The notes: generated by a model from the sequence alone, not told the origin. A stretch of 26,356 nt of DNA from an uncultured archaeon (GCA_964587725.1 CAZPLO010000011.1:13212-39567); one strand, 5' to 3'. Shown: positions 1 through 26,356, counted from the first letter of the stretch. Numbers and translations are program-made.

Positions 1-2
1 TC

Positions 3-42
3 ATGCCGAAGTCCCGCTCCCTCCGGTCGCTTACTTCGGCAT
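3..42. repeat. 10-bp perfect inverted repeat (ATGCCGAAGT/ACTTCGGCAT) downstream of the DHQ synthase gene; possible terminator or REP-like hairpin
   Basis: Arms at 3-12 and 33-42 enclose CCCGCTCCCTCCGGTCGCTT. It lies at the window edge and may be longer. Confidence 0.5.
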
Positions 43-65
43 TCAGGTCGGGTCCGCAGCGACTT

Positions 66-1067
66 CTATTTTTCTTCTATCGACTCTTCGACCTTCATGC
101 CGAAGTGCCGCCCGCCTTCCTCCAAGTAGGCTAGGATTTTGTCGCCTTTCTTCAGTTTCACCACAGACACCGGCTCACCGTCTTCGGAAACAAGGTTTAT
201 GGTTTCAGCGTTCTGCAGCAATGTTTTGATGCGGCGGCCGTCTTTCTCGGCCTCAACGAGAATGAGGGGGCGTTTCTCAATCTTCAATCTGCCGATGATG
301 AGCGCCCTGGTGTTGCCGTCTGTGTCGACAGCCAGCACCTCATCCCCTGCTTCGAGGTCGCTCAAGTACTTGGTTTTGCCGCCCGGCACCATGGTGTACG
401 CGTGCACGGGCCCGGCGTTCACGCGGAACGGCCGCGCAGCCACGTACTCCGTCTGCAGGGTCTCGCTGTGCACCAAAAACAATCCGTTGCTTTGGCTGCC
501 CACCACCATGCCTTCGCCGAGCCTGAACATGCTGGCGGTGTCCACGCACACCCGGTCCCCCATGCCAACCTTCTTGACGTTCACAACCTCCACGGCCACG
601 ATAGTCAGTTTCTCCTGTGACAGGTCCTCAACGTATTCTTTCACCTTCTTCACCACTCGTCCGTCGCCGTCCACCAACACGCCGTCCGCCCCCACTTCAA
701 GGGTTTCCAGCACGGTTTTGGCCTCGTCGAACGACGTCACCTCGACGATTATTTTAGCCTTCTCCTGCTGCAGGCCCGCTATGATGTTCTCCAATGGGAT
801 GACCTTCCAGTCCACCGCGTTGAAGACCACGTAGTCGTTTGTCCTGCCGGCCTTCACCACAGCCTCCTCATCCCCCTTGCTCTTCAAGACGGTGTATGAG
901 ACGTCCTGTTCGGTGTAGGCCTTGATGTCGCCCAGCTGCCGTACTTTATCTGCTTCGCCGTCGTTCACCAAGACGGCGTCGGCTCCGCTCTCCAACGCGT
1001 CTGTAACGTGTTTCTTCCTCTTATCCCACGGCTCGTCGCCGAAGGCCTTAACCCACAGCTCCTTCAT
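66..1067 (-). CDS. aroB': 3-dehydroquinate synthase II (archaeal AroB')
   Basis: Family motifs DWKVIPLENIIA, GDRVCVDT, RPFRVNAGPVHAY, GRLKIEKRPL, LQNAETI and C-terminal GRHFGMKVEESIEEK. Start moved to MKELWV (1067) because the upstream extension runs through palindromic non-coding DNA. Confidence 0.93.
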   Translation of the reverse strand: MKELWVKAFGDEPWDKRKKHVTDALESGADAVLVNDGEADKVRQLGDIKAYTEQDVSYTVLKSKGDEEAVVKAGRTNDYVVFNAVDWKVIPLENIIAGLQQEKAKIIVEVTSFDEAKTVLETLEVGADGVLVDGDGRVVKKVKEYVEDLSQEKLTIVAVEVVNVKKVGMGDRVCVDTASMFRLGEGMVVGSQSNGLFLVHSETLQTEYVAARPFRVNAGPVHAYTMVPGGKTKYLSDLEAGDEVLAVDTDGNTRALIIGRLKIEKRPLILVEAEKDGRRIKTLLQNAETINLVSEDGEPVSVVKLKKGDKILAYLEEGGRHFGMKVEESIEEK

Positions 1068-1081
1068 TTCTTCGTCGCACC

Positions 1082-1162
1082 CCACTGCTTGCAGTGGATA
1101 GCTTATGTACTCTGTTTTCGTCCTACCGAGACGATGAAATACCCCGCAGCTTGCTGCGGGGT
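1082..1162. repeat. Pair of related GC-rich palindromes resembling IS200/IS605-family end hairpins (possible non-autonomous remnant)
   Basis: CCACTGC-TT-GCAGTGG (1082-1097) and ACCCCGCAGC-TT-GCTGCGGGGT (1141-1162) share a GCTTGC apex. Confidence 0.55.
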
Positions 1163-1212
1163 TTATCTCCACTATTAATATGACCCGTCTTTATTATTTA
1201 TGCTGTTTTCAA

Positions 1213-1560
1213 ATGGAATCCGACGTTTTAAAGCAGGTGCTGGTGGTGCGCACCGACTTGAAGATGGGGAAGGGGAAGATTGCGGCTCAGGCAGCCCACG
1301 CCGCCGTGTTAGCGGCGGACAAAAGCGAATACAAGCGCGCGTGGCTGATGGAGAGCCAGCGTAAGACGGTGGTGAAGGTCTCCGGCGAAAAAGAGTTGTT
1401 GAAGGTGCTGCGGGAGGCGAGGGAGGCAGGCCTGCCCACGGCGCTGGTGGAGGACGCGGGCCACACCCAGGTGGAGCCGGGCACGAAGACGTGCGTGGGC
1501 ATAGGGCCTGCGCCGTCCAGTGAAATAGACAAGGTAACGGGGGAGTTGAAGCTTCTATAA
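1213..1560 (+). CDS. pth2: Peptidyl-tRNA hydrolase, Pth2 family
   Basis: KQVLVVRTDLKMGKGKIAAQAAHA, DAGHTQVEPGTKTCVGIGP and IDKVTGELKLL. Start set at MESDVLKQ. Confidence 0.96.
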   Translation: MESDVLKQVLVVRTDLKMGKGKIAAQAAHAAVLAADKSEYKRAWLMESQRKTVVKVSGEKELLKVLREAREAGLPTALVEDAGHTQVEPGTKTCVGIGPAPSSEIDKVTGELKLL

Positions 1561-2990
1561 TGGCCGAGGAGACCGTGAGGCTGGAGGAAGACCCGGAAGG
1601 TGCTGTGTTACGGTTCGCGCCGAACCCCAACGGGCCGCTGACCATAGGCCACGCACGTGGCATAGTCGTCAACCACCACCTCGCCAGAAAATACGGCGGG
1701 AAACTAATCCTCCGGTTCGACGACACAGACCCCAAAACCAAGAAGCCGCTGAAGGAGGCGTACGACTGGATTATCGAAGACTGCGGATGGCTGGGGTGCG
1801 AACCCGATGAAGTCGTTAGGGCGTCGGAGAACCTGCCGGTGTACTACGACCACGCAGTGAAGCTTATTGAGTCGGGGAAGGCGTATGTGTGCACGTGCGA
1901 AAGAAACGCCTTCAGGACCAAGAAGAATCAGGGCATAGCGTGCCCCTGCCGCGACAACCAGGTGGAAGAGAACAAGAGCGGGTGGGAGCGGATGTTCTCC
2001 GACTACAAGGAAGGCGAAGCCGTATTACGGATAAAAACGGACATAAAACACCCGGATCCCGCATTGCGTGACTGGGTGGCGTTCAGGATATTGGATGCGG
2101 AACACCCGCTGACCGGTCTGAAGTACAGGGTGTGGCCGATGCTCGACTTCGAAAGCGCCATAGAAGACCACGTACGCGGTGTAACACACATCATCCGTGG
2201 GAAGGATTTGATGGACTCTGGTCTGAAGCAGCAGTACGTGTACGGGTACCTGGGTTGGACGTACCCTGAGGTGATACTGTGGGGTCGGATAAAGATTGGG
2301 GGGCTGGGGAAGTTCAGCACCAGCCAGATGTCCGAGGACATCGCGTCCGGCAAATACGGCGGCTGGGACGACCCCGCGTTGCCGACGCTCCGCGCCTTCA
2401 GAAGGCGGGGCATACGGCCGGAGGCGATTAAAGAGTTCATGCTGGGGCTGGGTTTAAGCGACTCCGCTGTTTCCGTGAGCATGGACAACCTCTACGCAGT
2501 CAACAGGAGGATTCTGGACGAGGAAACCGACCGCTACTTCTTCATACCGGACCCCGTGAAACTCTACGTGGAAGGCCTGCCTGGGAAGACCGTCAGAATG
2601 CCCCTGCACCCGTCCTTCAAGGCCAGGGGAGTCCGAGAATGGTGTATCCGGCAGGGGAGCTGCCTGTACATCTCAAAACGTGATTTGAACTTCGGGAGAG
2701 ATGAGACGGTAAAATTGATGGGGCTGCCGTGCATCCAGGTGGAGTCGGTGGAAGACGGTGAAGTCAAGGCCAAGTATGTGCCCGGCAGCGGCAAAAAGAA
2801 GCAGAAGATACAGTGCATACAGGAGTATGTGGAATGCACTGTGTTGAGGCCCGACGGCGTGGATACGGGATACTGCGAGCCGCAGTGCATGGAACTTGAA
2901 ACAGGCGCCATAATACAGTTCGAACGCTACGGCTTCTGCCGCCTCGACAGCAAAGAAGACGGGCTGACGTTCGTTTTCGCCCACAGCTAG
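1560..2990 (+). CDS. gltX: Glutamate--tRNA ligase, archaeal type, short N-terminus
   Basis: RFAPNPNGPLTIGH (HIGH variant), LRFDDTDP, THIIRGKD, GWDDPALPTLRAFRRRG and QFERYGFCRLD. One-base TAATG overlap with pth2. Confidence 0.95.
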   Translation: MAEETVRLEEDPEGAVLRFAPNPNGPLTIGHARGIVVNHHLARKYGGKLILRFDDTDPKTKKPLKEAYDWIIEDCGWLGCEPDEVVRASENLPVYYDHAVKLIESGKAYVCTCERNAFRTKKNQGIACPCRDNQVEENKSGWERMFSDYKEGEAVLRIKTDIKHPDPALRDWVAFRILDAEHPLTGLKYRVWPMLDFESAIEDHVRGVTHIIRGKDLMDSGLKQQYVYGYLGWTYPEVILWGRIKIGGLGKFSTSQMSEDIASGKYGGWDDPALPTLRAFRRRGIRPEAIKEFMLGLGLSDSAVSVSMDNLYAVNRRILDEETDRYFFIPDPVKLYVEGLPGKTVRMPLHPSFKARGVREWCIRQGSCLYISKRDLNFGRDETVKLMGLPCIQVESVEDGEVKAKYVPGSGKKKQKIQCIQEYVECTVLRPDGVDTGYCEPQCMELETGAIIQFERYGFCRLDSKEDGLTFVFAHS

Positions 2991-3904
2991 ATGGTGTGGT
3001 CGAACGCCACTATGCGGCGGAACGTATCGTACCGCTCCTCTATGTCTTCGTCTGTCAGGTTTTTGATTCCGCCTATGCTGAAGTCTTCGACGGCGTAGCT
3101 GGCTACGACGCTGCCACAGACCATGCTTTTCTTGATGTCCGCGCACTCGAAGCAGTCGTGTTTCGCCAGGTGGCCTACGGTGCCGCCCGCGAAGCTGTCG
3201 CCCGCGCCCGTGGGGTCCACCACGTTCGCCGTAGGATACCCGGGGGCTGCGAAGAACTCGTCTCCGCTGAAAAACAACGCCCCGTGCTCCCCCTTCTTTA
3301 TGATGACCCGGCTGCCGCCCATCTCAGACAGCATCCGCCCAGCCTTAATCAGGTTGGGGGTTCCGCAGTATTCGCGGGCCTCGCTCTCGTTTATTACGAT
3401 GCCGTCGACGCGCTCGAACACCTCCGTCAACTCCCGTCGTTTGCTTTCTATCCAGTAGTCCATGGTGTCGCAGAGGCTGTGCCGCGGCTTCACCTCGTCC
3501 AAAACCTCCAGCTGCAGCGCAGGGTCTATGTTGGCCAAGAACAGGAAACCGCATCCACGATACTCTTTCGGTATGTTGGGCTTGAACGTCTCCAACACGT
3601 TCAACTCCGTCTTCAATGTTTTGGCGGCGTTCATGTCGTGTTCGTAGCTGCCCTCCCAGTGGAACGTGCGTCCGTCGACGCGTTCAACTCCGGTGAGGTC
3701 TATGTCGCGGCTCCTAAGGTAATCCAGATGTTCCTCGGGGAAGTCCTCGCCGACGACGCTCACGACACCGCAGCGGCTGAAGTGGCTGGCTGCGAGGCTG
3801 AAGTACGTGCCGCTGCCCCCCAACGCACGCTCCACGCGGCCGAACGGCGTCTCAATCGTGTCCAACGCCATCGTACCCAACGTAACCAGCGGCATACGGC
3901 CCAT
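2987..3904 (-). CDS. PfkB/ribokinase-family carbohydrate or nucleoside kinase
   Basis: N-terminal ALGGSGTY, INESEA, IKKGEHGA and the PfkB signature VVDPTGAGDSFAGG. Start is 3904 or 3895. Confidence 0.9.
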   Translation of the reverse strand: MGRMPLVTLGTMALDTIETPFGRVERALGGSGTYFSLAASHFSRCGVVSVVGEDFPEEHLDYLRSRDIDLTGVERVDGRTFHWEGSYEHDMNAAKTLKTELNVLETFKPNIPKEYRGCGFLFLANIDPALQLEVLDEVKPRHSLCDTMDYWIESKRRELTEVFERVDGIVINESEAREYCGTPNLIKAGRMLSEMGGSRVIIKKGEHGALFFSGDEFFAAPGYPTANVVDPTGAGDSFAGGTVGHLAKHDCFECADIKKSMVCGSVVASYAVEDFSIGGIKNLTDEDIEERYDTFRRIVAFDHTI

Positions 3905-3947
3905 TGTATATGAATTCCCGCCAACGCTTAAATGCGGGGCGGGCAAG

Positions 3948-3971
3948 CTTTTTATAGGGTTGTTCCCTATA
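3948..3971 (+). promoter_or_regulatory. Putative TATA box of the ribosomal operon, overlapped by a 7-bp inverted repeat
   Basis: TTTTTATA near 3949-3956; TATAGGG (3953-3959) and CCCTATA (3965-3971) are separated by 5 bp. Confidence 0.45.
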
Positions 3972-4023
3972 TTGTTAGTCGTATGGCTAATCCCCCGGTA
4001 ACAGGGGTATTCTTAGCTTGTGA

Positions 4024-4049
4024 ACCGATGACAAGGTTTTTCGAGGTGA
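4024..4049 (+). promoter_or_regulatory. Putative kink-turn overlapping the Shine-Dalgarno of rpl7ae (autoregulatory leader)
   Basis: ACC-GAT-GA ... GA-GGT gives a C stem, a 3-nt bulge and tandem G.A pairs. GAGGTGA (4043-4049) is an SD-like sequence just upstream of ATG 4056. Confidence 0.55.
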
Positions 4050-4055
4050 AGTAAG

Positions 4056-4415
4056 ATGGGTTACGTGAAATTCGAGGCTCCGAAGGAGCTGCAGGAAAAA
4101 GCCCTGGGCGCGTTGGAGCAGGCCCAGGACACGGGGAAGATAAAGAAGGGCACCAACGAGGTGACGAAGGCCGTGGAACGCGGAAACGCCAAGCTGGTGC
4201 TGATAGGCGGGGACGTTGAGCCGCCGGAGATAGTCATGCACCTGCCGATGCTGTGCGAGGAGAAGAAGATACCGTACATCTACATACCCAAGGCGGACAT
4301 CGGCGCGGCGGTGGGCATACACGTTTCAACCGCAGCTGCATGCATCGTCGAGGAAGGCAAGGCCAAGGACGCGGTAGCCGACGTCGCAGACAAAGTCAAC
4401 GAACTAAAGAAATAA
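4056..4415 (+). CDS. rpl7ae: 50S ribosomal protein L7Ae (eL8)
   Basis: [32 protein letters not shown] and [18 protein letters not shown]. Confidence 0.98.
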
Positions 4416-4416
4416 G

Positions 4417-4608
4417 ATGGTCTCAGCAGAGGTTGTGAAGATAATAGGCCGCACCGGCATATACGGCGAAGTCATGCAGGTGATGTGCAAGGTAGGGGAA
4501 GGCGAGAACAAAGGCCGCATCATCCGCAGAAACGTCAGAACCCCGGTAAGGGAAGGCGACGTCATAGACCTGCGCGAGACCGAACGGGAGGCGAAGCCTC
4601 TGAACTAA
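4417..4608 (+). CDS. rps28e: 30S ribosomal protein S28e
   Basis: [18 protein letters not shown] and [24 protein letters not shown]; conserved position after rpl7ae. Confidence 0.96.
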
Positions 4609-4609
4609 G

Positions 4610-5065
4610 ATGGACTGCAACTTCTGCGGGAGAAAAATACCCGCCGGCACCGACTACATATACGTCACCAGCAAGGGCAAGGCCACCCACTACTGCAGCA
4701 GCAAGTGCATGAAAAACGAGGTCAAACTCAAGCGCAAATCGCGGAAGGTGAAGTGGACCGAAACATACCGCGACGAGAAAAAGGCGCGGCTGAAGACCCT
4801 GGAGCAGAAGCCCGAGAAGGAAAAGGAGAGGCCCGAGAAGGAGGAGGCTGCAGAGAAGAAGGCGGATGAGGGGAAGCCCAAGAAACAGAAGGCTAAAAAG
4901 CAGTCCAAGAAGCAGGCCAAGAAAACCGGGGAAAAGGCCGAGGAGAAGGAATCCGGCGGCGAAAAGAAGGAAGCAGAATCTAAGAACTCCGGGGGGAAGT
5001 CCAAGAAAAAGACCAAAAAGTCCAAGAAAACCAAGAAGAAAGCCAAAAAATCAACGAAGAAATGA
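4610..5065 (+). CDS. rpl24e: 50S ribosomal protein L24e with a long Lys/Glu-rich C-terminal extension
   Basis: CNFCGRKIPAGT...YCSSKC zinc (TRASH) motif and RKVKWT; conserved position after rps28e. Confidence 0.93.
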   Translation: MDCNFCGRKIPAGTDYIYVTSKGKATHYCSSKCMKNEVKLKRKSRKVKWTETYRDEKKARLKTLEQKPEKEKERPEKEEAAEKKADEGKPKKQKAKKQSKKQAKKTGEKAEEKESGGEKKEAESKNSGGKSKKKTKKSKKTKKKAKKSTKK

Positions 5066-5499
5066 AGACGCTCATAATCATGAGGCCCGACGCCGTGACC
5101 CGCGGTCTCGTGGGGGAGATAATCACGCGGTTCGAGAAACACGGCATACGTATTGCAGGCCTAAAGATAATGCAGCTCGCCAAGGCGAGGGCGGAGAAGC
5201 TGTACGAGCAACACCGGGGGAAACCCTACTACGACCGCCTAATAAACAACATGACATCAAACCCGTCGGTTTTCGTGGTATTGGACACCGACGTACTCGA
5301 CCGCGAAAGCGCGATTTCCCTGGTGAGGAAGATTATCGGAGACACAGACCCCGCGAAGGCGGAGATGGGCACAATACGCGGCGACTTCGGGCTGCGGATA
5401 GACCAGAACATAATACACGCGTCCGACAACAAGGAATCCGCTGAACGCGAGATACCCCTCTTCTTCGAGCGGGGGGAGTTGGTGACATACGAGGAATAA
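5062..5499 (+). CDS. ndk: Nucleoside-diphosphate kinase
   Basis: RPDAVTRGLVGEIITRFE, GTIRGDFG and NIIHASD (catalytic His); ATGA overlap with rpl24e. Confidence 0.95.
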   Translation: MKTLIIMRPDAVTRGLVGEIITRFEKHGIRIAGLKIMQLAKARAEKLYEQHRGKPYYDRLINNMTSNPSVFVVLDTDVLDRESAISLVRKIIGDTDPAKAEMGTIRGDFGLRIDQNIIHASDNKESAEREIPLFFERGELVTYEE

Positions 5500-5500
5500 A

Positions 5501-5914
5501 ATGGCAACAGCATATGATGTTCCGGCGAACAAGCTGATAGATGAGATGGCCTCGGACCTGAGGGAGAACGTGAAACTGGGGCGTCCGGAGTGGGCTCTCT
5601 ACGTCAAGACAGGCGCCCACAAGGAGAGGAAACCCGACGACCCGAACTGGTGGTGGACCAGGGCGGCCTCGGTGCTGAGGCGGATATACGTTGAAGGCCC
5701 GGTCGGCGTCCAGAGGCTCCGCACCTTCTACGGCGGCAGGAAAAACAGGGGGGTGAAACCCGAGGAATTCCGGAGGGCCAGTGGCAAGGTCATCCGCACC
5801 CTACTCAAGGAGCTCGACGACGCTGGATTCACCGAATCGGGCAAGAAGGGCCGGAAGATAACGCCGAAGGGCAAGTCGTACGTCGACAGAATATCCTCTA
5901 AAATAGCCCGGTAA
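5501..5914 (+). CDS. rps19e: 30S ribosomal protein S19e
   Basis: TAYDVPA, PEWALYVKTGAHKERKP, WWWTRAASVLRRIY, YGGRKNRGVKP and GRKITPKGKS. Confidence 0.97.
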   Translation: MATAYDVPANKLIDEMASDLRENVKLGRPEWALYVKTGAHKERKPDDPNWWWTRAASVLRRIYVEGPVGVQRLRTFYGGRKNRGVKPEEFRRASGKVIRTLLKELDDAGFTESGKKGRKITPKGKSYVDRISSKIAR

Positions 5915-5916
5915 AG

Positions 5917-6249
5917 ATGTCTGAACTGGAAGAACTCCGCAAGAAGAGGCTGCGGGAACTCCAGGCGATGCAGCAGCAGGGCCGCCAGGAGGGGGTGCAG
6001 CAGCGGCTTGAGGCGCAGGAATTAGACCGTCAGATAAGGCAGATTATGCAGCAGATTATGACTCCTGAGGCGCGTGAACGCCTAGCAAACATCCGAGTGG
6101 CGCGACCGGATTTCGCCCGCCAGGTGGAGATACTGCTTATACAGCTGTACCAGTCCGGCCGGCTTAAAGCATTAGACGACGACCAGTTCAAGGCGCTGTT
6201 GGAGAAGATAAGCGGCAGCCAGCGGGAAACCAAGATAGAGTTCAAATAG
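5917..6249 (+). CDS. PDCD5-like dsDNA-binding protein
   Basis: ELEELRKKRLRELQ, IMTPEARERLANIRVARPDFARQVE and LIQLYQSGR; this family commonly follows rps19e in archaea. Confidence 0.93.
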   Translation: MSELEELRKKRLRELQAMQQQGRQEGVQQRLEAQELDRQIRQIMQQIMTPEARERLANIRVARPDFARQVEILLIQLYQSGRLKALDDDQFKALLEKISGSQRETKIEFK

Positions 6250-7389
6250 CTAGATGTTGAGTTCGTCGAGTCCCTCTCCTTCGCCACCTTCCTCCTCGCC
6301 ACCTTCCAACTCGTAGCCGAGCTCGTTCAGTATGTCGTCGTCTTTGAGCTTGGTTTCCCCACCCTTCTTCTTCGAGTAGACTATGGCGGCTATGAGTATG
6401 CACGCACCCAACAGTATAATCGCCCAGTCGGTGCGGCTGAACGGCCCGATCATCGCGCCCTTGATGTCCAGCAGCTCCTGCTGCAGCTGGCTTACCTGAA
6501 GGCTTGCTTCCGTGTAACGGGCTGTCAACTCCTTCTTCTCGTCCGTCAGCTGCTGTGCCTCCTGCTCCAGCCGCAGGTTCTGCAACCTCAACTCCTTTAT
6601 CAGCAGCTGCAGCTCCTGTGTGCTGTTCTCTGTGCTGAAGTTCTGGGTGCTTATGCTCAGCCACTCCACGATGTTCATGCCGAAGTTTCTGTTGTTGTAG
6701 TCTGCCAGGTATTTGTCGGACAGCATGTCCGCGTCGCTCAGCACGAACACCAGGCCTCCGCCGAACTGTGACGCTGCTGCGACGCACGGCTGACTGCCCG
6801 CCGCAAACGAGCCGGTGTCTGAGTAGGTGTCTGAGTTGCCCTTCACGATGCACCTGGTGTTGCCGGACAGTATCAGGCCGGAGCCCTTGTAGAAGCCTAC
6901 CTTGCTCACACCCTGGCGTAGGGTTCTCATGGTGCTGTGATCCTCAAACCGGTCTACCGTGAAGCTGTTGCGGTCGTTGAGCGCGGGTATCTGGTCCGAG
7001 GTGTCGATGAGTGTTCCGCTGTCGACTGTGACGCCGAACGGTATGGTCAACTGGTTGGCTCTTTCACCCCCGCCGTTAATCAGCAGGCCCTTGCCCTCCT
7101 GGAGGACGAACCATATTATCGACGATATCTCCGAGGTGCTCAATTGCTTGTTCAGCTCCTGAACCACCAACACGTCGTAGTTCTCAAGCTTGTCCTTGGT
7201 CAGCTCCCCCTTCTCTATCGACGCAACCTCGTATCTGCTGCGGAGGTCGTCTGTGAACTGGCTGTACCCCGTCTCTATGGTATATCCGCTTGCGGTGCCG
7301 ACCTCGTAGAAGAGTATCCGCTCTGCTGAGGCGTTTCCGGCCAGCAGGAGGGCTGAGAAAACCAGTGCCGTAAGAACCCTTTTGTCCAT
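6250..7389 (-). CDS. Secreted, C-terminally membrane-anchored protein with a GIFT/DUF4350 (GATase-like) domain and a coiled coil
   Basis: Signal peptide ending GNASA; GYSQFTDDLR, LENYDVLVV, FVLQEGKGLLING, NQLTIPFGV, GGGLVFVLSDADML and NRNFGMNIVEWL; heptad stretch; TM segment WAIILLGACILIAAIVY followed by KKK and an acidic tail. Confidence 0.7.
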   Translation of the reverse strand: MDKRVLTALVFSALLLAGNASAERILFYEVGTASGYTIETGYSQFTDDLRSRYEVASIEKGELTKDKLENYDVLVVQELNKQLSTSEISSIIWFVLQEGKGLLINGGGERANQLTIPFGVTVDSGTLIDTSDQIPALNDRNSFTVDRFEDHSTMRTLRQGVSKVGFYKGSGLILSGNTRCIVKGNSDTYSDTGSFAAGSQPCVAAASQFGGGLVFVLSDADMLSDKYLADYNNRNFGMNIVEWLSISTQNFSTENSTQELQLLIKELRLQNLRLEQEAQQLTDEKKELTARYTEASLQVSQLQQELLDIKGAMIGPFSRTDWAIILLGACILIAAIVYSKKKGGETKLKDDDILNELGYELEGGEEEGGEGEGLDELNI

Positions 7390-7424
7390 CCTCTTAACAC
7401 TTACTTATACATTCTTAAAAGCAT

Positions 7425-8096
7425 TCATCCCGTGTAGAATTCCATGTCCACAGAGTCTGATACGGTCAAAACGTAGGCTTTCCCCTCGCCGAGTCTTCCC
7501 AGGTTGAGGACCCGGGTTTCGCCGACCCGGTCTTCTGTGCCGCCGGCCTCGTGTATGTGGGAGCAGAGCACCAGCTCCGGCTGCATGTCCTCAATAAACG
7601 CCTTCAACGCGGTGCTGCCCACGTGGGCTCCGCCCTCTATGACGTCGCATTTCGTGTCCTTGGGCGGGAAATGCGTCATCACGATGACTTTCTTCCCATC
7701 CTCAACCTTGGAGTAGAGGTTGTTGAGGTGTCTGCCTATCTCTTCCTCGCTGTATTCGAAGGGGGTGTCGAAGGGTGTGGGGTTGCTGCCCCCGAAACCG
7801 ATTATCGCCGCCTCACGCAGGTCCAATACGGTGTTGTGTAGGTTGACGCCCTCCCGGTTGAATATGTCTACCGAGCTTCGGTGGTCGCAGTTCCCGGGTA
7901 TCGCCCTCACCCGGTAGCCGGACAGAATCTCCAGTATCCTTTTTATGTCCGCCTGGTTGCGTTCCTCATCCTTGAACCCGGGGCTATAGTCGCCGAGCAT
8001 GAACACGTAGTCCAAGTCTTCGCCGGCGATGGATTTCTCCAGCTTGACCACGGCGTCGAAGTCTCCGTGGACGTCCGCGAAGCAGATGGCTTTCAT
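7425..8096 (-). CDS. Calcineurin-like metallophosphoesterase (Icc-related)
   Basis: ADVHG, LGDYS, PGNCD, THFPP and CSHIHE motifs. Confidence 0.9.
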   Translation of the reverse strand: MKAICFADVHGDFDAVVKLEKSIAGEDLDYVFMLGDYSPGFKDEERNQADIKRILEILSGYRVRAIPGNCDHRSSVDIFNREGVNLHNTVLDLREAAIIGFGGSNPTPFDTPFEYSEEEIGRHLNNLYSKVEDGKKVIVMTHFPPKDTKCDVIEGGAHVGSTALKAFIEDMQPELVLCSHIHEAGGTEDRVGETRVLNLGRLGEGKAYVLTVSDSVDMEFYTG

Positions 8097-8134
8097 GCTA
8101 AACACTTAAACTAACTCTATTAAATACATACTCT

Positions 8135-8881
8135 ATGGGTTCCGTAACCTTCCTGGGCACCGGCGGAGGCAGGTTCGTACTGCTCACCCAGAAACGGTTT
8201 TCAGGCGGCCTGTGGATGGAATTCAACGGCGTCAGATTGTCGTTGGACCCGGGTCCCGGAGCCCTTGTGAGGGCCCTCCAGTTCAACCTCGACCCCGGTT
8301 TACTCGACTGCGTCATCAGCTCCCACAAACACCTGGACCACTACAACGACGTCGAAGTGTTGGTGGAGGCTATGACCCACGGCCTCAACCGCCGCAAGGG
8401 CCTGCTGGTCCTCCAAAAGGACGTGGTCGAATACATTTCAGACTACCACTGCAGCGCCGTTGAAACACTGGTGCCGGAGCCAGGCGACACATTCAAGGTC
8501 AAAGACCTCGAAGTCGACGTCATCCCCACATCCAACCACGTCGGCGGCCTCGGATTCCGCTTCAACACGTCGGAGGGTGCCGTGACATACTCGGGGGACA
8601 CGGGATACGACAGAGACATAGTTAGGCACTACAAAGATTCCAGGCTGCTCATACTCAACACCATCTTCCCGTCGTGGAGAAGGGCGGAAACCCACCTGAA
8701 CACGGACGACGCGGCGGAGATAGCACGTGAAGCCCGCCCCGACCACCTCGTAATCACCCACTTCGGAGTCCGCATGCTCGAGAAAGGCCCTGAAAAAGAG
8801 GCGGCCAGGATACAGGATGAAACCGGAGTCCACACCCTCGCCGCCGAAGACGGCATGGCATTGAACCTGAGGGAACTCTAA
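8135..8881 (+). CDS. Metallo-beta-lactamase-fold hydrolase
   Basis: FLGTGGGR, LDPGPG, SHKHLDH (HxHxDH), YSGDT, THL and ITHFG. Confidence 0.92.
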   Translation: MGSVTFLGTGGGRFVLLTQKRFSGGLWMEFNGVRLSLDPGPGALVRALQFNLDPGLLDCVISSHKHLDHYNDVEVLVEAMTHGLNRRKGLLVLQKDVVEYISDYHCSAVETLVPEPGDTFKVKDLEVDVIPTSNHVGGLGFRFNTSEGAVTYSGDTGYDRDIVRHYKDSRLLILNTIFPSWRRAETHLNTDDAAEIAREARPDHLVITHFGVRMLEKGPEKEAARIQDETGVHTLAAEDGMALNLREL

Positions 8882-8898
8882 CCACGCCCTCGCCAAGT

Positions 8899-10665
8899 TT
8901 ATTCCACTGTCACACTCTTAGCGAGGTTTCGTGGTTTGTCCGGGTCCAGGCCCTTCAACACCGATATGTAGTAGGCGAACAGGTGCAGTGGGACAATGTT
9001 GAGGATGGGCGCGAACAGGGGGTTGGTCTTAGGCACCTTGATCTCCCTGCCCGGAACGGCTATGACTTTGGCGCCGCGGGCCCTGATTTCGCTGACGTTG
9101 GATTCCACCTTCTCCCGCAGCTCGTCCGACGGCATCAACGCGATGACGGTCACGCTCTCGTCCATCAGCGCCAGCGGCCCGTGCTTCAGCTCCCCCGCAG
9201 GATAGCCTTCGGCGTGCACGTAGCTGATTTCCTTCAGCTTCAACGCCCCCTCCAAAGCCGTGGGGTAGTTCTCCCGCCGGCCCACGTAGAAGAACGACTG
9301 CGTCTTAGCCTGCTGCTCCGCCAGCCGCCTCACGCTACCGGATTTTAAAATAATTTCGATTTTTTCACTAATATCTTCAATTTCCTTTAAATAATTTAAA
9401 AACTCATCTTCACCCACCTGGGCTGTTGCGTGCCCAGCCTCCAACGCCAGCCGGGCGACCGCAACCAGCTGCCCCACATACGCCTTGGTGGATGCGACCG
9501 CAATCTCCGGTCCAGCGTGGATGAATACTGTGTCGTCGGCCACCCGCGTCAGACTGCTACCCACAACATTCACTATGGAAGCCACATAAGCCCCCCTCTT
9601 TTTAGCCTCCTTGACGGCGGCGATGGTGTCAGCGGTCTCGCCGGACTGTGAGACGGCAATAACGGCGCAGTCCCCGCCGACCGACTCCACGGTGGAGTAG
9701 CGGAACTCGGAAGCGATGACGGCGTCGGCGCTCAAGCCGAAACGCTCCATCAGATACCTCCCGTACAACCCCGCGTGGTAGGCGGTACCGCATGCGACAA
9801 AGTAAATCCTACGCCGGTCGGCTAGCTTCGAAGCCACCGTCCTGAAAACATTGGACTCCTTCAGCGCGTTCGCAGCAGCCTGCGGCTCCTCATGTATCTC
9901 CTTCAGCATGAAATGGTGGTACCCCGACTTCTCAGCCTCCCTGATGTTCCAGCTGATCTTCTCCGGCTTCTTCCTCACCCTCTTCCCAGTCTTGAGGCTG
10001 TAGAACTCTGCACCGTCCCTGGTGACCTTCCCGTATTCCATGTCGTCCAGGAACACGGCGTCCCGCGTCTCCGCCAGGAACGCCGGAGCATCCGACGCCA
10101 CGTAGTTCTCGTTCTTCCCCAAGCCAACCAGCAGCGGGCTCTCGTTCCGCGCCACCACTATGGTGTCGGGCTCGTGGGTGGACAGAGCAGCAATCGCGTA
10201 ACTCCCCCTCAGCTTCTCCAACGCCCTCCGCACCGCCTCCAGCAGGTTGCCGTCGTAGTAGCCTTCTATGAGGTGGGCGATAACTTCCGTGTCGGTTTCG
10301 CTCTTGAACGTGTGGCCGCGCTCCTCCAGCTCCGCCTTCAACTCCACGTGATTCTCTATGATGCCGTTGTGCGCGACCGCGATGTCGCCTGTGCAGTCGC
10401 CGTGGGGGTGGGAGTTCACCTGCGACGGAATCCCGTGGGTGGCCCAACGGGTGTGGCCGACGCCGATGTGCCCCTGCATGCTCTCAGGCTTAAGCCGCTC
10501 CCGCACCTCATCCACCTTACCCCTGTCCTTCGGCATGTGGATGCGGCCGCCGTAGATGTAGGCTATGCCTGCGGAGTCGTAGCCCCTGTACTCCAGACGC
10601 TTCAGCATGTCGAACAAAACCTCCGGAGCCTTCTTCGGACCCACATACCCCGCTATACCGCACAT
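8899..10665 (-). CDS. glmS: Glutamine--fructose-6-phosphate transaminase (isomerizing)
   Basis: MCGIAG, RLEYRGYDSAG, GHTRWATHG, SQSGETADT, EGALKLKEISY and DKPRNLAKSVTVE. Confidence 0.98.
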   Translation of the reverse strand: MCGIAGYVGPKKAPEVLFDMLKRLEYRGYDSAGIAYIYGGRIHMPKDRGKVDEVRERLKPESMQGHIGVGHTRWATHGIPSQVNSHPHGDCTGDIAVAHNGIIENHVELKAELEERGHTFKSETDTEVIAHLIEGYYDGNLLEAVRRALEKLRGSYAIAALSTHEPDTIVVARNESPLLVGLGKNENYVASDAPAFLAETRDAVFLDDMEYGKVTRDGAEFYSLKTGKRVRKKPEKISWNIREAEKSGYHHFMLKEIHEEPQAAANALKESNVFRTVASKLADRRRIYFVACGTAYHAGLYGRYLMERFGLSADAVIASEFRYSTVESVGGDCAVIAVSQSGETADTIAAVKEAKKRGAYVASIVNVVGSSLTRVADDTVFIHAGPEIAVASTKAYVGQLVAVARLALEAGHATAQVGEDEFLNYLKEIEDISEKIEIILKSGSVRRLAEQQAKTQSFFYVGRRENYPTALEGALKLKEISYVHAEGYPAGELKHGPLALMDESVTVIALMPSDELREKVESNVSEIRARGAKVIAVPGREIKVPKTNPLFAPILNIVPLHLFAYYISVLKGLDPDKPRNLAKSVTVE

Positions 10666-10770
10666 TTTATCCGCTTTTTATTTGGAAATGTGCTTACTCC
10701 GGGCTGTTAGCCCGTCGTCCGCACATTTTACCTATTCTTAACCACCGTCGGCGTCGTCCCCGCACATTTT
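10658..10770 (-). repeat. Three direct copies of CCGCACATTTT, one spanning the glmS start codon, plus one inverted 8-mer
   Basis: Copies at 10658-10668, 10719-10729 and 10760-10770; inverted AAATGTGC at 10686-10693. Confidence 0.8.
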
Positions 10771-10828
10771 CAACGCCAAATTCGGCTGTACTATTTTTAT
10801 TAGTTATGTAATAATAAAGACGTAGGCC

Positions 10829-11881
10829 ATGAATTCACGCTACTGCGGCTGCTGGACGGCGTTGGTGACGCCGTTCAACGGCAAAACCAAGGTGGACTGG
10901 GGTCAGCTGGAGAAAAACGTGGGATTCCAGGTCGAGCAGGGGATTTCAGGTGTGCTGCCGATGGGAAGCACCGGCGAATCAGCGACCGTAACCCACAAGG
11001 AGCATTCCAAGATAATCGAGAACGTCGCAGAATACTCTGGAGACGGCTGCAGTGTGCTGGCGGGCACGGGCAGCAACAGCACCGACGAAGCCATATTCGA
11101 GACCCGGAGGGCTGTTGAAGCCGGCATAGAATCGTGCCTGCTCGTCGACTGCTACTACAACAAGCCGTCCAGCATGGAACTGCGGCTCGAATACTATAAG
11201 CCCATACTTGATGAGTTCCCCGACGTAGACTTCATAGCGTACGCGATACCGGGCCGGAGCGTCACCGTCATAGTGCCGGAGGACCTTGCCGTGCTCCGGG
11301 GCGAACACAAAAACCTGGTGGCTGTGAAAGAAGCAACCGGCGACTTTGAAAGGATGAGGCGCACCCGGGAACTGTTGGACGACGACTTCAACGTCATAAG
11401 CGGAGACGACCCCAACACATACGGGATGATGACGGACCCCTCGATAGGGGCGTCCGGCGTGATATCGGTGATAAGCAACATCACACCCGCCCCCATCGAA
11501 GAGTACACGCGGTTGATACTCGACGGGAAGGCTGATGAAGCCCGCGAAATCGACGAGGCGCTGCAGCCGCTGTTCGACCTCGTCGGCGTGAAAACCACGG
11601 AGGAGGTTACGCTGCCCGGCGGGGAAAAAGTCCAGGTGGCATATAAGTTCCCGAACCCGGTGCCGGTGAAGACGATGATGAACGGCCTCGGCATGATAGA
11701 CGGCCTCTGCAAGCGCCCCCTCGGCAGGCTCACACCCCAGGGTGTGAAGCTGGTGCGTGACACGCTTACGCAGGTGTGGGAGAAGAACCCCGAGTTCCTC
11801 CAGCCCATAGAAGGATACTACGGTGTCAGCGTGACCGAACGCCTCGCAGACAACAGTGTATGGGAGAAACTAAGCTACTGA
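10829..11881 (+). CDS. dapA: 4-hydroxy-tetrahydrodipicolinate synthase (long variant)
   Basis: TALVTPF, GSTGES, AGTGSNST, YYNKPS, YAIPGRS, VKEATGD (Schiff-base Lys), SGDD and PNPVPVK. Confidence 0.9.
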   Translation: MNSRYCGCWTALVTPFNGKTKVDWGQLEKNVGFQVEQGISGVLPMGSTGESATVTHKEHSKIIENVAEYSGDGCSVLAGTGSNSTDEAIFETRRAVEAGIESCLLVDCYYNKPSSMELRLEYYKPILDEFPDVDFIAYAIPGRSVTVIVPEDLAVLRGEHKNLVAVKEATGDFERMRRTRELLDDDFNVISGDDPNTYGMMTDPSIGASGVISVISNITPAPIEEYTRLILDGKADEAREIDEALQPLFDLVGVKTTEEVTLPGGEKVQVAYKFPNPVPVKTMMNGLGMIDGLCKRPLGRLTPQGVKLVRDTLTQVWEKNPEFLQPIEGYYGVSVTERLADNSVWEKLSY

Positions 11882-11884
11882 AAC

Positions 11885-12505
11885 ATGAGGTTAAGCGACC
11901 TTCCGTGCTCGGACGTTAAGGGAGGCAGCATAGTCTTCGCCGCGGGCAGCTTCGAACAGCACGGCCCACACCTCCCGCTTTCAACGGACACGTTGATTGC
12001 GGAGGCGGTTGCCGGGAAGGTGGCTGAGAAACTGAATGCGCTCACGGGGCCGTCGATTACGGTGGGTGTTTCGCCGGAGCACATGTGTTTCCCAGGGACG
12101 CTGACCCTCAACCCCTCCGCGTTCAAGACGGTCGTAACCAACCTGGTCGAGTCCATGCGCCGCCACGGATTCGATGAAATAATGCTGGTGAACGGCCACG
12201 GAGGCAACAACCGCGCCCTGTCGGAGCTCAACGTCGACGTGAAGGTGGTGAACCTCACCAGTCTGCTGGAACGATACGACCACGCCGGCGAAGTCGAAAC
12301 CAGTCTGATGATGCACCTCCACCCCGGCCTGGTGCGCGAGAACAGGATACGGAAGCACGAGTTCCGGTGGCCGGGGAAGAAGGAGTGGAAGGACACCCGG
12401 GAATTCACCGAATCCGGCGTATTAGGCGACCCTACAGAAGCCACCTCCGAAAAAGGAAAGGCCTTGTTCGATGAACTCGTTGAGAAAGCTCTGGAGCAGG
12501 CTTAA
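11885..12505 (+). CDS. Creatininase-family amidohydrolase (possibly ArfB-like deformylase)
   Basis: GSFEQHGPHLPLSTD, GVSPEH..FPGT, VNGHGGN, DHAGEVETS and SGVLGDP. Confidence 0.88.
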   Translation: MRLSDLPCSDVKGGSIVFAAGSFEQHGPHLPLSTDTLIAEAVAGKVAEKLNALTGPSITVGVSPEHMCFPGTLTLNPSAFKTVVTNLVESMRRHGFDEIMLVNGHGGNNRALSELNVDVKVVNLTSLLERYDHAGEVETSLMMHLHPGLVRENRIRKHEFRWPGKKEWKDTREFTESGVLGDPTEATSEKGKALFDELVEKALEQA

Positions 12506-12948
12506 ACGTCCTTAGTCAGCAGGGGTTTCCTGTCTGACGCATCCGCCGCCGCCGCCTCGCCTATGAACACGGTGTGGTCTCCTGCGTCGCACTCCCCAAC
12601 CAGTTTGCAGTCCAGGTAAGCGGCGGTGTCTCTGAGCACGGGGCACCCTGTGTCGGCGGTGTCGTATTCTAAGTCCTTGAATTTGTCGGTGTCTCGGCCG
12701 CTGCTGAAACCGAAGTTCTCGTACAGTTCCGTCTGCCCGTCAGCCAACACGTTCACGCAGAACACGCCCGCCTCACGTATTAGGTCGTGGGTGAAACGGG
12801 TTTTGCCGACGGAAACCATTAGCAGCGGCGGCACATGGGATACGCGGGAAACCCATGCGGCGGTCATTCCGTTAACCCTATCGCCTGCTTTCACGGTGAT
12901 GACGTGGACGCCTGCGACGACCTTGGCGAACGCCTCCTCAGAGTTCAT
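12502..12948 (-). CDS. Flavin reductase-like FMN-binding protein
   Basis: GVHVIT, NGMTAAWVSRVSHVPP, FCVNVL, SGRDTDKF and AGDHTVFIGE. Confidence 0.9.
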   Translation of the reverse strand: MNSEEAFAKVVAGVHVITVKAGDRVNGMTAAWVSRVSHVPPLLMVSVGKTRFTHDLIREAGVFCVNVLADGQTELYENFGFSSGRDTDKFKDLEYDTADTGCPVLRDTAAYLDCKLVGECDAGDHTVFIGEAAAADASDRKPLLTKDV

Positions 12949-13286
12949 TTTTTCAGCGCCATTATGGCTTCGGCGATGTCGCCCTTCGCCTTCTCCAGCG
13001 CCTCCACCGCCTTGTCCTCGCTCACCCCCGTCTGGGCTGCGACCATTTCAACGTCCTCCTGGCTTATGTCGGCAGCCGCTTCGGAATCCGCCTCCTTGAT
13101 TTCGCCCTGGACCTGGAACATCGTCTGCCCCTGTATTTCGGTCTTCACAACCGACGGGCTCTCCACTATGATGTCACGGTCCACGCACCGGATGATGACC
13201 TGCTCGGCATCTATCTCCTCGGTCTTGATGCCCATCTTCTTCATCATCCGCTTCATCTGCTTGGGGTTCACGCCTCCTGGAAACAT
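12945..13286 (-). CDS. nac: Archaeal nascent polypeptide-associated complex protein
   Basis: NPKQMKRMMKKMGI, GQTMFQVQG and the UBA-like tail EDVEMVAAQTGVSEDKAVEALEKAKGDIAEAIM. Confidence 0.95.
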   Translation of the reverse strand: MFPGGVNPKQMKRMMKKMGIKTEEIDAEQVIIRCVDRDIIVESPSVVKTEIQGQTMFQVQGEIKEADSEAAADISQEDVEMVAAQTGVSEDKAVEALEKAKGDIAEAIMALKK

Positions 13287-13322
13287 GGTAGATTAATATG
13301 GGCCGGCGGTTAAAAATAGGTT

Positions 13323-13862
13323 ATGCGACTGTTCCTTGCCCTCCAATGCAGTGCCGACGTGAGGGAGAAGCTGGCTGCCCTGCAGCCGCAGCTCCTGGAC
13401 ATGGGCAGGTTGAAGGCTGTTGAATCTGAAAACATGCACGTGACGTTGAAGTTCTTGGGGGGCGTGGATGAAGGACGGTTGGGGGCCGTCACGTCCGCGC
13501 TGGAGAAAGTATCTGCCAGTTCCTTCACCGCGGCGGTGGAGGGGTTGGGGGCGTTCCCCAAACCGGATTACCCGCGGGTGGTGTGGGCGGGCCTGTCCGA
13601 CGGATTCGATGAAGCGGTGGAACTGCACTTGAAGGTGGATGAGAGGCTGGCCGGGTTCAAGCCGGACAAACGCTACCACCCCCATGTCACGTTGGCGAGG
13701 GTGAGGGGGCCGGTGGACAAGCCGGGTTTGAAGGCGTTTCTGCAGGCCCATGAAAAAACGGTGTTCGGCTCCTACAGTGTGTCGTCGTTCGACCTTATGG
13801 AGAGCAGACTGTCCCCTAAGGGCCCCACGTACTCTGTGGTTGAAAAGTTCCCCCTGGAGTAG
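13323..13862 (+). CDS. thpR: RNA 2',3'-cyclic phosphodiesterase (2H family, LigT/ThpR)
   Basis: MRLFLAL, two HxT motifs (HVTLKFLG and PHVTLARV), PRVVWAG and ESRLSPKGPTY. Confidence 0.94.
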   Translation: MRLFLALQCSADVREKLAALQPQLLDMGRLKAVESENMHVTLKFLGGVDEGRLGAVTSALEKVSASSFTAAVEGLGAFPKPDYPRVVWAGLSDGFDEAVELHLKVDERLAGFKPDKRYHPHVTLARVRGPVDKPGLKAFLQAHEKTVFGSYSVSSFDLMESRLSPKGPTYSVVEKFPLE

Positions 13863-13895
13863 GTTTTTTATACCATATTCCTATTCGTTTACTGT

Positions 13896-14600
13896 ATGGA
13901 GAAGATAAGCACCGGCGTCTCCGGCCTGGACGAAATGCTCCACGGCGGACTGATAGCTGGAAGGCCCTACCTTATAACCGGCGGCCCCGGAGCCGGGAAA
14001 ACAATAATGTGCATGCAGTTTCTCATGGAGGGCATCAAAAACAACGAGAAATGCCTGTACGTGGCGTTGGAGGAGCAGGCGCAGGAGCTGAAGGAGGACA
14101 TGGCGTCGTTCGGCTGGGACCTGCAGAGGATAAAGATACTCGACACCATGCAGGACATGGCCTCCGGTGTGTGGGCGATAAAGACCGCGGGCGTAATATC
14201 GAAGCCTGAGTTCACGCTGAAGAACCTGATAGAGGCTATACGCAACATCATGGTGTCCTACAAGCCGAAGAGGATGGTCGTCGACTCCCTAACCAGCATC
14301 AAGATGCTGTATGAGAGCATGACGGAAGCCCGCCAGGAGATACTCGGCCTCCTGAACTTCCTTGAGGCGACTGGGTGCACGACCCTGCTGACGTCGGAGT
14401 TGAGCGGCCCGGAGGTGCTGATGGAGGAGTTCCTCACCAGCGGCGTGCTGAAGATACACCTGATAGATAACGAAGGCGAAAGGCTTTCTGCGGTGAGTGT
14501 CCAGAAGATGAGGGGTTCGTCGTTCGACAAGCACATGCGGCCGATGAAGATAACCGACACGGGAATCGTCGTCTTCCCAAACGAGTCCGTGTTCGGCTGA
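13896..14600 (+). CDS. Single-domain KaiC/RAD55-family ATPase (copy 1)
   Basis: STGVSGLDEMLHGG, Walker A GGPGAGKT, ALEE, Walker B VVDSL, TTLLTSE and QKMRGS. TTTTATA just upstream suggests its own short-leader promoter. Confidence 0.93.
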   Translation: MEKISTGVSGLDEMLHGGLIAGRPYLITGGPGAGKTIMCMQFLMEGIKNNEKCLYVALEEQAQELKEDMASFGWDLQRIKILDTMQDMASGVWAIKTAGVISKPEFTLKNLIEAIRNIMVSYKPKRMVVDSLTSIKMLYESMTEARQEILGLLNFLEATGCTTLLTSELSGPEVLMEEFLTSGVLKIHLIDNEGERLSAVSVQKMRGSSFDKHMRPMKITDTGIVVFPNESVFG

Positions 14601-15356
14601 CTACTTGAATATGACCTCTTCGGGGTAGACCTTCAGTCCTTCCTCGGTTATTTTGACCGGGCGTACGCCGCTGTCGTGTGATGTTCCGCGGACCTTCCGC
14701 ACCATCATGCCGCGCTCGAACATCCCGTCTTTCTCGCGCATCATCATGTAGATGACGCCGTCTGACAGGAACATGCTGTCCCGCCAGTAGCCTATGCCCT
14801 CTTCCACGGTGGCGAGCGTCGTCACATCGAGTTTCTTCAAATGTTCGACCAGCCAGATAATCTGCATCCTCGCCACCACCTCAGAGTTGGCGAGCAGTGT
14901 CACGACGGTCAGCGGGTCTATGACCACCCGTTTCGCGCCGATGCTCCTGCAGTTTTCCGCTATCTCCCTGTACAGGGAGTCCACGGTAAGGTACTGCCGC
15001 AGCTGCTCCACCCGCTTCTGGTCCTCTCCGGAGGCGCCTTTTTCGAACGTCGACTCGACGTCGCCGACGATGGATTTGATGTAGGGGATTATCCTCAGTT
15101 TTCCGTCGTCCTCCAGCTTCTTCAAATCCCAGCCGAACCCCTTCATGTTTGAGATGACGCGCTCCCGGTCCTCCTCCAGCATGATGTAGACTCCGGGTTC
15201 GCCGTACTCTACGGCGCCGTTGTATAGGAATCCCATGGACAGTATGCTTTTGCCCGTGCCGGACTCTCCAAGGACGACGTATGTTCCGCCTTCTGGCAGT
15301 CCGCCGTTTAAAAGCTCGTCCAGGCCGGCTACCCCGGACTTGACTCTGCCGTCCAT
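14601..15356 (-). CDS. Single-domain KaiC/RAD55-family ATPase (copy 2)
   Basis: SGVAGLDELLNGG, Walker A GESGTGKS, MLEE, VVIDPL, FLSDGVI and RKVRGTSH. Confidence 0.92.
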   Translation of the reverse strand: MDGRVKSGVAGLDELLNGGLPEGGTYVVLGESGTGKSILSMGFLYNGAVEYGEPGVYIMLEEDRERVISNMKGFGWDLKKLEDDGKLRIIPYIKSIVGDVESTFEKGASGEDQKRVEQLRQYLTVDSLYREIAENCRSIGAKRVVIDPLTVVTLLANSEVVARMQIIWLVEHLKKLDVTTLATVEEGIGYWRDSMFLSDGVIYMMMREKDGMFERGMMVRKVRGTSHDSGVRPVKITEEGLKVYPEEVIFK

Positions 15357-15363
15357 GTCGGGG

Positions 15364-15741
15364 TCAGCCTTTGGAGACGATGCGCATCCCGGCCGGCACC
15401 ACCAGCAGCTTGTCGTCGGACACCCTGCCTATGTCGCCGTCCATCTCCACGCACGCGTCCCTCAAGTCCTTCACAATCCCCTTCAAAAGGGTGCGGTTGT
15501 GCATCAGGGCCTTCACGTTCAGAACCACGACGTTGTTCTTCTCCAGCTCCGCCAGCACGTTCCCCACGCCCTTCCCGTCGCTGTCCAAGTCCAGGGGTTT
15601 AACGTAGGTCACGTCCTCGCTCTCTATGATTTTACCGTCCCTGACGCTCAAGTCGTTAAGGTAGTCTTCTATGTCGATTTCCTCGGAGGAGAATCCATCG
15701 TCTCCGCCCCCGCCGCCTGATAAAAGCTTCCTGAAAACCAT
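15364..15741 (-). CDS. sepF: Cell division protein SepF
   Basis: Amphipathic N-terminus MVFRKLL, acidic linker, then ELEKNNVVVLNVK and MDGDIGRVSDDKLLVVPAGMRI, typical of archaeal SepF. Confidence 0.85.
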   Translation of the reverse strand: MVFRKLLSGGGGGDDGFSSEEIDIEDYLNDLSVRDGKIIESEDVTYVKPLDLDSDGKGVGNVLAELEKNNVVVLNVKALMHNRTLLKGIVKDLRDACVEMDGDIGRVSDDKLLVVPAGMRIVSKG

Positions 15742-15865
15742 GCTTCCACACCTCAAAAAACAGGTTATGAGTATACTAGCATACTATTGTTATTATATGT
15801 TTATAAAGAACCTCCGGCCTCCAGAAGGCATTTTATATATGAATCACATAGTATTGTCCCCCAAG
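15742..15865. promoter_or_regulatory. AT-rich divergent promoter region between sepF and cdc6
   Basis: TTTATAAA (15800-15807) and TTTTATATAT (15831-15840) with approximate dyad symmetry. Confidence 0.6.
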
Positions 15866-17158
15866 ATGTCAGGCAGATTGTTCGACTCGGAACTGAAGGA
15901 CAGCAAAGTCTTCAAGGACCTCAGCGTTTTGAGCCCCCACTACGTGCCTAAGGAGCTGCCCTACCGCAAAAGCGAGATAAAGCAGATAACCAGGGTGTTG
16001 GCGCAGGTGTTTCAGGCTGTGAAACCCCACAACCTCTTCCTATACGGGAAGACGGGGACGGGGAAGACCAGCGTGGTGAAGAACATACTCAGGGACCTGG
16101 AGTCCACATTGGAGGACCGGTCCAAGAACACCAAAGACGTTAACGTCGCCGCATCCTACATGAACTGCCGCCTAGGCTACAACAGCAAATACCAGGTGCT
16201 GCTCCGCATCCTCGAGGAGGAGTCGCTGAACAGGGAGGGCTTGAAGAAGACCCCCATGGAGGGCGTGCGGACGGGGAAGCTGAACGGCCGCTCCCCCACG
16301 GAACTGTTTTCGAGGATGAAGGACGTGGTGGAAGCCAACGCCATACAATTGCTGGTGGTGTTGGACGAGGTGGATATGGTGAGGGACGTGAACGAGCTCA
16401 TGTACATGCTCACCCGCGTCAACGACGACATAGAGGTGAGGGAGGTTGGCGGCAAGGAGAAGCGCGGCAGCGTCTCCATCATCGGCATATCCAACCGCTA
16501 CTCGTTCAAAAACATACTCGACCCCCGCACCAAAAGCACCCTCTGCGAGGAGGAGGTGGTGTTCAAGCCCTACAACGCCAACCAGCTGAAGACCATACTG
16601 GCCCACCGTGTGAAGGCGGGGTTCAGGAAAGGAAGCATCTCCGAATCCAACGTCGCGTTGATTGCCGCGTACGCTGCGCAGACCAACGGCGACGCACGCT
16701 ACGGCCTCCGGCTGCTGCAGAAGGCGGGGGAGATAGCGCAGGCCGACAACAGGAAACGCGTCAAAAAAGAGGACGTTAAGGAGGCTAAAGCCAAGGTGGA
16801 GGAGGACATCATAACCGAGCTCATCACCACGTTGCCGGAGCACCAGCAGATTGTGCTGTATGCGATAGCGGACGCCGTCGTCAGGGGCAGTCAATACAAG
16901 CGACTGTCCGACACGCCGTCGGACGTGTTGTTTTCGGGGGAAGTGTACGAGAACTACGAGAAAATCTGCAAGCATTTGAACCGGAACCCCAGGACGATGC
17001 GGTGGTTCGGCGAGTACCTGAAGGAGCTGGAGATGCTCGGCCTCGTCACATTAACTCTGTCCGGTTCGGGGGTCAGGGGAACAACCACCCTCATCCGCAT
17101 CGGCGGCAGCGCACAGGAGATTAAGAAAATAATCAGCGGCAGCCTAGGTTTAAGTTAG
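15866..17158 (+). CDS. cdc6: Orc1/Cdc6-family replication initiation protein
   Basis: LSPHYVPKELPYR, Walker A YGKTGTGKT, Walker B VVLDEVD, LDPRTKSTL, FKPYNANQLKTIL, GDARYGLRLL and winged-helix LKELEMLGLV. Start set at MSGRLF. Confidence 0.95.
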   Translation: MSGRLFDSELKDSKVFKDLSVLSPHYVPKELPYRKSEIKQITRVLAQVFQAVKPHNLFLYGKTGTGKTSVVKNILRDLESTLEDRSKNTKDVNVAASYMNCRLGYNSKYQVLLRILEEESLNREGLKKTPMEGVRTGKLNGRSPTELFSRMKDVVEANAIQLLVVLDEVDMVRDVNELMYMLTRVNDDIEVREVGGKEKRGSVSIIGISNRYSFKNILDPRTKSTLCEEEVVFKPYNANQLKTILAHRVKAGFRKGSISESNVALIAAYAAQTNGDARYGLRLLQKAGEIAQADNRKRVKKEDVKEAKAKVEEDIITELITTLPEHQQIVLYAIADAVVRGSQYKRLSDTPSDVLFSGEVYENYEKICKHLNRNPRTMRWFGEYLKELEMLGLVTLTLSGSGVRGTTTLIRIGGSAQEIKKIISGSLGLS

Positions 17159-18354
17159 TCCCTGATGAATCCCGTGAACGCGGTCACGGCGATGAAAACC
17201 ACTCCCAGTGCCGCGAACGTCATATCCAATCCTATGAACTGCGCCAGTACTCCGCCGCCGAACGGCCCCACCACATAGCCTAAGTCGCGGGCGGTGCTCC
17301 ACACCCCCACCACGGAACCGCGTTCACCGGCGTCGGACTTCACAGTCAAAATGCCCTCCATGCTCGGCCACGCCAGAGCCAACCCTGTGGTGGCGAGGAA
17401 GGCGGCGGCGAACAAACCGTAGACGTCGTCGGCCATGCCGAACGCTATGGAAAAAACGCCCGCCGCCAGCAACCCTGCCGCAAGGGTCTTCCTCCTGCCG
17501 AACCGGTCCGCCAGCCACCCGCCCGGCGCCTCCAAGAATATCAGGGGCAATACGAACGCCGACATTATAATGCCGCCCACCAGGGCGTCGGAGGTGAATT
17601 CCCTGTAGTACAGGGGCTCTAGCACCCACACCATGCCGTCGTAGAAGCTGAACAGGAACGTCATCAACAGTATCACCAGGCCGGTGGACTTGAGTTTCCG
17701 GTAATCCGCCAGCTCCCTCAGGAACACGCGGTCCTTCACCACCAGGTCCCTGATTCCGTCCACAACGCGCCCGCCCCTGCCGTCGCCGAGAAACCACAGG
17801 TAGGCGATTACGAACGCGGCCGCCGAACCGAGGAAGTACATGATGGCGCCTGCCTCCAGCATGGTGGAACCCGCCAACAGCATGACTCCAGCAACAACGG
17901 GCCCTAACGCATAGCCTGAGTGGACGAAACCCATCTCCACCCCCAGGTACTCGGAACTCTCCGCGTCGGGGCTGATGTTCATCACATAGGCCATCGCGGG
18001 TATGTAGACGGTCTGATAAAGCAGCCCCAGCAGCAGGAGGAAGGCAGCCAGCGTCCACACGCTGTTCACCAGGGTGAAGTTGAGGCCCAGCAGCGCCAGA
18101 CCCGCCAACCCGGTCAGCAGAACCTTCCTGCCGCCTATGCGGTCGCAGAGGTCTCCTATAGGCAGGTCGACGAACATCGCAACCAAACCCGGCAGCGACA
18201 TCAGAAGTCCCACCACAGCTAAATCTTTGACCAGCGACTCCGCCACCTGAGGCAGCAGAAACCATAGGCCGCCGCTGCCGACGGTCCAAGCAACCAGCAC
18301 GCCGCCGACACGCAGTAGAAGCCGGTAGCCTTTGAAGCGCCGAAGGTAACGCAT
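17155..18354 (-). CDS. MFS transporter
   Basis: About 12 hydrophobic segments; motif A occurs twice (GDLCDRIGGRK and GWLADRFGRRK). Confidence 0.92.
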   Translation of the reverse strand: MRYLRRFKGYRLLLRVGGVLVAWTVGSGGLWFLLPQVAESLVKDLAVVGLLMSLPGLVAMFVDLPIGDLCDRIGGRKVLLTGLAGLALLGLNFTLVNSVWTLAAFLLLLGLLYQTVYIPAMAYVMNISPDAESSEYLGVEMGFVHSGYALGPVVAGVMLLAGSTMLEAGAIMYFLGSAAAFVIAYLWFLGDGRGGRVVDGIRDLVVKDRVFLRELADYRKLKSTGLVILLMTFLFSFYDGMVWVLEPLYYREFTSDALVGGIIMSAFVLPLIFLEAPGGWLADRFGRRKTLAAGLLAAGVFSIAFGMADDVYGLFAAAFLATTGLALAWPSMEGILTVKSDAGERGSVVGVWSTARDLGYVVGPFGGGVLAQFIGLDMTFAALGVVFIAVTAFTGFIRD

Positions 18355-18375
18355 GTTAAGTATTAGTCGAGGCGT

Positions 18376-19680
18376 TTAATAGGCCCGGAACTTGACCTCG
18401 TCCATGTCCTGCATCAGCAGCTCCAAATCCCGCTCCGTCAGCACAACCGGGTCTATGTAGACTATGAGGCTGCACCCGCTCTCAGAAATCATGTCGCGGA
18501 CGTGCTGGACGGTGTGGAGAACCCGTTTGAAGTCGTTGTGCTCTATGAGATAGGACAGGGGCTCCAGAAAAACAACGCCCTGTTCGCCCTCACCCATCTT
18601 GCCTATGAACCTGCTCACCACGTTAGACACGCCAACCAAATCCGTGGGGGTGAGGTGCGGCTCCTCAGTCTTTATGTCCGTCACCCACACTATGGGGGTG
18701 GTTGCGAGGCCGTAGTTCTCCCTTATCCGCTCAGGGTTGGTTCTGGAGATGCACAGACCCACCATGCCGTGCTTGACCATGTCCACGAACGCCCTGTAGC
18801 TCTCCATAGGCTTCTTCTCCTCTATGAGGTAGGTCATCCCCGGCTCCAGAGCGGACTCCAGGGGGGTTTCCTTCAGTCGTTCCTCCACCTTCGGGACCAC
18901 CTCCAGTATGATGGACCGCATAGCCTTCGACAAATCTGTCTGAGTCACTATCCCCGCCAGTTCACCGTCTTCGACCACCGGAAGACGCCTGAAACCCCCG
19001 TCTTCCATCATCTTGCTGGTGCTGTACACCGACATCTCGGAGTCGACGGTTAAAACAGGGGAGGTCATGACTTCTTCAACGCTGGTTTTCTCGGGGTCCA
19101 TGCCTCCCACGAGAACCCTGTTCAACACGTCCTTCTCGGTTAGGATGCCCGCCACTTCATCACCGTCAACGACAACAACCGAGCCCACGTTCTTGGCGGT
19201 CATCCTCCTGGCGGCGTCGACCACCAGGTCTTTGCCTCCGACGGTGACGACCTCCTTGGTCATCACGTGCTCGACCTTGCGCCATATGCCGGTGGACTCC
19301 ATGGCGCGGGCGATGTCGGTCTCGGTGACTATGCCCACCAGTTCCCCGCCGTCCACGATGGGCAGCCGGCGGAACCCGTGGGAGTGCATCACCTCGCTCG
19401 CGTCAAGAAGGGGTGTGCATGCTTCAACCGAAACAGCAGGCGACGACATCATGTCCGCGACACTCATGTGGTCGTCGCCTCCGGAGGACACGTAGCGGAG
19501 CAGGTCCGTTTCAGTGAGGATACCTGTTACTTCCCCGTCTTCCACGACAACCAGGGAGCCTATGCCGCGTTCGGCCATGACCTTCACCGCATCCGCTATC
19601 GGCTGCCCGGCTTCGACCACCGCGACGTCGCGGGTCATTATCCCCCCGACGGTCTTCTCAACACCCGATTCGTCGGCCAT
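18376..19680 (-). CDS. Four CBS domains fused to a C-terminal DUF835-like (degenerate KaiC-like) domain
   Basis: Repeated VT/LAGIL/VTETD, MSSP/MTSP and FRRLPI/VV CBS units; C-terminal GLCISRTNPERI, PIVWVT, VVFLEPLSYLIEHNDF and LIVYIDP match the DUF835 pattern. Confidence 0.85.
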   Translation of the reverse strand: MADESGVEKTVGGIMTRDVAVVEAGQPIADAVKVMAERGIGSLVVVEDGEVTGILTETDLLRYVSSGGDDHMSVADMMSSPAVSVEACTPLLDASEVMHSHGFRRLPIVDGGELVGIVTETDIARAMESTGIWRKVEHVMTKEVVTVGGKDLVVDAARRMTAKNVGSVVVVDGDEVAGILTEKDVLNRVLVGGMDPEKTSVEEVMTSPVLTVDSEMSVYSTSKMMEDGGFRRLPVVEDGELAGIVTQTDLSKAMRSIILEVVPKVEERLKETPLESALEPGMTYLIEEKKPMESYRAFVDMVKHGMVGLCISRTNPERIRENYGLATTPIVWVTDIKTEEPHLTPTDLVGVSNVVSRFIGKMGEGEQGVVFLEPLSYLIEHNDFKRVLHTVQHVRDMISESGCSLIVYIDPVVLTERDLELLMQDMDEVKFRAY

Positions 19681-19715
19681 GGCGTTTAACTATCGGGGCG
19701 GGGGTTTAAATCCGT

Positions 19716-20354
19716 TCAGACCTCCTTCAGACTCTCCTTCAGTTTCTCCGTGGTTTTGAAGTGGGTTTTAGCGACTTCGTCGAGTCTCCCGAGGCCGTAG
19801 AGTTCCGTGAACGTCTTCCCGGCCTCGATGACCTCGGATGCGCCTTTGGGGAATACTACGCCGTAGCGGTGCCTCATCCTCTCCAGCGCCTTCAAATAGC
19901 CGGCGCGCGCCAGTATCGACGCCGCGGCAACAGCCAGGTCGGATTCGGCGCGGTGGCGCTGGGCCAGCGTCACCTTCCGGCCCTCCTCCATAAGCCGCTC
20001 CTGCAGGAAGTGTTCGTCGCCGAACTGGTCTGCCACCACCCTCGTGCATTTGACGCGGGTGAGCAGGTTCTCTATGGCGCGGGCGTGCGCCCAAGCCAGC
20101 AGGACGTTCAGGTTCTCGAGTTTACTGTATAGTGTGTTGTATTTCTTCGGCCCTATCAACACCACGTCGTGTTCGAATTCTTCGCGGAGGTTTTTGTCGA
20201 TGGACAGTATTCTGTCGTCCCTGATTTTCTTGCTGTCCCTGACTCCAAGTCTCCTGAGTTTCTTCTCGTCGCCCCTGCCCACGCAGACTGCCGCCGCAAC
20301 CAGGGGGCCGAAGTAGTCGCCCTTCCCGGACTCGTCCGTGCCGATGCGCTCCAT
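19716..20354 (-). CDS. rnhC: Ribonuclease HIII-type RNase H, catalytic domain only
   Basis: IGTDESGKGDYFGPL, GVRDSKK, YNTLY, LLAWAHARAIENL, ADQF, AESDLAVAAASILAR, PKGAS and AKTHFKT are HIII-type rather than archaeal HII (DEAGRGP) signatures. Confidence 0.88.
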   Translation of the reverse strand: MERIGTDESGKGDYFGPLVAAAVCVGRGDEKKLRRLGVRDSKKIRDDRILSIDKNLREEFEHDVVLIGPKKYNTLYSKLENLNVLLAWAHARAIENLLTRVKCTRVVADQFGDEHFLQERLMEEGRKVTLAQRHRAESDLAVAAASILARAGYLKALERMRHRYGVVFPKGASEVIEAGKTFTELYGLGRLDEVAKTHFKTTEKLKESLKEV

Positions 20355-20405
20355 TTTGAAATTATTTTTAATATTTTGAATATTTTAAAAATTATTTATA
20401 CTATC

Positions 20406-20837
20406 TCATCTCCAGTCGGGCTTCACCCACGTCTGGAACATGACCTTTATCAAATCAGGGAGATGGGAGACGATGTCCATCACCGTCACTATCCCCACCA
20501 CCATGTTGGCTTCGTTCACCACAGCCAGACGCCTCACCCGGTGCTCGCCCATCAACTTCACCGCCTTCTCCACGCTGTTGAGGGGGTGGACGCTTAACAC
20601 CGGCGACGACATCACCTCCCGGACCTCGACGTCGGCGGCTTCTTTGCCGGCCACCAGAACCTTCCTGAATATGTCGTTCGTGGTCACCACTCCCACAGCC
20701 TTCCCCTCTTCCACCACAATCATGCCGCTGATGTTGTGTGAAACCAGCTTCTTGGCTGCGGAATCCACCCTCTCCTCAGGCGACACGGTTATGAGTCTGG
20801 TGGACATGATGTCCTTCACCAGCATGGTATTAAACAT
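20406..20837 (-). CDS. Stand-alone CBS-pair protein
   Basis: VKDIMST, VGVVTTNDI, VREVMSSPV, VRRLAVV and VGIVTVMDI. Start is 20837 or 20825. Confidence 0.92.
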   Translation of the reverse strand: MFNTMLVKDIMSTRLITVSPEERVDSAAKKLVSHNISGMIVVEEGKAVGVVTTNDIFRKVLVAGKEAADVEVREVMSSPVLSVHPLNSVEKAVKLMGEHRVRRLAVVNEANMVVGIVTVMDIVSHLPDLIKVMFQTWVKPDWR

Positions 20838-20856
20838 AAGGACTCTGTTTATATGT

Positions 20857-21303
20857 ATGGACTACCGGGTCTTCCAGGGCAGAGTAAGCCTGTTGTGCGT
20901 GGGCAACGAACTCAACGGAGACGACGCGTTCGGCAGGCACCTGGCCGATACGCTGGAAGAAGACGGTGAAATGCAGGTGTTGTTCGCCTCCACAGCACCT
21001 GAAAACTTCGTCGGCGAAGTAATCGACTTCAAACCGGAAAGGGTGGTTGTTGTGGATGCAGGCGACTTCGGCGGCCGCCCTGGCGAAATACGGCGGCTTC
21101 AGCAGGACGAGCTGCAGTCCGTCCACGTATCAACGCACAGGATGCCCATGAAGGTGCTGGCGAGACAGTTCAAGGAAGAAGGAGTTGACACGGCATTCGT
21201 CGCTGTTCAGGCCCGCCACTTCACCCCTGGAGAAGAAATGAGTGAAGAGTTGGAGGCCGCGTTGGATGAGCTCGCCGGGAACATACTGTCTGTCAGGGCT
21301 TGA
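20857..21303 (+). CDS. hycI: Hydrogenase maturation endopeptidase, HycI type
   Basis: CVGNELNGDDAFG, APENF, VVDAGDFGGRPGEI and STHRMP. Start set at MDYRVF. Confidence 0.9.
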   Translation: MDYRVFQGRVSLLCVGNELNGDDAFGRHLADTLEEDGEMQVLFASTAPENFVGEVIDFKPERVVVVDAGDFGGRPGEIRRLQQDELQSVHVSTHRMPMKVLARQFKEEGVDTAFVAVQARHFTPGEEMSEELEAALDELAGNILSVRA

Positions 21304-21547
21304 CCCTCTCCCGCATCTCCTCCAGCTTATCCTTCAGCGAGTCGCCTTCATACAGGTATTCGACCAGCAACCCCTTGTCGCGTATGCCGTCGAGCATCTC
21401 CATGCTCAGTATCGGCAAATCTATCTTCACGTCCTCGTCCAGCGGGTTGCCCACTACAACGTCTATGAAGTCCGACTTCACCACCCTCTCCACAAAATAG
21501 CCGCCGAGGTTTATCACCAGCCCGGACTCGAACACTATCTTGGTCAT
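21293..21547 (-). CDS. ehbP: Energy-converting hydrogenase B subunit P-like
   Basis: INLGGYFVE and VVVGNPLDEDVKIDLP resemble EhbP; ATGA overlap with ehbO; it is the C-terminal 84 aa of track ORF 21293..22327. Confidence 0.75.
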   Translation of the reverse strand: MTKIVFESGLVINLGGYFVERVVKSDFIDVVVGNPLDEDVKIDLPILSMEMLDGIRDKGLLVEYLYEGDSLKDKLEEMRERVKP

Positions 21548-22602
21548 AGTATCACCGCCGCAAGTGCTATTACGCCGATCAACGTGGCAGTGAACGACAC
21601 CCTGTATACCTGCTTGAACGTGAACACGGGACTGAACGCCTTCAGTATGGCGGCTGCAGCGGGCAGAGCGGTCAGCAGTATCAGATGCAGCAAGGCGGTG
21701 CCCGGGAACCGGACGTCGAACGGTATGCCCAGGAACAACGTGATGAACAGGCTGGAGAGTGTGAACGACAGCAGCCCCGTGAGCAGGTAATACAGGCCCC
21801 TCCACACCGCCGCGTACTCCATCATCGGACCCTCTATGATGTCGACCTTCGGCTTCACGATGTCGAACGGCCGGTTGTTTGTGACAATATTGTATCCTAT
21901 GAAGTACACGCCCGCCGCCAGAAGCCCGGGAATCGTCAGCAGGAAGGGGTTGAGGCTGGCCAGCGTCGAAGGCATGCATTCCGCCGTGAACAGGAAACCT
22001 GTCCCGTAGTTGCCCGCGTACACGGGGTTCTGCGGCAGCACCACGTCCTGTATGCTCATGCTGCCCGCGGCAGCGAACGGCACCAGCAACGCCACGTAGA
22101 AGGGGAACGACCCCAGCGTAATCATCTTCAGCGCCCTGACCGACGCTATCTGCTCGAAAAACCTTCTCGGCGCGTCCCGGAACGCGGCGTATTTGACGGT
22201 GTCCGCCCACGGCAGGCCCACTGACATAACGGACCTGCTGAACGAACCCATCATCATGTAGGAAACCTCCTCCAGCTTCAGCAGGCCCAGTATCCCCAGT
22301 ACGGAGCCGAAACCCAGTATGCCCCACCAGAAGGGGGTGGAGAACAAAAGGATGAAGGCGACGGAGCCGAGCGACATCAGCAACAGAATATGGTACACTC
22401 CGGGGTTGGGGCTGTGTTCCTTGACCGTCTTCTTGTAGCGGAACTTCAGCATGTTCCAGAACCCCGGCGTGGTGACCGGCGGGCCGATGCGCTGCTGCAG
22501 ACGCGCCTGAATCTTACGCTCCAGCCCGGGGATGAAGACGGCGTCCGCCACCGCAATGACGAGGGACACGATGCTTCCAACAGCCACGTCAACGGGGTTC
22601 AT
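21544..22602 (-). CDS. ehbO: Energy-converting hydrogenase membrane subunit, NuoH-like (EhbO)
   Basis: GLERKIQARLQQRIGPP.TTPG and PFDIVKPKVDIIEGPMMEY with multiple TM segments. Start MNPVDV overlaps the ehbN stop. Confidence 0.88.
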   Translation of the reverse strand: MNPVDVAVGSIVSLVIAVADAVFIPGLERKIQARLQQRIGPPVTTPGFWNMLKFRYKKTVKEHSPNPGVYHILLLMSLGSVAFILLFSTPFWWGILGFGSVLGILGLLKLEEVSYMMMGSFSRSVMSVGLPWADTVKYAAFRDAPRRFFEQIASVRALKMITLGSFPFYVALLVPFAAAGSMSIQDVVLPQNPVYAGNYGTGFLFTAECMPSTLASLNPFLLTIPGLLAAGVYFIGYNIVTNNRPFDIVKPKVDIIEGPMMEYAAVWRGLYYLLTGLLSFTLSSLFITLFLGIPFDVRFPGTALLHLILLTALPAAAAILKAFSPVFTFKQVYRVSFTATLIGVIALAAVIL

Positions 22603-23741
22603 TTCTTCACCTCGCTGAAGTCTACCAGTGTCTCCTCGCCGGTTCTTGCGTCCTTTACCAACGCCCGGTTGGCGCAGCATATGCAGGGGTCGCATGAAAT
22701 CACCGTGAGTATTCCGTCCGTCAAATGGTCTCCGACACACGCCTGCTCCACCGCGGCGAGGTTGGTGGTGGTGGGCGGCCGTATCCTGTAGTTGCGGACC
22801 TTCCCGTGCGCGTCTATGCGGAGCGAATGGAACAATTCCCCGCGGGGAGCCTCCATGTAGGATGTCGCGAACCCCGTGTCCAGCGGCGGCTTATGCGGCG
22901 TCACCAGGTCCCCCTCCGGCAGGTCGTCGAGTATCTGCCGTATGACCTTTATGGACTCGAACACCTCCAGGCAGCGCGCCACCACCCTGGCCTTGTTGTC
23001 GCCGTCCTCCAATACTATCATGTCGAAGTCTATGCCCTCGTACTCCGGAATCTCCTTCCGCCAGTCCCATTTGACGCCGGAGGCCCTGGCGGTCGGCCCC
23101 ACCGCATGCGTGGCTTCAGCCACCTTCCTGCTCATCACGCCGGTGCCTTCGAGGCGGGACATTATCATGGGGTCGTTGAGCACGCGGTCCACCATTTTGC
23201 CGAGGGTGTTCTCGAGTTCATCCACCATCCCCGACACCTTAGCCCTTGTCTGGCTGTCGAGGTCGCAGCGCGGCCTTATGCCTCCGATGATGGGTATGGC
23301 GTAGTGGACGCGGTTGCCGGACACCTCCTGCAGTATCCTCATCACCGGCTCCCGCATGGCGAAGCTCCTGTAGGAGAATGTTTCATGACCCAGGACTTCG
23401 AATGCGTGGCCGAAGAACAATGTGTGGGAGTGCAGCCGCTCCAGCTCGGCGCCCAGAATCCGTATGCTGTTGGCGCGGTCCGATATCCCTATGCCGCCCG
23501 CCATCTCCGTGACCCTGCAGGAACTCCACAAGTGGATGTGGGAGCATATGCCGCACACCCGCTCCGTTATCATGTTCGCCTTCTTGATGGGGACTCCCTC
23601 GAGTATCCTCTCTATGCCTCGGTAGACGGCGTTGAATGTTATCTCGCAGTCTTCGACGACCTCGTCTTCGACGAGAAAACGTATCCTGAACGGCTCCAGC
23701 ATGGTGGGGTGGACTATGCCCACGGGCACCTCCTCTTTCAC
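22599..23741 (-). CDS. ehbN: Group 4 [NiFe]-hydrogenase large subunit (EhbN)
   Basis: L1 motif ERVCGICSH, ELERLHSH, EAPRGE and L2 motif CDPCICCANR. GTG start overlaps the ehbM stop (GTGA). Confidence 0.92.
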   Translation of the reverse strand: MKEEVPVGIVHPTMLEPFRIRFLVEDEVVEDCEITFNAVYRGIERILEGVPIKKANMITERVCGICSHIHLWSSCRVTEMAGGIGISDRANSIRILGAELERLHSHTLFFGHAFEVLGHETFSYRSFAMREPVMRILQEVSGNRVHYAIPIIGGIRPRCDLDSQTRAKVSGMVDELENTLGKMVDRVLNDPMIMSRLEGTGVMSRKVAEATHAVGPTARASGVKWDWRKEIPEYEGIDFDMIVLEDGDNKARVVARCLEVFESIKVIRQILDDLPEGDLVTPHKPPLDTGFATSYMEAPRGELFHSLRIDAHGKVRNYRIRPPTTTNLAAVEQACVGDHLTDGILTVISCDPCICCANRALVKDARTGEETLVDFSEVKK

Positions 23742-24187
23742 GGCCCCGCCTCCACAATCTTCGGAATAAGCGATGCGACGCCCGCAATAATGTCCTCGGG
23801 CCGCGGCGGGCATCCCGGCACCGACGCGTCCACCGGCAGTACCTTATGGAGTGGTCCCACCACCTGGTCTGCGGGCCCCAGTTCGCCGTACACGTTCAGG
23901 TATATGTCGCCTACGATGGGGCAGGAGCCGACCGCAACAACCGCCTTCGGCTCCGGAATGCTCTCGTATATCGCCTTCAGCGGCTCTTTCGTGCGTCTTG
24001 TCACGGGGCCCGTAACCAACAGTATGTCGGCTTCCCGGGGGTTCCAGGTGACGAACACCCGGTACTGCTCCAGGTCATAGTACGGCGACAGGAGGGCGTT
24101 GACCACTTCGATGTCGCAGCCGTTGCACCCGCCGGTGTACACGAGCATCACGTGTATTGACCGTTTCCTCGCAGCCTCCTTAAGCAT
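23738..24187 (-). CDS. ehbM: [NiFe]-hydrogenase small subunit, NuoB-like (EhbM)
   Basis: GGCNGCDIE, WNPREADILLVTGPVT, AVGSCP and VPGCPPRP. Confidence 0.93.
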   Translation of the reverse strand: MLKEAARKRSIHVMLVYTGGCNGCDIEVVNALLSPYYDLEQYRVFVTWNPREADILLVTGPVTRRTKEPLKAIYESIPEPKAVVAVGSCPIVGDIYLNVYGELGPADQVVGPLHKVLPVDASVPGCPPRPEDIIAGVASLIPKIVEAGP

Positions 24188-24608
24188 CGTCTCCCTCCTT
24201 TTTCTTGAACAGGTCCTGGGCCTTGATGCCGGACACCCTGTTGCCTCTGGGGTGTATGGCAGACTGTTTTTTATGGACCGTGAAGGTGGGGCAGTTGTCG
24301 TGGCACTGGAAGCAGTACATGCACTTCATGTGGTCTATTTCGGGAATCTTCTCCTTATACCGGTTCTCCGTCAACCGTATCTTTTCGGGCAGGGGCTTCA
24401 TGGTTATGGCCTTCACCGGGCATATGTTGGCGCAGACGCCGCAGCCGAGGCACAGGTCCTCGTCTATGTTCTTCAAAGGCTCCACATTCCCCGACAGTAT
24501 ATTGTCGCGCATCCTCATGTCGTTGAGCCTGCCGGAGCCGAACAGTATCCTGGGTATGTTGCGGAACCCGAACACCGTGTGCTTCAGCGCCTTCAAAACC
24601 GCTTTCAT
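24180..24608 (-). CDS. ehbL: 2[4Fe-4S] ferredoxin-like subunit, NuoI-like (EhbL)
   Basis: CLGCGVCANICP and CMYCFQCHDNCP followed by AIHPR. Confidence 0.88.
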   Translation of the reverse strand: MKAVLKALKHTVFGFRNIPRILFGSGRLNDMRMRDNILSGNVEPLKNIDEDLCLGCGVCANICPVKAITMKPLPEKIRLTENRYKEKIPEIDHMKCMYCFQCHDNCPTFTVHKKQSAIHPRGNRVSGIKAQDLFKKKEGDDA

Positions 24609-24814
24609 GTTTTCCTCCGACCGCCCAACGCGGCCCCCAAAACAGCCGACACGTACGCCGTCGACACGCCCTCCACCGGGTAGTGTGGGTAGTTGCCCAG
24701 CAGAACCGCTATTATTACTCCGGCGGCTATTAAAAGCAGGGCGTCGGTACCGCGCACCCTGCTGCCGTAGAAGATGCCGAACGCGAACGCCACCGCATAC
24801 ACTACGGGGTTCAC
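24605..24814 (-). CDS. ehbJ: Small membrane subunit, EhbJ-like
   Basis: 69-aa hydrophobic protein with LGNYPHY; GTGA and ATGA overlaps on both sides; position after ehbI. Confidence 0.6.
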
Positions 24815-25530
24815 CGTCTGGCCCCCAGCATCACCAGCATCGCCGTGGTGAGGCCTGCGGAAACCTTAATCAGCACCGCAATGTTGAGGTACGGTATTAT
24901 GCCCGCGCCGACCCCGTCTGGGTAGTTGAACGCCTCCGCCGCGGGAGCAATGTTGTATGCGTCGACGCCGACGTTGTAGAGGAAGTAGCCCGTGAACGCG
25001 AGGCCGATTAGGCCGAGTGTTATGTACAGCAGTGCGCCGGCGGATTCCATCTTCACCAGGAGGCTGTGTGGCATGTTGAGGCCTGCGCGTCCGAACACCA
25101 GCAGCGTCAGCAGGAAACCCGCCGCCACCACCGCGCCGCCCTGGAAGCCGCCTCCGGGGGTAATATGGCCTCCCAGGGTCACGTACACTCCGGCCGCCAC
25201 TATAAGGAGGGTTAGAACGGGAGTGAACGTCTTGAGTATGAGTGTGCCGTGGAGGTTCGCGTCCTCCGTCTCATGGCTGTCTCCCGTCAGCAGGCCGCGG
25301 CCGTACAGCATCGAAACCGCCAACACGCCGGAGACGAGGATTATCGCCTCGCCGAGGGTGTCGTATCCTCTGAAATCGAACAGCACGGCGGTGACGCGGT
25401 TAGGCGCAACATTTGAACCGAAGAGGTTGTAGACTTCGCTTATGCCCGGCAGCACCGACATGCTCGTGAGCGCGTTCAGCAGCGTGAACGCCACCACCGC
25501 GAACGCCGCGGCTGCTAGAACCCTTTTCAC
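24811..25530 (-). CDS. Fused EhbH-EhbI (MnhB-like) membrane subunit
   Basis: [20 protein letters not shown] (EhbH-like) and [14 protein letters not shown]...[14 protein letters not shown] (EhbI/MnhB-like) lie in one frame. GTG start at 25530. Confidence 0.82.
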
Positions 25531-25829
25531 GCCAGCCACCCCGTCAACGCCAGGCACGCCGCCAGCGTCAGAATGAGATAGTACATGAGCGTCTGTATGC
25601 GGTCGTCGTTTTCAGTGAACACGTCGAAGGTCAATACTCTGTTCCGCATTGCCAGGAACACAGCCAGCGCCGCGGCCGCGCCAAAGTACAGGTTCACCAT
25701 CCGGGCTGCGAGGAACGCCAGCAGTATGAACGCGAGGGTGCTCTGGTACTCCACCGCAATCGCGGAGGCGGAGTGTATGCTGTCGCCTTCGCCGCGGCCC
25801 CTCAACGTGTCAAGCAGTCTCTGATACAT
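25527..25829 (-). CDS. ehbG: Membrane subunit, EhbG-like
   Basis: 100 aa with three hydrophobic segments and [12 protein letters not shown]; lies between the ehbF-like and ehbH-like genes. Confidence 0.6.
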
Positions 25830-25830
25830 C

Positions 25831-26356
25831 TTACCTCCAGGCGAACCCCACCTCACGGGCTATCGGCTCTATGTATTGTGTAGCCAGCTGCGGGTACACG
25901 CCCAGCACCAGGCACAGCCCCACCAGTATCACCAGCGCCAGCAGATACGTCTTCGGCACATTCGACGCGGGTTTTTCGTTGTCGTCCCGCGGCCGCAGGA
26001 ACGCGAGGTGGAACGCCTTCATCATCGAAATGAAGGTGAGCACGCTCACCAGAATCATGACGGCGGTTATCTCCGGCATCCCCGCGTCCAACGCAGACGT
26101 CATCAGCATCAGCTTGCTCTGGAAGCCGTTGAACGGCGGAATACCGGATATCGCGAACTTCGCCCCCAAAACCAGCAGCCCCACGGCTGGGAGCGTGTGT
26201 ATTGCGCCGCCGAGGTTTTTGAAGTCCGAGTTCCCGTTTTTTTCCACGCACTCGCAGCCGATGAACAAGGCGGTCTTGTAGAGGACGTGGTTGACGGCGT
26301 GGAATACGCCTGCGAGTACCGCCACCGGCGTGCCGATGCTTATGCCTGAGGCAACG
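25831..26356 (-). CDS. ehbF: Antiporter-like MnhD/NuoM-family subunit (EhbF), 5' end outside the window
   Basis: FHAVNHVLYKTALF, LGG and AISGIPPFNGFQSK. Confidence 0.85.
   Translation of the reverse strand, partial: VASGISIGTPVAVLAGVFHAVNHVLYKTALFIGCECVEKNGNSDFKNLGGAIHTLPAVGLLVLGAKFAISGIPPFNGFQSKLMLMTSALDAGMPEITAVMILVSVLTFISMMKAFHLAFLRPRDDNEKPASNVPKTYLLALVILVGLCLVLGVYPQLATQYIEPIAREVGFAWR

Follow-up and report, generated by a model that had tools for sequence, protein, structure and literature searches.

Signaling pairs made up of an archaeal KaiC-like ATPase and an inactivated KaiC (DUF835/MEDS) were reportedly described by Makarova, Galperin and Koonin in mBio in 2017. In the accessible text of PMC5847659, DUF835 appears among the inactivated KaiC-like domains, a type that has been proposed to pair with KaiC-like ATPases. 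SepF is the archaeal FtsZ membrane anchor (Pende et al. 2021, PMC8178401; Nussbaum et al. 2021, as cited in PMC7617429); the context of archaeal sepF is called 'more variable' in the accessible text of the former paper, which names neither cdc6 nor KaiC as a neighbor. In Synechococcus, KaiC exerts circadian gating of division (Dong et al. 2010, as cited in bioRxiv 10.1101/183558). The coordination of replication initiation with FtsZ-based division in archaea is an open question.

The window analyzed here is a stretch of 26,356 nucleotides from an Altiarchaeota MAG (genome of 1.56 Mb, 92% complete). A sequence-only reading had proposed that two KaiC-like ATPases, sepF, cdc6, a 4xCBS-DUF835 fusion and a stand-alone CBS pair, all within positions 13896-20837, form a single adenylate-sensing cell-cycle circuit. 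Profile matches recover all six genes exactly where that reading had placed them; an MFS transporter and a type-2 RNase H, on which it was silent, also lie inside this interval. The features of the locus are as follows.

13323..13862, plus strand: ligT/thpR (RNA 2',3'-cyclic phosphodiesterase); TIGR02258 145.9 bits against a cut-off of 65.7, PF02834 E = 9.8e-27
13896..14600, plus strand: KaiC1, single-domain KaiC-like ATPase, 234 aa; PF06745 E = 5.6e-58, full length
14601..15356, minus strand: KaiC2, single-domain KaiC-like ATPase, 251 aa; PF06745 E = 2.9e-59
15364..15741, minus strand: sepF, 125 aa; PF04472 E = 3.6e-9, 37.2 bits against a cut-off of 27, start codon taken from the sequence
15742..15865, no strand: sepF/cdc6 spacer, 124 bp, A+T-rich; from the sequence and a repeat search
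15866..17158, plus strand: orc1/cdc6, 430 aa; TIGR02928 335 bits against 181.3, Cdc6_lid and Cdc6_C domains
17155..18354, minus strand: MFS transporter; PF07690 E = 7e-44
18376..19680, minus strand: 4xCBS-DUF835 fusion, 434 aa; CBS E = 2.2e-56 in four stretches, DUF835 E = 1.7e-28
19716..20354, minus strand: type-2 RNase H (HII/HIII catalytic domain); PF01351 E = 9.5e-29, TIGR00716 177 bits against 161.2, profile positions 83-284 only
20406..20837, minus strand: stand-alone CBS pair, 143 aa; PF00571, two stretches, E = 2e-28

Both KaiC proteins match positions 1-230 of the 231 in PF06745 (196.5 bits for KaiC1 and 200.7 for KaiC2, against a cut-off of 26.6). Their Walker motifs are intact, as had been claimed, and so is the catalytic EE: KaiC1 carries GGPGAGKT / LEE / VVD and KaiC2 carries GESGTGKS / LEE / VID, the latter set being invariant in six KaiC2 orthologs except for one G-to-C change in locus L001. 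The two proteins are 32% identical and fall into separate clades (support 100/99 for KaiC1 and 100/100 for KaiC2). Neither is a circadian KaiC proper, each being a single domain with no tandem repeat; KaiC1 and KaiC2 score 153 and 152 bits against the circadian-KaiC profile TIGR02655 (cut-off 408) and 121 and 119 against NF006799 (cut-off 546). The resemblance to the Synechococcus system, as far as the source cited above presents it, is that a KaiC-family ATPase is linked to FtsZ-ring formation there and to an apparent FtsZ-anchor operon here; the Synechococcus protein, however, is a two-domain KaiC that operates together with KaiA and KaiB and exerts its effect indirectly, by way of an output pathway, whereas the present one is a single-domain paralog with no clock implied. 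With the archaeal KaiC and DUF835/MEDS pairs the locus shares intact single-domain KaiC-like ATPases, a 4xCBS sensor fused to a P-loop-less DUF835 and many paralogs per genome. Unlike in those pairs, the DUF835 and KaiC genes of the window lie apart, and relatives do not keep them linked; the pairs of this genome whose genes are direct neighbors sit on other contigs.

The window SepF has the plan of archaeal SepF as given in the accessible text of PMC8178401: a short N-terminal hydrophobic and basic membrane segment, a Gly-rich linker and a C-terminal core (PF04472), of which the first two are conserved in an alignment of 21 orthologs. Three FtsZ/tubulin-family matches are found elsewhere in the genome. 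Orc1/Cdc6 has the AAA+ domain (Walker A motif GKTGTGKT), lid and winged helix of an initiator, above the TIGR02928 family cut-off, and carries the sole Cdc6_C match in the genome (a single PF09079 match).

When gene neighborhoods are compared across relatives, as the sequence-only reading had itself suggested, the whole set recurs only in one genome of the same genus (G001, locus L001), where all six genes, the MFS gene and the RNase H gene are found in identical order. Conserved linkage holds for the sepF/cdc6 pair (35 of 38 loci) and for sepF with kaiC2 (7 of 7 genomes), and fails for CBS-DUF835 and KaiC1. As a set, the six genes are not conserved and mostly represent a lineage-specific juxtaposition; the comparative data show a cluster put together from separately inherited pieces. 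We think it likely that there are three such pieces, lying side by side within 7 kb. The first would be an old housekeeping block in which glmS and NAC point away from ligT and kaiC1. The second would be the divergent sepF and orc1/cdc6 genes with their short A+T-rich spacer, a pair conserved across Altiarchaeota and in one or more further archaeal phyla with small genomes, together with KaiC2. The third would be a variable run of CBS pair, RNase H, 4xCBS-DUF835 and MFS genes, common to the closest relatives only.

KaiC1 belongs with the first piece. It is encoded 33 nt downstream of ligT on the same strand, within the conserved glmS-NAC-ligT-kaiC1 block, and is convergent with KaiC2, the two genes abutting. 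Of the phylum's 61 genomes, 33 carry an ortholog of 54-83% identity; among 24 loci, 21 have ligT upstream on the same strand and 19 have sepF adjoining KaiC1. In four loci in which KaiC1 and sepF are separated, KaiC1 remains with glmS-NAC-ligT and not with sepF.

The sepF and cdc6 genes are adjacent and divergent in 35 of 38 Altiarchaeota loci, drawn from the 58 further genomes in which SepF was matched (family f8 lies outside this sample). Two of the three misses (L011 and L018) stop at a contig edge, and one (L012, genome G029) is truly without cdc6 within 19 kb. In the most distant family, f9, none of the 13 other tested window genes remains near sepF and the sepF-cdc6 pair persists. In a second small-genome archaeal phylum, reached through locus L098, the pair is present at 28 of 30 sepF loci, and among public genomes it is found at 40 of 80 cdc6 loci, including 19 of 50 Micrarchaeota-labeled loci with enough flank. 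The proposed link between division and replication is real as a deeply conserved divergent sepF/cdc6 pair. We found no description of a sepF-orc1 pair in the literature; the supplement text of Pende et al. (PMC8178401) mentions neither cdc6, orc1 nor KaiC, although its Supplementary Fig. 13, unreadable as text, may show such a context. Near-universal in at least two phyla, the divergent pair offers a concrete, testable locus for the coordination of replication with division.

The spacer (15742-15865) contains TATA-like boxes as well as two direct copies of an 11-nt repeat, at 15780-15790 and 15847-15857. In 34 Altiarchaeota loci, spacer length ranges from 66 to 239 bp. Spacing and strand suggest the operon and shared-promoter readings; with a common spacer, the genes for the FtsZ anchor and for the replication initiator could be driven by back-to-back promoters, and their expression would thereby be co-regulated. 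Spacers from different families show little sequence conservation and thus give no evidence of a common regulatory site; alignment by eye showed no motif common across families except the TATA-like boxes and the sepF ribosome-binding site, and family f9 spacers carry a conserved box of their own. A sigma-70 promoter scan, which is irrelevant for archaea, gave 0 matches.

KaiC2 is encoded as the second gene of a putative sepF operon, on the same strand and 7 nt from sepF (16-47 nt in five measured relatives). Its orthologs are present in 7 of 61 genomes (six besides that of the window, 57-65% identity), and in all seven the gene lies directly 3' of sepF on the same strand. About 20 cluster representatives are close to KaiC2, the named ones being all Altiarchaeota, and the next-best match has at most 39% identity; by sequence KaiC2 is thus an Altiarchaeota-only subfamily. 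What is real in the proposed link between KaiC and division is this strict association, a predicted sepF-kaiC2 operon in every genome with KaiC2. In three genera (g1, g3 and g4) the lineage-specific KaiC2 appears to have been added as second gene of the sepF operon. If co-transcribed with sepF, KaiC2 may be an ATP-dependent regulator, probably hexameric and possibly autophosphorylating, that acts on SepF or on the divisome. KaiC2 is missing from 54 of the 61 genomes and from G004, whose genus carries it, and is therefore dispensable for SepF function. Complex prediction for KaiC2 (6-row alignment) with SepF (21-row alignment), made without control runs, gave a score of 0.00, which counts neither for nor against a complex. 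Most archaeal KaiC-like ATPases have no known target; the fact that KaiC2 is never found away from sepF provides a rare, specific hypothesis for one paralog. A search of the literature turned up no description of a KaiC-like gene inside a sepF operon.

A wider interpretation is that sepF/orc1 would be a deeply conserved DPANN expression-coupling device built on one short control region, and that KaiC-like proteins have repeatedly been plugged into the sepF operon as an ATP-dependent switch with SepF or the divisome as its direct target. Outside cyanobacteria, no KaiC-like ATPase would before this have had a defined target in cell division. In addition to KaiC2, this would draw on the L098 clade, in which an operon-like order of sepF, a 239-aa protein and a KaiC-like gene is present in 8 of 8 genomes. 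The KaiC-like protein of that clade is an unrelated paralog that shares only 28% identity with KaiC2. Archaea have KaiC-like genes in abundance, and just 1 of 30 sampled sepF loci of the second phylum has one nearby, so the arrangement in the L098 clade may go back to an insertion that occurred by chance and was passed on by descent. We regard this wider interpretation as a speculative possibility.

It is rather unlikely, in our estimation, that the sepF-cdc6 spacer is or contains a replication origin and that sepF has been kept beside it for the dosage or timing benefit of origin proximity and not for a shared promoter. The oriC adjoins orc1/cdc6 in most studied archaea; Sulfolobus oriC1 and Pyrococcus oriC are known examples. 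As in those systems, the window has a single orc1/cdc6, the only one detected in the genome, with an A+T-rich region upstream. There is no non-coding stretch longer than about 165 bp in the 26-kb window, a limit that relies on Pfam-supported gene calls since a crude ORF caller miscalls the NAC region; the 124-bp spacer, with its direct repeat, is therefore the only origin candidate beside cdc6. In contrast to Sulfolobus and Pyrococcus, however, the region upstream of cdc6 extends over just 124 bp and is common to sepF, and no recognizable initiator-box repeats were found: the repeat search of the window spacer returned the one 11-nt direct repeat and no inverted box pair. At 66-239 bp the spacers are small by the standard of archaeal origins, their sequences are not kept from one family to the next, and only 3 of 35 sepF-cdc6 spacers have dyad symmetry that beats 95% of mononucleotide shuffles, which is about the level expected by chance.

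The circuit of the sequence-only reading, if recently assembled within the genus, would have CBS-DUF835 read the adenylate charge and relay it through KaiC1 and KaiC2 oligomers to SepF and Cdc6. The genome has 16 full-length KaiC-like genes (25 PF06745 matches), 5 DUF835 genes and about 14 CBS genes (33 CBS matches, grouped by hand). By arithmetic from these counts, a random 7-kb span is expected to hold about 0.08 KaiC-like, 0.02 DUF835 and 0.06 CBS genes, and co-occurrence is therefore improbable under random placement. Two KaiC genes, one DUF835 and two CBS genes within 7 kb thus make a recently assembled functional cluster in genus g1 possible, and the identical gene order in G001 is in line with it. 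No GxxxxGK[ST] motif occurs in residues 289-425, so the DUF835 part is without a P-loop and is an inactive KaiC-like domain of the type proposed as a KaiC partner (PMC5847659, accessible text).

Beyond genus g1, however, the set breaks up. Relatives of CBS-DUF835 are held by 10 of 61 genomes and lie near sepF in only three (the window's own genome G000, G001 and G004); the stand-alone CBS pair is near sepF only in four loci, of genera g1 and g4. KaiC2 itself is confined to 7 of the 61 genomes, and KaiC1 follows ligT and not sepF. CBS-DUF835 is located 3 kb from the nearest KaiC gene with three genes between (sepF, cdc6 and MFS), and the same-strand run to which it belongs (CBS pair, RNase H, CBS4-DUF835 and MFS, with gaps of 51, 35 and 21 nt) does not include the KaiC genes. 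The three pairs of KaiC and inactive KaiC examined elsewhere in this genome (on C38, C5 and C6) are directly adjacent. Adjacency kept in relatives, which marks a DUF835-KaiC signaling pair, is absent for the fusion of the window. A single circuit is thus quite improbable, and we advise against treating the larger adenylate-sensing cell-cycle circuit as a conserved system. The fusion may instead sense nucleotides in partnership with one of the 16 KaiC-like ATPases in this genome, and would then not be tied specifically to the sepF-cdc6 locus.

It is very improbable that sepF, cdc6 and the KaiC genes are neighbors, with no function behind it, simply because these small genomes rearrange little. 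In favor of such inherited synteny, the arrangement glmS-NAC-ligT-kaiC1-sepF-cdc6, functionally unrelated housekeeping genes included, is kept through much of the order. Against it, in family f9 and in the second phylum all other tested neighbors are lost while sepF-cdc6 remains, and KaiC2 never occurs apart from sepF.

Across the genome, 5 of the approximately 14 CBS genes lie within 5 kb of KaiC genes; we regard this enrichment as coincidence, the intervening genes on C5 and C6 being unrelated (PdxS, SerRS and others). The MFS transporter gene of the window is convergent with cdc6, overlaps it by 4 nt and adjoins cdc6 in only 5 of the 38 loci of relatives.

The cluster at 13896-20837 lies in a genome of 1.56 Mb (48 contigs, 92% complete), and its gene map is based on ORFs, sequence reading and family scans.

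Gene map of the cluster and its flank (window coordinates, strand, feature)
13323-13862, +, ligT
13896-14600, +, KaiC1
14601-15356, -, KaiC2
15364-15741, -, sepF (ATG at 15741)
15742-15865, no strand, spacer of 124 bp
15866-17158, +, orc1/cdc6 (ATG at 15866)
17155-18354, -, MFS transporter
18376-19680, -, 4xCBS-DUF835 fusion (CBS4-DUF835)
19716-20354, -, type-2 RNase H
20406-20837, -, CBS pair

ORFs and family scans confirm the two KaiC genes, sepF, cdc6, CBS-DUF835 and the CBS pair as real genes, and Walker A, the EE pair and Walker B are intact in both KaiC-like proteins, in agreement with the intact Walker motifs claimed for them; the MFS and RNase H genes within the same span had been missed in the sequence-only reading. 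The cdc6 gene is the sole Cdc6_C match in the genome, and three FtsZ/tubulin matches are found on contigs other than that of the window. No P-loop was found in the DUF835 domain of CBS4-DUF835, which fits the listing of DUF835 among inactivated KaiC-like domains in PMC5847659. The RNase H (212 aa) scores 177 bits against a curated cut-off of 161 for the RNase HIII model but its match is confined to the catalytic portion (profile positions 83-284), so that the enzyme is HIII-like and lacks the N-terminal domain. Directly beside the cluster, 20840-26356 encodes a membrane-bound energy-converting [NiFe] hydrogenase (Mbh/Ehb-like), with a HycI-type maturation protease, an EhbP-like protein, NuoH/NuoD/NuoB-like subunits, a ferredoxin, and MnhB and antiporter-like subunits. 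Elsewhere in the window, 4056-6249 (+) is a translation-related cluster of L7Ae, a short ORF, L24e, S19e and a dsDNA-binding (PF01984) protein with an embedded nucleoside diphosphate kinase gene, ndk, between L24e and S19e.

The genome carries 16 full-length KaiC-like genes (25 PF06745 matches), 5 DUF835 genes and some 14 CBS genes (grouped by hand from 33 domain matches), and random placement is not expected to bring two of the KaiC-like, one of the DUF835 and two of the CBS genes together within 7 kb. The test is thus whether related genomes preserve the linkage, as had been set beforehand. We searched 61 genomes of the phylum Altiarchaeota, all draft assemblies and one a single contig. SepF is present in 59 of them, and we mapped 15 window proteins onto the sepF loci of 38 genomes, drawn from the 58 others with a SepF match and reaching at most about 9 kb to either side of the best hit; family f8 and 20 genomes lie outside this sample. 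In 35 of these 38 loci sepF and cdc6 are divergent neighbors; two of the remaining three end at a contig edge, and the third (G029) has no cdc6 within 19 kb. The spacer between the two genes measures 66-239 bp (34 measurable loci). In the distant family f9, SepF is only about 30% identical, and all 13 other genes tested have lost their place near sepF. Among the 38 mapped loci, the MFS, RNase H and CBS pair genes are seen again in just a few, all of family f1. Neither the SepF protein nor the Pfam model finds a match in G026 (1.39 Mb), the sole single-contig genome of its order.

The same pair was found outside the phylum. We searched public genomes with a profile of 13 Cdc6 sequences, which gave 80 cdc6 loci, and detected sepF with a profile made from Altiarchaeota sequences, so that the following sepF counts are lower bounds: sepF is divergent and adjacent with a gap of 40-446 bp in 40 loci and nearby in a different arrangement in 3, while 32 have a flank without sepF and 5 have too short an upstream sequence. 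Micrarchaeota-labelled loci with enough flank contribute 19 of the divergent pairs (19/50). In a second small-genome archaeal phylum, reached through a public locus (L098), we obtained 61 sepF matches across 60 of 61 genomes; cdc6 is divergent and adjacent in 28 of the 30 loci examined, the other two being one at a contig start and one without cdc6. By these public and L098-phylum counts, the pairing of sepF with orc1 goes deep in small-genome archaea and crosses phyla. A full-text literature search found no published description of it, Supplementary Fig. 13 of Pende et al. 2021 being unreadable as text; that paper (PMC8178401) calls the archaeal sepF context "more variable".

KaiC2 is the other gene whose link with sepF is kept. 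Its orthologues (57-65% identity) occur in six other genomes of the 61, from genera g1, g3 and g4 (G004, of genus g4, lacks it), and in each the gene follows sepF immediately on the same strand; 7 nt separate the two genes in the window, against 16-47 nt in the five relatives measured. Among 5.8 billion proteins, about 20 cluster representatives share 55% identity or more with KaiC2; the named close relatives are from Altiarchaeota, and the next-best match reaches at most 39%. KaiC1 orthologues (54-83% identity) occur in 33 of 61 genomes; of 24 loci examined, 21 have ligT upstream in the same orientation and 19 have sepF adjacent. The two proteins are 32% identical and form separate, fully supported clades, neither a supported sister of the other. 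In G026 the KaiC1 orthologue has a KaiC2-like fragment on one side and a gene with a CBS domain on the other (L128).

The proposal that the six genes form an adenylate-sensing circuit, running from CBS-DUF835 through KaiC to SepF and Cdc6, is not supported as a conserved system. Relatives of CBS-DUF835 occur in 10 of 61 genomes and lie close to sepF only in the window's genome, a same-genus genome (G001) and G004, the rest lying 54 kb from sepF or on different contigs; in the four loci where KaiC1 and sepF are apart, KaiC1 stays with glmS-NAC-ligT and sepF with cdc6. Neighborhood comparison retains two links, sepF-cdc6, which is ancient, and sepF-kaiC2, which is clade-specific but strict (all 7 genomes with KaiC2). 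Nor does CBS4-DUF835 look like a dedicated KaiC partner: it lies 3 kb from KaiC2, with sepF, cdc6 and MFS in between, within its own same-strand run (gaps of 51, 35 and 21 nt), whereas three KaiC-like genes examined on other contigs of the genome each directly adjoin an inactive KaiC-like partner. These are divergent from a DUF835 protein gene 42 bp away (C38), on the same strand as a DUF7504/KaiC-like protein gene 50 bp away (C5, 75735-77146), and overlapping a DUF7504-containing protein gene by 4 nt (C6, 35075-36951). The DUF7504 (PF24336) partners also give weak KaiC-family matches and are a second inactive-KaiC partner type in this genome besides DUF835.

The spacer contains A+T-rich TATA-like boxes and an 11-nt direct repeat (10/11 identical) at 15780-15790 and 15847-15857, 67 nt apart, one copy near each presumed transcription start. 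The TATA-like boxes suggest two back-to-back archaeal promoters, which would control the replication initiator and the FtsZ anchor jointly; KaiC2 would probably be co-transcribed with sepF and might be an ATP-dependent switch that targets SepF or the divisome, loosely comparable to the effect of the Synechococcus KaiC ATPase on FtsZ-ring formation (bioRxiv 10.1101/183558, citing Dong 2010). The spacer may also be a replication origin: no other non-coding stretch borders cdc6, and by Pfam-supported gene calls no gap in the window exceeds about 165 bp, but the spacer holds only the one 11-nt direct repeat, dyad symmetry is not in excess (3/35 spacers), and the spacer is little conserved between families. 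The spacers of family f9 (L024-L029) have in common a conserved box, roughly 14 nt long with consensus CCACCCAAACTATA, which precedes a TATA-like element that is likewise conserved; the box is absent from the other families.

Another KaiC-like gene lies in a sepF operon at L098, where sepF, a 239-aa gene and a KaiC-like gene follow one another with overlapping ends on the minus strand, all divergent from cdc6. This four-gene order is kept in 8 of 8 genomes with that KaiC orthologue (41 relatives searched). That KaiC shares 28% identity with KaiC2 and 27% with KaiC1, no closer than ordinary paralogues, and looks like an independent recruitment, for which the evidence is weak: of the 30 sepF loci sampled in that phylum only 1 shows it, and KaiC-like genes abound. 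The protein encoded in between (L098:955-1674, -; orthologues L131-L137) has 214-239 aa, overlapping gene ends and 70-83% identity across the 8 genomes. It has no Pfam match at E<=0.001; to the eye it resembles PepSY. Three copies show a C-terminal hydrophobic tail, and the protein is a candidate new divisome-associated membrane protein.
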